Assembly (NCBI GenBank): GCA_032654565.1
Contig: JAULAX010000015.1
Location: forward strand, 512,001 to 576,000
Length of the DNA stretch: 64,000 nucleotides
Origin: Anaeromyxobacteraceae bacterium
GTDB lineage: Bacteria; Myxococcota; Myxococcia; Myxococcales; Anaeromyxobacteraceae
Reading direction: 5' to 3'
In this document: positions 1 to 64,000 of the stretch, in pieces
Numbering within the stretch: position 1 is the first letter of the stretch
How the letters are laid out: every line of letters begins with the position of its first letter
Notes under the pieces: generated by a model
What the model saw: the letters and a program-made list of their open reading frames with translations, nothing else
Told to the model about the DNA's origin: nothing
Databases searched by the model: none
Position numbers and translations under genes: made by a program

Positions 1-3000
1 TACGACGGCCTCGGGCGAATCATCGCCGTCGCCCGTCAGCCCTTCAGTGGCGTGGCCGTGGTGGGCGGGCTGGCTGCCTTTTCCTACCAACCGTTCGACC
101 CTGCGCTGCCAACCGTTCCAGCGTCGGTCACGACCTATCAGTTCGCCGTGGCCAAGGGCTTCAGTCTTGGAGCGCCGCCGGCCACCGGGGACGCCCGCCA
201 GGTGACGACCTTCCTCGACGGCCTGGGCCGCGCAATCCAGACCAGGGAGCGGCTCGGCGGTGCGGGGGCAGACCCGGCCTCCTCTATAGTGGAGGCCCTG
301 CTGACCGCCTCCGGAAGCAACTACCTTGTCAGCGGTACGGTGCTGCTGGACGGCGCGGGCAGGACTCGCGCGACGCTGGCGCCCTACTTCAGCGCCAGCG
401 GCTCGTATCGTGACCCCGGATCCGCCAGCTATGCCGCTGGAAGCGAGGCGGTCAAGGGGCCGGTCCAGGCGACCTGGTTCCAGCGGGACACCCAGGGGCG
501 TGTGACGTGTAGTACCGTTCGGGTCGTGACGGGGATGCTGTCCGCCTCCGGGCCGGGCTCCTGCGCCTCGTCCTTCCTGGAGGACGGGACCTATGCGCGG
601 GCGACCAAGACCATCTACCGAGGCACCACCCTGGATGGCCGATCCGTCCTCGGGGTGAAGACGGTGGAGCCGCGCTTCACGGCCACCACGGACTACGCGT
701 CCGTGGGTTCCGAGGTCTTCGTCGATGCTGCCGGCAACGTGCGGCGGGTCCAGGACGCCGAGGGCAACCGGATCAACTACCTCTTCGACGCGCTCGGCCG
801 CGCCACCGGGACCAGCCGGGAAGCCCCCGGCAGCACCCGGGCCACCATCATTAGCAGCGTCGCCCTGGACATGATGGGGAGAGTGAGCGCGCGAACGGAC
901 CCGAACACGGGCGGCCGGACGTTCACTTACGACGCGACGACGCCTGGGCTGCTTGCCTCGGTAAAGTTCAACAAGAGCAACGAAGAGATCCGGTATGGCT
1001 ACGACCTCGGGCGTCTCGCCAAGGTTGAATCCTGTGATGGTCTCGGCTGGTGCAGCACCGACTCCGACCTGAAGTGGGACGTGCCGTACACCGGACCCGT
1101 GGCGGCAGCGTACCAGTACACGGCAGGCCGAGTTGGATATGCGACGAGCGCCCAGACCACCGTCGCGCTCTCCTACGACGACGGCGGTACGCTCCAGCGG
1201 AGAGACCAGTGGGTCGCCGGGGACGCCCGCTTCTTCAGCTTTGCCGCCGGGCGGCGCGAGGACGGCAAGGCAACGTCCTGGGCGTTCAGCGCCAACTCAG
1301 GGTTTGGCCTGCCGGACGTGAGCATGCAGCTCGGCTACGACTCCGCCGGTCACACCGTGCAGGCCTGGGAGGGAGGCCGCCTCCTCTGGCAGTCGGTGTC
1401 CGGGTCGGATGGAACGGGGTCGTACGACGCCTGGGGGCGGATCGGGAGCGTCCAGGTGGACGAGGGGCGTGCCTCGCAGACGTGGACCTACGCGGGGTCG
1501 AGCGGGCTTCAGGCGAGCCAGACGGTGACCATCCAGGGCGCCGCGAATCCGGTGGTGTACAACGTGAACGCGATGACGTGGCGCGGGACACAGCTCATCA
1601 GCTGGCAGGACCAGGTGGCGAAGACGACGACGAGCTACTGGTACTCGCAGGCCGGCCGGCTGGTGGCGTCGCAGGTGAAGGACAACGCCACGGCGAGCCA
1701 GCTTGGGCTGACGTGCGTGGGGTTCAACACGAGCAAGGAGTACAAGCCGGGCCCGAGCTTTGGGGACATCGAGGTGGTGACGCAGTCCGGCGGGACGGCG
1801 AGCACGGCGACGTACGCCTACACGAGCACGGACGCTGATGGTGGCACCAACGCGGGGCCGGACGCACCGACCTCGGTGGGCCAAGCGAACCTGGCGTACG
1901 GCTATTTCGGCCGGATCGGCAGCAAGGGAACGGGGGAGACGTTCGGGTACGACCGCATGGGCCGGCTGATCAGCGTGACCAGGACCATCGGCGCGAGCGA
2001 GTACATCGCCTATGACCCGTTCGGGCAGCTGCTCTGGCGGAAGGTGGGGACCGCGGAGAGCTGGTACCTGGGGAAGCACGCGACGGTGACGGGGCTGGGC
2101 GGATCGGTGGCGGTGGACCTGCATCTGGAGGTGAATGGCGGGCGGGTGGCGAGCGTGAGGGTGGGCGCGAGCCCGCGGACGCTCTACCTCCACCGGGACC
2201 GGCTGACCAGCGTGGTGGAGACGTCGCTTTCGGGGGGCGTGCCCGGGGCGAGCTACCGGTACGGGGCGCATGGTGCGTTGACGAGCGCGTCCGGTGATGC
2301 GGGGGCGGCGGAGTCAGAGCTAGGCTACGCGGGAGCGGTGAGGCTGACCGGGGGGCTGCTGCTGATGGGGGCCCGGGTGTACGACCCGGCACTGAAGATC
2401 TTCCTGCAGCCGGATCCGCTGGCGCCGCACAGCTATACGTACGCTGGGGGCGACCCCATCAACCGGTGGGATCCGACCGGGCTTGAGGACCTAGAGGTTG
2501 ATCCGGCGACCGCCAAGAAGAAAGAGGACAAGTCGAAGGCCCCCCCAGGAAGCTACGACAACCCAGAGCCCATGGAAGAGGTTGTCGTCATTAGGGATAA
2601 GCCGCAGTCTGGCACCCGGCAGAACAGCATCGGGCCTGCCACGTACACGTCAGCGACCATAAGCACCGGGGGACGTTCGGGCGCTGGTGGCGGTGGAGGG
2701 GTAGGCGGCGGGAGGGCAGGAAAGACCAGCGCTTCTTGCCCGCCTGGGCAGGTGTCTGGCGTCCAGCCTCGAACAACGGCTGACGACCTCTGGCTGGGCG
2801 TCTCGATGACCGGCAACATTGTCGGTCTCCAGACGGGATTCGTGGCCGCAACGCTCGGGATTCTCGCCGCAACGCCCGTCGGCGTCGTTGCGGCGATCGG
2901 GGGCGTTATTGGTATGGCCTTCGCGGGTAATGGCCTGGTCAAGGACTTCAATACCGCTGCAGGAATCGGCCAGTCGGAATGCTTCATTGAGGATCCCCGA

Positions 3001-3003
3001 TGA
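1..3003 (+). CDS. Rhs/YD-repeat protein with Rhs-associated core and variable C-terminal (putative toxin) domain; 5'-truncated by window edge
   Basis: Frame open from base 1 (YDGLGR...). Many YD-type repeats (FDALGR, YDRMGRL, YDPFGQL). Core motifs HRDRLTSV, MGARVYDP..FLQPDP and YTYAGGDPINRWDPTGL. Confidence 0.92.
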   Translation, partial: YDGLGRIIAVARQPFSGVAVVGGLAAFSYQPFDPALPTVPASVTTYQFAVAKGFSLGAPPATGDARQVTTFLDGLGRAIQTRERLGGAGADPASSIVEALLTASGSNYLVSGTVLLDGAGRTRATLAPYFSASGSYRDPGSASYAAGSEAVKGPVQATWFQRDTQGRVTCSTVRVVTGMLSASGPGSCASSFLEDGTYARATKTIYRGTTLDGRSVLGVKTVEPRFTATTDYASVGSEVFVDAAGNVRRVQDAEGNRINYLFDALGRATGTSREAPGSTRATIISSVALDMMGRVSARTDPNTGGRTFTYDATTPGLLASVKFNKSNEEIRYGYDLGRLAKVESCDGLGWCSTDSDLKWDVPYTGPVAAAYQYTAGRVGYATSAQTTVALSYDDGGTLQRRDQWVAGDARFFSFAAGRREDGKATSWAFSANSGFGLPDVSMQLGYDSAGHTVQAWEGGRLLWQSVSGSDGTGSYDAWGRIGSVQVDEGRASQTWTYAGSSGLQASQTVTIQGAANPVVYNVNAMTWRGTQLISWQDQVAKTTTSYWYSQAGRLVASQVKDNATASQLGLTCVGFNTSKEYKPGPSFGDIEVVTQSGGTASTATYAYTSTDADGGTNAGPDAPTSVGQANLAYGYFGRIGSKGTGETFGYDRMGRLISVTRTIGASEYIAYDPFGQLLWRKVGTAESWYLGKHATVTGLGGSVAVDLHLEVNGGRVASVRVGASPRTLYLHRDRLTSVVETSLSGGVPGASYRYGAHGALTSASGDAGAAESELGYAGAVRLTGGLLLMGARVYDPALKIFLQPDPLAPHSYTYAGGDPINRWDPTGLEDLEVDPATAKKKEDKSKAPPGSYDNPEPMEEVVVIRDKPQSGTRQNSIGPATYTSATISTGGRSGAGGGGGVGGGRAGKTSASCPPGQVSGVQPRTTADDLWLGVSMTGNIVGLQTGFVAATLGILAATPVGVVAAIGGVIGMAFAGNGLVKDFNTAAGIGQSECFIEDPR

Positions 3004-3671
3004 AGTGGTTCGTCCTGCTCCTTGGCCTCGGGGCCTGCAACGTAGGGAAGCCGGGCCCCCCCGAAGTGCATCTGACAAGCGCCGAGCTGGAGTGCGACCA
3101 GCCAGCCGGTCGTCCCGATAGGATGTGTAGCGTCTCCGCAAGACTGGAGACCTGGTACACGACGTCCTTGCTGGCAGTCGTCGAGGTGGCGGGCACGACG
3201 GCGCCGCCAATGAGGTTCGTCGTGTCGATGATGGGGGGCAGCGGCCGCCTACACACCGGCAAGATCCTTCCCGCTCCAGGTGCAAGTCCGGTCACCTGTC
3301 GCTTCCTGGGATATGCCGTGATGCCGGTGGGTGAGGGCTTTCGGCTGTCCTTTGGCAAGCCCAAGTGCCTGGACGCGGCCGATGCTGGGACGCCGACCCG
3401 AAGGTGCAGCGCAGCGGCCAGGATCGAAGCGACGGAACCTATCTCCAGGTGGGTCGTGGTGGAGTGGCGTCTGCAGGCGGGCAGCCCGGAGTTTCAGGTG
3501 GTGCACCTGAAGGAAGGGAAGGCCGAGGTCGATGTGACCTGGGCAGACGCGGGGAGCCAGGTGGGGGGTTCGGTCCGCGGTCCTGAGGGAATCGTTAGAG
3601 GCATCGTGGCGAGAGCGCCAACACAGACTCCCGAGGCCAGGACCATCCAGGTCGTCCGTCGGCAAGAATAG
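3000..3671 (+). CDS. Lipoprotein, candidate cognate immunity protein
   Basis: ATGA overlap with the Rhs stop. Signal peptide with lipobox (MKWFVLLLGLGA-C). Position typical of Rhs immunity genes. Confidence 0.65.
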   Translation: MKWFVLLLGLGACNVGKPGPPEVHLTSAELECDQPAGRPDRMCSVSARLETWYTTSLLAVVEVAGTTAPPMRFVVSMMGGSGRLHTGKILPAPGASPVTCRFLGYAVMPVGEGFRLSFGKPKCLDAADAGTPTRRCSAAARIEATEPISRWVVVEWRLQAGSPEFQVVHLKEGKAEVDVTWADAGSQVGGSVRGPEGIVRGIVARAPTQTPEARTIQVVRRQE

Positions 3672-3731
3672 CCTTGCCCAACCCCAACGGCGCCCGGCGT
3701 CGTCACCTGAAGACGCCATGAGACCAAGCCG

Positions 3732-4097
3732 ATGATGAACCCGGGTCCGACCGAGTCGGCCGCTACAGCGCGAGCCGTAGGTCAATCAACAGCGGTGCTG
3801 ATGTTTGCGCTCGCGGTCTCCGTGAAGATCGTCACACAACGCCGGGGCGCAGGAGACAGGTGGTGGAGCCTGGCGGTCGCCATCATGATGTTGGCGCTCG
3901 CAGGCATCTCGGTGGCGCTGGTTGGCGCCGCGTGGGCTGCGACCCGGACGTCGAGGAGGGCCCTGCTCGGTGGCGCTGCCATCTTCCCGCTGCTCGCAGC
4001 CACGTGGGTCCTCGTCGAAGGCAAGGGGTCCGCCTGTCGACCGGGGCGGCCCCGGCCGACGCCCGGCCCGAGGTCCGGGCCGCGGTCCACTTCGTGA
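3732..4097 (+). CDS. Hypothetical membrane protein (about 3 TM segments), probably 3'-disrupted at the island junction
   Basis: Three hydrophobic stretches. The last ~20 codons (Pro/Arg-rich) are out-of-frame read-through into the kdsC remnant. Confidence 0.5.
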   Translation: MMNPGPTESAATARAVGQSTAVLMFALAVSVKIVTQRRGAGDRWWSLAVAIMMLALAGISVALVGAAWAATRTSRRALLGGAAIFPLLAATWVLVEGKGSACRPGRPRPTPGPRSGPRSTS

Positions 4098-4183
4098 CCC
4101 GCGGGCTGGGCGGGCGCGGGGCGGTGCGCGAGCTGTGCGACCTGGTGGCGGCGGCGCGAGGTCTCCCGCAGGGTCACGGATGA
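4040..4183 (+). pseudogene. kdsC: 3' fragment of KDO-8-phosphate phosphatase (HAD family)
   Basis: Translates GAAPADARPEVRAAVHFVTRGLGGRGAVRELCDLV, the typical KdsC C-terminus. Stop overlaps the next ATG. Sits where kdsC is expected, before the lpt/rpoN cluster. No N-terminal DxD motif upstream. Confidence 0.85.
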
Positions 4184-5139
4184 CGGCCCCGCTGGCCACC
4201 CGCCTGCGCCGGGGCGCCCGCTCGCTGGTGGTCACCGGGCTGCTGCGGCTGCTCTCGCTCATCCCGCTCGGCCCGGCGGTCCGGCTCGGGGCCTTCCTCG
4301 GCGGGCTGGCCGCCCGGCTCTTCGGCGGCACCCGCCGCCTGGCGCTGTCCCACCTGGCGCTGGCCTTCCCGGAGAAGTCGGCGGCGGAGCGGGAGGAGAT
4401 CGCCCGGCGCATGTTCGTCCACCTCGGCATGTCGGCCATGGAGATCACCTCGATCGGCTCCTTCGCCGACCGGGTCGAGGCCTACATGGAGCTCTCCCCG
4501 GAGGTGCTGCGGGGGGCGCTGGCCAAGGGGAAGGGGGTGGTCTTCGTCACCGGCCACCTCGGCAACTGGGAGCTGATGGCGCGGGCGGTGGCCAAGGTGG
4601 GGGCGCCGGTCTCGGCGGTGGCCAAGCGGGGCGGCGACGCCCGGGCCATGAGGCTGATCGAGGGCTGGCGGGCGGAGGGGGCGGTCACCACGCTCTGGCG
4701 CGAGGACGCCTCGACGGCCCGGGCGCTGCTGCGGGTCTTCAAGGAGAACCGGGTGCTGGGGCTCCTCTGCGACCAGGACACCAACGTGCAGGGGGTCTGG
4801 GTGCCGTTCTTCGGCCGCCCGGCCTGGTCGCCGCGGGCCCCGGCCGACCTGGCGCTCCGCACCGGGGCGCCGATCCTGGTGGGGACCAGCCACCGGAAGG
4901 GGGAGCGGCCCGGCGACGGGTTCCTCTTCGAGGTGACCGAGGTGGCCTACGACCCGAAGCCGGCCGACAAGGAGGCGGAGGTGCTCCGGATCACCGCCGC
5001 CTGCCAGGCGGTGCTGGAGGAGGCCATCCGCCGCCACCCGGCCGACTGGGTCTGGATGCACGAGCGCTGGAAGACCCAGCCGCCGCCGCCCGCTCCCCCG
5101 TCCCAGGGTAATTCGGTCCCTACCGAGGGTAATCCATGA
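4180..5139 (+). CDS. Lipid A biosynthesis acyltransferase (LpxL/HtrB-like)
   Basis: TGHLGNWE, LCDQD, VWVPFFGRPA and WVWMHERWK motifs. Start ATG 4180 coupled to the kdsC stop. Confidence 0.9.
   Translation: MTAPLATRLRRGARSLVVTGLLRLLSLIPLGPAVRLGAFLGGLAARLFGGTRRLALSHLALAFPEKSAAEREEIARRMFVHLGMSAMEITSIGSFADRVEAYMELSPEVLRGALAKGKGVVFVTGHLGNWELMARAVAKVGAPVSAVAKRGGDARAMRLIEGWRAEGAVTTLWREDASTARALLRVFKENRVLGLLCDQDTNVQGVWVPFFGRPAWSPRAPADLALRTGAPILVGTSHRKGERPGDGFLFEVTEVAYDPKPADKEAEVLRITAACQAVLEEAIRRHPADWVWMHERWKTQPPPPAPPSQGNSVPTEGNP
5117..5134 (+). promoter_or_regulatory. Copy of recurring 18-bp motif TCCC(T/G)ACCGAGGGT(A/C)ATC, upstream of lptC
   Basis: TCCCTACCGAGGGTAATC. 17/18 identical to the copies at 25667-25684 (+) and 55597-55614 (-). 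Confidence 0.5.
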
Positions 5140-5314
5140 CGCAGCGCCGCGCGTCATGCCGGACCGCGCCCGCAGGACCCGGAGTCATGGTCCGCTGAGA
5201 TCTCCGCCGGATCCCGGGCGCTTACCCGCCCGGTTTCCGGCCGCCCCAAGCAAGGCCTGTGCCCGACTGCTTGGCATGAAAAAGAGTGCTATGGTTCACG
5301 GCACTTGGAGGCGC

Positions 5315-5839
5315 ATGAGGCTTCGGGAAGTCACCTTCGCGATCCTGTTCCTGGCGGCGGGCTGTCGGCCCGCCCGGCCCGGCGAGGCGCGTCGGGTGGT
5401 GCCTGAGCTGACCATGGACGGGGTCCAGTTCCAGGTCGACCGCCGGGGGGTGGTCACCGCCTCCGGTGACGCCGAGCGGCTCACCTACCGCCGGGACACC
5501 ACCGACGTGGCCGCCCTCGGCCTGAGCATGAACCTGGTCACCGCCACCGGCCCGGTCCACGTCACCGCCCCGTCCGGCTCGGGCCGCCTCGCCGACCGCC
5601 GCTTCCGGGTGACCGGCGGCCTCCGGGCCACCCGCGGGCAGGACGTGGTCACCACGGCGAGCGCCACCTCCCGCCCCGGCGCCGACGGCCGCGTCCGCCT
5701 CGACGGGGACGAGCCGGTGCAGGTGGAGGGGCCCGGCTACCGGCTGACCGGCGCCGGCTTCGACATCGACCCTGCCTCCGGCGAGCTGGTCATCCGCGGC
5801 CAGCCCCACCTGGTCACAGGCCTCCCGACCCGCCCATGA
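5315..5839 (+). CDS. lptC: LptC-like LPS export periplasmic protein
   Basis: GGAGG RBS before ATG 5315. N-terminal hydrophobic anchor, beta-rich body. Directly upstream of lptA/lptB. Confidence 0.7.
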
Positions 5840-6452
5840 CCGCGCCGCTCCTCCTCCTGCTGGTGCTCGCCGCCCCTGCCCCCAGCCCCGCCCCGGCCAC
5901 GCCGGCCCCGGTCGGGCCCGGGCCGGCCAGCCCGGTGGCCGCCGCCGCCGCCAAGCCGGTCCCGGCCCACGTCGACGCCGACGTCATCCGCTACAACTGG
6001 ACGACGCTGAAGGTCACCATGGTGGGCAAGCCCTTCGTGACCCTGACCCGCGAGGACCTGGTGCTCACCTGCCGCCGGCTGGTGGGCGACAACGACGCCA
6101 GCGGCCAGCTGGTCCGCGCCACCTGCGAGGGGGACGTGAAGCTGCTGCGCGCCACCCGGGTCATCACCTGCGAGCGGGCCCTCTACGACCGCGACGCCGC
6201 CCGGGTGGTCTGCGAAGGCAATCCGGTGCTGCGCGACGGCGAGACCGAGGCGCGCGGCAAGCGGCTCACCTACCTGCTGGCCGCCGACGAGGTGCTGCTG
6301 GAGGAGGCGGTGCAGGCCACCGTCCCCTCCGACCAGTTCGAGCAGGCGGCCCGGAAGCCGGCCGTGGCCCCCGCCAAGGCGCCGTCGCCCTCCACCCGGC
6401 CGCCGCCGGCCCGGCCGCCGGCGACCCCGACCAGGCCTCCGGGGGGTGGCAC

Positions 6453-6456
<4 letters not shown>
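5836..6456 (+). CDS. lptA: LptA/OstA-family LPS transport protein
   Basis: Signal peptide and OstA-like beta-jellyroll pattern ([22 protein letters not shown]). Translationally coupled to lptB. Confidence 0.8.
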
Positions 6457-7199
<743 letters not shown>

Positions 7200-7207
7200 G
7201 GAGCGGA

Positions 7208-8719
7208 ATGGGCCTGGAGCTGAAGCAGCACCTCAAGATGACGCAGCAGCTGGTGATGACGCCCCAGCTGCAGCAGGCCATCAAGCTGCTCCAGCTCTCG
7301 CGCATGGAGCTGGTCGACCTGGTCCGCACCGAGATGAACGAGAACCCGCTCCTCGACGGCGCCGACGACGGCGAGGAGCCGGTGGCCGAGTCCGGCGCCA
7401 GCCCGGCCGAGGAGCAGGCGGCCGAGTCGGCCCCGGAGCCCAAGGCCACCGAGAAGTCGGAGGAGGTCAAGGGCGAGGAGGGGCAGAACGAGATCGACTG
7501 GGACCAGTACCTCGACCACTACCAGATGCAGGGCCACACCGCGCCGTCCAACCGCGGCATGGCCGACGAGGAGCTGCCCGGCTTCGAGGCCACCCTCACC
7601 AAGAAGGGCGACCTCACCGACCACCTGGTCTGGCAGCTCCGGCTCTCGCACTTCACCGAGTCCGAGGAGCTGGTGGCCATGCTGATCATCGGCAACCTCG
7701 ACCAGGACGGCTACTTCACCATGCCCGGCGTCGACGGCGAGAACGCCGAGGAGGACGCCTCGCCGCGCGACCCGCTGGTGCGGGTCTCCTTCGAGTCGGG
7801 GGTGGGGCTGGAGCGGTGCGAGGCGGTGCTGAAGAAGGTCCAGACCCTGGATCCCATCGGCATCGCCGCCCGCAACCTGCGCGAGTGCCTGCTGCTGCAG
7901 GTCAACCACCTCAACGCCGACACCCCCGAGATCGTGGCCATCATCGAGCGCCACCTCAAGCACCTGGAGTCGAAGAACTACCTGGCCATCGCCAAGGACC
8001 TGAAGATCTCCATCGAGGAGGTGGTGGCGGCGGTCAAGGTCATCAGCCGCCTCGAGCCCAAGCCGGGGCGCGCCTACTCCGGCGAGGAGGCGCAGTACAT
8101 CACCCCCGACGTCTACGTGCACAAGATGGGCGACCGCTACGTCACCGTGCTCAACGACGACGGCCTCTCCAAGCTGCGCATCTCGGCCACCTACCGCGCC
8201 GCCCTCAAGAACGGCCAGGCCGGCAAGGCCAAGGACTACATCCAGGACAAGCTGCGCAGCGCGGTCTGGCTGATCCGCTCCATCCACCAGCGCCAGCGCA
8301 CCATCTACAAGGTCACCGAGTCGATCGTGAAGTTCCAGCGCGACTTCCTCGACCGCGGCATCGCCCACCTCAAGCCGCTCATCCTCCGCGACGTGGCCGA
8401 GGACATCGGCATGCACGAGTCGACGGTGTCGCGGGTCACCACCAACAAGTACGTCCACACCCCGCAGGGCATCTACGAGCTGAAGTTCTTCTTCAACTCG
8501 GCCATCAACAAGACCGGCGGCGACGAGATCGCCAGCGAGGCGGTCAAGAACCACATCAAGCAGATCGTGGCCGCCGAGGACCAGAAGCACCCGCACTCCG
8601 ACCAGCGCATCGTCGAGCTGCTCCAGGTGCAGGGCATCGAGATCGCCCGCCGGACCGTGGCAAAGTACCGCGAGGTGCTGGGCATCCTCCCCAGCTCCAA
8701 GCGGAAGAAATACTTCTGA
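7208..8719 (+). CDS. rpoN: RNA polymerase sigma-54 factor
   Basis: QQLVMTPQLQQAIKLLQL region I, HESTVSR, RpoN box ARRTVAKYRE. Confidence 0.98.
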   Translation: MGLELKQHLKMTQQLVMTPQLQQAIKLLQLSRMELVDLVRTEMNENPLLDGADDGEEPVAESGASPAEEQAAESAPEPKATEKSEEVKGEEGQNEIDWDQYLDHYQMQGHTAPSNRGMADEELPGFEATLTKKGDLTDHLVWQLRLSHFTESEELVAMLIIGNLDQDGYFTMPGVDGENAEEDASPRDPLVRVSFESGVGLERCEAVLKKVQTLDPIGIAARNLRECLLLQVNHLNADTPEIVAIIERHLKHLESKNYLAIAKDLKISIEEVVAAVKVISRLEPKPGRAYSGEEAQYITPDVYVHKMGDRYVTVLNDDGLSKLRISATYRAALKNGQAGKAKDYIQDKLRSAVWLIRSIHQRQRTIYKVTESIVKFQRDFLDRGIAHLKPLILRDVAEDIGMHESTVSRVTTNKYVHTPQGIYELKFFFNSAINKTGGDEIASEAVKNHIKQIVAAEDQKHPHSDQRIVELLQVQGIEIARRTVAKYREVLGILPSSKRKKYF

Positions 8720-8937
8720 TCCCGGGCGGTTGGCCCCGCCCCGCCCGGGGCCGGGACCGGCCCTGAGAAAGTCGCCGGGAAGAGGGTGCGGCGCCGGCCG
8801 CCCTGCTATCATTTCCTCGACATGCTGGGAGCGGGCAGCACCCACGGCCGCGGCAACCTCCACGCTCTCCCGAGCGCGAGGGCCGCGGCCGAAGCGCTCC
8901 GGCGTCAACCGAAGGGCACCCACACAGGAGGCGGTCC

Positions 8938-9486
8938 ATGCAGGTGAACATCACCTTCCGGCACCTGGAGCCCACCGAAGCACTCAAGACCCACGTCAAG
9001 GGGCGGGTCGAGCACGTCCAGCGGTTCCTCGACCGGCCCAGCGAGGCCCACGCCGTGCTCCACGTCGAGAACCTGGCCCACCACGCCGAGCTGACGGTGA
9101 AGGCGGGGCGCTTCCTGCTGCGCGGCACCGCCAAGACCAAGGACATGTACGCCTCCATCGACGAGGCGGCCGACAAGATCGAGAAGCAGCTCAAGAAGCA
9201 CAAGTCGAAGCTGCACGACCACAAGAGCGGCCACGTCGAGCAGGTGCCCATCGAGGTGCGCCACGACGTCCTCGACATCATCGAGCACCCGGAGCGGCCC
9301 AGCCACCGGGTGGCCAAGAGCACCGTCTTCCAGGCCAAGGAGATGAGCGTGGACGAGGCCATCCTCCAGCTCGACCTGCTGGGGAGCCAGTTCTTCGTCT
9401 TCCAGAACGCCGCGGATCGTGCCATCAACGTCCTCTACCGCAGGGAGGACGGCAGCCTCGGCCTGATCGAGGCGCGCACCTCCTAG
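8938..9486 (+). CDS. hpf: Ribosome hibernation promoting factor (long HPF/RaiA)
   Basis: MQVNITFRH, DMYASID..ADKIEKQL, C-terminal MSVDEAILQL..FFVF..INVLYRR. Follows rpoN. Confidence 0.93.
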   Translation: MQVNITFRHLEPTEALKTHVKGRVEHVQRFLDRPSEAHAVLHVENLAHHAELTVKAGRFLLRGTAKTKDMYASIDEAADKIEKQLKKHKSKLHDHKSGHVEQVPIEVRHDVLDIIEHPERPSHRVAKSTVFQAKEMSVDEAILQLDLLGSQFFVFQNAADRAINVLYRREDGSLGLIEARTS

Positions 9487-9502
9487 GAAAGGGTGACCCA
9501 GG

Positions 9503-9961
9503 GTGAAGATCCAGGACTTCCTGCAGCCGGCGGGGGTGGTGGCCGACCTGAAGGGCCACACCGCCGCCGAGGTGCTGGCCGAGCTGTGCGCGCCGGTGGC
9601 GGCGGCCCACGGGCTGGACGCCGCCCGCCTGGTCCAGGTGCTGCTCGACCGCGAGAAGCTCGGCTCCACCGGGGTCGGCGACGGGGTGGCCATCCCCCAC
9701 GGCAAGCTGCCGGGGCTGCCGGCGCTGGTGGCCACCTTCGGCCGCTCGCCCGCCGGGGTGGAGTACCGGGCCGCCGACGGCAAGCCGGCCCGGCTCTTCT
9801 TCGCCCTCTTCGCGCCGGAGAACTCGGCCGGCGCCCACCTGAAGGCGCTCTCGCGGGTGAGCCGGGTCTTCCGCATGCCGGCCTTCCGGGAGGCCATCCT
9901 GGCGGCGACGTCGGCCGAGGAGATCCACCGGCTCATCCTCGCCGAGGACGGGACCGACTGA
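9503..9961 (+). CDS. ptsN: PTS IIA-like nitrogen regulatory protein
   Basis: DREKLGSTGVGDGVAIPHG phospho-His motif. rpoN-hpf-ptsN synteny. Confidence 0.92.
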   Translation: MKIQDFLQPAGVVADLKGHTAAEVLAELCAPVAAAHGLDAARLVQVLLDREKLGSTGVGDGVAIPHGKLPGLPALVATFGRSPAGVEYRAADGKPARLFFALFAPENSAGAHLKALSRVSRVFRMPAFREAILAATSAEEIHRLILAEDGTD

Positions 9962-10004
9962 GACAAGCCCGCGGAATTCGTCACGAAGGTTCCTCCGGTG
10001 CGGT

Positions 10005-10034
10005 TTGACTCGACCGGAAGCGCTCCGGTAAGGT
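10005..10034 (+). promoter_or_regulatory. Possible sigma70-type promoter of the tusA-hdrA-mvh operon
   Basis: TTGACT-18 nt-TAAGGT, about 60 bp upstream of the GAGGAGG/GTG start. Confidence 0.35.
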
Positions 10035-10092
10035 CACCCCTCGAATGGGGCGTCCTGCTTCGCCCCTTCGCCCTCGAGGAGGCTTCGACCAC

Positions 10093-10320
10093 GTGGCGAC
10101 CAACCTGACCAAGATCGACTGCATCGGGATGCGCTGTCCGCAGCCGGTCCTCAAGCTGGCCGTGGAGACCGCCGAGACCCCGGCCGGCACCGTCGTCGAG
10201 ATCACCGGCGACTGCCCCACCTTCGAGAAGGACATCCGGACCTTCTGCGAGCGGCGCAAGAAGACCCTGCTGGCGGTCCGCGCCGACGGGCAGAAGACGG
10301 TCATCCTCATCCAGTACTGA
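10093..10320 (+). CDS. TusA/SirA-family sulfur carrier protein
   Basis: IDCIGMRCPQPV (CPxP motif), 75 aa. GAGGAGG RBS before GTG 10093. Confidence 0.9.
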   Translation: MATNLTKIDCIGMRCPQPVLKLAVETAETPAGTVVEITGDCPTFEKDIRTFCERRKKTLLAVRADGQKTVILIQY

Positions 10321-10324
10321 TGGT

Positions 10325-12292
10325 GTGAGCCCGACGCCACCGCCCGGACCCGCCGCGGCCCCGCCCGAGCCGGCACCTGGCCGGATCGGCCTCGTCCTCT
10401 GCCGCTGCGGCCCCAACCTCTTCAACCTCATCGAGCTCGGCCCGCTCGAGGCCGCCGCACGCTGGCCCGAGGTGGCGGCGGTGGCGGTGCAGGGGGTCCT
10501 CTGCGGCGAGGAGGGGCAGGCCTGGCTGGCCGGCTGGCTGCGCGCCGAGCGGCTCGACCGGCTGGTGATCGCCGCCTGCTCGCCGCGGGAGCACGAGCTG
10601 ACCTTCCGCGCCGTGATGGCCCGGGCCGGGCTCAACCCCTACCTGCTGCAGCTGGTCAACCTGCGCGAGCAGGTGGAGTGGATCGGCGGCGAGCCGGAGG
10701 CGGCCACCGCCCGCGCCGAGCGGCTGATCCGCGCCGGGCTGGCCCGGGTGGCCCACCACCGGCCCCGCGAGCAGCGCACCGCCGACGTCAACGCCGACGT
10801 GGTGGTGGTGGGCGGCGGGGCGGCCGGGGTGGCGGCGGCGCTGGGGCTGGCCCGCAAGGACCGCAAGGTGCTGCTGCTGGAGCGGTCGCCGGCGCTGGGC
10901 GGCCTGGCGGCGCAGCTCGACGAGATCTTCCCCGACCACGTCTGCGCCTCCTGCTTCCTCGAGCCGGCGCTCGACGAGGTGCTCCACCACGACCGCGTCG
11001 AGGTGGTCACCGGGGCCACGGTGACGCGGGTGCGCGGCGCGGCCGGCGCCTTCGAGGTCACGGCGGCGCTGGCGCCCCGCTTCGTCGACGGCGAGCGGTG
11101 CATCGGCTGCGGCCAGTGCAGCCTGCTCTGCCCGGTGGAGGTGGTCGATCCCTGGGCCGCCGGGCTGGGGCGGCGAAAGGCCATCGCCGCCGCCTACCCG
11201 GGGAGCCTGCCGCACGTGGCGGTGCTGGACGCCGCCGCCTGCCTGCACCACCGCGACGGCAGCTGCGACGCCTGCCAGGTGGGCTGCGGCTTCGACGCCA
11301 TCCGGCTCGACGCCCGGGCCGAGGAGCGGACCTTCCACGCCGGCGCCCTGGTGCTGGCCACCGGCTTCCTGCCCGGGCCGGTGGCCGGCCCGCCCGGCGT
11401 CCTCTCCAGCTGGCAGCTGGAGCGGCTGCTCCACCCCGGCGGCCCCACCGGCGGGCAGCTCGCCCTGGCCGGCCGCCCCGCGCCCGCCTCGGTGCTGCTG
11501 GCCTCCACCGCCGGCGACGCCGACGGCCCCCTGCCGTCGCGCGAGCTGCTCAAGCTGGCGCGCGGCCTGCGCCGCCGCTGGCCGGCGCTGGCGGTGGCGG
11601 TGGCCGGGGGGCTCTCGCGGACGCCGGGGCTGCACGCCGAGGCCCGGGCCGCGGCCGAGGAGGGGGTGGAGCTGCTCGAGGAGGAGCTGCGGCCGGACGG
11701 GCTCGGGTCCGACGGCGGCGCGGTGTCGGCGCGGCTGGCCAGCGGGCTCCTGGAGCAGGAGCGGCGCTTCGACCTGGTGGTCCTCCACGCCGCCTCGACG
11801 CCCGCCGACGGGGCCGCGGCGCTGGCGGGGCTGCTGCGGCTCGACCGCGACGCCCGCGGCTTCCTCACGGAGGGGTCGGCCAACCCGTTCGAGCCCACCG
11901 CCACCCGCCGGGCCGGCGTCTTCGTGGCCGGGGCCGCCGCCGGGCCGCGCTCCATCCGCGAGGCCATCCGCGACGGGGCCGCCGCCGCCGGGCGGGTGCT
12001 GGCCACGCTGGTGCCGGGCGAGCGGCTGGCGCTCCAGCCGCTGGCCGCCGAGATCGATCTCGCCACCTGCGGCGGCTGCGGCACCTGCGTCGCCACCTGC
12101 CCGTACCACGCCGTGGTCCGCGACCCGGTCACCCGGGCGCTGCAGGTCGAGCCGGCCGCCTGCCACGCCTGTGGCGGCTGCGCCGCCGCCTGCCCCACCG
12201 GCGCGGCCAGCGCCCCCCACGCCACCCGCGCCCAGCTGGCCGCCGAGATCTCGGCGCTGCTGGCCGCCGCCCGGCCCGGGGCCACGCCGTGA
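10325..12292 (+). CDS. hdrA: Heterodisulfide reductase subunit A-like flavoprotein (FAD, 4Fe-4S)
   Basis: N-terminal CRCGPN..AACSPREHE..VNLREQ, FAD motif VVVGGGAAG, IFPDHVCASC, inserted and C-terminal ferredoxin CxxCxxCxxxCP pairs. Confidence 0.9.
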   Translation: MSPTPPPGPAAAPPEPAPGRIGLVLCRCGPNLFNLIELGPLEAAARWPEVAAVAVQGVLCGEEGQAWLAGWLRAERLDRLVIAACSPREHELTFRAVMARAGLNPYLLQLVNLREQVEWIGGEPEAATARAERLIRAGLARVAHHRPREQRTADVNADVVVVGGGAAGVAAALGLARKDRKVLLLERSPALGGLAAQLDEIFPDHVCASCFLEPALDEVLHHDRVEVVTGATVTRVRGAAGAFEVTAALAPRFVDGERCIGCGQCSLLCPVEVVDPWAAGLGRRKAIAAAYPGSLPHVAVLDAAACLHHRDGSCDACQVGCGFDAIRLDARAEERTFHAGALVLATGFLPGPVAGPPGVLSSWQLERLLHPGGPTGGQLALAGRPAPASVLLASTAGDADGPLPSRELLKLARGLRRRWPALAVAVAGGLSRTPGLHAEARAAAEEGVELLEEELRPDGLGSDGGAVSARLASGLLEQERRFDLVVLHAASTPADGAAALAGLLRLDRDARGFLTEGSANPFEPTATRRAGVFVAGAAAGPRSIREAIRDGAAAAGRVLATLVPGERLALQPLAAEIDLATCGGCGTCVATCPYHAVVRDPVTRALQVEPAACHACGGCAAACPTGAASAPHATRAQLAAEISALLAAARPGATP

Positions 12293-13755
12293 GCCCCGCC
12301 CCGCGCATCGTCGCCTTCCTCTGCGAGTGGTGCGCCTACGCCGCCGCCGACAAGGCCGGCGCCTCGCACCAGCCCTACCCGCAGACGCTGCTCACCGTGC
12401 GCGTCCCCTGCACCGGGCGGGTCGAGCCGGCCATGGTGCTGCAGGCCTTCCGCGAGGGGGCCGACGGCGTGCTGGTGGGCGGCTGCCACCCCGGCGACTG
12501 CCACCACGTCGACGGCAACCTGCGGGCGGCGGCGCGGCTGACGCTGCTCGGCCGGGCGCTGGAGCAGGCGGCCATCCCGCCGACCCGGCTGCGGGTGGAG
12601 TGGGTGGGGGCGGCCGAGGGGGCGCGCTTCGCCGAGGTGGCGACGCAGCTGACCGCCGAGCTGGCGGCGCTCGGGCCGCTCGACTACCCGGGGCGGGCCC
12701 TCCACTCCATCGACGACGCCCTGCAGGTGGCGCCGTCGCGCCTGCACCAGCTGGAGGAGGCGGGCCCGGCGCCGCGGGCGCCCGGCAAGCCGCGGGTGGC
12801 CTTCTACTGGAACGCCTCCTGCGGCGGCTGCGAGGAGGCGGTGGTCGACCTCGGCGAGGGCTTCGCCGAGCTGGCGGCCCGCGTCGAGATCGTGCTCTGG
12901 CCGGTGGCCCTCGACACCAAGAAGGCCGACGTCGAGGCCATGCCCGACGGCCACATCGACGTGGCCTTCCTGAACGGCGCCATCCGGCTCGACGAGCAGG
13001 ACCACTGGGCGGTGCTGCTGCGGCGCAAGGCGCGCACCGTGGTGGCCTTCGGCGCCTGCGCCCACCTCGGCGGGGTGGTCGGCCTCGGCAACCTCTCCGA
13101 GCCGGAGGCGCTGCTCACCACCGCCTACCGCGACCAGCCGAGCGTCTCCAACCCGCAGCAGGTGCTGCCGGGGCGGCCGGTGCAGGCCGGCGGCCACGAG
13201 ATCACGCTGCCGGCGCTGCTCTCCCGCACGCTGCCGCTGGGGGCGGCGGTGCCGGTGGACTTCACCATCCCCGGCTGCCCGCCCTCGCCCGCCGTCATCG
13301 GGGCGGCCGTCGACCTGCTGCTCGGCGGAGGAGCGCTGCCGCCGCCGGGGTCGGTGCTGGCGCCCAACGCCTCGCTCTGCGACTCCTGCCCGCGCAACGG
13401 CTCGCGCCCGGAGCGGCTGCAGCTCACCGCGCTGGCCCGGCTCGCCACCACCCAGCCTGACGAGGCCACCTGCTTCCTGGCCCAGGGGCTGGTCTGCCAC
13501 GGGCCGGCCACCCGCCAGGGCTGCCAGCCCGGCTGCGTCGAGGCCAACATGCCCTGCCGCGGCTGCTTCGGGCCGCTCGACGGCGTGGTCGACGGCGGCG
13601 CCGCCATGCTCTCGGCCTTCGCCTCGCTCTTCGCCGGCGATCTCGCCACCCAGCGGGCCATGGCCGAGAGCCTCCCCGATCCGGCCGGCACCTTCTGGCG
13701 CTACGGGCTGGCGGCGGCGCTGCTGCCGCGGCGCCTGCCGGAGCGCGCGCCATGA
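12289..13755 (+). CDS. mvhD/mvhG: Fused MvhD (2Fe-2S) and MvhG ([NiFe] hydrogenase small subunit)
   Basis: IVAFLCEWCAYAAAD..VRVPCTGRV..GGCHPGDCHH (MvhD), then in frame YWNASCGGCEE..AFGACA..IPGCPP..CFLAQGLVCHGP..PCRGCFGP (MvhG). GTGA overlap with hdrA. Confidence 0.92.
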   Translation: MSPAPRIVAFLCEWCAYAAADKAGASHQPYPQTLLTVRVPCTGRVEPAMVLQAFREGADGVLVGGCHPGDCHHVDGNLRAAARLTLLGRALEQAAIPPTRLRVEWVGAAEGARFAEVATQLTAELAALGPLDYPGRALHSIDDALQVAPSRLHQLEEAGPAPRAPGKPRVAFYWNASCGGCEEAVVDLGEGFAELAARVEIVLWPVALDTKKADVEAMPDGHIDVAFLNGAIRLDEQDHWAVLLRRKARTVVAFGACAHLGGVVGLGNLSEPEALLTTAYRDQPSVSNPQQVLPGRPVQAGGHEITLPALLSRTLPLGAAVPVDFTIPGCPPSPAVIGAAVDLLLGGGALPPPGSVLAPNASLCDSCPRNGSRPERLQLTALARLATTQPDEATCFLAQGLVCHGPATRQGCQPGCVEANMPCRGCFGPLDGVVDGGAAMLSAFASLFAGDLATQRAMAESLPDPAGTFWRYGLAAALLPRRLPERAP

Positions 13756-15236
13756 CGCGACGGATCACCATCGACCCCATCACCCGGCTGGAGGGGCACG
13801 GCAAGGTGGAGATCCTGCTCGACGAGCAGGGGAACGCCCAGCACGCCTTCCTGCAGGTCCCGGAGCTGCGCGGCTTCGAGCGGTTCTGCGTGGGGCGCCC
13901 CGTCGAGGAGATGCCGCAGCTCACCGCCCATGTCTGCGGGGTCTGCCCGGCCGCCCACCACCTGGCCTCGGTGCGGGCCCTCGACGCCCTCTCCGGCGTC
14001 ACCCCGCCGCCGGCGGCGCTGGCGCTGCAGCGGCTCTACTACGACCTCTTCATCTTCGAGGACCACCTCCTCCACTACTGGTACATGGGCGGGCCGGACT
14101 TCATCGTCGGCCCCAAGGCCCCGGCGCCGCTGCGCAACATCCTCGGGGTGCTGGCCCGGGTGGGCGAGTCGCTGGGCAAGCGCATCCTCTCGGTCCGCAA
14201 GGAGGCGCGGGACCTGATGGCCGCCATCAGCGGCCGCACCGTCCACCCGGTCTTCGCCCTCCCCGGCGGCTGCTCCCGCCCCATGCCGGCCGAGGCGCTG
14301 GCCCAGCTGCGCGAGGCGGCGCCGCGGCTGGTGCAGTTCTCGGTGGACACGCTGGCGTCGTTCCGGGCGGCGGTGCTGGAGCAGCGCGAGTACCTCTCGG
14401 CCATCGGCAGCGAGGTCTACCGGCTGCGGACCCACTCGATGGGGATGGTGGACGAGGCCGGGCAGCTCACCTTCCTGGACGGCACGCTGCGGGTGATCGA
14501 CACCGGCGGCGCCGAGACGCTGCGCTTCGCGCCGCGCGACTACCTCGAGCACCTGGCCGAGCGGGTCGAGCCCTGGACCTACGCCAAGTTCACCTTCCTG
14601 AAGTCGAAGGGGTGGACCGGATTCACCGAGGGTGACGAGAGCGGCCTCTACCGGGTCGGGCCGCTGGCCCGGCTCAACGTGGCGACCGCCATGGCCACGC
14701 CGCTGGCCGAGGCGGAGCGGCAGCGGCTCTTCGGGACCCTGGGCTGGCCGGCCCACCAGACCCTGGCCTTCCACTGGGCCCGCCTGGTCGAGGCGCTGCA
14801 GGCGGCCGAGCGGGTGGCGGCGGCGGTGGACGACCCGCTGCTGGCCTCGCGCGACGTCCGCAACGTGCCCCGGCCGCTCACCGGCCCAGCCGAGGGGGTG
14901 GGCGTGGTCGAGGCCCCGCGCGGCACGCTCATCCACCACTACCGGTGCGGCGCCGACGGGCTGCTCACCGCGGTCAACCTGGTGGTGGCCTCGCAGCACA
15001 ACGCCGCCCCGGTGCAGGTCTCGGTCCGCAAGGCGGCGCGCGGCCTGATCCGCAACGGGGTGGTCAACGACGGGCTGCTCAACCAGCTGGAGATGGCCTT
15101 CCGCGCCTACGACCCGTGCAACGCCTGCGCCTCCCACGCCCTGCCGGGGGAGCTGCCGCTGCTGGTGACGGTGAAGGACGCGCGCGGCGCGGTGGTCGAG
15201 GTGCTCCGGCGGCGGGTCCCCGAAGAGCAGCCGTGA
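13752..15236 (+). CDS. mvhA: [NiFe] hydrogenase large subunit, group 3c (Mvh-type)
   Basis: ITRLEGHG, ELRGFERF, L1 xVCGVC, EAPRGTLIHHY, L2 RAYDPCNACASH followed by a cleavable extension. Confidence 0.93.
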   Translation: MTRRITIDPITRLEGHGKVEILLDEQGNAQHAFLQVPELRGFERFCVGRPVEEMPQLTAHVCGVCPAAHHLASVRALDALSGVTPPPAALALQRLYYDLFIFEDHLLHYWYMGGPDFIVGPKAPAPLRNILGVLARVGESLGKRILSVRKEARDLMAAISGRTVHPVFALPGGCSRPMPAEALAQLREAAPRLVQFSVDTLASFRAAVLEQREYLSAIGSEVYRLRTHSMGMVDEAGQLTFLDGTLRVIDTGGAETLRFAPRDYLEHLAERVEPWTYAKFTFLKSKGWTGFTEGDESGLYRVGPLARLNVATAMATPLAEAERQRLFGTLGWPAHQTLAFHWARLVEALQAAERVAAAVDDPLLASRDVRNVPRPLTGPAEGVGVVEAPRGTLIHHYRCGADGLLTAVNLVVASQHNAAPVQVSVRKAARGLIRNGVVNDGLLNQLEMAFRAYDPCNACASHALPGELPLLVTVKDARGAVVEVLRRRVPEEQP

Positions 15237-15244
15237 GAGGCCCG

Positions 15245-15760
15245 GTGGCGCCCACGCCCACGCCCGAGACCTCGTCCCTGGCCGCTGCACCGGGGCGGCG
15301 CGGCGCCCTGCTGGTCCTCTGCCTGGGCAACCCGCTGCGGAGCGACGACGCCGTGGCGCTCCACGTGGCGCGCCTGCTCGAGGCGGCCCCGCTGCCGGGC
15401 GTGACCGTCAAGGTGAGCGCCCGGGCCGGGCTCTACCTGCTCGACGACATGGAGGGGTTCGACCGGGTGGTGGTGGTCGACGCCATCCAGACCGGCCAGC
15501 ACCCGCCCGGCACCGTCCACCAGCTCCCGCTCGAGGCGCTCCACTCGCCGGCCGGGCCGTCGCCGCACGCCGTGGGGCTGCCCTCGGCGCTGGCGCTGGC
15601 GCGGGCCGCCGGGGCGCCGGTGCCGGAGCGGGTGGAGCTGGTGCTCATCGAGGCCGAGGTGATGGACCTGGTCGGCGAGGGGCTGACGCCCGGGGTGGCG
15701 GCGGCGGTGGGGCCGGCGGTCGAGGCGGTGCGGAGGGCGTGCGAGCGGCTCAGCCGGTGA
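15245..15760 (+). CDS. Hydrogenase maturation protease
   Basis: LCLGNPLRSDDAV, VVVVDAI, SPH motifs. Last gene of the operon; start codon uncertain. Confidence 0.9.
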   Translation: MAPTPTPETSSLAAAPGRRGALLVLCLGNPLRSDDAVALHVARLLEAAPLPGVTVKVSARAGLYLLDDMEGFDRVVVVDAIQTGQHPPGTVHQLPLEALHSPAGPSPHAVGLPSALALARAAGAPVPERVELVLIEAEVMDLVGEGLTPGVAAAVGPAVEAVRRACERLSR

Positions 15761-15791
15761 CGGTGCGGGCCTTGGTCTTCTGCTCGGCCAT
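15750..15791 (-). pseudogene. 13-codon ORF MAEQKTKARTVTG with strong RBS; probable truncated gene start
   Basis: GAGGAG 6 nt upstream of ATG 15791. Host-optimal codons. Stops inside the convergent protease gene end. Confidence 0.4.
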
Positions 15792-15916
15792 GGAGGGCTC
15801 CTCGGTGGGCGAGGAGGTACCTGGCGCGGGAGGGGGGCCGCGGGCCAGAGAATCGGTCGCGCCGGTGGGAGCGCCGGACGGGGAGCGGAGCGCAGGGGCG
15901 GCGTTGCCGGTCGGCG

Positions 15917-16006
15917 AGCGGAAGGCGTTGTGAAAGGTCCGCGGGGGCGGGCGGTGCCGACCAGCCAGCGAGAGGCGTTGCGAAGAGGTCCGCGGCGGCG
16001 GGCGGT
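15917..16006. repeat. Imperfect tandem duplication, two ~39-bp units with ~50-bp period
   Basis: AGCGGAAGGCGTTGTGAAAGGTCCGCGGGGGCGGGCGGT versus AGCGAGAGGCGTTGCGAAGAGGTCCGCGGCGGCGGGCGGT. Confidence 0.6.
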
Positions 16007-16310
16007 TTCGCGGAGGGCGCGGGCGGGGTCAGTCCAAACGTTTGGAGTCGCTACAGCCTCCGTCCAGGCAGGTTCAGTCTGAACCGCAAATGACCCATCC
16101 CGAACGAGGTCCCTCATTTGCAACTTTGGGCGCCCAAAATGACTCTAAGTCCGTGTCGCTCGACAACCGCTTGCATTGACTGCGGTTGTTCTGTGTTTGA
16201 CCGTGAGTCCGTTTCTGACGTCAGAACTCGCGAAGGCGAGGCGGCGGGGCGGGACGTGGCGGGAAGGTCGGACGTCTCGCAGCGCCCGACGCCCTTGAGG
16301 AGGTCCTGTG

Positions 16311-16334
16311 TTGCGCGGCCTGAAGGCCGCGCGA
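16311..16334. terminator. GC-rich hairpin directly after the signal peptidase stop
   Basis: TTGCGCGGCC-TGAA-GGCCGCGCGA. No clear U-tract. Confidence 0.5.
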
Positions 16335-17024
16335 TCAGTGCTTCACCCCGTGGAACAACCGGTCCCACCTCGGCCCGTGCGGCCCCCAGGAGAAGAGCGC
16401 CACCCAGGCCCGCCCCTTGACCCGCCCCACCGGCACCGGCCCGAAGACGCGGCTGTCGGCGGAGTGGTCGCGGTGATCGCCGGCCAGGAAGACGTACCCC
16501 TCGGGCACCACCTGGCGGGGGACATCGCCGCAGGGGCGCTCCGGCGTGCAGTGGGTGTGGTAGGCGTGGGCCTCGAGCATCTCCACGAAGTCGGTGCAGG
16601 GCTCCTCGACCCAGCCGCCGCGCTCGGGCCGGTTCCAGTAGCTGCACGGGCCGGGCACCGGCTGGCGCTGCACCGGCCGCTCGTTGACCACCAGCCGGCC
16701 GTCGCGGATCTCCACCACGTCGCCGCCCACGCCCACCACCCGCTTGATCAGGTCGTCGGCGTTGGGGCCGCCGTTGGGGTTGAGGAAGACCACGATGTCG
16801 CCGCGGCCGGGGGTGGACCAGTTGAGCTGGGCGGTGTCGGTGAAGGGGAGGCGGGCGCCGTAGGCCCACTTCTCCACCACCACGTAGTCGCCGATCTGCA
16901 GCGTCGGCAGCATCGAGCCGGAGGGGATGTAGACCGCCTCGAAGAGGAAGGTCCGGAAGGCCAGCACCGCGAGGATGGTGAAGACCCAGCCCTTCACCTC
17001 GCTCTTCAACTTGTCGCGATCCAC
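16335..17024 (-). CDS. lepB: Signal peptidase I
   Basis: YIPSGSMLPTL.IGD (catalytic Ser), LIKRVVG (Lys), GDHRDHSADSR. AGGAG RBS before GTG 17024. Confidence 0.95.
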   Translation of the reverse strand: MDRDKLKSEVKGWVFTILAVLAFRTFLFEAVYIPSGSMLPTLQIGDYVVVEKWAYGARLPFTDTAQLNWSTPGRGDIVVFLNPNGGPNADDLIKRVVGVGGDVVEIRDGRLVVNERPVQRQPVPGPCSYWNRPERGGWVEEPCTDFVEMLEAHAYHTHCTPERPCGDVPRQVVPEGYVFLAGDHRDHSADSRVFGPVPVGRVKGRAWVALFSWGPHGPRWDRLFHGVKH

Positions 17025-17038
17025 GCTGCCTGACGCTC

Positions 17039-18274
17039 CTATTCGGTCCGCATCGCCTCGACGGGGTCCAGCCGGGACGCCCGGGCGGCGGGGTAGATGC
17101 CGAAGAGCAGCCCGGCCCCGCACGCGACGAAGAGCGACAGTACCACCGCCCACGCAGGGATGCTCGTCGGAACGGACATCACCTCGCGGGCGAAGACGGC
17201 GATGCCGGCCCCCAGCAGCACACCGAGCAGGCCGCCCAGGGCCGAGAGTGTGATCGCCTCGATGAGGAACTGGCTGAGGATGCGGCGCCGGCGCGCCCCC
17301 AGCGCCTTGCGCACGCCGATCTCGCGGGTCCGCTCGGTCACCGAGACCAGCATGATGTTCATGATGCCGATGCCGCCCACCAGCAGCGCCAGGGCGCAGA
17401 CGCCCAGGCTGGCGGCGTTGATGATCAGCGCCAGGTTGTCGAACAACTGGTTGACCGAGTCGTTGGTGAAGTAGTCGAAGTCGCTCTCGTCCTGCGGGGC
17501 CACGCCGCGGAGCCGGCGGAGGGCGCCGACCACCTCGTCGATGGCCCTGGGCACGTCCTCGGCCGAGGTGGCGATGACCACCAGGTTGTTGTTCTCCACC
17601 CGGCCCATGGCGAGCTCGAAGGCGGGCCAGGGAAGCAGCACGTAGCCGTCCTTCGACTCAAGGCCCAGGATCGAGCCCATCCGCTCCGCCACCCCGATGA
17701 CCTCGAAGGTGGCCCCGTTGATCCGGATCTCCTGGTCGAGCGCCGCCGCCGGGTCGGGGAAGAGGATGTCGGCGACGTCCGCGCCGATGACCGCCACCTT
17801 GCGGGAGAGCTGGATGTCGGTGTCGTTGAGCATCCGCCCGGCCGCGAGCGCGACCGAGCGGGAGCGAGCCACGTCCGGGACCGCTCCGACCACGTCGATG
17901 ACCGGCTTGGTCGCACGCTGGCTCGTCGAGACCGCGAAGGGGCGCTGGTAGCTCTCCTCGATGCTCACCCCGGAGACATGGGGGAGCGACCGGAGCGCCT
18001 CCCCCATCTCGCGGGTGATGGGCTTGCGGGCCTCGTACTTGCGCCAGTCGTGGTCGCCGAAGCTCGGGGCCGGCCACTTGGAGACGGCGAAGGAGTCGCT
18101 CCCGAGCAAGGCGAGGTCGTTCTTCACCTTGAGCCGCAGCCCCTCGGTGAGCGACATCATGGCCACCACGGTCATGGCGCCGATGACGATGCCCAGCAGC
18201 GTGAGGGCCGAACGGAGCGGGTTGGACCGGAGGGTCCCAAACGCCATGGCCAGGTTGTCGAGGAAGCCGGTCAT
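17039..18274 (-). CDS. ABC transporter permease (MacB/FtsX family)
   Basis: [58 protein letters not shown]. Confidence 0.95.
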   Translation of the reverse strand: MTGFLDNLAMAFGTLRSNPLRSALTLLGIVIGAMTVVAMMSLTEGLRLKVKNDLALLGSDSFAVSKWPAPSFGDHDWRKYEARKPITREMGEALRSLPHVSGVSIEESYQRPFAVSTSQRATKPVIDVVGAVPDVARSRSVALAAGRMLNDTDIQLSRKVAVIGADVADILFPDPAAALDQEIRINGATFEVIGVAERMGSILGLESKDGYVLLPWPAFELAMGRVENNNLVVIATSAEDVPRAIDEVVGALRRLRGVAPQDESDFDYFTNDSVNQLFDNLALIINAASLGVCALALLVGGIGIMNIMLVSVTERTREIGVRKALGARRRRILSQFLIEAITLSALGGLLGVLLGAGIAVFAREVMSVPTSIPAWAVVLSLFVACGAGLLFGIYPAARASRLDPVEAMRTE

Positions 18275-19557
18275 TCGTAGCGTAGTGCCTCCACGGGGTC
18301 GAGGTTGGCGGCCCGCCAGGCCGGCCAGGAGCCGAAGAGCAGCCCGACCACCGCCGAGAAGCCGAGCCCGAGCGCCACCGCTCCGGGGGTCACGGCGGCC
18401 GCGAGCGGGGTGGTGAGCGCCAGGAGCGAGGCGACGCCGAAGCCCAGCGCCGTCCCCACCGCGCCGCCGAGCAGTGAGACGAGCGAGGACTCGACGAGGA
18501 ACTGCAGGAGGATGGTGCGGCGCCGGGCCCCGAGCGCACGCCGCAGCCCGATCTCCCGCGTCCGCTCGGTCACCGAGACCAGCATGATGTTCATGATGCC
18601 GATGCCGCCCACGAGCAGGGTGATGAGCCCAACCCCGACGGCCACGCCGTAGAGCGCCCCGGTGAGCTGCTCGTAGAGGCGTCGCATCTGCTCCTGGCGG
18701 TTCACCGAGAAGTCGTCCGGCTTGCCGGGCGGAACCCGCCGCACCCGCCGCAGGATGCTGACGAGCTGGTCCTCGAGCGCCTTGACCTTGTCCGGCTCGG
18801 CGCTGACCGCGAGCGAGATGGTCCGCTTGGCGCCCATGTCGCGGAGGAAGGTGGTCCAGGGGAGGGTCGCCTCGGAGTCGAGGTCCAGCCCCATGAGCCG
18901 GCCGCGCCGGGCCTGCACCCCGATGACCGTCAAGGGGCGGCCCAGCACGCGGAGCCGCCGGCCCACCACCTCCTCGGCCGGAACGCCGGGGAAGAGCTTG
19001 TCGGCCAGGTTGGGCCCGAGCACCAGGACGCTCCGGGAGAGCTCCACGTCGGGCGCCGAGAGGAACCGCCCGGCCGCCACGGCGACGCCGTTGGCGATCT
19101 GGTAGTCCTCGTTGGTGCCGCGCACCCGCACCCGGGTGAGCTCGGCCTGGTCGGAGGTCAGCGTGGCGTCGAGCGAGACGAAGGGGGCCACCGCGGTGGC
19201 CAGGGAGGCCTCCCGGCTCACCGCCTCGAACTCGGCGCGCCCCATGTCCTTGCGGTTGCGCATCTCCCACCAGTCGTTGCCGGACGAGATCCACTTCCAC
19301 TTGCTCACGTAGAGCGTGTTGGCGCCCAGCCCGCCGACCTGGGTGGCGAAGCTCTGGTTGAGGCCGTCGATGATGGCCACGATGGCGATGACCGTCATGA
19401 CTCCGATGACGATGCCCATGGTGGTGAGGAAGGAGCGGAGCGTGTTGCTCACCAGGGAGGAGAGGGCGATGCGCAGACCCTCGCCCGTCTCGGAGACGAG
19501 GCGGGTCAGGCCGAGGCGGGCCCGACCGAGGCGGGTCGGTGGCCCCCCTCCCCTCAC
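18271..19557 (-). CDS. ABC transporter permease (MacB/FtsX family), second paralogue
   Basis: [51 protein letters not shown] overlap with the ATPase stop. Confidence 0.94.
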
Positions 19558-20282
19558 GTGCCCACCGCCCGGGCGGCCTGGAGCGCCGCCACCTCGGCCC
19601 CTGGGCCGTCGCCCAGGATGCGGCCGTCCATGAGCTTGATGGCCCGGGGGCACCGGGCCGCCAGCTTCGCCTCGTGGGTCACCAGGATGATGGTGTGGCC
19701 GCGGGTGTTCAGCTCGCCGAAGAGCCGGACGATCTCCTCGCCGGTCTGCGAGTCGAGGTTGCCGGTCGGCTCGTCGGCGAGGAGGATCGAGGGCTCACCC
19801 ACCAGGGCGCGGGCGATGGCCACGCGCTGGCGCTGACCGCCGGAGAGTTCGTTGGGCCGGTGGTGCATCCGGTTGGACAGCCCCACCGAGCGGAGCGCCG
19901 ACTCGGCCATCTCGCGCCGCTGCCGCCGCGGCAGGCCGCGGTAGACCAGCGGCAGCTCCACGTTGGCCAGCGCCGTGGCCCGCGGCAGGAGCTGGAAGGT
20001 CTGGAAGACGAAGCCGATCTCCTTGTTGCGCAGGTCGGCGAGCTTGTCGTCGGAGAGGGTCTCGACGTCGGCGCCGTTGAGCCGGTAGGTGCCGGAGGTG
20101 GCGGTGTCGAGGCAGCCGAGCAGGTTCATCAACGTCGACTTGCCCGAGCCCGACTGGCCGACGATGGCCACCCACTCCCCCTTCACGATGTCGAAGGAGA
20201 CGCCGTCGAGCGCCCGCACCAGCTCGCCGCCCACCTCGTAGTGGCGGGAAAGGCGGTCGATGGAGATGAGCGGCCCGCTCAT
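19554..20282 (-). CDS. ABC transporter ATP-binding protein (MacB/LolD type)
   Basis: [39 protein letters not shown]. Confidence 0.96.
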
Positions 20283-21634
20283 GACCCCTTGGCCTTCCCC
20301 GCCTCGACCTTCTTGGCTGGCTCCTCCTCCTTCACCTTCTTGCCGTCGGCCAGCTCCTTGGAGAGCACCTTGTAGGGCCCTTCCACCACCTTCTCGCCAT
20401 CCTTCAACCCCGAGACGATCTCGATCTCGGTGTCCGAGGCCAGGCCGGTCTCCACCTGGCGCAGCCGGGCCACACCGTCCTGGACCACGAAGATCACCTT
20501 CTTGAGCAGCTCGCGCTTCACCTTCTTGCCGGGCACCTTCGGGGGCTGCGGCGCCACCAGGGCCTGGTCGCCTGCCGCCGGCTGGGCCAGCTCCTTCTCC
20601 GTCCGGACGGTCACCGCCGCGATGGGGACCACCACCGCGTTCTCCCGGGTGTCGGTGGAGACCGAGGCCTGGGCGCTCATCCCGGGCAGGGCGCCCGGCA
20701 CCACGTCGGTCAGCGCCATGCGCACGATGAAGGTGGTCACCTCCTGGTCGGTGCCGGCGTTCTTGACGGTGGCCTTGCGCGCCACCTCGACCACCTGGGC
20801 CTGGAACTTCCGGTCGGGGAAGGCGTCGATCTCGATGTCGGCGCGATCGCCCTCCTTCACGTAGACCACCTCGTGCTCGCCGATCTCCGCCTTCATCTCC
20901 ATCTTGGAGAGGGTGGCGATCACCATGATCACGTCCTCGGAGAAGTCGGAGCCTCGCACCCGCTCGCCCACCTGCTTGAGCCGCTGGGTGACGATTCCCT
21001 CGATGGGCGCCGTGATGGTGGTGAGCGAGAACTGGTGGCGAGCCTCGCGCAGCGCGGCGTCGGACTGGGCCAGCCGCTGCGCCGCCGAGGCGGCCTGGGC
21101 GCGGGCGCCGTCGTAGTCTGCGCGGGCCTTCTCGGCCTCGGCGGCGCTGGCGTTCTGGCCGGCCACCAGCCGCTCCACCCGGCCCAGCTCGGCCTTGAGC
21201 AGGGCGGCGCGGACGTTCTGCACGTCGACGTCGGCGGCCGCGCTGTTCCGGGCGGCCTCGGCCTGGTTGAGCTGGGCCCCGTAGCGGCGCGCGTCGATCT
21301 TCCCCAGCACCTGGCCGAGGGTGACCCGGTCACCCTCGCGGATGGCCAGCTCCACGAGATCACCGGTGATGTTGGAGGAGAGCTTCACCTCGGTGGCCGC
21401 CTGCAGCTTGCCGCCGCCGGTGACGATGCGGGTGATGGCCCCCTTGCGGGCGTTGACCGCCTGCACGGTGATGGGCGGCTCGGCCCGGGGCTTGAGGGAG
21501 GAGGCCACCACACCCACGATGGCCAGCACGAAGAGGCCGGCGACGATCCGCTTGGGCCAGCTCATGCGGACGGCGGAGGTGGCGGTGACGACGGCGGTGG
21601 CGGGTGGTTCGGGCGGCATGGTCTGGGCGTCCAT
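20279..21634 (-). CDS. Efflux periplasmic adaptor (MacA/HlyD family)
   Basis: N-terminal TM, lipoyl half-motifs ([23 protein letters not shown]), coiled hairpin, [14 protein letters not shown]. Confidence 0.92.
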
Positions 21635-22990
21635 CTAGAGGGCTCCTCCCACGGCGCGCGCCAGGTCGGCGGTGGCGACAGCGTGGTCGATGCGGGCTTG
21701 CACGAGCGAGAGCTCGGCCTGGGTGAACTTCAAGGAGGCGTCGCGGACCTCGAGCTGCGAGGCCAACCCGGCCTCGAGCCTCTGCCGGGCCAGCGCCAGC
21801 GACTGCTCGGCGGCGCCGAGGTTGTCGGCGGAGAGGGTGACCTGGGTGGCCAGCGCCACCACCATCTGCCGGGCCGAGGTCACCTCGCGGGCCACCGCGT
21901 CGGAGATCTTGCCGGCGGTGGCGCGGACCTTCTCGGCGCCGGCCTCGGCGCGGGCCACGCCGGCCTCGGTGGAGCGGCCGGCGAAGAGGTTCCAGGCCAG
22001 CACCAGCCCGACGCTGGCGCTGTAGGCGCGGGCCGGGTTGGAGAAGACGCCGTCGGCGGTGGGGCTGTCGACGGCGGCGCCGCCGGAGCGCTGGTAGGCG
22101 GCCTGCAGGCCCAGCGTGGGCCAGTAGGCGAAGCGGGCGGCCGAGAGCGACGCCTCGGAGGCCTCGACCTGGGCGCTGGCCGCGGCCAGCGAGGGGCGGC
22201 GCTCGCGGGCGCGGGTCATCAGCGCCTCGAGCGGCGGGGGCTCGCCGGAGGGACGGCCCGGCCCCTCCACCGTCGACGGCGCCACCACCTCGACGGCGTC
22301 GTCGCCGGGCTGGCCGAGCGCCAGGGCCAGGTCGGCGCGCGCCTGCACCAGCCGGGTCCGCCCCTGCTCCACCTGGATCCGGTCGTTGCCGAGGTTGACC
22401 CGGGCGGCGTAGGTGTCGCTCTTCTGGGCGCGGCCGGCGGCGTAGAGGGCGTCGGCCCGCTCCGCCAGCTCGGCGCTCCGGGTGGCGGCCTTCTCCAGCA
22501 CCTGCAGCGAGCGCTCCGCCTTGAGGAGCTCGTAGAAGCGGCGGGTGACGTCGAAGGCGACGGTGAGACGCGACTCCTCCCAGGTGCGGGCGGCGGCGCG
22601 CTCGGCGGCCCGCGCCTGCGAGATGGTGCGCATGGCGGCCAGGTTGACCAGCGGCTGGGTGAGCTGGAGCCCGAACGAGTAGGCGGCCGAGTCGGTGGCG
22701 GGGCCGTTGGCGGGCAGGAGGGTGCTGCTGCTGGAGTCGAACCGCAGGGTCTTGCTCGGCCCGAAGAACTGGTGACCCGCCGTGCTGGTCAGGTCGAGCC
22801 GGGGCAGCACCCCCTGCCAGGCCGCCAGCCCGTCGGCGCCGGCCAGGCGGGCGTCGGCCCGGGCGATGCCGAGGTCGCGGCTCTGCCGGGCGGCCAGCGC
22901 CAGGGCCTCGTCGAGGGTGAGCGGCGCGGCCGCGGCCAAGAGCGGCGCGGCGAGGAGCAGGGCGAGCAGGGTTCGGGTCATGGGGATCAC
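21635..22990 (-). CDS. TolC-family outer membrane efflux protein
   Basis: Signal peptide, LTLDEALALA, two LP/WPTL repeats, GLASQLEVRDA. Start 22990 (GTG) or 22981 (ATG). Confidence 0.9.
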   Translation of the reverse strand: MIPMTRTLLALLLAAPLLAAAAPLTLDEALALAARQSRDLGIARADARLAGADGLAAWQGVLPRLDLTSTAGHQFFGPSKTLRFDSSSSTLLPANGPATDSAAYSFGLQLTQPLVNLAAMRTISQARAAERAAARTWEESRLTVAFDVTRRFYELLKAERSLQVLEKAATRSAELAERADALYAAGRAQKSDTYAARVNLGNDRIQVEQGRTRLVQARADLALALGQPGDDAVEVVAPSTVEGPGRPSGEPPPLEALMTRARERRPSLAAASAQVEASEASLSAARFAYWPTLGLQAAYQRSGGAAVDSPTADGVFSNPARAYSASVGLVLAWNLFAGRSTEAGVARAEAGAEKVRATAGKISDAVAREVTSARQMVVALATQVTLSADNLGAAEQSLALARQRLEAGLASQLEVRDASLKFTQAELSLVQARIDHAVATADLARAVGGAL

Positions 22991-23745
22991 TTGCCGGCCG
23001 GCTGGGCGCGGGCTTCGGCCTGCGCGGCGACCATGGCGGCGGCGGGGGCGACGCGGAGGAAGGCGACCTGGGCCAGCCAGAGCAGGCCGACCACGGTGGC
23101 GGCGCGGCGGATGGTGGCGCCGGAGAGGCGCGCCATCCCCAGCGTCAGCAGGACCAGCGACCAGGCGGCGAACAGGTCGATGGAGGAGAGGGCGGCCAGC
23201 AGCACCGGCGAGGCCTGGTCGGGCAGGAAGGCGGCCAGGCTGGAGGGCAGCAGGCGCCCCAGCGTCTCGGCGTCCACCGGCGCCCTCCAGACCAGGGCCG
23301 GCAGCATGAGCAGCGGCGCCAGCAGCACCGGGAGCAGGGCGTGGGCGGTCACCGCCACGGTCCCCTTGAGCGGTGGCGTGGTCCCGGCCACCTTGAAGGC
23401 CAGCCAGATGAAGAAGGCGGCCGCCAGCACCGAGAAGCCGGGTTCGAAGGTGGAGCCGGCGTAGACGGCGATGCTCCCCACCTTGCGGGCCTGCTCGATG
23501 GCCTCCTCGCGCTGGAACGGGGACATCTCGGCCTGGGCCGGTGCCAGGTCGAGCTTGCGCTCGGCGGCCCGGGCGAAGTCGAGCCGGGGGACGGCCACCA
23601 CCGCGACCAGGACCGAGGCGGCGGTGGCGATGAGGATGGCGACCAGGCTGCGCCGGCGGGCGACCACGAGATCGAGGCCGCGGCGGGGGGAGGTGAGGAC
23701 GGCTGCGGCGGTGGCGCCGTCTTCCTTCATATCGGTGCGGGACAT
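22987..23745 (-). CDS. Yip1-family membrane protein (YknW-like)
   Basis: About 5 TM segments, VLTSP, LSSIDLFAAWSLVLL. First gene of the exporter operon. Confidence 0.75.
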   Translation of the reverse strand: MSRTDMKEDGATAAAVLTSPRRGLDLVVARRRSLVAILIATAASVLVAVVAVPRLDFARAAERKLDLAPAQAEMSPFQREEAIEQARKVGSIAVYAGSTFEPGFSVLAAAFFIWLAFKVAGTTPPLKGTVAVTAHALLPVLLAPLLMLPALVWRAPVDAETLGRLLPSSLAAFLPDQASPVLLAALSSIDLFAAWSLVLLTLGMARLSGATIRRAATVVGLLWLAQVAFLRVAPAAAMVAAQAEARAQPAGK

Positions 23746-23763
23746 GGTGGGCTTGTGCCCCCT

Positions 23764-23790
23764 TACGAGGCGGGGCGGCGGGGTATTTCG
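23764..23790 (-). promoter_or_regulatory. Possible ECF-sigma promoter of the Yip1/TolC/ABC operon
   Basis: Minus strand CGAAAT-17 nt-CGTA, resembling the SigW-type TGAAAC-N16/17-CGTA. Lies 18 bp upstream of ATG 23745. Confidence 0.35.
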
Positions 23791-23881
23791 CTGCGCGACG
23801 CGGTGGGATCGCGGATTGTTCTGCTGGAAACCTAGAGAGGGCGCTCCGCCCTTCCTGTGACACCGGAGAAAACCCAGGAAT

Positions 23882-24721
23882 TCAAGGGGCCAACGGGGGG
23901 AGCCGGGCCAGCCTGGCCCGGTTGTCGAGCGCCGCGAAGACCGCCAGGCCGGTCAGCGGCCGGGACGAGGCCACCCGCTGCCGCTCCAGGAAGAGGGCCA
24001 GGGGCTCCTCCACCACCCGCTGCACGGTCGGCCAGGAGCTGGCGTGGCGCACCCAGCGCCGCCCCCCCTTCACCACCACCAGGCCGCCGTGGGTGACCCG
24101 GGTCAGCTGGTCGAGCCGCTCCTCGCGGACCACCCAGAGGACGGCGCCGTCGGGCAGCCGCGCCTCCAGGGCCAGCAGCGCCGCCGGCGGGATCACCTCG
24201 GCGCTGAAGCGTCCGAGCGGCAGCCGCGCCACGGGCACTCCGGCCAGCCGCCGCCCCCGCTTCGCCAGCCGGTCCCAGCGCTCGCGGTCGTAGCTGGTGG
24301 CCACCTCCACCGTCGCGGCGCCGGCCAGCTCGCGCGAGATGGGGCGGAGCCAGCCCTTCTCCACGTTGCGCGGGATCCACTGCGAGAGCACCTCGTGGTC
24401 GCGGTCGGCGATGCTGACCTCGCCGCCGTAGCGCAGGTCGTCGAGGGCGCGGCGCACCTCGTCGTCGCTCCGGCCGGCCCCCAGCGCCAGGGCGGTCTCG
24501 ATGAAGGTGACGCAGTCGAAGGCGTCGAGCCGGAAGCGGGGATCGGGGTCGGGGCCGCGCCCCTCGCCGAGCGGGCCGAGCTGGTAGCGGACGCCCACCA
24601 GCGGCGCCGAGGCGGCGGCGGCGCGCGCTCCGCCGGGGGGCGCCTCGCCGGCGGCGGCCAGCAGCGCGGCCAGCCGGTCCGGGGCGGCGGCGAGCAGCAG
24701 GGTGAGAGCCAGGGCCAGCAC
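23882..24721 (-). CDS. DUF1460 / N-acetylmuramoyl-L-alanine amidase-like (NlpC/P60 fold) protein
   Basis: YQLGPLGEG..DPDPRFRLDAFDCVTFIETALAL, VTHGG, VRHASS. Signal peptide. Confidence 0.85.
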   Translation of the reverse strand: MLALALTLLLAAAPDRLAALLAAAGEAPPGGARAAAASAPLVGVRYQLGPLGEGRGPDPDPRFRLDAFDCVTFIETALALGAGRSDDEVRRALDDLRYGGEVSIADRDHEVLSQWIPRNVEKGWLRPISRELAGAATVEVATSYDRERWDRLAKRGRRLAGVPVARLPLGRFSAEVIPPAALLALEARLPDGAVLWVVREERLDQLTRVTHGGLVVVKGGRRWVRHASSWPTVQRVVEEPLALFLERQRVASSRPLTGLAVFAALDNRARLARLPPLAP

Positions 24722-24816
24722 GCGGGGAGCATAGCCCGCTCCGCCGCTGGCCAGCGCCGCCGGCGCGTGACAGAAGGGGACGACGCGCCCGGCCGGGCGC
24801 GGGGCGGGAGGCGCGG

Positions 24817-25518
24817 ATGCGGCTGGCGGTGATCGGGGCCGGAGGGGTGGGCGGGCTGCTGGCCGGGCTGGCGGCGCGGGCCGGGCTGGAGGTGGCGCTG
24901 CTGGCGCGGGGCGAGGCGCTGGCCGCCGTCCGGGCCGACGGGCTGCGGGTGACCTCCGGGGGGGAGACGTTCACCGCGCGTCCTGCCGCGGTCTCCGACG
25001 ATCCGGCGGCGCTTGGACGATGTGATGCCGTGCTGGTGGCGGTGAAGAGCTGGCAGGTGGCGGCGCTGAACGGGGCCGGGGTGGTGGCCTCGGTGAGCGA
25101 GGCCATCGAGGTGGTGGCCTGGGAGAAGCTGCTGTTCGTGGCCCCCTTCGGCGCGGTGGGGGCGGTGAGCCGGGCGCCGGCCGGGGCGCTGCGGGAGACG
25201 CCGGAGACGCGGCGGCTGCTGGCCGGCCTGATCGCCGAGGGGGCGGCGGTGGCGCGGGCGCGGGGCGTGGCGCTCCACGGCGACGTGGTGGCGCGGACGC
25301 TGGCCCTGCTCGACGGGGTGGCCTGGGGGGCGACGGTCTCGATGCAGCGCGACCTCGCCGCCGGCCGCCCCTCGGAGCTGCAGGATCAGACCGGCGCGGT
25401 GGTGCGGCTCGGCGCCGAGGCGGGCGTTCCGGTGCCGCTCCACGAGGCGCTGCTGGCGGCGCTGCTGCCGCTGGAGCGGTCGGCCTGTGGCGTTGCGCCA
25501 CGCTTCCAGCGGACCTGA
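24817..25518 (+). pseudogene. panE: Ketopantoate reductase (PanE/ApbA) with a large in-frame internal deletion
   Basis: GAGGVGG, VAVKSWQ, WEKL and SMQRDL..GRPSEL present. The central QNG-containing segment is absent; only 233 aa. Confidence 0.75.
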
Positions 25519-25666
25519 GCTTCGACCTGGGCCCGGTCCCGTGGACAGTCGGCCCTTGCGGGGGTGGTCGGAGGGGTGAAGCGTGCTGCAAGGTGGGCAG
25601 TTTCGTGCGTTTCAATCGCGCAACGATTTTTGTCGATTTACATCTCCTTGAAATCACAGACATAAC

Positions 25667-25684
25667 TCCCGACCGAGGGTAATC
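25667..25684 (+). promoter_or_regulatory. Copy of recurring 18-bp motif in the AT-rich region upstream of the porin
   Basis: TCCCGACCGAGGGTAATC. Confidence 0.5.
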
Positions 25685-25836
25685 TGAAGAAGACATTTAA
25701 CGCGCCGCGGCTTGCGCAATTCCCGACATTCGGCGAACGATTTGCACACAGAAGCCCGCGAAGCCCCCCCGAAGCCCACCCACGCCGCTCCCCTTTTGCG
25801 GATGCCGGCGAGTCAGTTCAACGGAGGAACACAGAC

Positions 25837-27111
25837 GTGAACAACCTGCGCTCCCTGATGTCCGCCACGCTGCTCGCGCTCGCCGTCATGGCGCCCGCGG
25901 CCCGCGCCGCCGATGAGACCCCCAACCCCTGGAAGTTCGAGTTCCACGGCCTCATTTCCGCGTCGATGTACTACCAGGACCAGGCCTTCGCCAATGCACA
26001 GGGCCAGGGTCTGATGCTTGCGGCGCCTGCACCCACCAACGTGGCTGGTGGCAACTGCCTTCCGGCCGGCACCTGCGCCAACCCGAAGTCGGCCAGCATG
26101 ATGTCCGGCGACATCCGCAACAGCCGCTTCTCCTTCGCCATGTCGGGCCCGAAGGTCTTCGGCGACGCGCAGCCGCGCGCCTACCTCGAGTTCGACCTCT
26201 TCGGCCCGAACGGCAATGGCAACTTCGGCAGCGAGCAGAACATCCCGCGCATCCGCGCGGCCATCGCGGAGCTCAAGCTCGGCAACACCACCGTCCAGGT
26301 CGGCCAGCAGAACCAGCTGGTGGTCCAGCAGATCATCGGCTCGCTCGGCCACCTCTCCAACCCGGTCTCCTACGGCGCCGGCACCATCGCCTGGCGGACC
26401 CCCGGCGTCCGGGTGACGCACGCCATCCCGATGGAGGCCCTGAAGCTGACGCTGGCGATCGAGGCGGTCAAGAACAAGTGGGCCGAGTCGGCCACGGCCC
26501 TCACCGGCGGTGCCACCAACCCGGCCACCATCGGGCTCGGCGAGGCGTCGGGTATGCCGATGATCCAGGGCATGGCGCGCGTCGACGGCACCGGCGGCCC
26601 GGTCAAGTTCGTCGGCTACCTGGTCGGCGTCTACCACTCCGTCGACCTGAACGGCTTCGGTGACGGCCAGGCCCTCCCCGCCTATGCCGCCGGCAAGAAG
26701 AGCATCGACGGCAACGTGATCGAGGTGGGCGGCAACGTCACCTTCGCCCCGGTCAACCTCGCCTTCAACTGGTACACCGGCAAGTCCACCGGCAACATGC
26801 TCGGCGCCATCGCCCAGTTCGGCGACATCAAGGACACCGGCTACTGGGTCCAGCTGGCCGGCTACGCCACCAAGGAGCTGTCGCTCAGCGTCGCCTACGG
26901 CGCCAACACCCCCGACAAGGCCGACGTTCGCCGCACCGGCAACGCCCGCCTCGCCAACAACGTCGTCGGCGGCCTGCTCAAGTACCAGGACGGCAGCTAC
27001 GCCGTCGGCGTCGAGGGCTGGCAGACCACCACCACCTGGGCCACGACGGCCACCACCCAGCTGGACACCAAGGGCCTGCAGGTCATGGCCACCGTCAACT
27101 ACTCCTTCTAG
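25837..27111 (+). CDS. Outer membrane beta-barrel porin-like protein
   Basis: Signal peptide ending ARA, alternating amphipathic strands, C-terminal VNYSF. GGAGG RBS and strongly biased codons. Confidence 0.8.
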   Translation: MNNLRSLMSATLLALAVMAPAARAADETPNPWKFEFHGLISASMYYQDQAFANAQGQGLMLAAPAPTNVAGGNCLPAGTCANPKSASMMSGDIRNSRFSFAMSGPKVFGDAQPRAYLEFDLFGPNGNGNFGSEQNIPRIRAAIAELKLGNTTVQVGQQNQLVVQQIIGSLGHLSNPVSYGAGTIAWRTPGVRVTHAIPMEALKLTLAIEAVKNKWAESATALTGGATNPATIGLGEASGMPMIQGMARVDGTGGPVKFVGYLVGVYHSVDLNGFGDGQALPAYAAGKKSIDGNVIEVGGNVTFAPVNLAFNWYTGKSTGNMLGAIAQFGDIKDTGYWVQLAGYATKELSLSVAYGANTPDKADVRRTGNARLANNVVGGLLKYQDGSYAVGVEGWQTTTTWATTATTQLDTKGLQVMATVNYSF

Positions 27112-27129
27112 TCGGCGACCCGCTTCACG

Positions 27130-27164
27130 GAACCCCGGTCCCGCTCACGCGGGGCCGGGGTTTC
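27130..27164. terminator. Intrinsic terminator between the convergent porin and GMP reductase genes
   Basis: AACCCCGGTCCCGC-TCAC-GCGGGGCCGGGGTT followed by TCTCATTT. Confidence 0.8.
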
Positions 27165-27170
27165 TCATTT

Positions 27171-28178
27171 CTACAGCATGGCCTTGTGCGGCAGCGACTC
27201 GCGCCAGCCGCTCGGCGTGATCACCGTGTAGTTGAGCTTGCGCTGCAGCTCCTTCACGGTCTGGCTGCCGGCGTAGGTGAGGCCGGAGCGAAGTCCGCCC
27301 ACCAGGTCGCCGATGATCCGGTCCTCGTCCTCGCGCCAGGGGACGGTGGTGGAGATCCCCTCGGCGGTCTTCCACTCGGCGATGCCGCCGTGGTGGTCCT
27401 CGGCCACCTCGCGGCTGGCCATGCCACGAAAGGTCTTCGCCCAGCTGCCGTCGGGCTGCTGCACGCGCTCGCCCGGGGTGGGGCGGGTCCCGGCCAGCAT
27501 CCCGCCGATCATCACGAAGTCGGCGCCGAAGGCCAGCGCCTTGACCACGTCGCCGGCGTAGCGGATGCCGCCGTCGGCGACGATGGAGCGGTCGCAGCGG
27601 GCGCAGTCCTGGATGGCGGTGAGCTGGGGCACTCCGTGGCCGGTCTTGATGCGGGTGGTGCAGACGCTCCCCGGCCCGATGCCCACCTTGACGATGTCGG
27701 CCCCCACCGAGGCCAGGTAGTCGGCGCCGGCGTAGGTGGCCACGTTGCCGGCCATCAGGCAGGCGTTGGGGAGCAGCTCGCGCAGCCGCTTCAGGGTCTT
27801 GCCCATGTAGCGGGCGTGGCCGTGGGCCACGTCGACCACGAAGAAGTCGGCTCCGGCGTCGCGCAGCGCCTCGGCCCGCTGCAGCTCCTCCACCGAGGTG
27901 CCCACCGAGACGAAGGCCTTGGTGGTGCAGGCCTTGAACTCGGCGACGTTGCGGTCCACCGGCATGAAGCGGTGGAGCACGCCGATGCCCCCCTTGCCGC
28001 CGATGAAGTTGGCCATCGCCGACTCGGTGATGGTGTCCATGTTGGCGGTCATCAGCGGCAGCTGCAGCGTCAGCTTGCCGGTCCGGTCGGTGACCGAGGT
28101 GTCGACGTGCTGGCGCGACTCGTAGTGGTTGTAGGCCGGGACCAGCAGGACGTCGTCGAAGGTGAAGGCTTCGCGCAT
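27171..28178 (-). CDS. guaC: IMPDH/GMPR-family enzyme without CBS domains, most likely GMP reductase
   Basis: [49 protein letters not shown]. No Arg-Tyr flap dyad. Confidence 0.75.
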
Positions 28179-28198
28179 GGGGGATTGGGCTCCGGGGG

Positions 28199-29680
28199 CT
28201 ACGGCGTGCGGGGGGCGGGGGAAGCGGGCGTGGCCGGGGCCGGCGTCGCCCGGGAGGCGGGGGCGGGAACGGGGGGCGTCGCCGGGGCGGCCGGCGCGAC
28301 GTAGAGGTCGAGCACCTGGTCGAGGGTGCGGCGGCAGACGGCGCAGAAGGGGACCGGGTCGCGCGAGAACATGACGCAGTCGGCCTGCGGCCGGTATGAG
28401 CCGGTGGCCTCGTAGTTGGCCCCCTCGAAGGCCCCCACCCGTCCGTTGAGCGGCGAGAGCAGCGCCGTCTCCTCCCGCTGCTGCAGCGTGAAGAGGGCGT
28501 CCATCTCCGCCTCCGGCCCGTTGCGGGCGCGGATGGCCTTGCGCTGCGCCTGGACCTCGCGGGCCCGCGCCGTGAACTCGGCCTTGGGCCAGGGGGTGGG
28601 GAGCGGCGCGCCGGGCGTGACCAGGTCGGCCCACTTGGCCGCCTTCGGATCGAGGGTGACGTTCCGCTCCCAGGGCTCGACCCGCCCCTCGGCCGGCAGG
28701 TAGGCGGTGTCGCTGGTGAAGTACTCGTCGGCCAGCGCCGCCACCGAGTGGCCCAGCTCGTGGACGAAGACGTAGGGGGCCCACGTCGAGCGGGCCGCCA
28801 CCGTGGTGTAGAGGTTGAAGATGCCGCCCCCGCCGTAGGTGTCGCTGTTGGCGAGGATGGCCAGGGCGTCGTAGGGGGCGAAGGAGGCGACGTCGCGCAG
28901 GGTGCGGTTCTCGAAGCTGAGCAGGTAGCGCTCCGAGCCGAAGGCGTCGTAGGTGGCGCCGACCCGGCTGCGCCGGTGGATGCCGGTGGATGGGCGGGAG
29001 ACGCCCGGCTCCACCGCCGGCGGGCAGAGCCCCCAGACGTTGACGTCGGCCCGCCGGGACCGCCACGGCTCCACCTCGAAGAGGGCCTTCATCAGCCGCC
29101 GGGCGTCGGCCTCGAAGCGGGGGCGGTCGGCGGCCAGGTAGCCGTCGCCGATGAGCAGCAGGTCGAACTTCTGGGAGGGTGGGCCGCTCTTCTGCAGGGC
29201 GATGAGCGGGCCGGGGGAGGCCGGCGGGGCATTGTCGACGAACGGGTCGCGGGGGTCGATGAGCAGCGTCCAGGCCACCACCAGCGACTGGTCGGGGGCC
29301 CGCTTCTTCACCACCACCTTCACCGGCGCCGTGGGGGTGGGGAAGCGCAGTGACTCGGAGAAGGTGCGGGCCTGCCGGCGCGCCTCGTCGGTGGTCTCCC
29401 ACTCGCCGTAGATGGAGGCGAAGCCGCGCGAGTAGAGCAGGGCGTCGCTCTGCTGGTCACGGACCTCGAAGAGGTACTTCCCCAGCCCCAGCCCGTCGAC
29501 GGCCCGGTCGAGCCGGCCGGGGAAGGGCAGCGGCTCGATCACCAGCCGGTCGAGCGAGAAGGTCTCGGCGGCGGCGGTGCCGGTGTGGAAGTAGTCGACC
29601 CGGAAGGTGAGCGGGCGCGTCGGCGGCGCCGCCGGGGCGGCGAGGGCGAGGACGGCGACGAGGGCGGGTATTGCGAGCAT
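28199..29680 (-). CDS. Peptidase M64 (IgA peptidase-like) with N-terminal domain
   Basis: Signal peptide, FRVDYFHTG, YSRGFASIYGEW, YGGGGIFN, FVHELGH..ALADEY, FEGANY..YRP..DCVM..FCAVC. Confidence 0.9.
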   Translation of the reverse strand: MLAIPALVAVLALAAPAAPPTRPLTFRVDYFHTGTAAAETFSLDRLVIEPLPFPGRLDRAVDGLGLGKYLFEVRDQQSDALLYSRGFASIYGEWETTDEARRQARTFSESLRFPTPTAPVKVVVKKRAPDQSLVVAWTLLIDPRDPFVDNAPPASPGPLIALQKSGPPSQKFDLLLIGDGYLAADRPRFEADARRLMKALFEVEPWRSRRADVNVWGLCPPAVEPGVSRPSTGIHRRSRVGATYDAFGSERYLLSFENRTLRDVASFAPYDALAILANSDTYGGGGIFNLYTTVAARSTWAPYVFVHELGHSVAALADEYFTSDTAYLPAEGRVEPWERNVTLDPKAAKWADLVTPGAPLPTPWPKAEFTARAREVQAQRKAIRARNGPEAEMDALFTLQQREETALLSPLNGRVGAFEGANYEATGSYRPQADCVMFSRDPVPFCAVCRRTLDQVLDLYVAPAAPATPPVPAPASRATPAPATPASPAPRTP

Positions 29681-29808
29681 GGTCCGGTCATACCGCGCCG
29701 CGACCGCCCCGGCACCGGGAGATGGCCCTTTGGGACCAGCGGCCCCTCCGGGTCGAAAGCGTCCGCGAGGTTGCGCCACCCCCGGTGTGCGATCTAGCCT
29801 CTCTCCCG

Positions 29809-29994
29809 ATGCCGCCGCTTCCCCCAGACAGGCCGACCGCGCCCCGCCAGCTTCCGGCGGAGCTGCTGCCGTTCAAGCCGTGGATGCTGGCGCTGGCCGT
29901 CTTCACCGCCTGCGCGCTCGGCATCGCCATCATGGAAGACCTGCGCTCGCCCCGCGACCTGTGGGCGCAGAACGGCGCCGCCTCGCGCCGCTAG
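29809..29994 (+). CDS. Small single-TM hypothetical protein (61 aa)
   Basis: One hydrophobic helix (WMLALAVFTACALGIAIM), host-like codons, fills the gap between M64 and ilvD. Confidence 0.45.
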   Translation: MPPLPPDRPTAPRQLPAELLPFKPWMLALAVFTACALGIAIMEDLRSPRDLWAQNGAASRR

Positions 29995-30120
29995 GTCGCC
30001 CCCCGCAACCCTGGCCATCCTCGGTGGTGCGCCTGGCCAGGGCGCGACGACGCCCGGGCGCGTCGCCGGGACGCTGCGGGGCGGTTGACTCGCCGCACCC
30101 GGCGGAGTGACAACCTCCAC

Positions 30121-31794
30121 ATGCGCTCCGACATCGTCAAGAAGGGGTTCGAGCGGGCCCCCCACCGCAGCCTGCTCCGCGCCGTCGGCCTGAAGGACGA
30201 GGACTTCGACAAGCCCTTCATCGGCATCGCCAACAGCCACATCGACATCATCCCCGGCCACTTCTACCTGCAGGAGTACGGCCGCATCGCCAAGGACGAG
30301 ATCCGCAAGGCCGGCGGCGTCCCCTTCGAGTTCAACACCATCGGCGTCGACGACGGCATCGCCATGGGGCACGGCGGCATGAAGTACTCGCTCCCCTCCC
30401 GCGAGCTGATCGCCGACTCGGTGGAGACGGTGATGGAGGCCCACCAGCTCGACGCCCTGCTCTGCATCCCCAACTGCGACAAGATCGTGCCGGGCATGGT
30501 GATGGGGGCGCTGCGCGTCGACGTCCCCACCGTCTTCTGCTCGGGGGGGCCGATGAAGGCCGGGGTGCTCTCCGACGGCACCTCCGTCGACCTCTCCACC
30601 GCCTTCGAGGCGGTGGCCAAGCGGGCCCAGGGGAAGATGACCGACGAGGAGCTCTACGAGATCGAGTGCAAGGCCTGCCCCTCGGGCGGCTCCTGCTCCG
30701 GCATGTTCACCGCCAACTCCATGAACGTGCTCTGCGAGGCCATGGGGATCGCCCTGCCCGGCAACGGCACCATCCTGGCGCGGACGCCGGAGCGCGAGGC
30801 CCTGGTCCGCGCCGCCGCCCGGCGCACCGTGGAGATCGCGCTCCGGCCCGAGTACAGGATGCGCACCATCCTGAACCGCGACGCGGTGCAGAACGCCATC
30901 GTGGTCGACATGGCCATGGGCGGCTCCTCCAACACCATCCTCCACCTGCTGGCCATCGCCCGCGAGGCCGGGGTGCCGCTCACGCTCAGGGACATCGAGG
31001 CGGTGGCGGCCCGGGTGGCCCACGTCGCCAAGATCGCCCCCTCGCTCTCCACCGTGCACATCGAGGACGTGCACAAGGCCGGCGGCGTGGGGGCGGTGCT
31101 CAAGGAGATCGCCCGGCGCGGCGACGTGGTCCGCACCGGCGCCCTCACCGTCAGCGGCGAGACCATCGGCGACCGGGTCGCCGCCGCCGAGGTGAAGGAC
31201 CGGGGCGTCATCCACGATCTCGAGCACGCCTTCAGCCCGGTGGGCGGCATCGCGGTGCTCTTCGGCAACCTGGCCATGGAGGGGGCGGTGGTGAAGACCG
31301 CCGGCATCGAGCCGGGGATGAGGAAGTTCACCGGCGCGGCCATCTGCTTCGACTCGCAGGACGACGCCGTGGCCGGGATCATGGCCGGCCGGGTCAAGGC
31401 CGGCCACTTCGTGGTGATCCGCTACGAGGGGCCCAAGGGCGGGCCGGGCATGCAGGAGATGCTCTCGCCCACGGCGCTGATCATGGGGATGGGGCTGGGC
31501 AACTCGGTCGGCCTGGTCACCGACGGCCGCTTCTCCGGCGCCACCCGCGGCGCCTGCGTCGGCCACGTCTCTCCGGAGGCGGCCGAGGGGGGGACCATCG
31601 CCCTGGTGCAGGACGGCGACCCCATCACCATCGACGTCGAGGCCCGGGCCCTGACGCTGGGGGTCCCGGAGGCGGCGCTGGCCACCCGGCGCGCCGCCTG
31701 GAAGGCGCCGAAGAAGGAGATCCGCTCCAAGTGGCTGCGGCGCTACGCGGCCCAGGTCACCAACGCCTCCAACGGCGCGGTGCTGGAGGCGTAG
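30121..31794 (+). CDS. ilvD: Dihydroxy-acid dehydratase
   Basis: [71 protein letters not shown]. Confidence 0.97.
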
Positions 31795-31941
31795 GCGCGG
31801 GGGTGCTGGAGGCGCGGCTAGGCCGATCCAAGGCCCCCGGTGGGGTGGCCCAGTCGGTTTCGCCCAGATGGCCCGGACGCCAGCGCGCTGCTGCCCTATG
31901 GTCTCCCTGCACCGCGCTCGGATGCGGGCAGGAGGCCGTTC

Positions 31942-32634
31942 ATGCGCACATGGTCCGTCGTGGTGGTTGGGCTGCTCCTCGTTGGCTGCTCGAGCGGGAG
32001 CAAGGGTGACCAGGGTCCTGCCGGTCCTGCCGGTCCGGCCGGAGCCACCGGTCCCCAGGGCATCGCTGGAACCGCAGGAGCTCCGGGGGCCGACGGGGCC
32101 CCGGGACCGCAAGGCAACCCTGGAACCGCAGGAGCTCCGGGGGCGGACGGGGCCCCGGGACCCCAAGGCACCCCCGGAACAGCAGGTACTCCAGGAGCGG
32201 ATGGGGCCCCGGGACCGCAGGGACCGTCTGGCGTGGTCCGGGTGCTCCGGCAGTTCGGCACCTTCCAGACCATCATCCCGGCCCTCGGCTCGCCGATCAC
32301 CATCTGCAAGACGGCCCCATACGTGGCCGGCGCCGGGGAGACCGCGGTGATCCGGGCCCAGGTGAACTGCCCGGTCCTGGTGAACCAGGGGCTCTACTTC
32401 GCCGCGGCCCAGTCGACCAACGCCGGGCCTGACTTCCCCGTCGGGGCCTCCTGGGCGGTCACCAACAACACGCCGAACAACGCCTGGCACGTGACCGGGC
32501 AGGACCAGGTGTTCCTGCTGGGGGCGGGCGCCAGCTACACCTTCTCCATGCTGCTCTCCAACAACTCGCCCAGCCCCTACCCGAGTGAGGTCTTCTGCGG
32601 CTGCAGCACCGTGGTCCAGGTGGTGCGGGAGTAG
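31942..32634 (+). CDS. Collagen-like (Gly-X-Y) lipoprotein with C-terminal globular domain
   Basis: GGAGG RBS, lipobox LLVG-C, about 26 uninterrupted GXY triplets, ~135-aa beta-rich C-domain. Confidence 0.85.
32068..32229 (+). repeat. Three 54-bp tandem repeats encoding GTAG(A/T)[13 protein letters not shown]
   Basis: Units start at 32068, 32122 and 32176. Confidence 0.9.
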
Positions 32635-32732
32635 GCGGACCCCGGGGGCGCCGCCACCGCGCCGACCCAGCGCCGGGCGGACGCCAGTCGTCGTTCGCCC
32701 GGGGTGGGAGCCAGAGCGGGCTTCGTGACGCC

Positions 32733-34301
32733 TCAGCCCCGCGCGAACAGCGCCGTCGGCCCCGAGCCCTCGGCGCGGGCCCGGCCGCTGGCGGCCAGGT
32801 GCTCGAGCAGCAGGAAGACCGGCTCGACGTCGTCGCCGGCCCCGGCCGCCGCCGCCACCGCCGCGGCCGGGCGCGGCTCGGCGGTGAGCGCCGCCAGCAC
32901 CTTCCCCTGCAGCGCCAGCACCGTCGCCGCCGCCTTCTTGCCGGCCTCGACGCCGGGCTGGTGGTAGGCGTTGACGCCGACCAGCAGCGCGTAGAGCCCC
33001 ACCGCCCGCTCGAAGAGGGCGATCAGCGCCCCCACGGTCCGGGCGTCCACCCGGGTGACGGTGAGCGTCAGCGAGGCCCGGTCGTTCCCGGCCAGGGCGG
33101 CGCGGGTCCCCAGCAGGAGGCCGTGCAGGTAGTCGCCGGCGGTCACCCCCGGCTCCACCTCCAGCGGCGCGCCGCCAGGCTCCAGCACCCGCACGAAGGC
33201 GGCGAAGAAGTCGGGGACGCCGTCGCGCAGCTGCTGCACGTAGGCGTGCTGGTCGGTGGAGCCCTTGTTGCCGTAGACGGTGAGCCCCTGGTCGACGCGG
33301 TGGCCCTGCAGGTCGAGCCGCTTGCCGATCGACTCCATGACCAGCTGCTGCAGGTAGCGGGAGAGGAGCAGCAGCGAGTCCTTGTAGGGGAGCACCACCA
33401 TGGCCTTGTCGCCGATGCCGCCGGTGGCCTGGTACCAGCAGAGGGCCATCAGCGCCGCCGGGTTGGCCAGCGCGTCGGCCACCCGGGTGGCCTGGTCCAT
33501 GGCGGCGGCGCCGGCTAGCAGCCCGTCGATGTCGATCCCCTGCAGCGCCGCGGGGAGCAGCCCCACCGCCGAGAGCTCGCTGGTCCGCCCGCCGATCCAG
33601 TCCCACATGGGGAAGCGGGCCAGCCACTCGGCCGCCTCGGCGCGCCGGTCGAGCGCCGAGCCGGCCTGGGTGATGGCCACGGCGTGGCGCGCGAAGGGGA
33701 GCCCGGCGGCGGCGAAGGCCGCCTCCACCGCCAGCATGCCGTTGCGGGTCTCCGGGGTGCCGCCGCTCTTGGAGGTGACCACCACCAGCGTCTCGCCGAG
33801 GGCCGGCCCGAGCCGGGCCAGCACCCGGGCGAAGCCGTCGGGGTCGGTGTTGTCGAGGAACCACGGGGTGAGCCGGTCGCGCCCCGGGTCGCCCAGGGCG
33901 TCGGCCACGAACATGGGACCGAGCGAGGAGCCGCCGATGCCGACGCAGAGCAGCTGGGTGAAGCGGGGCGCCTGGCCCGGCCGCACCCGGCCGGCGTGGA
34001 CGTCGGCGGTGAAGCGCCGCACGTCGAGGAGCGCTCCCTCGATGGCGCCGCGCAGCTCGACGCGCGGAGCCAGCGCCGGGTCGCGCAGCCAGTAGTGGCC
34101 GACCATGCGCTGCTCGTCGGGGTTGGCGATGGCGCCACCCTCCAGCGCCGCCATGGCGGCGAAGGCCTGGGCCAGGGGGCCGGCCAGCCGGTCGAGGAAG
34201 GGCTGGTCGAGCCCCATCAGGCTGGCGTCGAGCGAGAAGCCCAGCCCGGGCAGGTCGCTGCGGTAGCGGAGGAAGCGTTCCCAGTGTTCGGAGCCGGTCA
34301 T
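32733..34301 (-). CDS. pgi: Glucose-6-phosphate isomerase
   Basis: [54 protein letters not shown]. Confidence 0.96.
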
Positions 34302-34311
34302 GCCGGTCAGT

Positions 34312-35555
34312 CTAGCCCGGCGCCTTCACCCACGCCGCCGCGAAGAACCCGTCGGTGCCGTGCCGGTGGGGGAGGGTGCGCAGGAAGCCATCGGCGCCGA
34401 GCACCGCCGCCGGCGCCGCCGGTGGGGTCCGCCGCCAGCCCGGCGCGGTCGCCTCGAAGGCCAGCGCCACCGCCTCGTCCTCCTCCCGGCGGAAGGTGCA
34501 GGTGGCGTAGACCAGCCGGCCGCCGGGCCGGACCGCCGCGGCCGCCTCGCGGAGCAGGGAGAGCTGCAGGGCGGGCAACGCCGCGAAGCCGGCCGGGTCG
34601 ATGCGCCAGCGCTGGTCGGGGCCACGCCGCAGCGCCCCCAGCTCGGAGCAGGGGGCGTCCACCAGCGCCCCGTCCACCCGCAGCCCCGGCGGCGGCGCCG
34701 CGCCGCGCGGCTCGACGATGGCGGCGGCCCCGGCCCGGGCGGCCCGCTCCGCCAGCCGCACCAGCCGCCCGGCGTCGAGGTCGCAGGCCAGCACCCGGCC
34801 CCCCGGCCCCACCGCGGCCGCCAGCGCCAGCGCCTTGCCACCCGCCCCGGCGCAGCGATCCAGCACCCGGTCGCCGGGGCCGGCCCCCAGCGCCAGCGCC
34901 AGCAGCTGGCTCCCCTCGTCCTGCACCTCGAAGCGGCCGGAGCGCCAGGCAAAGAGGCCGCGGATGTTCACGCGCGGTGAGGTGACCAGCAGCCCGTCGG
35001 GGGCCAGCGGCGCCGGGCGGGTCGGCACCCCCTCGGCGAGCAGCGCCGCCGCCAGCGCCTCGCGGTCCCCGCGCAGCCGGTTGGCTCGCAGCGCCACCGG
35101 GCCGGGGAGGTTGAGGGCGTCGGCCAGCGCCCCGGCCTGGTCGCCGGCGGCGGCCCGCAGCTCCGCGGCCAGCCAGTCGGGGAGCGAGGCCCGGTCGGCC
35201 AGCCCGGTCGGCGCCGGGCCGGGCGGCGGCAGGGCGTCGTCGGCGAGGCCGGCCAGCGCGGCGGCGTCGTCCCGGCCGGCCAGGTCGCGCAGCAGCAGCG
35301 CCAGCAGCAGCCTCGGCGTGCCCGGGGCGCCGCCCAGGGCGCAGCGCAGGCGGCGGCGCCAGAGCCCGACGCCGAAGATGGCCTCGGCGCAGGCGGCCCG
35401 CCCCGGGGCCTCGAGCTGGCGGTGGGCGCGCAGGAACCGGTCGAGGACCCGCTCGGCGGCCCCTCCGGCCAGCACCTCGGCCAGCGCCGGCTCCAGCGCC
35501 GCCGCCAGCCCGGCCAGCGCCTCGAAGGGCACCTCGCCGAGCCGGGACGGCCCGT

Positions 35556-35559
<4 letters not shown>
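34312..35559 (-). CDS. RsmB/NOP2-family RNA m5C methyltransferase
   Basis: [44 protein letters not shown]. Confidence 0.9.
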
Positions 35560-37322
<1,763 letters not shown>

Positions 37323-37386
37323 AGCAGGCTGCCACGGCCTCGGCGTGAAGGTGCGCACCGGCGGGCGGCGGGGGTAGCATGGCGGC

Positions 37387-37866
37387 GTGTCGATCCTGCT
37401 CTACGCCCTCGGGGTGCTGGCGCTGCTGGCCGGGCTGGCCGGCGTGGTGCTCCCGGTGCTGCCGGGGGCGCTGGCGCTCTGGGGCGGCGTCTGGCTGGTC
37501 GCCTGGGCCGGCGACTTCCAGCGGGTGGGGGCGGCGACCCTCACCGTCACCGGGGTGCTGGCGCTGCTCATCGTGGCGGCCGACTGGGCGGCCACCGCGC
37601 TCGGCGCCAAGGCCTTCGGGGCCTCGCGCTGGGCGGTGGCGGGGGCCACCCTGGGGCTGCTGGTCGGTCTCTTCCTGGGGCCGGTCGGCATCCTGCTCGG
37701 GCCGGTGGTGGGGGCGGTGGCCTTCGAGCTCTGGAAGGATCCCAACCTGGAGAAGGCGCTCGGGGCCGGCGTGGGGACGCTGGTCGGCTTCCTGGTGGGG
37801 AGCGTGGTCAAGGTGATCCTGGCCTTCCTGCTCCTCGGGGCTCTCCTCATCGGCCTGCTGCTCTGA
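37387..37866 (+). CDS. DUF456-family membrane protein
   Basis: GVVLPVLPG, GAKAFGASRW, GILLGPVVGA..EL motifs. Confidence 0.8.
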   Translation: MSILLYALGVLALLAGLAGVVLPVLPGALALWGGVWLVAWAGDFQRVGAATLTVTGVLALLIVAADWAATALGAKAFGASRWAVAGATLGLLVGLFLGPVGILLGPVVGAVAFELWKDPNLEKALGAGVGTLVGFLVGSVVKVILAFLLLGALLIGLLL

Positions 37867-37966
37867 CTCAAGCCTCGCCCGGATGCGGCGTGGCGGGGCC
37901 GCGGCCTCCGCCCGAGCAGGCGGCGGGCTTGCGCCGGGCGCCGCGACCGGGCACAAGGTCCACCCC

Positions 37967-38854
37967 GTGTCACCCCGCGTCCTGCTGGTCTACGTCGGCA
38001 TCTGCGTCCTCTGGGGCTCCACCTGGCTGGCGGCCAAGCTGGGGCTCGAGGACCTGCCGCCGCTGCGCCTGGTGGCGGCGCGGATGGTCCTCTCCACCCT
38101 GCTGCTCCTGCCGCTGGCGCTGCGCGGCGGGGTGGCCCGGCTCAAGCCCCGCGAGTGGCGCTGGGTGCTGCTCATCGGCCTGCTGCAGGTGACCATCCCC
38201 TACGCGCTCATGTTCGTGGGCCAGACCATGGTCCCCTCGGCGCTGGCGGCCATCCTCTTCTGCACCTTCCCCATCTGGCTGGTGCTGCTGGGCTGGTGGC
38301 TGGTGCCGGGCGAGCGGCTCACCTGGAACAAGGCGCTGCTGTCGCTGGTGGGGGTGGCCGGCGTGGTGGTGCTGCACCTCGGCGCCCGGGCGGCCGATCC
38401 CGGCGGGGGGCGGCTGGGGCTGGGGGCGCTGCTCATCACCGCCGGCGCCGCCTCCTGCGCCCTGGCCAACGCCCTGGTCCGCCGCCGCGGCCTGCACCAC
38501 ACCCCGGCGGTGATGACCTTCGTGCAGACGCTGGGGGCCAGCCTGGTGCTCTCGGCGGCGGCCCTGGCGCTGGAGGGGGGCGTGCCCGGCGCCTGGACGG
38601 CGCGGGCGCTCGGCTCGATCGGCTACCTGGCGCTGGGGGGGACGGTGCTCACCTACGTGGGCCTCTACTGGCTGCTGCCGCGCATCTCGCTGGTGGCGGT
38701 CGGCACCATCCCGCTGGTGGACACCACCGTGGCCCTGACCCTGGGGACGCTGGTGGCCGGGGAGCGGCTCACCCTGCCCATGCTGGGCGGCGCGGCGCTG
38801 GTGCTGCTGGCCGCCGCGCTCTCCATCACCCGCCCGGCGGCGCCGGGGGCGTAG
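37967..38854 (+). CDS. EamA/DMT-family transporter
   Basis: LWGSTWLA.K, about 10 TM segments in two repeats, GERLT twice. Confidence 0.88.
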   Translation: MSPRVLLVYVGICVLWGSTWLAAKLGLEDLPPLRLVAARMVLSTLLLLPLALRGGVARLKPREWRWVLLIGLLQVTIPYALMFVGQTMVPSALAAILFCTFPIWLVLLGWWLVPGERLTWNKALLSLVGVAGVVVLHLGARAADPGGGRLGLGALLITAGAASCALANALVRRRGLHHTPAVMTFVQTLGASLVLSAAALALEGGVPGAWTARALGSIGYLALGGTVLTYVGLYWLLPRISLVAVGTIPLVDTTVALTLGTLVAGERLTLPMLGGAALVLLAAALSITRPAAPGA

Positions 38855-38887
38855 CCGGCCGGGCCGCGCTGCGGTAGAGGAGGGGGC

Positions 38888-39610
38888 GTGAAGCCCTGGG
38901 AGACCATCGAGAAGGCGCTGGCGCCGGACGGCACCGAGATGGTGCTGGCCCACCGCGACGGCGAGTGGGTGGTCCGCTACGGCGGCAAGGTGCTGATGTC
39001 GAGCCGGCAGCACGGCTCGGAGGACGCCCTGGCCGAGCTGGCGCTCAAGAAGGCCCGCCACCGCCGGGCCGTGCTGGTGGGCGGCCTGGGGCTGGGGTTC
39101 ACGGCGCGCGCCGCGCTGGAGCGGATCCCCACCGACGCGAAGGTGGTGGTGGCCGAGCTGACCCCGGCGCTGCTCGACTGGAACCGGCGGCTGGTGGGCA
39201 AGCTGGCCGGCCGGCCGCTCGACGACCCGCGCTGCAAGGTCCACGTCGGCGACGTCATGGACCGGATCGCCGAGGCGCGGGGCGCCTACGACGCCGTCCT
39301 GCTCGACGTCGACAACGGCCCGGGCTCGATGGTCCACGAGGCCAACCACCGCATCTACGGGGACCGCGGCGTGGCCGCCTGCCGGGCGGCGCTGGCCGAG
39401 GGCGGGGTGCTGGCGGTCTGGAGCGCCCACCACGACGAGCCCTACCTGCGCCGCCTGGAGAAGGGCGGCTTCACCGCCACGGCGCGGGTGGTGCCGGCGC
39501 GCGGGGCCGCCGGCGGGCTCAAGCACGTGCTCTTCATCGCGGTCAACGCCCCCCCGGCGCGGCGGCGCGGCGGCGGACGGCCCCGGGGGCGCACCGGGCC
39601 GCGGAGCTGA
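38888..39610 (+). CDS. Spermidine synthase-like class I SAM-dependent methyltransferase
   Basis: MKPWE..DG.E, LMSSR.HGSE.ALA, VLVGGLGLGFT, LLDVDNGP, LAVWS. Confidence 0.8.
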   Translation: MKPWETIEKALAPDGTEMVLAHRDGEWVVRYGGKVLMSSRQHGSEDALAELALKKARHRRAVLVGGLGLGFTARAALERIPTDAKVVVAELTPALLDWNRRLVGKLAGRPLDDPRCKVHVGDVMDRIAEARGAYDAVLLDVDNGPGSMVHEANHRIYGDRGVAACRAALAEGGVLAVWSAHHDEPYLRRLEKGGFTATARVVPARGAAGGLKHVLFIAVNAPPARRRGGGRPRGRTGPRS

Positions 39611-39722
39611 TGGGCGCCGCGGTCCAGCGGGTCTCGCCGCACCGCCCCACCGGGGCCGGGACCCTCACCCCCCGCGCCGCCGGCTTGACCTCGGCGTCGC
39701 CGGCGTGCGAGATCGCGCCCCC

Positions 39723-41357
<1,635 letters not shown>

Positions 41358-41379
41358 GGGGGCCTGGTCGGTCCACGCA

Positions 41380-41518
41380 GGCCTCGCGACGGGAGGCCGC
41401 CGGACGGGCGCGAGCGTCGCAGCCCCAGGCATGATCGCCGGATCGGACCGGCACCTGGCGAGACGGCGCGCCGGAGGCGCGGCGAGCGACCCGGACCGGC
41501 GGCGCCCGTCGTGAGGCC
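41380..41518. repeat. Imperfect ~29-bp inverted repeat enclosing ~80 bp, between convergent genes
   Basis: GGCCTCGCGACGGGAGGCCGCCGGACGGG versus reverse complement of right arm GGCCTCACGACGGGCGCCGCCGGTCCGGG. Confidence 0.55.
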
Positions 41519-41523
41519 GAGGA

Positions 41524-43479
41524 TCACGCCGGTGGCAGCGGCGGCGGGCGGCCGATGGCCAGGGCGTCGGCCACCGCCCGCAGCACCTCCACCTCGCCCG
41601 CGGTGAGGACGCCGTCGGCGGCGGCGCTGGCCTCGCAGGCGCGCAGCACCCGGGCCCGGAGCTCGAAGGGGGTCGCCTCCAGCAGCGCCAGCACCTGGTC
41701 GAGCCGCTCGAACTTGAGCTCGCTGGCGGCGGGGAGGCGCCAGCTCCCTCCCAGCCCCAGGGCGGCGACGCCGGCGTCGAGCGCCGCCTGGGCCGCGGCC
41801 TCGTCGGCGGTGCCCACCCGGGCCAGCAGCCCGAGCAGCTCGCGGCACTCCACCGCCACCTGGTCCACGGTGAAGGCGCGCGGCCGGGCCGGGCGGCCGG
41901 AGGTGCCGAGCCGGGCCAGGCGGCGGGCCACCACCCGCAGGTAGACCCACTCGGTGACCGAGAGCCGGCCGTCGGCCTCGGCCAGCCTGCGCAGGTCGGC
42001 CTGCAGGGCGTCGCGCTGCGGCGCGGAGAGGGCGCCCAGCGCCGGCAGCGACAGGTCGAGCAGCGCCAGCCGGGCGGACCGGTCGACCGCGGCCAGGTGC
42101 GGCGCCAGCCGGGCCACCTCGCAGGCCTCCGGCCCGTCGCCGAGCAGGGCCAGCTGCCGGGCGCGGATCTCGGCGCGGGGGTCGAGCAGCACGGCGCAGC
42201 AGAGGGCGCGGGCGCCGAAGGGCTCGCGGGCGGCGGCGGCCAGCGCGGGCGGAAGCGCCTCGAGCAGGGTGACGGCGGCGGTGAGGCGGCGCCCGGCCGG
42301 AGGCGCGGTCGGCGGCGTGGCGGGGCGGGTGGAGGGCGCGGCCGGCGCGGCCCCGGCCAGCCCGGCCACCAGCGGCGGCACCGGCAGCGGGAGCGGAGAC
42401 CAGCCGTGCGGCGGCGCGGCGACGGCCGGCTCCGGCGCGGCGGCCGTGGGGAGGTCGGCCCGGACGAAGCTCGGCAGCGGCGTGGTCTCGCCGAGCGCCA
42501 GCAGCCGGCGGATGCGCGCCTCCGGCGGCGGGTGGTCGGCCAGCCAGCTGCGCACCCGGCCGTCGGCGAAGAGCAGGTGGCTGGCGTCCGGGGCCATGGG
42601 GCTGGCGAGGGTGGAGCCCCCGGCGACGATCTTGCCGAGCGCCCCGGCCAGCGCCGCCGGGTTGCGGGTGAACTGGGCCGAGGCGGCGTCGGCCAGGTAC
42701 TCGCGCTGCCGGGAGACCGCGGCGCGGATGAGCCGGGCGAAGAAGACGCCGATGGCCCCGGCCGCCAGGACCAGCAGGCCGATCAGGGCCACCTGCCCGC
42801 CGCCGCTCTTGTCGCGGCGGCTGCGGCTGGAGCTGCCCGCCTCCATCAGCACCCGCCCCACCAGCGCCAGCGCCGAGAGCCCGCCGGCCAGCGCCAGCAG
42901 CCGCAGGTTGAGCCGCATGTCGCCGTTCTGCACGTGGGAGAGCTCGTGGGCGATCACCCCCTGCAGCTCGTCGCGGGTGAGCCGGGTCAGGCAGCCCTCG
43001 GTGACCGCCACCACCGCCCGGTCCGGGGCGAAGCCGGCGGCGAAGGCGTTGATGCCCTCCTCGCCGCGCAGGATGTAGAGCGTCGGCACCGGCAGGCCGG
43101 CGGCGATCGACATCTCCTCCACGACGTTGCGGAGCCGCCGCTCCTCCTGGACCTCCGGCTGCAGCGCCAGCGGCTCGCCGCCCAGGGAGCGGGCCACCCC
43201 CTCGCCCCCGCCGCGGGCCAGCGACCAGAGGTGGTAGGCGGTGCCGGTCCCCACCACGATGGCGGTGAGGAAGAGCGAGCCGAGGAAGAGCTCCGGCCAC
43301 CAGAGCCCCTGGCCGGCGGAGGTGACGTCGGAGAAGGCCAGGGTGGCCAGGGTCCCGAGGTAGATGAAGGCGGCCACCCCGGGGAGGGCCAGCAGGTAGT
43401 AGAGCAGCAGCAGCGCCGTGCGCCGGCGGGCGCTGCGCTGCGCCTCGAAGAAGTCGAAGGTGGCCCGGACCACGGCCAT
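41524..43479 (-). CDS. M48-family (HtpX-like) Zn metalloprotease with C-terminal extension
   Basis: INAFAAG, AHELSH, SRQREYLADA, HPP..RI. Downstream of lemA. Confidence 0.92.
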   Translation of the reverse strand: MAVVRATFDFFEAQRSARRRTALLLLYYLLALPGVAAFIYLGTLATLAFSDVTSAGQGLWWPELFLGSLFLTAIVVGTGTAYHLWSLARGGGEGVARSLGGEPLALQPEVQEERRLRNVVEEMSIAAGLPVPTLYILRGEEGINAFAAGFAPDRAVVAVTEGCLTRLTRDELQGVIAHELSHVQNGDMRLNLRLLALAGGLSALALVGRVLMEAGSSSRSRRDKSGGGQVALIGLLVLAAGAIGVFFARLIRAAVSRQREYLADAASAQFTRNPAALAGALGKIVAGGSTLASPMAPDASHLLFADGRVRSWLADHPPPEARIRRLLALGETTPLPSFVRADLPTAAAPEPAVAAPPHGWSPLPLPVPPLVAGLAGAAPAAPSTRPATPPTAPPAGRRLTAAVTLLEALPPALAAAAREPFGARALCCAVLLDPRAEIRARQLALLGDGPEACEVARLAPHLAAVDRSARLALLDLSLPALGALSAPQRDALQADLRRLAEADGRLSVTEWVYLRVVARRLARLGTSGRPARPRAFTVDQVAVECRELLGLLARVGTADEAAAQAALDAGVAALGLGGSWRLPAASELKFERLDQVLALLEATPFELRARVLRACEASAAADGVLTAGEVEVLRAVADALAIGRPPPLPPA

Positions 43480-43498
43480 GGGGGAGTGGGCCCGGCGG

Positions 43499-44080
43499 CT
43501 AGAAGGAGACCTTGGTGGCTTCGCGCTCGGCGGCCACGGTGACCTCGAAGGGGGCGGCGGCGGCGAAGGAGCCGGCCAGCAGCATCCCCGGGAAGGTCTC
43601 GCGGGCGGTGTTGTAGGCCATGACCGCGTCGTTGAAGGCCTGGCGCGAGAAGGCGATGCGGTTCTCGGTGGAGGAGAGCTCCTCCATGAGCCGGGTCATG
43701 GTGACGTCGGCCTTGAGCGCCGGGTAGGCCTCGGCCACCGCCAGCAGGCGGGAGAGCGAGGCGCCCAGGGCGCCCTCGGCGCCGGCCAGGCCGCGCATGG
43801 CGGCGGGGTCGCCGGGCGAGGCGGCGGCGGCGGCGGTGGCGGTGACCGCGGCGTTGCGGGCCCGCACCACCGACTCCAGCGTCTCCCGCTCGTGCTTCAG
43901 GTAGGCCTTGGCGGTCTCCACCAGGTTGGGGATGAGGTCGTAGCGGCGCTTCAGCTGGACATCGATCTGGCTGAAGGCGTTCTTGCTGGCGTTGCGGAGC
44001 CGGACCAGGCCGTTGTACAGGCCGACGACGAAGACCACCGCCGCGACGAGCAGGGCGACGACGACGAGAAAGCCGATCAC
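43499..44080 (-). CDS. lemA: LemA family protein
   Basis: YNGLVRLRN, QIDVQLKRRYDLIPNLVET, EAYPALKA, TENRIAFSRQAFND. Confidence 0.95.
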   Translation of the reverse strand: MIGFLVVVALLVAAVVFVVGLYNGLVRLRNASKNAFSQIDVQLKRRYDLIPNLVETAKAYLKHERETLESVVRARNAAVTATAAAAASPGDPAAMRGLAGAEGALGASLSRLLAVAEAYPALKADVTMTRLMEELSSTENRIAFSRQAFNDAVMAYNTARETFPGMLLAGSFAAAAPFEVTVAAEREATKVSF

Positions 44081-44191
44081 GTTGGACCTCCTGGCGCCAG
44101 GCGCGAGGCGCGCCCCGGCCGAGGGAGGATGGCACGGCGCCGGGCCCGAGGCGAGCGCGCCGCCGCCCGGTCCGCTTCCCGGGAGGGGCGG

Positions 44192-44584
44192 TCAGCGGTA
44201 GTCGGTGAGCTTGCGGCGGGGGGCGCCGAGCTTCGGGTCGTGGCCCGCCTGGCAGCCGGCGCAGCGGGTGGCCCAGGGCATGAGCCGGAGCCGCTTCACC
44301 GGGATCTCCTCCTCGCACTCCTCGCAGAGGCCGAAGTCGTCGGGCCGGGCCGCCAGGCGGCGCAGCGCCCCGTCGAGGCGGGCCAGCTGGGCGGCCTGCC
44401 CCTCGTTCCGCTTCGAGGCCAGCACCTGCATCATCTCGGAGAGGGCCTGGGCGTCCTCGTCGGCGACGCCGGTGGTGGCCGGGTCGGCGCGGTTGGGCTC
44501 GATGCGGGCGGGGCCGGCAGCCAGCAGCTGCTGGCGCAGCGACAGCAGCAGGGCGCGGTGGCGGGCGGCGGCGGCCGGGGTCAC
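44192..44584 (-). CDS. TraR/DksA C4 zinc-finger protein
   Basis: DEDAQA coiled-coil tip, FGLCEECEEEIP.KRL..MPWATRCAGCQ. GTGA overlap with the HAD gene. Confidence 0.88.
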   Translation of the reverse strand: MTPAAAARHRALLLSLRQQLLAAGPARIEPNRADPATTGVADEDAQALSEMMQVLASKRNEGQAAQLARLDGALRRLAARPDDFGLCEECEEEIPVKRLRLMPWATRCAGCQAGHDPKLGAPRRKLTDYR

Positions 44585-45267
44585 GTCAGGCCGAGGGCGG
44601 CCGGCAGCGCCGCCAGCGTGGTCAGCTCGACGTCGGGGGGATCGCCGAGCCGCTCGCGCGGCACGCCGGAGCGGTTGCACCAGGCCACCCGCAGGCCGGC
44701 GGCCTTGGCCCCCCAGGCGTCCCAGCCGTTGGCGGTGACGAAGGCCAGCTCCAGCGGCCAGACCCCGAGCCGGTCGAGCGCCAGCTTGTAGACCGAGGGG
44801 TGGGGCTTGTAGACGCCCACCGACTCGACCGAGAGGGTCTCGTCGAGCAGGTCGTCGAGGCCGGCGCTGCGGACCGCGGCCGCCAGCATGCGCGGGGCGC
44901 CGTTGGAGAGGATGGCGGTCCTGAGGTGGGCGGCCTTGATCCGGGTGAGGGCCTCGCGGGCGTCGGCGCAGGGGCCGATGCGCTCGTAGGCCTCCATGAG
45001 CCGGCGGCGCAGGTCGGGGGTGGCGATGCGCAGGGCGTCGAGCGCGTAGTCGAGCGAGTCGCCGGTCACCTGCCAGAAGTCGGCGTGGCGCCCCATCAGC
45101 GCGCGCAGCCAGGTGTACTGGAGCTGCTTCTGGCGCCAGAGCTCGGCGAGCGGGCCGGCCTTGTCGCCCAGCAGGTCGCGGGAGCGCTCCGCGGCGCTGG
45201 CCACGTCGAAGAGGGTGCCGTAGGCGTCGAAGACGACGGCGCGAACGCCGGCCAGCGGTGCCGCCAT
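44581..45267 (-). CDS. Haloacid dehalogenase type II
   Basis: VFDAYGTLFDV, WRQKQLQYTW, ILSNG, YKPHPSVY, ANGWDAWGAK. Confidence 0.93.
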   Translation of the reverse strand: MAAPLAGVRAVVFDAYGTLFDVASAAERSRDLLGDKAGPLAELWRQKQLQYTWLRALMGRHADFWQVTGDSLDYALDALRIATPDLRRRLMEAYERIGPCADAREALTRIKAAHLRTAILSNGAPRMLAAAVRSAGLDDLLDETLSVESVGVYKPHPSVYKLALDRLGVWPLELAFVTANGWDAWGAKAAGLRVAWCNRSGVPRERLGDPPDVELTTLAALPAALGLT

Positions 45268-45453
45268 GAGTCGCCTCCAGGGGAGCGGTGGTGGAGCAGT
45301 CTACCCCGTCGGCGCGCGGACGGAAGGTCCGCGGTGATCGGCGGGGAGGTCGGCGGCCGACCCGGGGGTCCGGCCGGCACGCCCCACCATGGGCGCCGTC
45401 GATCCCGCCGTGATGGCGAGGGGTTGCGAGGCCGGCGCCAGGGAGGCGGCCGG

Positions 45454-45486
45454 CGACTTTCCAAGTCGATTCGAAGGGCGTACCGT
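45454..45486 (+). promoter_or_regulatory. Putative promoter/operator for the candidate sRNA
   Basis: TTTCCA-17 nt-TACCGT. Inverted repeat CGACTT-TCC-AAGTCG overlaps the -35. Confidence 0.35.
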
Positions 45487-45492
45487 TTTCCC

Positions 45493-45645
45493 AGTGGTCC
45501 CAACCACCCCGAGGAGGCCGCAGATAACCAACCCGAGGCAGCTGTTCACATCTGCGTAGCACCACCGGCGAGAGCCGGACCCGCGCCCGAGCACAGGCGC
45601 CCAATGTGGTGGAGAAGAGGCCCCCGACACGGGCCTCTTCTCGTG
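45493..45645 (+). ncRNA. Candidate structured small RNA, family not recognised
   Basis: Consecutive stems GTGGT/ACCAC, CGCAGAT/ATCTGCG, and CACCA/TGGTG enclosing CCGGC-GAGA-GCCGG and GCGCC/GGCGC, then a 12-bp hairpin. No credible ORF. Strand inferred from the GNRA loop and promoter. Confidence 0.55.
45612..45642. terminator. Perfect 12-bp hairpin after the fadH stop / at the end of the candidate sRNA
   Basis: GAGAAGAGGCCC-CCGACAC-GGGCCTCTTCTC. Confidence 0.75.
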
Positions 45646-45655
45646 TCCGGGCCCC

Positions 45656-47740
<2,085 letters not shown>

Positions 47741-47917
47741 CTACTGGACAACGAGGTGAACTACAGTCCGCGCTGCCAGACCGGCGGCCGGATCCTCTCC
47801 GACCGGTCGCTGGCCCGCCTGCTCAAGGCCGACTGGCCGCGGACCATCGAGGCGCTGGAGCAGCACCCGGTCCTGTCGAAGCCGCGGGAGCCCCGGAGAC
47901 CCGGGGGCGCGAGATGA
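47741..47917 (+). pseudogene. C-terminal remnant of an Fpg/Nei-family DNA glycosylase
   Basis: [38 protein letters not shown] matches the zinc-finger tail of one Fpg/Nei subfamily. First Cys position is Ser; no start codon or RBS. Confidence 0.7.
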
Positions 47918-48255
47918 GTGGAAAGCAGACCTTCGGCCTCAAGCGAATCGCGTCACTAGCCAACGCTGCCGGCGGCGAGCTGGAAGCCGCTGCCCGTGGC
48001 ATCAACGGGATCGGCCGGGGCGCGAAGAGGCCGTCACTGTTGGGTTTGGGAGCGATTTGTGCTTGACGCCTTCGGCCGCGATTTCACGTTCCGCGAACGA
48101 AGTCGCGCGAGAATGCCCTCCAGGCGCGCGCCGTGGCTTGCCGGCGAGCGCGCGGCGCGAGCGGTAGGTCCGCGAGGCCGGCGACGGATTGCGTTGCCCT
48201 GGAGCCGAATACGCGCGTTGGGCGAGGGCCGAAAATGTCGTGAGACGATTGGCGC

Positions 48256-49485
48256 ATGAACACCAACGCGCACCTGACCCCATCCTCGGCCGCGGTTTCG
48301 GCTCACGCAGCGGCCAGCCTCCCCCTCGAACTTCGTGAAGCCCGCCAGGCCCGGGACACCCTCGCCACCCTGCTCGGGCGCGAGCAGTCCGCGATGGCCG
48401 AATTCCTGCTGGCCCTTTCCGACTTCGATCGGCGCCGCGGCTGGGAGCTGCTCGGGCACGCCTCGCTGTTCGCGTTCCTGCGGCATGGGCTGGGGCTCCC
48501 AAACGGCCCCGCCTTCTATCGGATGAGCGCGGTCCGGCTCCTCCACCGCTTCCCCGAGATCATCGGGCCCCTCCGGGACGGCCGCCTGTGCCTGACCACG
48601 GTGGCTGAGCTGGCCAAGGTGCTCACCGACGAGAACCGGGCCGAAGTGCTGCCACGTTTCTTCCGAATCTCCACCCGAGATGCCCAGGAACTGGTGGCTG
48701 AGCTGATGCCCCGATCATCGCCGCCGATGAAGACGGTGGTGACGGCCGTGGAGCGGGGCGTGGTCAAGCCGGCGCCGCCGCTGGCGCTGGTGGAACCGGC
48801 CGAGACGACGGCCGACACCCAGCGGCCGCTCGCAGCGCTGACCAGCTCACTTCTGGCGCCAGAAGTGGCGCCAGCCAACCCGGCGCGGGGGGTGGATCAC
48901 CACAGGGAAGTCGAGCCGCTCACGGCCGAGCTGACCCGGCTCCACCTCACGGTGAGCCGCCGGCTGGTGAAGAAGCTCGACGTCGCCCGCGAAGGGCTCG
49001 CGCACGCCATTCCCTGCGCCACGACCGAGCAGGTGCTGGAGGCCGCGCTGGACCTGCTCCTCGAGAAGCAGGCCAAGGCGCGCGGCCAGGTGAAGCGGCC
49101 GCGCAAGACCACCGCGACCGCGACCGTGGCCTCCTCCTCGACCTCGACCACGCCGCGGAACTCGTTCCCGACCCGGCGCGAGCCGCTCTACAGCCGCAAG
49201 GGGCCACGTGGGCACATCCCGGCCGGCCTCCGCCGCGCCGTCTGGGAGCGCGACCAAGGTAGGTGCGTCTGGCCGCTCGACGGCGGGGGCGTATGTGGCT
49301 CGACGCACCGGCTCGAGTTCGACCACCGCGTCCCGCGCGGCCTCAACGGCGAGACCGAGGAGGACAATCTTCGCCTGCTCTGCGAGCGTCACAACAAGCT
49401 GGCGGCGCGGCTCGCGTTCGGAGAGCGATGGATGGGGCGTTACGTCGGTGCGCGAGCGGGGCCGACTGGCCCTTCATCGGGCTGA
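48256..49485 (+). CDS. HNH endonuclease domain protein
   Basis: C-terminal IPAGLRRAVWERDQGRC..CGS..RLEFDHRVP...G.....NLRLLCERHN. N-terminal helical domain. Confidence 0.88.
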   Translation: MNTNAHLTPSSAAVSAHAAASLPLELREARQARDTLATLLGREQSAMAEFLLALSDFDRRRGWELLGHASLFAFLRHGLGLPNGPAFYRMSAVRLLHRFPEIIGPLRDGRLCLTTVAELAKVLTDENRAEVLPRFFRISTRDAQELVAELMPRSSPPMKTVVTAVERGVVKPAPPLALVEPAETTADTQRPLAALTSSLLAPEVAPANPARGVDHHREVEPLTAELTRLHLTVSRRLVKKLDVAREGLAHAIPCATTEQVLEAALDLLLEKQAKARGQVKRPRKTTATATVASSSTSTTPRNSFPTRREPLYSRKGPRGHIPAGLRRAVWERDQGRCVWPLDGGGVCGSTHRLEFDHRVPRGLNGETEEDNLRLLCERHNKLAARLAFGERWMGRYVGARAGPTGPSSG

Positions 49486-50493
49486 CGTGGCCATGACAGC
49501 GCGCAGCGCTTCGGCCAGCGCCTCGGGGTCATCGACGCGGAGGCCGAGGACCTCGGCCCGACGGCGCAAGCCGAAGAGGCCGGCCACCTCCACCGGCGCT
49601 GTGAGGTGGACGTAGAGCAGGGGTGGGCCGATCGGGGAGAGCCGCAGCGCGCGGGCGTGGCCGCGCGCATCCGTGCCGAGGCAGACGGCCCGGACCGCCG
49701 CCAGCGGCACGCTCACTCGCCAGCGCAGCCCCACGCGGACCACCAGCGTGTCGGCCGAGAGCAGCACAGGCCGCAGCACCACGGCGCGGAAGTCGCCCAC
49801 CAGCCAGACCATGCCGTAGAGCCCCACCGCGGTGGCGACCCAGGCCCAGCGCGTGCTCCACTGGGCCACCAGCAGGTGGGTGCCAATGAGCTCGCCGACG
49901 CCAGCCATGGCGATAGCCACCACCACCGCGCCGAAACCGGACCGGCGGTGGATGGTGAAGGCGCGCCATCCTTCAGGAGCGTCCGGGGCACGGCGCCACG
50001 ACGCCAGCGCCAGCCAGAGGATGGCCGCCTCGGTGGCCAGCGCCTCCACGACGCGTGAAGGTCCCAGCGCCTCGCGGGCCGCCTCGCGCAGGGCGTCCTC
50101 GGGCGGCAGCCCGCGGCCCGTGGCGCGCCAGGCCCGCGCCAGCCGGGCCGCCCTCCACGCCAGCACGCCCAGGAAGGCCGCCTCGCCGAGCCCCGCCAGC
50201 GCCAGCAGCCAGGGGCGTGATCCGCTGGCCAGCAGGCGGCCCGCCATGGCGGCTCCGGTGGCAAAGACGGCCGCCAGCGTGACGGCGCCCGACGCGCCGG
50301 TCCTCACCAGCGTGAACCAGCAGAGGAGGGTGGCGGTGACGGTGAGATCGAAGGCCACCGCGGTCGCCAACGCGTCGGGGTGGCGGGCGAACGCGCCGGA
50401 GTGGAGGGCCTGCCAGGACGCCCAGAGAAGCAGGGCGATTCCCGCCAGGAAGGCGGGGTAGGGGTGACGGTGCACCGTGGTCACGCCAGCCAT
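49474..50493 (-). CDS. Hypothetical multi-pass membrane protein
   Basis: 6-7 hydrophobic segments and a soluble C-terminal domain (VRVGLRW..LRVDDPEAL). Confidence 0.7.
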   Translation of the reverse strand: MAGVTTVHRHPYPAFLAGIALLLWASWQALHSGAFARHPDALATAVAFDLTVTATLLCWFTLVRTGASGAVTLAAVFATGAAMAGRLLASGSRPWLLALAGLGEAAFLGVLAWRAARLARAWRATGRGLPPEDALREAAREALGPSRVVEALATEAAILWLALASWRRAPDAPEGWRAFTIHRRSGFGAVVVAIAMAGVGELIGTHLLVAQWSTRWAWVATAVGLYGMVWLVGDFRAVVLRPVLLSADTLVVRVGLRWRVSVPLAAVRAVCLGTDARGHARALRLSPIGPPLLYVHLTAPVEVAGLFGLRRRAEVLGLRVDDPEALAEALRAVMATSAR

Positions 50494-50544
50494 CGTACCC
50501 AAACTTCGCCCCGCTTCGCCGGACTTGTGCTCTGCTCCTCAGCC

Positions 50545-51642
50545 ATGCGGAGCGAGGAGATCAGGACGCAGCGCGAGCGCCACGGCCGCAAGGCGGTGGC
50601 GGTGCTCCCCATCCACTACCCGAAGGCGCTGCTCACCGGGCTCGACCTGCTGGCGGTGGAGCTCTGGGGGCCGCCCGGCCCGCCGCGCGGCGACCAGGCC
50701 GGGCGCATCCAGGCCTACGTCTGCGCGGTGGTCCGCAACGCCCTGGCCTTCCTGGCCGGCGGCCACGCCGACGCCGTCGACGGCGTCCTCTTCCCCCACA
50801 CCTGCGACTCGCTCCAGCAGCTGGCCACGCTGGCCACCGATCTCGGCGGCTGGAAGAAGCCGGCCTTCACCTTCCTCCACCCGCGCGGCCCCGACCGGCC
50901 CAGCGCCCGACGCTTCCTGGAGGCGGAGCTGCGCCGGCTGGCCGGGACGCTGGAGGCGCTGGCCGGCCGCCCCCTCACCGACGAGCGGCTGGCGGCGGCG
51001 CTGGCGCTCCACGCCGAGGTGGACGCGGCGCGGGCGGCGCTGCTCGAGGCCCGGGCCCGGCTGCCCATGGACGACACCCGGCTCTACGCGCTGCTGCGGC
51101 GCGGCGAGTGGCGCTGGCCGGCCGACCACCTCATCGAGCTGCGCGCGGCGCTGGCCACGCTGGCCGACCGGCCGGTGCAGCGGGGCCTGCCCATCCTGGT
51201 GACCGGCTACGTGCCGGAGCCGGCGGCGCTGCTCGGCACGCTCAACCAGGCCGGCGCCTACCTGGCCGCCGACGACTACGCGGCGGTGGGGCGGCGGGTG
51301 GTCCGGGCCGCGCCGGCCCCGTCGGCCGACCCCTGGAAGACCCTGGTGGACCTGCACTTCGCCGCGCCCCCCTGCCCCACCCGCGCCGCCGACACCGCCC
51401 CGCGCATGGCCCACCTGGCCGGGCTGGCGGAGCGGAGCGGGGCCCGCGGCGTGCTGGTCCACGTGCAGAAGTTCTGCGAGCCGGAGCTCTTCGACGTGCC
51501 GGTGATCCGCGAGACCTTCGCGGCCCGCGGCCTGCCGGTGCTGGTGCTGGAGGGGGAGCTGGAGGGGACGCTCTCCGGCCAGGCGGTGACCCGGCTGGAG
51601 GCCTTCGTGGAGCTGCTGGGTGCGGCCGGGAGGGCGGCGTGA
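50545..51642 (+). CDS. 2-hydroxyacyl-CoA dehydratase / benzoyl-CoA reductase family subunit (HgdB/BcrC-like)
   Basis: IQAYVCAVV, FPHTCDSLQ, QKFCEPELFD, TRLEAFVE. Confidence 0.88.
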   Translation: MRSEEIRTQRERHGRKAVAVLPIHYPKALLTGLDLLAVELWGPPGPPRGDQAGRIQAYVCAVVRNALAFLAGGHADAVDGVLFPHTCDSLQQLATLATDLGGWKKPAFTFLHPRGPDRPSARRFLEAELRRLAGTLEALAGRPLTDERLAAALALHAEVDAARAALLEARARLPMDDTRLYALLRRGEWRWPADHLIELRAALATLADRPVQRGLPILVTGYVPEPAALLGTLNQAGAYLAADDYAAVGRRVVRAAPAPSADPWKTLVDLHFAAPPCPTRAADTAPRMAHLAGLAERSGARGVLVHVQKFCEPELFDVPVIRETFAARGLPVLVLEGELEGTLSGQAVTRLEAFVELLGAAGRAA

Positions 51643-52955
51643 TCTGGCGGCGCGCCCAGTACGAGGTGGCGGGGCGGGTGGCCTTCCCCATGCTCACCGC
51701 GCTCGAGGGGTGGCAGCGCCGGCTCAAGGGCTCGCGCCGCAGGCCGGGGGGCGGGCCGTTCGGGCCGCCGCTGGAGTCGGTGGGCAAGCTCAAGGAGCTG
51801 ATGAGCCACCACTACTTCCAGGGGCGCTACGCCGACGGCGCCGTCCCGGTGGCCTGGGTGAGCAGCGGCTTCCCGGTGGAGATCCTGCGGGCCGCCGGCT
51901 TCCACACCGTCTACCCGGAGAACCACGCCGCGCTCTGCGGCGTCTCCCGCCTGACGCCGGAGTACTCCGACGTGGCCGAGGCCCGCGGCTACTCGCGCGA
52001 CCTGTGCAGCTACGTGCGCACCGACCTCGGCAGCCTGCTCTCGGGGAAGACGCCGGTGGGGCGGCTGCCGCGCCCGCAGCTGCTGGCCTGCTGCACCAAC
52101 ATCTGCCAGACCGTCCTCTACTGGTACCGGGAGCTGGCCCGCCACCTCGACGTGCCGCTGGTGCTCGTCGACACGCCCTTCGTCCACGGCGCCGCCTCGC
52201 CGCACCAGCTGGCCTACGTGGAGGAGCAGCTCGAGGAGCTCTGCCTGGTGGCGGGGCGGGTGAGCGGCCGGGGGCTCGACGCCGGGCGGCTGGCCGAGGT
52301 GACCCGCACCGCGCAGGAGGGCTCGCGCCTCTGGGGCGAGTGCCTGGCCGCCAGCCGGGCCCGGCCCGCCCCCTGGACCGGCATCGACGGCTTCTTCCAC
52401 ATCGCCCCCATCGTCACGCTGCGCGGCAGCGAGGCCTGCAACGACTACTACCGGCTGCTGCGCGACGAGCTGAACGACCGGGTGGCGCGCGGCGTGGGCG
52501 GCTTGAAGGAGGAGAGGCACCGGCTGCTCTGGGACAACCTGCCGGTCTGGTTCGCGGTGCGCCGCTTCTCGACGCTGCTGGCCGAGCGCGGCTTCAACTT
52601 CGTCTCCACCAGCTACACCAACGCCTGGGCCGAGGCCGGGGTGGGGATCGATCCCTCCGATCCGGTCGGCTCGGCGGCGCGGACCTACACCCACATCATC
52701 CTCAACCAGGACCTGCCCAACCGCCACGGCATCCTGCGCCGGCTCTCCCGCGACTACGGCGTGGACGGCGCCATCCTCCACAGCGACCGCTCCTGCAAGC
52801 CCTACTCGATCGGCCAGGTGGACCTGCGCGAGCGGCTGGCGGCCGAGCTGGGGATCCGGGTGCTGCTGCTGGAGGCGGACCACAACGACCCGCGCTCCTG
52901 GGCGGCCGAGCCGGGCGAGAACCGGCTGGCGGCCTTCATGGAGGGGTTCGAGTGA
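51639..52955 (+). CDS. 2-hydroxyacyl-CoA dehydratase family subunit (HgdA/BcrB-like)
   Basis: YPENHAA, GYSRDLCSY, CTNICQTV, HSDRSCKPYS, EADHND..RLAAFME. GTGA coupling. Confidence 0.9.
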   Translation: MIWRRAQYEVAGRVAFPMLTALEGWQRRLKGSRRRPGGGPFGPPLESVGKLKELMSHHYFQGRYADGAVPVAWVSSGFPVEILRAAGFHTVYPENHAALCGVSRLTPEYSDVAEARGYSRDLCSYVRTDLGSLLSGKTPVGRLPRPQLLACCTNICQTVLYWYRELARHLDVPLVLVDTPFVHGAASPHQLAYVEEQLEELCLVAGRVSGRGLDAGRLAEVTRTAQEGSRLWGECLAASRARPAPWTGIDGFFHIAPIVTLRGSEACNDYYRLLRDELNDRVARGVGGLKEERHRLLWDNLPVWFAVRRFSTLLAERGFNFVSTSYTNAWAEAGVGIDPSDPVGSAARTYTHIILNQDLPNRHGILRRLSRDYGVDGAILHSDRSCKPYSIGQVDLRERLAAELGIRVLLLEADHNDPRSWAAEPGENRLAAFMEGFE

Positions 52956-53770
52956 CGGCGGCGGCCAGCGGCGGGGCGGGCGGGGCGGGCGGGGTGGGGG
53001 GCGGCGCGGCCATCGGCGTCGACGTGGGGAGCACCTCCTGCAAGGTGGTGCTGGTGGACGGGGCCGGCCGGTTGCTGGCGAGCCTGCTCGAGCCGACCCA
53101 CCCGCGCACCGAGGAGCAGACCGGGCGGCTGGTGGCGGCGCTGCGGGCCGAGGCCGGGGCCGAGCTGCCGGTGGGGGCGACCGGCTACGGCCGCAAGCGG
53201 GTGGTGGCGGCGCGGGTGCTCACCGAGATCACCTGCCACGCCCGCGGGGCCCACGCCCTGGCCGGCGGCGGCGGGCTGCTGGTGGACATGGGCGGACAGG
53301 ACACCAAGGTGATCGCCATCGGGCCGGGCGGCGAGGTCACCGACTTCTCCATGAACGACAAGTGCGCCGCCGGGACCGGGCGCTTCCTCGAGGTGATCCT
53401 GGCGCGGCTGCAGGTGCCGCTGGCCGAGGTGGCCGCCACCGCGGCCCGGGCCGGGGCGCCGGTGACCGTCTCCAGCACCTGCACCGTCTTCGCCGAGAGC
53501 GAGGTGATCTCGCTGGTGGCCGAGGGGCGACCGGTCGAGGGGATCGTCCGCGGGCTGCACGTGGCGCTGGCCTCGCGGGTGGCGGCGCTGGCGCGCGGCC
53601 GGCTCGGCGCCGGGCCGGTGCTGCTGAGCGGCGGGGTGGCGCTCAACGTCGCCATGGTGACGGCGCTGGCCGAGGCGCTGGGGCGGCCGGTGCAGGTGCT
53701 GCCCGGGCCGCAGCTGGTGGGGGCGCTGGGGGCGGCGCTGTCGGTGCTGCCCCGCCCTGCCGGGTCCTAG
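52952..53770 (+). CDS. CoA-substrate-specific enzyme activase (HgdC/BadG type, ATP-dependent 4Fe-4S)
   Basis: GVDVGSTSCK, ATGYGR, TEITCHARG, DMGGQDTK, MNDKCAAGTGRFLE, SSTCTVFAESEVIS. Confidence 0.95.
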   Translation: MTAAASGGAGGAGGVGGGAAIGVDVGSTSCKVVLVDGAGRLLASLLEPTHPRTEEQTGRLVAALRAEAGAELPVGATGYGRKRVVAARVLTEITCHARGAHALAGGGGLLVDMGGQDTKVIAIGPGGEVTDFSMNDKCAAGTGRFLEVILARLQVPLAEVAATAARAGAPVTVSSTCTVFAESEVISLVAEGRPVEGIVRGLHVALASRVAALARGRLGAGPVLLSGGVALNVAMVTALAEALGRPVQVLPGPQLVGALGAALSVLPRPAGS

Positions 53771-54342
53771 TCGCCGCGGGCCAGCAGCCGGTCGCGCAGC
53801 CCGTCGTCGATGGGGCGCTCGCCGAGCCAGATGGCGAAGTAGGCGCGGGCGAAGTCGGCCCCCTCGACCAGCGCCAGGCGCCGGCCGTTGAGGGTCAGCT
53901 CGGTGCCCCGGCCGGGGACGTAGGAGAGGGCGTAGCGGTCGCCCGGCTTGACGTCGACGTAGGCGGCGTGGAGCCGCTCGATCCGCTCCCGGAGCGGGGC
54001 CAGCGACTCGCCGGGGAAGTTCTGGGACATGAGCGAGTCGGCCGCGGGGCCGAAGTCGCGCCCCTCGATCCCCACCAGGTAGCTGAACTCGAGGCGGCGG
54101 GCCACGTCGTCGGTCGGGTCGAAGCGCTCCACCCCGGCCGGCAGGTAGAGGGCGGCGGCGTAGACCTTCACCACCCACTTCCAGCGGAAGAGCCCGGCGC
54201 CCTTCAGCTTCACCGGCTGGTCCAGCGCGGCGGCCTCCCCCGGGAAGCGCACGCCGCCCACCGAGACGTCGGCCCGGGCCGGCGGGGACCAGAGGAGGAT
54301 CGCCGCGGCCAGCAGCCCGGCGCCGCGCCTGGCCGGGCTCAC
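53767..54342 (-). CDS. Chalcone isomerase-like family protein
   Basis: Signal peptide, [43 protein letters not shown]. Confidence 0.85.
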
Positions 54343-55487
54343 GCCGCGCTTCCCGGCGCGGGAGCTCCCGCCGCCTTCTCGAACAGGTAGTGGCTGACCA
54401 GCCACTCCTGGCCGCCGCGGTAGCCCCAGAGCTCGGCGCAGGCCATGAAGAAGATCCGCCACATGGCGAGCCGCCGCGGCGCCTGCTCCGGGCCGTAGGC
54501 GCCGGCCAGCGCCGCCAGCGCCGCCGGGCGGGCGGCGTCGAGGTTGGCCAGCCAGGCCTCGGAGGTCTTCTGGTAGTGGCGGCCGTCGACGCGCCAGTGG
54601 TCCACCACCTGGAGGTCGCGCTGGAAGTAGAGGAGCAGGTCGTCGGAGGGCATCTGCCCGCCGGTGAAGAAGTGGGCGCTCATCCAGTCGGAGGCGTCCT
54701 TGACCTCGAACGGGTAGGCGAACTGCTTGTGCGTGAAGATGTGCACGAAGAGCCGGCCGCCGGGGGCCAGCCAGGAGGCGACCCGCCGCAGCAGCGCCTG
54801 GTAGTTGCGCATGTGCTCGAACATCTCCACCGAGAGGATGCGGTCGAAGCGCCGCTCGGTGTCGAAGCTGCGGGCGTCGGCGGTGATCACCTCGACGTTG
54901 CCGAGGCCGCGCTGGCGGGCCCGGGCCTCGATGAAGGCCTTCTGGTCGCGGCTGTTGGAGACGGCGGTGACCTGGGCGTTGGGGAAGCGGGCGGCCAGGT
55001 GGAGCGTCAGCGAGCCCCAGCCGCAGCCGAGGTCGAGCAGGCGCATGCCGTCCTGCACGCCGGCCCGCTCGATGGTGAGGCGCAGCATGGCCTCGTCGCT
55101 GGAGGCGAGGTCGTCGTCGGGGCGCTCCCAGAGGCCGCAGCTGTACTTCAGGTGCGGCGAGAGGACCGCCTCGAAGAAGGCCGGGGGGACCTCGTAGTGC
55201 TGCTCGTTGGCGGCGGCGGTGTGGACGGCCACCTCGCTGCGCCGGCAGGTCTCCACCCAGCGCATCAGCCGGGCGTGGCGCTCCACCTCGTCGCCGCGCC
55301 CCTCCTCGGCGAGCCGCTGGGCGAGCAGGCGGCGGATGCCGAGGCGGATGAGGGCGTCGGGCATGAGCCCGCGCTCGGCGAGGGCGAGGTACCAGGGGGC
55401 GCGAGGAGGCGCGTCGGGGGTGGAGTCGAGGACGGGCGGGGCGGAAACGGCCGACTCGAGCGCGCGACCTGACCGAGAGTAATCCAT
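54339..55487 (-). CDS. Cyclopropane-fatty-acyl-phospholipid synthase family SAM methyltransferase
   Basis: [56 protein letters not shown]. Start uncertain. Confidence 0.9.
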
Positions 55488-55576
55488 GAGGCCGATCTAA
55501 CGCAGGGCGCAGGGCGGACAACGGCAGGACATCACCCTGATGGAGCGTAAGTATTCGATTTGGGGCCTCGGGAGCA

Positions 55577-55616
55577 GACAACCCTCGGTCAGGGAGGATG
55601 ACCCTCGGTAGGGAGT
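55577..55616 (-). promoter_or_regulatory. Tandem copies of the recurring motif in the divergent cfa-like / acyl-CoA dehydrogenase gap
   Basis: Plus strand ACCCTCGGTCAGGGAG (55581) and ACCCTCGGTAGGGAG (55601). Reverse complement of 55597-55614 is TCCCTACCGAGGGTCATC. Confidence 0.55.
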
Positions 55617-55725
55617 GTCCGAAGCCCCCAGGGGCGGGACGTGGACTGACTCTAGAATCAATCGGCGCTTGTCGCGGCGCGTCGGGGAGGCTACCGTCTC
55701 CTCCTTCCACCACCCGGAGGCCGCC

Positions 55726-57483
55726 GTGATCGACAAGAAGGTCGACAGCTTCGTCCAGTCGCTCTGCATGGGTCGCATCGAGGAGGAGATCATCTTCCCC
55801 TACCCGACCATGAAGACCGGCGAGCGCGAGATGGTCGAGCAGGTGACCGCCAGCATCGACCAGCTGCTCGCCGGCAAGGAGAAGTCCTTCCGCGCCTGGG
55901 ACGTCAAGGGCGAGATGCCCCCCGAGTTCATCGAGGAGCTCAAGGCCTTCGGCCTCTTCGGCCTCATCGTCCCCGAGGCCCACGGCGGGCTCGGCTTCGG
56001 CTCGGCCGCCTACTCGCGGGTGCTGCAGCAGGTGGCCACCCACGACGGCTCGGTGGCCCTCACCATCGGCGCCCACAGCTCCATCGGCATGCGCGGCCTG
56101 CTGCTCTTCGGCACCGAGGCGCAGAAGGCCACCTGGATGCCGCGGCTGGCCAGCGGCGAGCTGATCGCCGCCTTCTGCCTCACCGAGCCGGGCGCCGGCT
56201 CCGACGCCGCCTCGATCCGCACCAACGCCAGGCGCGAGGGGGACCGCTGGATCCTCAACGGCGAGAAGCTCTGGATCACCAACGGCGGCATCGCCGGCTT
56301 CTACACCGTCTTCGCCAAGACCCCATCGGGCAACGGCGACGGCAAGGCCCACATGACCGCCTTCATCGTCCCCCGCGACCTGCCCGGCGTCTCGGTCGGC
56401 CCGCACGAGGACAAGATGGGCATCCGCGCCTCCAACACCACCACCGTGCACTTCGAGGACGTCGCGCTCACCGACCAGCACGTGCTCGGCGAGGTGGGGC
56501 AGGGCTTCAAGGCGGCCATGAAGATCCTCAACGCCGGCCGCTCCGGCCTCGGCGGCGGCTGCGTCGGCGGGATGCGCACCCTGATCAAGATGGCCGCCAC
56601 CCAGGCCAAGGAGCGGCGCCAGTTCGGCCGGCCCATCGCCGAGTTCGGCCTGGTCAAGCAGAAGCTGGGCGAGATGGTGGTGGACGCCTACGCCACCGAG
56701 AGCGTGGTGGGGGTGGTGGCCGGCCTCTCCGACCAGGGCTACGAGGACTACGCCGTCGAGGCCGCCATCTCCAAGGTCTTCGCCACCGAGGCGCTCTGGC
56801 GCACCGCCGACGAGGCGCTGCAGGTGGCCGGCGGCAACGGCTACATGCGCGAGTTCCCCTACGAGCGCATCCTCCGCGACGTGCGCATCAACCGGATCTT
56901 CGAGGGGACCAACGAGATCCTGCGGCTCTTCATCGCCCTCACCGCCCTGAACCGGGTCGGCACCCAGCTCAAGGAGCTGGCCCACGGGCTCAAGGACGTG
57001 ATGAAGGACCCCATCAAGGGGTTCGGCGTGCTCTCCGACTACGCCCTCAAGCACGCCACCATCCGCACCGGCCTGGTCGGCGAGAGCCGCAGCTTCAGCA
57101 AGCTGCACCCGGCGCTGGCCGAGGTCGGCGACCACTACGAGGGGCTGGTGCGCGAGGTGGCCTGGGTGGCCGACCGCGAGCTGCGCCGCTACGGCAAGGA
57201 GATCATCGGCAAGCAGTTCGTCTCCAAGCGGATCGCCGACGTGCTCACCGACCTCTTCGTCACCGCCTGCATCCTCTCCCGGGTCACCACCGCGCTGGAG
57301 AAGAAGGGGGAGAAGGGGGCGGCCCGCGAGCTGGAGATCGCCCGGGTCTTCTCCCGCGCCGCGCGCAGCCGGATCCGCGGCAACCTGCACCGGGTCGACG
57401 CCAACGACGACGAGCTGGTGATGGCGCTGGCCGACGACGCCCTGGAGCGCGAGGGCTACGGCTGGGACCTGCTGACCAGCTGA
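55726..57483 (+). CDS. Acyl-CoA dehydrogenase (VLCAD/ACAD9-like, long form)
   Basis: AFCLTEPGAGSDA, LNGEKLWITNG, KMGIRASNT, GGNGYMRE, RIFEGTNEI, C-terminal extension. Confidence 0.95.
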   Translation: MIDKKVDSFVQSLCMGRIEEEIIFPYPTMKTGEREMVEQVTASIDQLLAGKEKSFRAWDVKGEMPPEFIEELKAFGLFGLIVPEAHGGLGFGSAAYSRVLQQVATHDGSVALTIGAHSSIGMRGLLLFGTEAQKATWMPRLASGELIAAFCLTEPGAGSDAASIRTNARREGDRWILNGEKLWITNGGIAGFYTVFAKTPSGNGDGKAHMTAFIVPRDLPGVSVGPHEDKMGIRASNTTTVHFEDVALTDQHVLGEVGQGFKAAMKILNAGRSGLGGGCVGGMRTLIKMAATQAKERRQFGRPIAEFGLVKQKLGEMVVDAYATESVVGVVAGLSDQGYEDYAVEAAISKVFATEALWRTADEALQVAGGNGYMREFPYERILRDVRINRIFEGTNEILRLFIALTALNRVGTQLKELAHGLKDVMKDPIKGFGVLSDYALKHATIRTGLVGESRSFSKLHPALAEVGDHYEGLVREVAWVADRELRRYGKEIIGKQFVSKRIADVLTDLFVTACILSRVTTALEKKGEKGAARELEIARVFSRAARSRIRGNLHRVDANDDELVMALADDALEREGYGWDLLTS

Positions 57484-57555
57484 CGGTCCGCCCGCGGCCC
57501 GGCCACCCGCGCCGGCCCGGGCCCGCTCGGGGCCGGTCGGCGCCGGTCGGGGGGC

Positions 57556-58812
57556 TCAGTGGCTGGCGTGCCAGGAGGCCAGCACCTTCGCCCAGGCGCC
57601 GGGGAGGTCGTGCGCCAGCGAGCGCAGCTCGGGGGTGAAGGTCCAGGCCAGGGAGCCGAACAGGGCGACGAAGCCGATCCAGAAGGCGGCCTCCCAGACC
57701 GGCAGCCAGGAGAGCGGCGTGGCGGGGGCCCGGCGCAGCGCAGCGCCAGCGGCGGCGATCGGGCGGCGCAGCAGCGCACCCAGGAGCATCAAGATGACCA
57801 GGCTGCCCCAGAGCGGCAGCCCCGGCGACCAGCCCAGGATCCGCCCGTTGGCGATCAGCAGCGCCGCGCAGACCCCCTCGGCGACGAGGAGCGCGGAACC
57901 CCAGAACGCCACCACCGGGACCATCAAGGCGGCCGCCACCTGCCGGGCGTAGCGCGCCGGGGGCGGGGCGGGCGGGACGGGTGGCGGCGCCGGCCAGGAG
58001 GGCGGCGGCGCGGTCGGCGGGATGGGCGGCGGCACCGACGACGAGTGCGGCGGTGGGATGGGCGGCGGACCCGCCGGCGGCGCGGTCGGAGCGGCCGCCC
58101 CCCAGGTTGCCCGCTGGTCCTGCCAGGCGCCGCGGGCGGCGCTCGCCGCCTCCCGGGCCTGGCGGCGGGCCTCCCGCGTGCCGCTGCTCCAGCTGGCCCG
58201 CCAGCGCGCCCAGGGCCCCTGCAGCTCCTGCTCCAGGGTGGCGTAGTGGCGCTTGGCCTCGTCCACCAGCGCCTGGGCGCTGAAGGGGAGCCCGCGCGCC
58301 GCGGCCCGCTCCTCGGGCGTGCCGGCCGCCGGCACCACGAAGACCAGCACCAGGTAGACCAGCAGCCAGGCGCCGTGGGTGAGCAGCGCCAGCACCACGA
58401 AGATGGCGCGGACCAGGTTGGCGTCGAGGCCGAAGTAGGCGCCCAGGCCGTTGCAGAGGCCGGCCAGCTTGCCCCCCTCCAGCACCCGGTAGAGCCGGCG
58501 CTCCCCGGCGGCGGGCGCGGCCCGGGGCGCGGCCGGGGCGTCGGGGCCGACCTCGGCCGGCGTGCCCACCGGCCCCATCTCGGCCAGCACCTGCGCCATC
58601 TCGGCGGCGGTGACCACCGACTTGTGCGGCCCCAGGTGGCGGGCGCACTTGTCGGCGATGGCCTGCTCCAGGTCCCCGAGGATCTCGTCGCGGTCGGGGT
58701 CGGCGCTGAGCTGCGCCGCGGCCCGGTCGAGGTAGGCGCGCAGCGCCAGGTACCCGGCCTCCTCGATGACGAAGGCGTTGCCGTGGAGGCTGGCGTGGAT
58801 GACCGGCTGCAT
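57556..58812 (-). CDS. PspC domain-containing membrane protein
   Basis: RRLYR...GKLAGLCNGLGAYFGLDANLVR..YLVLVFVVP. N-terminal EIL.DLEQAIA domain, Pro-rich linker, TM segments. Confidence 0.88.
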   Translation of the reverse strand: MQPVIHASLHGNAFVIEEAGYLALRAYLDRAAAQLSADPDRDEILGDLEQAIADKCARHLGPHKSVVTAAEMAQVLAEMGPVGTPAEVGPDAPAAPRAAPAAGERRLYRVLEGGKLAGLCNGLGAYFGLDANLVRAIFVVLALLTHGAWLLVYLVLVFVVPAAGTPEERAAARGLPFSAQALVDEAKRHYATLEQELQGPWARWRASWSSGTREARRQAREAASAARGAWQDQRATWGAAAPTAPPAGPPPIPPPHSSSVPPPIPPTAPPPSWPAPPPVPPAPPPARYARQVAAALMVPVVAFWGSALLVAEGVCAALLIANGRILGWSPGLPLWGSLVILMLLGALLRRPIAAAGAALRRAPATPLSWLPVWEAAFWIGFVALFGSLAWTFTPELRSLAHDLPGAWAKVLASWHASH

Positions 58813-58814
58813 GG

Positions 58815-59141
58815 CTACTCTCCCATCCGATCCACGGTGGCGTGGAGCGTCTTCCAGTAGGCGTTGAGCTCACCGAGCCAGCTGCGTCCCTTGGCGGTGA
58901 GCCGGTAGTACTTGCGCGGCGGCCCGGCCTCCGACTCCACCCACTGGTAGTCGAGCAGCTCGGCGCGCCGCAGCTTGGAGAGGAGCGGGTAGAGCGTCCC
59001 CTCCTGGGTGGCGAACTCGGTGCCGCCCAGCTTCCCGAGGATGTCGGCGGCGTAGACCTTGTCGCCGGCCACGATCTTGAGGACCAGGTACTCGAGGAGT
59101 CCCTTGCGGATGGCGCTGAAGCGGTCGAGGTCAGGCGGCAT
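58815..59141 (-). CDS. PadR-family transcriptional regulator
   Basis: IRKGLLEYLVL, EGTLYPLLSKL, ESEAGPPRKYYRLT..GR. Confidence 0.95.
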   Translation of the reverse strand: MPPDLDRFSAIRKGLLEYLVLKIVAGDKVYAADILGKLGGTEFATQEGTLYPLLSKLRRAELLDYQWVESEAGPPRKYYRLTAKGRSWLGELNAYWKTLHATVDRMGE

Positions 59142-59147
59142 GGCAGG

Positions 59148-59181
59148 TACCTTGCTAACGCAAGGTAGTGGGTGTTGTCAA
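59148..59181 (-). promoter_or_regulatory. padR promoter with overlapping palindromic operator
   Basis: TACCTTGC-TAAC-GCAAGGTA (59148-59167). Minus-strand TTGACA at 59181-59176. Confidence 0.7.
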
Positions 59182-59311
59182 GCTTGCGGTGGCCGCGGAG
59201 GCGGTCAGAATCGGTTGACGCCCCCCGGGGCCCGGTTAGACCCATCCCATCGCATCACCCCGGGCGACACCGACCCGGGGCCACGGCAACGTCACCCGAG
59301 GGCAGACCACC

Positions 59312-59836
59312 ATGGCCGCCAAGCTGGACTTCGCCACGCTCGACCTGCAGGACGCGCTCGACCTCGCCATCCTCATCGAGGAGGAGGCCAGGGAGCGATA
59401 CCTTCAGTTCCAGAAGCTGGTGGGTGGCCGCTACCGCGGCGACGCCGCCGACGTCTTCCGGCTCATGGCCGAGAACGAGGGGAAGCACCACGCCGACCTG
59501 GTGGCGAGGCGCGCCCAGCTCTTCCCCAAGGCGGCCTCGCGGGTGGACCGCTCCTGGTTCGAGGACGTCGAGGCGCCCGACCGCGGCAAGCCGCGCGCCT
59601 TCATGGGGCCGCGGCAGGCCCTGCAGGTGGCGCTGGAGTCGGAGGAGAAGGCCCACGACTTCTTCGCCGCCGCCATCCCCGGCCTCAAGGACCCCAAGGC
59701 CAAGGCGCTCTTCACCGAGCTCAAGGCCGAGGAGCTGCAGCACAAGGCCTACATCCTCAAGGTGCTGGGCACCCTGCCGCCCGGCCCCGACGTCGAGGAG
59801 GGCGAGGCCGACGAGCCCGGCTCGGACGGCGGGTAG
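59312..59836 (+). CDS. Ferritin-like / rubrerythrin-family di-iron protein without rubredoxin domain
   Basis: Two E..ExxH halves: IEEEA..Y..ENEGKH and ESEEKA..FF..AEELQH. Confidence 0.85.
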   Translation: MAAKLDFATLDLQDALDLAILIEEEARERYLQFQKLVGGRYRGDAADVFRLMAENEGKHHADLVARRAQLFPKAASRVDRSWFEDVEAPDRGKPRAFMGPRQALQVALESEEKAHDFFAAAIPGLKDPKAKALFTELKAEELQHKAYILKVLGTLPPGPDVEEGEADEPGSDGG

Positions 59837-59932
59837 GCCGGCCGCCGGGTCGCACCACCCGGTCCGCAGCTCACCGACCCCACCACCCCGACCGCAGCGC
59901 CCGGCCGCGCCGCTCACGCCACCGCCGCGCCG

Positions 59933-60865
59933 TCAGCCCCGCTTCAGCTTCCAGAGCCGGATCAGGAGCCGATCCCGGGCCCGGATCCGCTCGGCCAGCG
60001 GCTCGGGGTCGTGCCGGAACAGCCCGCGCCCGGTCTTGGCCCCCAGCTCGCCGCGGGCCACCCGCTCGCGGATGGCCGCCGGCGCCCGCTCGGCGCGCGA
60101 CAGCTCCGGCGCCAGGTTGTCGAGCACCGCCTGCCAGGTGTCGAGCCCGCCCAGGTCCGCCGCCTCGATGGGCCCGACGAAGGGCCAGCGGAAGCCCGGC
60201 CCGTCGGTCACCACCGCGTCGATCTCCTCGGCGCTGGCCACCCCCAGCTCGACCAGGTGGAAGGCCTCGCGGACCACCGCCGCCTGCAGCCGGTTGGCCA
60301 CGAACCCCGGCACCTCGCGGCGCAGCAGCACCGGCCGCTTGCCGACGTGGCGCAGGGCGGCCAGCACCCGCTCCACCACCGCCGGCGCCATCAGCGGGTG
60401 CGGCACCACCTCGACCAGCGGGATGAGCTGGGCCGGGTTGAAGAAGTGGACGATGACCATCCGCTCCGGTCGCCGGGCCCGCGCCGCCAGCCGGCTGACC
60501 GGGAGGGTGGAGGTGTTGGAGGCCAGCAGCGTGTCGTCGCCCACCGCCCGCTCGATCCGCTCGTACAGCGCCAGCTTCGCCTCCAGCCGCTCGGGGATGC
60601 ACTCCACCACCAGGGTGGCCCCGGCCAGCGCCGCCTCCAGGCTGGTGGTGGGCCGGACCCGGGCCCGCGCCGCCGCCGCCTCCCAGGGGGAGAGCACCTC
60701 CTCCTCGACCAGCAGCGCCAGCGACTCCTCCAGCGCCGCCAGCCCGGCGGCCAGCCGCGGCCCCTCGGCGTCGTGCAGCCGCACCGCCGCGCCGCCCTGG
60801 GCGAAGAGCTGGGCGATGCCGTGCCCCATCACCCCGGCGCCGATCACCGCCACCGCCTGCTCCAT
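59933..60865 (-). CDS. 3-hydroxyacyl-CoA dehydrogenase family protein
   Basis: VIGAGVMGHGIA, VECIPE..K, ASNTS, HFFNPA..PLVEV, PGFVANRLQ, GP.E.AD.GGLD. Confidence 0.94.
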   Translation of the reverse strand: MEQAVAVIGAGVMGHGIAQLFAQGGAAVRLHDAEGPRLAAGLAALEESLALLVEEEVLSPWEAAAARARVRPTTSLEAALAGATLVVECIPERLEAKLALYERIERAVGDDTLLASNTSTLPVSRLAARARRPERMVIVHFFNPAQLIPLVEVVPHPLMAPAVVERVLAALRHVGKRPVLLRREVPGFVANRLQAAVVREAFHLVELGVASAEEIDAVVTDGPGFRWPFVGPIEAADLGGLDTWQAVLDNLAPELSRAERAPAAIRERVARGELGAKTGRGLFRHDPEPLAERIRARDRLLIRLWKLKRG

Positions 60866-60910
60866 GGCCGGCCTCCCCCTCGGGCCGCGTCCCCGGCCCC
60901 GGGGGCCAAC

Positions 60911-61951
60911 CTACCGCAGCGAGGCGTTGATGGCGTCGAGGACCGCCCGCGAAGGGCGCACCCGGGCCTCGGGCAGCGTGGCCAGCGGGGCCTCGACCAG
61001 GCCGAGCCGGGCGTTGAGGTCCGGGGCCCGGGGGTCGAGGAAGAGCAGGCCGGTGAGCACGTCGCCGCCGCTCTCCGAGGCCATCAGCCGGGCCATGGCC
61101 CGGGCCCGGTCGGAGGGATCGTAGTCGGCCTCCAGCTTCTTGAGCCGCAGGCGCGAGCCGTCGTGCAGCGTCACCTCCCGGGTGGTGCCGGGGTCGTAGT
61201 CGATCGCGATCTCCTCGAAGGAGGGGACGAAGGAGAGCTCCTGCACCGGCAGGTCGTGCTCCTTGAGCCAGGCGTAGCTCTTGGTGGAGCCCTCGTGGTC
61301 GTTGAAGGTGACGCACGGGCTGATGACGTCGAGCAGGGCGGTGCCGCCGTGGGCCACCGCCGCCTTGAGCAGCGCCGAGAGCTGCTTCTTGTCGCCGGAG
61401 AAGGAGCGGCCCACGAAGCTGGCCCCCAGCTGGATGGCCAGGGCGCAGACGTCGATGGCCGGGAGGTCGGCGACCGCCCCCGACTTGAGCGTCGAGCCGA
61501 GGTCGGCGGTGGCGGAGAACTGCCCCTTGGTGAGGCCGTAGACGCCGTTGTTCTCCACCACGTAGACCATGGCCACGTTGCGCCGCAGCAGGTTGATGAA
61601 CTGGCCGATGCCGATGGAGGCGGTGTCGCCGTCGCCGGAGACGCCGAGGCCGTGCAGGGTGCGGTTGGCCATCAGCGCCCCGGTGGCCACCGAGGGCATG
61701 CGGCCGTGCACGGTGTTGAAGCTGTGCGACCGGCTCATGAAGTAGGCCGGGGTCTTCGAGGAGCAGCCGATGCCGGAGAACTTGGCCACCTGCTCGGGGG
61801 CGATGCCCAGCTCGAAGTAGGCGTCGAGGATCCGCTCGGAGATGGCGTTGTGACCGCAGCCGGCGCAGAGGGTGGTCTTGCCGCCCTTGTACTCGACGAC
61901 GGCGAGGCCGAGCCGGTTGGTGCGCGGGGCGGCGGCGGTGGGGGTGGCCAT
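60911..61951 (-). CDS. 2-oxoacid:ferredoxin oxidoreductase beta subunit
   Basis: LCAGCGH, SGIGCSS, HGR, GDGD..NNGVYGLTKGQ (TPP motif), SPCVTFN. Confidence 0.95.
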   Translation of the reverse strand: MATPTAAAPRTNRLGLAVVEYKGGKTTLCAGCGHNAISERILDAYFELGIAPEQVAKFSGIGCSSKTPAYFMSRSHSFNTVHGRMPSVATGALMANRTLHGLGVSGDGDTASIGIGQFINLLRRNVAMVYVVENNGVYGLTKGQFSATADLGSTLKSGAVADLPAIDVCALAIQLGASFVGRSFSGDKKQLSALLKAAVAHGGTALLDVISPCVTFNDHEGSTKSYAWLKEHDLPVQELSFVPSFEEIAIDYDPGTTREVTLHDGSRLRLKKLEADYDPSDRARAMARLMASESGGDVLTGLLFLDPRAPDLNARLGLVEAPLATLPEARVRPSRAVLDAINASLR

Positions 61952-61952
61952 G

Positions 61953-63782
61953 TCAGCGCCCCTCCTGGGCGAGGACTTCCTCGGTGACGCTGCGGGCGTC
62001 GAGCGGCATCCCGGTGAGGTGGGCCACCGAGCGCAGCCGCCCCACCAGCGACGGGTCGAGGTCGAGCGTGAGCAGCGAGAGCAGCTGGGCGTCGCGATCC
62101 TGCTCGACCACGTAGACCCGGTCGTGGGCGGCCACGAAGTCGCGGACCGCGGCGGCGAAGGGCCAGGCCCGCACCCGCAGGTAGTCGGCCGGGAGCCCGG
62201 CCTCGGCGTGGAGCTGGGCCAGGGCCTCGCGCACCGCCGGGTCGGAGGAGCCGTGGGCCAGCAGGCCGATCCGGGCGCCGGCGCCGGTGACCACCGGCGG
62301 GGGGAGCGCGGCCCGGGCCCCCTCGAACTTGCGGCGCAGCCGCGCCATGTTCTTCTGGTAGACGTCGGAGCGCTCGCTGTAGCCGGCCTGCTCGTCGTGG
62401 CCGGTGCCGCGGGTGAAGTAGGCGGCCTTCGGGTGGTCGGTGCCCGGCAGCGTCCGCCAGCCGATGCCGTCGCCGTCGACGTCCTTGTAGCGGGCGAAGC
62501 CGCCCAGCCGCTCCAGGTCGGCCTTCCCGAGCACCTTGCCGCGGTCCAGCGGCGTCTCCGGGTAGGGGAGCGGGTCGGCCATCCAGTTGTTCATGCCGAG
62601 GTCGAGGTCGGAGAGGACGAAGACCGGGGTCTGGAACCGCTCGGCGAGATCGAAGGCCTGGCCGGTCATGGTGAAGCACTCCTCCACCGAGCCGGGGAAG
62701 AGCAGCAGCTGCTGGGTGTCGCCGTGGGAGAGGAAGGCGGTGGAGAGCAGGTCGCCCTGCGAGGTCCGGGTGGGCAGGCCGGTGGACGGCCCCACCCGCT
62801 GCACGTTGACGATCACCGCCGGCACCTCGGCGAAGTAGCCGAGGCCGGCGAACTCGGCCATCAGCGAGACGCCCGGGCCGCTGGTGGCGGTCATGGCCCG
62901 GGCCCCGGCCCAGCCGGCGCCGATCACCATGCCGATGGCGGCCAGCTCGTCCTCGGCCTGCAGCACCGCGAAGGTGGCCTGGCCGTCGGCGGTGCGCCGG
63001 TGCTCCTCGAGGTAGCCGTGCAGCGACTCCACCACCGAGGTGGAGGGGGTGATGGGGTACCAGGTCACCACGGTGACGCCGGCGAAGAGGGCCCCCAGCG
63101 CCGCGGCGGCGTTGCCGTCGATGATGATCTTGCCGCGGGTGGCGTCCATGCGCTCCACCCGGTAGGGGTCGCGCTTCTCGACGCCGGCGGCGTGGGCCAG
63201 CCCGGCCTGGATGGCGCGCAGGTTGAGCGCCAGCGCCTTGGGCTTGGCGCCGAAGACCCGCCCCAGGGCCGCCTCCACCTCGGCGACCTCGAGGCCGAGC
63301 AGGCCGGCCAGGACGCCGACGTAGACCATGTTGCGCAGCAGCTTGCGCAGCCGGGCGTCGGCGCTGACCGGCGCCACCAGGTCGTCGAAGGGGACCGGGT
63401 AGAAGGCCAGGTCGGAGCGCAGCGACTCCAGCTCCAGCGGGGCGTCGTAGACCACCACCGCGCCCGGCCGCAGCCCGGCGACGTCGTCGCGGGCGGTCTC
63501 GCCGTTCATGGCCACCAGCACGTCGACGTCGCGCTGGCGCGCCACCCACCCATGGCGGGAGACGCGGATGGTGTACCAGGTGGGAAGCCCGGCGATGTTG
63601 GAGGGGAAGAGGTTCTTCCCCGAGACCGGGATGCCCATCTGGAAGAGGGTCCGCAGCAGCACGGTGTTGGCGCTCTGCGAGCCCGAGCCGTTGACGGTGG
63701 CGACCTGGATGGAGAAGTCGTTGGTGACGGCGCGCGCGCGCGGTGCCACCCGGCGCGTCGCCTCGAGCTCTGCGGTGGTCAT
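61953..63782 (-). CDS. 2-oxoacid:acceptor oxidoreductase alpha subunit (fused gamma-alpha)
   Basis: NGSGSQSAN, WYPITPST, QAEDELAA, TSGPGVSLM, QRVGPSTGLPT. Confidence 0.95.
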   Translation of the reverse strand: MTTAELEATRRVAPRARAVTNDFSIQVATVNGSGSQSANTVLLRTLFQMGIPVSGKNLFPSNIAGLPTWYTIRVSRHGWVARQRDVDVLVAMNGETARDDVAGLRPGAVVVYDAPLELESLRSDLAFYPVPFDDLVAPVSADARLRKLLRNMVYVGVLAGLLGLEVAEVEAALGRVFGAKPKALALNLRAIQAGLAHAAGVEKRDPYRVERMDATRGKIIIDGNAAAALGALFAGVTVVTWYPITPSTSVVESLHGYLEEHRRTADGQATFAVLQAEDELAAIGMVIGAGWAGARAMTATSGPGVSLMAEFAGLGYFAEVPAVIVNVQRVGPSTGLPTRTSQGDLLSTAFLSHGDTQQLLLFPGSVEECFTMTGQAFDLAERFQTPVFVLSDLDLGMNNWMADPLPYPETPLDRGKVLGKADLERLGGFARYKDVDGDGIGWRTLPGTDHPKAAYFTRGTGHDEQAGYSERSDVYQKNMARLRRKFEGARAALPPPVVTGAGARIGLLAHGSSDPAVREALAQLHAEAGLPADYLRVRAWPFAAAVRDFVAAHDRVYVVEQDRDAQLLSLLTLDLDPSLVGRLRSVAHLTGMPLDARSVTEEVLAQEGR

Positions 63783-63963
63783 GACGACGGGGTCCACTTT
63801 CCGGGACGGGACGGAGCCGCGTCGCCGCCGGAGAGTTAGCCGGGAGCGCCCCCGATTGCCCCTCACACGGGCGCAGAGCGTTCGTTGACCCCCGCGAGGG
63901 GCGTGCCGGCCGCCGCTCCGGTCCACGAAATTCCGGCCGGCGATCCGCGTAGGGAAGGGGGAG

Positions 63964-64000
63964 ATGGCCACCTTCCTGCTCTGGATCATCCTCTTCGTCG
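63964..64000 (+). CDS. Start of a hydrophobic hypothetical protein, runs off the window
   Basis: GGGGAG RBS then MATFLLWIILFV. Confidence 0.5.
   Translation, partial: MATFLLWIILFV

Follow-up and report, generated by a model that had tools for sequence, protein, structure and literature searches.

The window analysed here, a 64,000-nucleotide stretch of an Anaeromyxobacteraceae genome (G000; 98.3% complete), carries an operon of five intact open reading frames on one strand, in the order tusA, hdrA, mvhD-mvhG fusion, mvhA and maturation protease gene (Table 1). The tight coupling of these genes described in the initial annotation was borne out, the intergenic distances being 4, -4, -4 and -4 nt from 5' to 3'. 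The operon is under purifying selection: pN was lower than pS for all five genes in seven of seven comparisons, although these are uncorrected proportions and, in the more distant comparisons, the two values nearly converged for sub-regions of HdrA. For mvhA, pN was 0.03-0.05 against a pS of 0.17-0.19 in four close relatives.

Table 1. Features of the tusA-hdrA-mvh locus (positions within the window)
Feature	Position	Strand	Description
sigma70-type promoter-like site	10005..10034	+	TTGACT-N18-TAAGGT
tusA ribosome site	10076-10082	+	GAGGAGG, upstream of tusA
tusA	10093..10320	+	75 aa; PF01206 2.3e-17; CPQP motif; two-cysteine (YedF-like) type
hdrA	10325..12292	+	655 aa; FAD fold; SPREHE and CASC motifs
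HdrA C207-x-x-C210	10943..10954	+	equivalent of Cys202/Cys205, located between FAD and the [2Fe-2S] cluster of MvhD
former HA4 loop	11477..11569	+	no Cys; aligned to 5odc C386, C399, C403, C404 (numbering read off the alignment)
HdrA K410	11552-11554	+	kept; equals Lys409 at flavin N5; within the former HA4 loop
mvhD-mvhG fusion	12289..13755	+	488 aa; PF02662 at 7-129, PF01058 at 178-341
mvhA large subunit	13752..15236	+	494 aa; PF00374; best NCBIfam VhuA 8e-101
hydrogenase maturation protease	15233..15760	+	TIGR00072 116.7 bits (cut-off 47.45)

The promoter-like site was not called in a strict-consensus scan. A relaxed pattern, TTGA[CT]-N18/19-TAnnnT within 200 nt of tusA, occurred in 23 of 31 Anaeromyxobacteraceae loci and in 1 of 984 control windows, the pattern having been derived from the same loci in which it was counted. 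The sequence suggests that the tusA operon may form its own transcription unit downstream of rpoN-hpf-ptsN. Co-transcription with these genes is unlikely as the norm, because the conserved promoter lies in between; gaps below 65 nt were seen in a few loci. One metatranscriptome yielded only short contigs of relatives (the longest listed 180-350 nt, ~86-94% identical) and no transcript of the studied operon.

The hydrogenase has the features of group 3c (MvhAGD): the L1 and L2 nickel ligands, the Fe-S ligands of MvhG and MvhD, and a linked HdrA. MvhA contains the motifs TRLEGH, AHVCGVC (L1, with His instead of the usual Arg), EAPRG and DPCNACASH (L2), as well as a C-terminal extension, and in the fusion protein all 17 Fe-S cysteines are kept without exception in the 32 full-length rows of the alignment. 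The best NCBIfam models were VhuA, VhuG and VhuD, with all scores under their methanogen cut-offs; MvhA fitted VhuA far better than other large-subunit models, which argues against a group 2 large subunit. A hyp cluster is located away from the operon, with HypD identified by family search and the adjoining genes read from sequence as hypB, hypE, hypC and hypF. The hydrogenase and delta-gamma fusion of A. dehalogenans 2CP-C (Adeh_4162/Adeh_4163) are very likely orthologous; the same mvhD-mvhG fusion is described for Adeh_4163, and the pair is presented only as an F420-reducing-type hydrogenase in that paper (PMC2330069), whose main text does not contain the word "heterodisulfide". An A. dehalogenans HdrA (60% identical) is among the homologues, and cultured hosts of the module include A. 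dehalogenans, A. oryzae and Oryzomonas japonica.

The genome encodes a single HdrA. It matched the methanogen subunit 5odc_A in phmmer (3e-94), and 5odc_A was also the Foldseek top hit of its AF2 model (pLDDT 90.3). As judged over 121 sequences, this HdrA keeps 22 of 22 conserved cysteines, among them the CxxC pair, which is present in 120 of 121 homologues and without exception in a set of 57 aligned rows; the equivalent pair in methanogen HdrA lies between the MvhD [2Fe-2S] cluster and FAD and carries a ligand of unidentified nature (PMC13580544). K410, the counterpart of Lys409 at flavin N5 (PMC6405883, PMC13514486), is found in 121 of 121 homologues and E366 in 120. A glycine-rich NAD(P) loop was not found in the second domain, where the loop reads SVLLASTAGD.

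The four 5odc cysteines aligned to the former HA4 loop are, we assume, the HA4 ligands. No cysteine is present in this loop in 120 of the 121 homologues, and one in the remaining sequence. Conservation within HdrA is lowest in the HA4 domain, which is deleted entirely in genus g3 while the operon is still kept. In bifurcating MvhAGD-HdrABC the HA4 [4Fe-4S] cluster is the exit of the high-potential electron (PMC12350162, PMC13580544). Since all four cysteines are lost, classic electron bifurcation by this HdrA is unlikely, and the ferredoxin-reducing system suggested in the initial annotation was not supported in a bifurcating form. That annotation had overlooked the loss of the HA4 ligands, the second conserved TusA cysteine and the sigma70-type promoter, and had not considered a sensory role, towards which the gene neighbourhoods point.

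A link between loss of HA4 and genomic loss of HdrB was considered and rejected: the 18 of 46 distant genomes without an HdrB match mostly have an intact HA4, and three HA4-less distant genomes contain 3-7 HdrB copies each. The backbone of the HdrA tree is too weak for a count of the losses. In that tree, the 12 HdrA controls linked to HdrBC group apart on one branch (support 1.0); the studied HdrA, with its SPREHE and CASC motifs, belongs to a wide, distinct and HdrBC-independent clade. No flx-like cluster was among the recurring neighbours listed for the clade loci.

Neither hdrB nor hdrC was found in the window or in the G000 genome: TIGR03288 gave no matches, TIGR03290 gave one sub-threshold match, in a membrane Fe-S oxidoreductase, and the four CCG proteins scored 19-31 bits on an HdrB profile, compared with 260-406 for full-length HdrB. 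HdrB was likewise absent from 80 clade loci, even those with an intact HA4, and from the module-bearing Anaeromyxobacteraceae searched. TusA adjoins the clade HdrA in 76 of the 80 loci, which come from eight phyla, and does so in at least five gene orders; tusA occurs in 0 of 32 hdrB control loci. The view of the locus as a stripped-down MvhAGD-HdrA module with TusA as a fixed partner therefore stands; no HdrBC was found elsewhere in G000, and the relatives, rather than having hdrBC without tusA, keep tusA and lack hdrB.

It is very improbable that the locus is the decaying remnant of an mvh-hdrABC operon. Such decay would fit the missing HA4 ligands, the poor conservation of the HA4 domain and its deletion in genus g3. 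Among 81 Anaeromyxobacteraceae genomes, 34 have TusA and the clade HdrA, two HdrA only, two TusA only and 43 neither, so that the clade HdrA is missing from 45; in one genome (G017) only tusA and the protease gene remain. Decay is, however, contradicted by the selection acting on all five genes, by the complete retention of the HdrA and MvhDG cysteines, by the conserved promoter and by a clade without adjacent HdrB even where HA4 is intact.

The predicted TusA structure (AF2 pLDDT 90.6) best matched TusA 3lvj_C in Foldseek (TM 0.88). Two cysteines, C15 in CPQP and C41 in DCPTF, are shared by all 57 aligned rows. The protein thus combines the CPxP motif and TusA fold with a YedF-type second cysteine; the DCP motif is shared with E. 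coli YedF (1je3), whereas TusA itself has DDP there. Its scores reach neither the TusA nor the YedF equivalog cut-off. In tusA-first loci, TusA is 79-93% identical and HdrA 54-83%. An ESM Atlas search returned TusA clusters only, no plasmid copy was found in the search made for one, and a single 144-aa match among 141 candidates for fusion to an output domain was uninformative. TusA paralogues were considered as pointers to the signalling output of the family and rejected, as their neighbours are mixed: in G000 the paralogue is followed by a gene that reads from its sequence as EAL, but G001 and G012 have no such gene at this site; a sigma54 regulator is arranged tail-to-tail with three paralogues of genus g3; and two paralogues precede an aminotransferase-like gene.

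TusA might be a maturation factor of an ordinary, possibly bifurcating Mvh-Hdr enzyme, donating the sulfur of its Fe-S clusters or of the CxxC-pair ligand. TusA-family proteins do affect Fe-S and cofactor assembly (PMC11094781), and a ligand sits on the equivalent pair in methanogens. We regard this as quite unlikely: tusA is absent from the hdrB control loci, G000 lacks HdrBC, the HA4 ligands are missing, and when the module splits TusA goes with the regulator and not with the hydrogenase. The earlier suggestion of a plain Fe-S sulfur donor was not supported, on the first and last of these grounds.

This association with regulators was seen mainly outside the Anaeromyxobacteraceae, where 31 of 46 loci have a signalling gene (chemoreceptor, kinase, diguanylate cyclase or stressosome) no more than 400 bp from the module. 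Any signalling gene was found in 35 of these 46 distant loci, compared with 9 of 26 regions centred on hdrB in these genomes. Because the signalling profiles derive from the test loci themselves, the comparison favours those loci, and many loci are kin. Among Anaeromyxobacteraceae-type loci, 1 of 34 has a signalling gene within ~8 kb, and the studied window has none.

In 16 loci, a HAMP-like repeat is present in the gene directly after tusA, which encodes one of three output classes (RsbR, MCP or kinase). Compared with five ordinary HAMPs, the repeat gave an hhalign probability of 91%; Pfam HAMP matched only 2 of 22 members (E ~0.09). The repeat-bearing gene is the sole one of its genome in 12 of the 19 genomes having the repeat. 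In the reverse test, all five genomes chosen by the repeat alone (out of 301) carried this TusA directly upstream, at 6 of 7 genes. A repeat kinase accompanies the full module in six metagenome loci, which add little because they represent a single lineage. The repeat is missing from 27 of 46 distant genomes and from G000, and none of the module-bearing genera among the 81 family genomes was found to have it. In G146 and G051, TusA remains with rsbRST while hdrA-mvhA is located elsewhere; in G646, G345 and G349, TusA copies precede repeat-bearing regulators away from the hydrogenase; and in G381, within the family, a 77%-identical copy lies 33 bp upstream of a kinase-regulator pair.

In the reading we propose, for which we judge the chances to be even, a non-bifurcating MvhAGD-HdrA complex relays the cell's H2/redox state to the two-cysteine TusA, which would act as a signal carrier. 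MvhA would oxidise or evolve H2, and MvhG and MvhD would shuttle electrons between it and the HdrA CxxC pair and FAD, a path inferred from the retained ligands and the methanogen complex structures. With the HA4-HdrC-HdrB exit gone, electrons would not be split towards a heterodisulfide. HdrA would instead determine whether C15 and C41 are present as thiol, disulfide or persulfide, and TusA in one of these states would bind a regulator: in distant relatives, the repeat-bearing chemoreceptor, hybrid kinase or RsbR stressosome protein encoded directly after tusA; in G000, one not adjacent to the module. It should be noted that the full catalytic motifs, the protease and both ferredoxin domains are kept, as in a metabolic enzyme, that G000 lacks the repeat and family loci lack an adjacent output, and that G012 has kept a TusA paralogue without the clade HdrA; all of these count against a sensor.

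The locus may alternatively encode a metabolic, non-bifurcating H2:ferredoxin oxidoreductase or redox valve, with HdrA as an Fe-S/flavin wire between ferredoxin and hydrogenase, TusA as an accessory and the signalling neighbours controlling expression. All other HdrA clusters and Mvh ligands are retained, G000 has six 2-oxoacid:ferredoxin oxidoreductase-family matches and a separate uptake-type hydrogenase, and the genus g3 operon persists despite loss of the whole HA4 domain. An HdrBC-less Mvh-HdrA is also known from Ca. Symbiobacter mobilis, where a proton-reducing role, the confurcation of NADH and ferredoxin to H2, was proposed (PMC4053972); judging from tag order alone, its locus tags (Mvh 2144, 2145 and 2148; HdrA 2147) fit the mvhG-mvhA-protease-hdrA-mvhD order of many loci here, and its main text mentions neither TusA nor SirA. 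This explanation is nevertheless unlikely, although it deserves some weight, since it leaves unexplained why TusA is more conserved than HdrA, why TusA copies precede repeat-bearing regulators away from the hydrogenase, and why chemoreceptors, which do not control transcription, are neighbours.

It is rather improbable that TusA replaces HdrBC in the sulfur branch suggested in the initial annotation, with H2-driven reduction of its persulfide or of polysulfide serving sulfur metabolism or detoxification and no signalling. The redox chemistry would be identical to the HdrA-TusA step of the sensor, and TusA proteins linked to sHdr bind sulfane sulfur at the CPxP cysteine (PMC11094781). In the sHdr system (PMC11094781; PDB 6TJR) an HdrA-like flavoprotein is likewise encoded beside TusA/DsrE, but sHdrA has 349 aa and is accompanied by sHdrB/C (sHdrC1B1/C2B2 or B3), whereas here a full-length HdrA occurs with a hydrogenase and without HdrB in the 80 loci. 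At one locus (L206), the gene ahead of tusA reads from its sequence as DsrE-like; among the top neighbour clusters of the 80 loci, a DsrE-like gene in ~4 related loci is the only recurring sulfur-metabolism gene, and the recurrent neighbours are regulators.

Returning to the proposed H2 sensor, the module resembles methanogen MvhAGD-HdrABC (group 3c; PDB 5ODC, 8RVU) in HdrA fold and length, the CxxC pair, Lys409 and the MvhD/G/A ligands, and differs from it in lacking HdrB/C and the HA4 ligands, in the MvhD-MvhG fusion and in the fixed TusA neighbour. If the sensor reading holds, it would parallel the sensory hydrogenases encoded with kinases, cyclases and chemoreceptors, namely [NiFe] groups 2b (kinase-linked) and 2c (putatively diguanylate-cyclase-linked) and [FeFe] group C; unlike them, it would use a group 3c-type enzyme, HdrA and a small thiol protein. 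In the HydDB paper (PMC5037454), the source of these assignments, group 3c is listed as bifurcating only. More tentatively, the module may be a novel H2 sensor in which a group 3c-HdrA enzyme freed from heterodisulfide reduction writes H2 availability onto TusA as a diffusible messenger, read by a dedicated HAMP-like module on chemoreceptors, histidine kinases, diguanylate cyclases and stressosomes in at least eight phyla. The Anaeromyxobacteraceae would then have a streamlined form that dropped HA4 (in one genus the whole domain) and uses another, unlinked regulator.

Independently of the sensory idea, the natural series from HA4 present, through ligands lost with Lys409 and the CxxC pair kept, to domain deleted bears on how the HdrA flavin is reduced and whether it works without a high-potential exit. 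Bacterial group 3c hydrogenases with HdrA are routinely taken as electron-bifurcating energy enzymes; because this clade has no adjacent HdrBC and sits with regulators, this assignment may be mistaken in many genomes from soil, sediment and groundwater, and anaerobes may have a so far unrecognised way of sensing H2.

The initial annotation proposed five genes in the order tusA, hdrA, mvhD-mvhG fusion, mvhA and maturation protease. All five are present, open and tightly packed (gaps of 4, -4, -4 and -4 nt), and profile searches placed their products in the expected protein families. By the labels of its homologues, the genome falls within Anaeromyxobacteraceae, below called the family. The absence of hdrB and hdrC claimed for the window extends to the whole genome of this bacterium (G000; 98.3% complete, with one copy of HdrA), in which TIGR03288 gave no match and no HdrC scored above threshold. 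No HdrB was found among the four CCG proteins of G000: each reached 19-31 bits on the HdrB profile, compared to 260-406 bits for full-length HdrB, and by sequence and context they represent LutA-like and other Fe-S oxidoreductases. The hyp search located a hyp cluster away from the operon, and a second, uptake-type hydrogenase is also encoded outside it. That TusA serves as a maturation donor appears improbable. A sigma70-type, promoter-like site occurs at 23 of 31 family loci, compared to 1 of 984 control windows, and the operon is therefore probably transcribed from a promoter of its own. For all operon genes, pN was lower than pS in all seven comparisons.

Coordinates of the operon and of other features discussed in the text
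Feature	Location	Strand	Remark
sigma70-type site, promoter-like	window 10005-10034	+	
tusA	window 10093-10320	+	
hdrA	window 10325-12292	+	
mvhD-mvhG fusion	window 12289-13755	+	
mvhA	window 13752-15236	+	
L1 motif of mvhA	window 13923-13946		
maturation protease gene	window 15233-15760	+	
2-hydroxyacyl-CoA dehydratase genes	window 50380-53770	+	D-component with BcrAD/BadFG activator
2-oxoacid:ferredoxin oxidoreductase gene	window 61953-63989	-	alpha subunit
Genes beside the TusA paralogue	G000:C15:8305-17006		1648-aa YD/RHS-repeat-like protein and 1308-aa Ig-like repeat protein (sequence reading)
TusA paralogue and membrane protein gene	G000:C15:17433-19187		
Cys-rich domain of a repeat kinase	L065:13162-13420		

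The alignment of G000 HdrA to its methanogen counterpart spans the full length, and the predicted structure has the same fold. In a set of 121 sequences (the query and the best 120 of 194 matches), 22 of 22 HdrA cysteines, the CxxC pair among them, are kept in at least 115, and the equivalent of Lys409 is kept in all 121. The loop that formerly held HA4, the [4Fe-4S] cluster of the second Rossmann domain, contains no cysteine in G000 HdrA and in 120 of the 121 sequences, and a single cysteine in one. The corresponding residues of the methanogen structure 5ODC, with numbers counted off the HdrA alignment, are C386, C399, C403 and C404, which Wagner 2017 reportedly identified as the HA4 ligands. 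According to published work, the high-potential electron leaves HdrA towards HdrB via HA4 (PMC12350162, PMC13580544), the CxxC pair lies between the MvhD cluster and FAD in a recent cryo-EM study (PMC13580544), and Lys409 contacts flavin N5 (PMC6405883, PMC13514486). In three genomes of genus g3 (loci L059, L060 and L023), an in-frame deletion of approximately residues 358-490 takes out the whole second Rossmann (HA4) domain, leaving a product of ~500 aa, and the adjoining mvh genes remain. The hydrogenase ligands encoded in the G000 operon are complete. Because the HA4 cysteines are gone while the other ligands are kept and pN < pS throughout, the complex is maintained, and bifurcation in the known way is unlikely. 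A non-bifurcating H2:ferredoxin valve is a tentative alternative, somewhat unlikely in our judgement. The dehydratase and oxidoreductase genes of the window (Table) are ferredoxin users and makers.

The L1 motif of mvhA reads TAHVCGVC, with His where Arg is usual, in all Anaeromyxobacteraceae-type MvhA read, and this substitution could alter the NiFe site. The same position is Lys in one distant MvhA subgroup. In two Nitrospirota-type genomes (L094, L097), the codon of the second L1 cysteine is replaced by an in-frame TGA, possibly encoding selenocysteine at an unusual ligand position.

A GTDB scan with two HdrA motifs returned 134 relatives, the best 80 of which were retained, comprising 34 Anaeromyxobacteraceae-type loci and 46 more distant ones labelled as Nitrospirota, Desulfobacterota-type deltaproteobacteria, Planctomycetota, Verrucomicrobiota (Opitutales, Victivallales), Ignavibacteriota, Acidobacteriota, Pseudomonadota and unassigned bacteria. 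The neighbourhood survey suggested in the initial annotation revealed TusA at 76 of these 80 loci, in at least five gene orders, compared to 0 of 32 hdrB-centred control regions; a contig edge cuts off three of the four misses. Homologous operons with hdrBC and without tusA had been expected if the operon were a decaying remnant. HdrB was found at 0 of the 80 loci, and decay we consider hardly credible. The HA4 cysteines are kept at 40 of the 46 distant loci, lost at 3 and unreadable at 3, and of the 34 family-type loci 31 have none or one and 3 are without the stretch. Twelve HdrBC-linked HdrA controls formed a separate branch of the HdrA tree (support 1.0), the backbone of which was too weak for counting HA4 losses.

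Of 81 family genomes, 34 have both HdrA of this clade and its TusA, 4 have one of the two and 43 have neither. HdrB was detected in 3 of 61 family genomes searched, all from genus g9, which is without the module and whose four HdrA matches (35-40% identity) were scored canonical and fall outside the clade. At the orthologous site of genome G017 (L211/L134, G017:C49), only tusA and the protease gene are present, hdrA, mvhDG and mvhA being gone; no clade HdrA was found in the G017 genome. TusA of the module resembles E. coli YedF in having two cysteines (CPxP and DCPTF), both invariant. Persulfide reduction driven by H2, as sulfur metabolism, is a rather unlikely role.

When 88 flanking proteins, hand-picked from ~360, were scanned with Pfam, they matched chemoreceptors, PAS hybrid kinases, HPt-REC-GGDEF proteins, CheW/B and RsbR/S/T/U sets. 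With profiles built from these matches, a signalling gene was detected in 35 of the 46 distant loci (1.54 per 10 kb), and at 31 of the 46 one lies within 400 bp of the module. Among 26 hdrB regions taken from these genomes, 9 contained a signalling gene (0.82 per 10 kb), six of which belong to one related cluster. These counts are not independent, because the profiles, derived from the test loci, favour them and many loci are kin. In two Myxococcota genomes (G146, G051), tusA-rsbRST is located apart from hdrA-mvhA. Reading of two tusA-rsbR-rsbS sets showed a hypF-like gene after one (L203, G146:C60) and a DsrE-like gene before the other (L206, G061:C207).

At 16 loci, the RsbR, chemoreceptor and kinase genes immediately 3' of tusA encode a 59-residue repeat, similar to HAMP in profile-profile comparison (probability 91%) and without a Pfam HAMP call. 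This sequence tie to tusA is stronger evidence than the counts of signalling neighbours. The repeat had 648 representatives in 1.8 billion proteins, the best 150 of which comprised 70 kinases, 17 chemoreceptors, 10 GGDEF and 2 STAS proteins, and 51 without recognised output. A search of 50 genomes detected it in 19, and in 12 of these it was confined to the gene that follows tusA of the module. In a reverse search of 301 genomes of the phylum of G336, the repeat was found in seven, five of which had not been found via HdrA; in these five, 6 of the 7 repeat genes directly follow a gene for this TusA. In one of the five, TusA is encoded three times, once at hdrA and twice ahead of repeat proteins; in another, the best HdrA is canonical and TusA is without the second cysteine. 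The repeat kinases of L065 and relatives open with a Cys-rich N-terminal domain of ~85 aa, for which no Pfam call appeared among the five families shown.

The repeat was absent from G000 and, among the 81 family genomes, from all module-bearing genera, and a signalling neighbour was present at just 1 of the 34 family-type loci. The in-family pointers to an output are two. In G381 (L256, G381:C334), a 77%-identical tusA copy lies ahead of the genes for a kinase and a sigma54-type regulator, which are followed by mvhD, two genes for Fe-S proteins and one resembling hdrA. In G000, the gene for a two-cysteine TusA paralogue (66% identical) precedes by 60 bp that for a membrane protein containing an EAL-like domain; the latter gene was found at this site in G000 alone and is missing in G001 and G012. 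A sensory interpretation therefore suits the clade well and, for G000, is extrapolated from it.

The A. dehalogenans genome paper already notes the hydrogenase and a delta-gamma fusion (PMC2330069), the paper on Ca. Symbiobacter mobilis describes Mvh-HdrA without HdrBC (PMC4053972), and HydDB enters group 3c solely as bifurcating, with groups 2b, 2c and [FeFe] C as sensors (PMC5037454). In the open-access full-text literature, covered by titles and starts of abstracts, no HA4-less HdrA, TusA-linked Mvh-HdrA or sensory group 3c enzyme was described. In the most likely mechanism, to which we give about an even chance, electrons from H2 would reach the CxxC/FAD centre of HdrA, which would set the state of the TusA cysteines, and TusA would take that state to a regulator. 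The operon is real, conserved and outside the bifurcating HdrABC family, and probably belongs to an undescribed signalling module coupled to TusA.

Follow-up and report, generated by a model that had tools for sequence, protein, structure and literature searches.

The 388-bp gap between a HAD hydrolase gene and a fadH-like gene in an Anaeromyxobacteraceae genome (G000, the source genome) contains a real, unlisted small RNA gene that occurs family-wide and carries an unusually strict non-AUG micro-ORF, its transcript and translation being predicted from sequence comparison. The gap (45268-45655) lies in the window, the whole stretch of 64,000 nt that was analysed; its limits agreed with the letters and its neighbours were identified by Pfam. 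The features assigned to the element and its surroundings are as follows.

45458-45463, plus strand: predicted -35 hexamer of the sigma70 type, 17 nt from the -10 hexamer.
45481-45486, plus strand: predicted -10 hexamer, placed by inference; the aligned hexamers of relatives range to TACAAT, TATAGT and TATGAT.
45493-45647, plus strand: predicted RNA of about 150-155 nt, from covariance models, with ends inferred from promoter and terminator.
45512-45517, plus strand: Shine-Dalgarno (SD) site AGGAGG, complementary to the 16S 3' end of the source genome.
45524-45559, plus strand: micro-ORF by ORF reading, with an ATA start, 11 codons (ITNPRQLFTSA) and a TAG stop at 45557-45559.
45565-45578, plus strand: hairpin P3, with a GAGA loop here and a stop-bearing loop in most relatives; 94% of cells paired, 1 of 5 pairs changed on both sides.
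45583-45600, plus strand: hairpin P4; 96% paired, 6 of 6 pairs changed on both sides.
45612-45647, plus strand: hairpin P5 with a pyrimidine tail, a predicted intrinsic terminator; 12 of 12 bp here, 90% paired in the family.
44581-45267, minus strand: HAD hydrolase (PF00702, E 9e-24), divergent neighbour outside the element, adjacent only in part of the genus.
45656-47716, minus strand: fadH-like flavin oxidoreductase (PF00724 and PF07992), convergent neighbour outside the element.

A preliminary description of this DNA, made from the letters of the window, had proposed an unlisted stand-alone small RNA gene of about 150 nt on the plus strand that is not a 5' riboswitch. Both parts of this prediction hold, as promoter, terminator and P3/P4 are kept while the neighbours change wholesale. 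The promoter-like TTTCCA (45458-45463) and TACCGT (45481-45486), 17 nt apart, are present as cited. The lack of a known RNA family was also borne out: within the window no Rfam family reached its gathering score, the best E close to the element being 1.2, and Rfam 15 returned nothing at threshold for 12 diverse homologue loci, with one sub-threshold rsmX match. A strict promoter and terminator scan of the element gave no promoter and no U-tract terminator match. Full-text searches of CC-licensed PMC papers and bioRxiv brought up no account of this RNA.

Homologues, which the preliminary description had suggested collecting, were matched in 72 of the 92 Anaeromyxobacteraceae genomes when covariance models R1-R3 were combined; these include 45 of the 54 high-quality genomes, and the models gave no match in the other 9. 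A BLAST-type search had long matches across most of the genus and in some other genera. Model R1, the first, was built from 15 copies and found full-length matches in 64 of the 92 genomes (68 loci), and the improved models added genomes G019, G061, G062, G063, G065, G088, G099 and G101. The source genome has a single copy, and only two of the 72 genomes depart from one full-length locus: G095, with four copies, and G021, with two identical copies at contig ends. The copies of G095 (L049, L072, L073 and L074) are intact, have promoters and lie at unrelated sites, with a DDE transposase gene upstream of one of them.

Scanning a single genome of each species with a pattern gave at least 120 loci, 80 of them with DNA; among the matches listed, 24 of these 80 scored at least 93 bits, and all 24 carried the name Anaeromyxobacter, Anaeromyxobacteraceae or unclassified (delta)proteobacteria. 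Members made up 78 of 80 loci matched by a metagenome pattern; because that pattern itself specified the start and stop, these loci were left out of the start and stop counts. None of the four viral pattern matches was a member, and phage records gave no match. Outside the family, one sample of genomes had no homologue (0 of 107), and weak matches only were obtained in a second (4 of 118), a third (3 of 138; the two inspected were terminators only) and a fourth (6 of 17; the five inspected were terminators, a tRNA, or an SD-ATC stretch of G055 without P3 or terminator). That last stretch (L410:1501-1646; G055 is of another family) has an SD, ATC, codons I-A-D-P and a long frame, and probably arose by chance. 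These outside searches scored only 19-77 candidates per genome, and distant relatives can be missed; within this limited sensitivity there is no convincing member beyond Anaeromyxobacteraceae in the order, class and phylum samples.

The preliminary description had noted an exposed GAGGAGG with no start codon after it. This proved wrong for the source genome, in which an ATA at 45524, 6 nt past AGGAGG, opens an 11-codon ORF. Across 71 distinct copies (one duplicate dropped), the SD reads AGGAGG in 60, GGGAGG in 10 and AGGGGG in 1, and the codon that follows it after a spacer of 4-6 nt is ATA in 56, ATC in 15 and ATG in none. Four later copies have ATA, ATA, ATC and ATA, which brings the total to 75 of 75 distinct copies with ATA or ATC; the ATA/ATC idea was formed on the first 15 copies, and the other 60 were found by models that favour these letters without forcing them. 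On the tree, the third base of the start changes between A and C seven times and never to G. In the source genome, AGGAGG followed by a spacer of 4-6 nt leads to ATG at 189, ATC at 142 and ATA at 7 among 5,696 sites.

The frame opened by this codon has 16 codons in 45 of 68 copies and 9-20 codons in 60 of 68, with a range of 9-43, and codons 2-9 are free of an in-frame stop in 71 of 71 copies. The first stop falls in the P3 loop in 49 of the 71, earlier in 10, and later or not at all in 12, and the stop types TGA, TAG and TAA interchange nine times. When only P3 loops that do not start with G were considered, 21 of 29 kept an in-frame stop, against a background of 2.4% per position; a preference for GNRA loops alone (GUGA is also a GNRA tetraloop) is therefore insufficient as an explanation. 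The loop stop is missing in 9 of 10 early-stop copies versus 12 of 61 others, a correlation that amounts to few events, since 8 of the 10 early-stop copies, the source genome included, belong to one clade. An extended pairing of the SD and GAU with the 16S 3' end was considered and set aside; it is possible with a 2-3 nt bulge and leaves the stops unexplained.

Selection at the codon level appears clear at the ends of the ORF and weak overall. Changes at positions 1, 2 and 3 number 9, 13 and 25 in codons 2-5, and 55 of the 56 copies without gaps have Glu at codon 3, where all eight changes are at the third base; for the whole ORF the counts are 92, 96 and 113. Per codon change, the ORF frame has the fewest amino-acid changes (0.72; the five other frames give 0.76-0.83), and a pairwise count of synonymous changes gave that frame no advantage (57 of 191, versus 65 of 151 in another frame); 15 copies with indels were omitted from the codon analysis. 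If the start is read as fMet, the peptide in most copies is fMet-Ala-Glu-Pro-Ser...Pro-Ala, and 47 of 64 short peptides end in Ala. The peptide of the source genome is without the conserved A-E.

The idea of a dense non-coding fold, put forward in the preliminary description, was not upheld, as only three 3' hairpins are well supported and every copy has ATA or ATC and a conserved micro-ORF after the SD. Its prediction that the element would fold better than shuffled sequences was borne out for the 161-nt stretch (z -3.07 on the plus strand, -3.96 on the minus strand) but not for 45493-45611 without the terminator (z -0.46; 62 of 200 shuffles equally good); since the score falls to this level without the last hairpin, dense structure is unsupported by energy. 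In the source genome the 5' fold of the element shifts with the choice of ends. When 59 copies were aligned with MAFFT without regard to the fold, both sides had changed in 17 of the 32 pairs proposed, versus 8.1 in shuffles that ignore kinship, and a structure-fitted alignment agrees. Pairing is weaker in the 5' helices, at 82% for P1 and 75% for P2, and the RNAalifold consensus of the model-aligned copies retains only P3, P4 and P5; the SD is not reliably open in the models (mean unpaired 0.37).

Of the individual structures named earlier, the last hairpin is indeed a perfect 12 bp (45612-45623/45631-45642). The operator-like 6-bp palindrome over the -35, the helix at 45494-45507 and an alternative pairing (GAC../..GTC) read as a loop-tail terminator switch are all present in the letters but are not conserved in relatives. 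The helix at 45519-45556 likewise exists here, relatives having a weaker helix in another register instead, and the three-way junction at 45560-45611 contains its named helices but has a closing stem that is not conserved. Judged by the alignments, the 5' helix, junction stem, palindrome and switch are confined to the source genome or its nearest kin. Pairing of the terminator 3' arm with the SD (-13.5 versus -9.1 kcal/mol shuffled) was rejected, because the SD does not follow changes in the terminator arm and this type of arm commonly serves as a terminator in kin.

In 69 of 71 homologues a -35/-10 pair precedes the SD at a distance of 18-34 nt, whereas 200 shuffles gave 12.4 on average and at most 21; pairs were counted at 6 or more of 12, and the 18-34 nt distance window was set after a first look at the data. 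The P5 arm type also closes unrelated genes and tRNAs in kin, and the P5 terminator may also end the convergent fadH transcript. At 72 loci the next ORF is in sense orientation at 34, antisense at 29 and not seen at 9, the nearest ORFs being called by a codon-bias rule. Pfam, run on 74 of 125 neighbours, identified transporters, dehydrogenases, kinases, hydrolases, cytochromes and others, a set without a shared theme, and neighbours differ even inside one genus. Since the element moves as promoter, RNA and terminator while its neighbours vary, it is not a cis leader. In a freshwater-sediment metatranscriptome (X1, contigs only) the element has zero cover; the element of a relative is represented by one 310-nt contig at depth 3, which spans SD to P3, extends upstream by 172 nt across the predicted promoter and downstream by 70 nt, and may be DNA.

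Several other observations were made at these loci. In G063 a diverged copy (L113) is followed, about 150 nt further on and on its own strand, by a Cas3 HD-domain gene, and in two genomes (loci L066 and L069) a long 5' leader of repeated GCA-rich units precedes the SD. G063 also carries, at L117:1501-1649, an intergenic element of another kind, in which a long perfect palindrome precedes several hairpins and an end that resembles a terminator. In the window, a small DksA/TraR C4 zinc-finger gene (44192-44560, minus strand) lies directly behind the HAD gene and is followed by lemA and an M48 peptidase gene, and a 409-aa ORF with a C-terminal HNH domain (48256-49485, plus strand) lies between fadH and a membrane-protein gene. 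The source genome also has a tRNA-Sec gene.

Among known systems, Spot 42/SpfP and other dual-function sRNAs (AzuCR, VcdRP) are nearest in build, being likewise stand-alone small RNAs that carry, towards the 5' end, an SD and an ORF of about 15 codons; for Spot 42, the cited part of PMC12310071 gives 109 nt and 15 aa. By conservation, the element too is a stand-alone small gene with an SD and a short ORF, its ends being predicted; stop switching and frame keeping are indirect signs that the ORF may be translated in cells. However, Spot 42 starts with AUG and has known pairing targets, whereas the family RNA always has AUA or AUC, has no Rfam match and occurs in a source genome in which no Hfq was found. 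With the infC site it shares a strong SD and a conserved non-canonical start (75 of 75 ATA/ATC), but the frame gated at infC is IF3, whereas here it is a micro-ORF on its own terminated RNA with no conserved gene after it. Leader-peptide attenuators and uORFs likewise have a short ORF overlapping hairpins and then a terminator-like hairpin; unlike them, the family RNA has no conserved regulated gene downstream and no run of sensing codons. The mRNA-like domain of tmRNA also has a short frame that ends in Ala with its stop in a hairpin loop (the tag of the source genome is ANEPMALAA), but the family RNA is without a tRNA-like domain, has its own SD and start, and lies apart from the tmRNA gene.

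Pxr of Myxococcus (RF01812), a lineage-restricted sRNA of the same order, has three predicted stem-loops as well; the sections of PMC5568312 cited here describe it as 108 nt, sigma54-driven and fixed beside nla19. The family RNA differs in its length of about 150 nt, its sigma70-type hexamers and its variable neighbours, and the Pxr locus examined has no SD-plus-start pattern. The Pxr model gave no match in G000, G019 and G027, and 129 bits in two control genomes. Descent from Pxr or tmRNA was rejected, as the family profile had no nhmmer or profile match to either. The housekeeping 6S, SRP and tmRNA genes are all located elsewhere in G000, and neither an excess of GGA motifs over shuffles nor a genomic CsrA, as expected of a Csr/Rsm sRNA, was found.

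Among 30 family genomes (infC loci L280 and L284-L312; seven read by eye), the apparent start of infC itself is ATC in 17 and CTG in 7; as these make up 24 of the 30, non-AUG gating is plausibly in use in Anaeromyxobacteraceae. Six infC genes from one genus have an ATG 2-3 nt after the SD and an ATC two codons later. Of the six genomes with an infC ATG near the SD, two are without an RNA match and three have the most diverged form of the RNA. The dsg gene of M. xanthus reportedly has an AUC start, and to our knowledge conserved AUA/AUC starts occur mainly at infC and a few long genes. AUA and AUC initiate at 1-2% of AUG in E. coli according to the cited part of 10.1101/063800. In the sections of PMC5499595 cited here, AUU/AUC starts are the target of IF3 autoregulation, poor medium or nutrient limitation and ppGpp impair non-AUG starts, and in E. 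coli extracts an AUA message reaches 0.56-0.95 of AUG, with excess IF3 lowering AUA by at most 20-25%. Since this effect in extracts is mild, AUA need not be a sharp IF3 gate. Ribosome assembly defects raise non-AUG initiation (cited part of PMC6868393).

The conserved anatomy comprises promoter-like hexamers, SD, ATA/ATC, frame, stop, P3, P4 and terminator, and is independent of the neighbours. We consider it quite possible, though somewhat short of probable, that the element is a small self-standing message, translated only occasionally under the control of IF3 or nutrients, and that this translation acts as a sensor that remodels the RNA, both transcription and translation being predicted. 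The housekeeping polymerase would transcribe the RNA from the sigma70-type promoter, and a 30S subunit would load on the strong SD and initiate at AUA or AUC at a rate set by IF3 proofreading or the nutrient/ppGpp state, as at infC. The ribosome would then open the weak 5' helices and terminate in or just before P3, and the melting of P3 would alter the lifetime of the RNA or how accessible P3-P4 is to a trans-acting partner. The peptide differs among copies in its length and middle part, whereas P3 and P4 are retained even where they fall outside the ORF, which points to the act of translation mattering more than the product. Against the sensor reading stand the 12 of 71 copies with a late or absent stop, the weak pairing of P1 and P2 (82% and 75%) and the SD that is not reliably open in models (0.37), the mild IF3 sensitivity of AUA in E. 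coli extracts (PMC5499595, as cited above), the six infC genes with an ATG close to the SD, and the 9 of 54 high-quality family genomes without a match; in addition, no output, partner or target was found.

The same data were weighed for readings in which translation serves another end or none. A tiny mRNA whose product is the 11-16-residue peptide, scarce or IF3-gated through the non-AUG start and with hairpins that only protect and end the message, is the main rival but somewhat unlikely: codons 2-5 change mostly at the third base, Glu3 is kept, amino-acid changes are fewest in the frame, Ala ends 47 of 64 short peptides and Spot 42 makes a working 15-aa peptide (cited part of PMC12310071), but the whole-ORF changes (92/96/113) and the synonymous count do not single out the frame, the conserved A-E is lost in the source genome, length ranges over 9-43 codons, and the third-base signal at codon 16 coincides with the loop position. 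For a conventional trans-acting sRNA or protein-binding RNA, with the purine box and GAU as an RNA-level seed or site and translation incidental, one can point to the P3 sequence, conserved beyond the need for pairing, to the covariation of P4 and to base pairing as the established mode of most bacterial sRNAs (PMC12310071, in the part cited). This reading is nonetheless unlikely, as it leaves stop-codon switching, frame keeping and ATG avoidance unexplained, no conserved single-stranded seed was seen apart from the SD/start region, and the source genome has no Hfq match. Quite unlikely is a decoy whose SD captures 30S subunits, whose non-AUG complex IF3 rejects and which thereby buffers or stores the initiation machinery, the stop being a safety exit; the SD and the AU are the most invariant 5' letters, the unit stands alone with a housekeeping-type promoter and the four intact G095 copies suggest dosage, but a fixed 16-codon frame with synonymous changes exceeds the needs of a decoy, which would also require very high RNA levels.

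Two further readings carry little weight. That the element is a mobile or repeated extragenic element (REP/MITE-like), or a mere terminator with chance upstream motifs, would fit neighbours that differ within a genus, the G095 copies with one near a DDE transposase gene, and a fold score that rests on the terminator. It is very improbable against the single copy in the source genome, the one full-length locus in all but two of 72 genomes, the fading of likeness among three of the four G095 copies near promoter and terminator, the lack of visible terminal repeats and the viral pattern matches, 0 of 4 of which were members. A CsrA/RsmA-sequestering RNA that uses GGA motifs was suggested by AGGAGG, which presumably resembles a CsrA site, and by the leader of one homologue, which gave a sub-threshold rsmX match (33 bits versus 56, E 0.011). 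However, CsrA was matched in only 1 of 92 family genomes, and there partially, neither Hfq nor CsrA was matched in G000 (98% complete), and the GGA count is 3.58 versus 3.65 in shuffles; with its partner absent, this reading is effectively refuted.

Returning to the sensor reading, its wider form would make the RNA a new class of regulator, a free-standing "initiation gauge" that arose in Anaeromyxobacteraceae, with translation from a deliberately wrong start codon as its sole job and with IF3 fidelity or ppGpp state read out in trans as an RNA switch or a micro-peptide signal; we advance this only tentatively. The lineage in which it would act has CsrA in 1 of 92 genomes and a source genome in which Hfq was not found. 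If the family keeps an AUA/AUC start for a 16-codon frame without a gene in cis, such an RNA would be invisible to gene callers and to Rfam, and an SD followed by AUA/AUC, a short frame and a terminator is suggested as a search pattern for the hidden class. The family has cultured members, and in them the element would offer a compact, testable natural reporter of start-codon fidelity.
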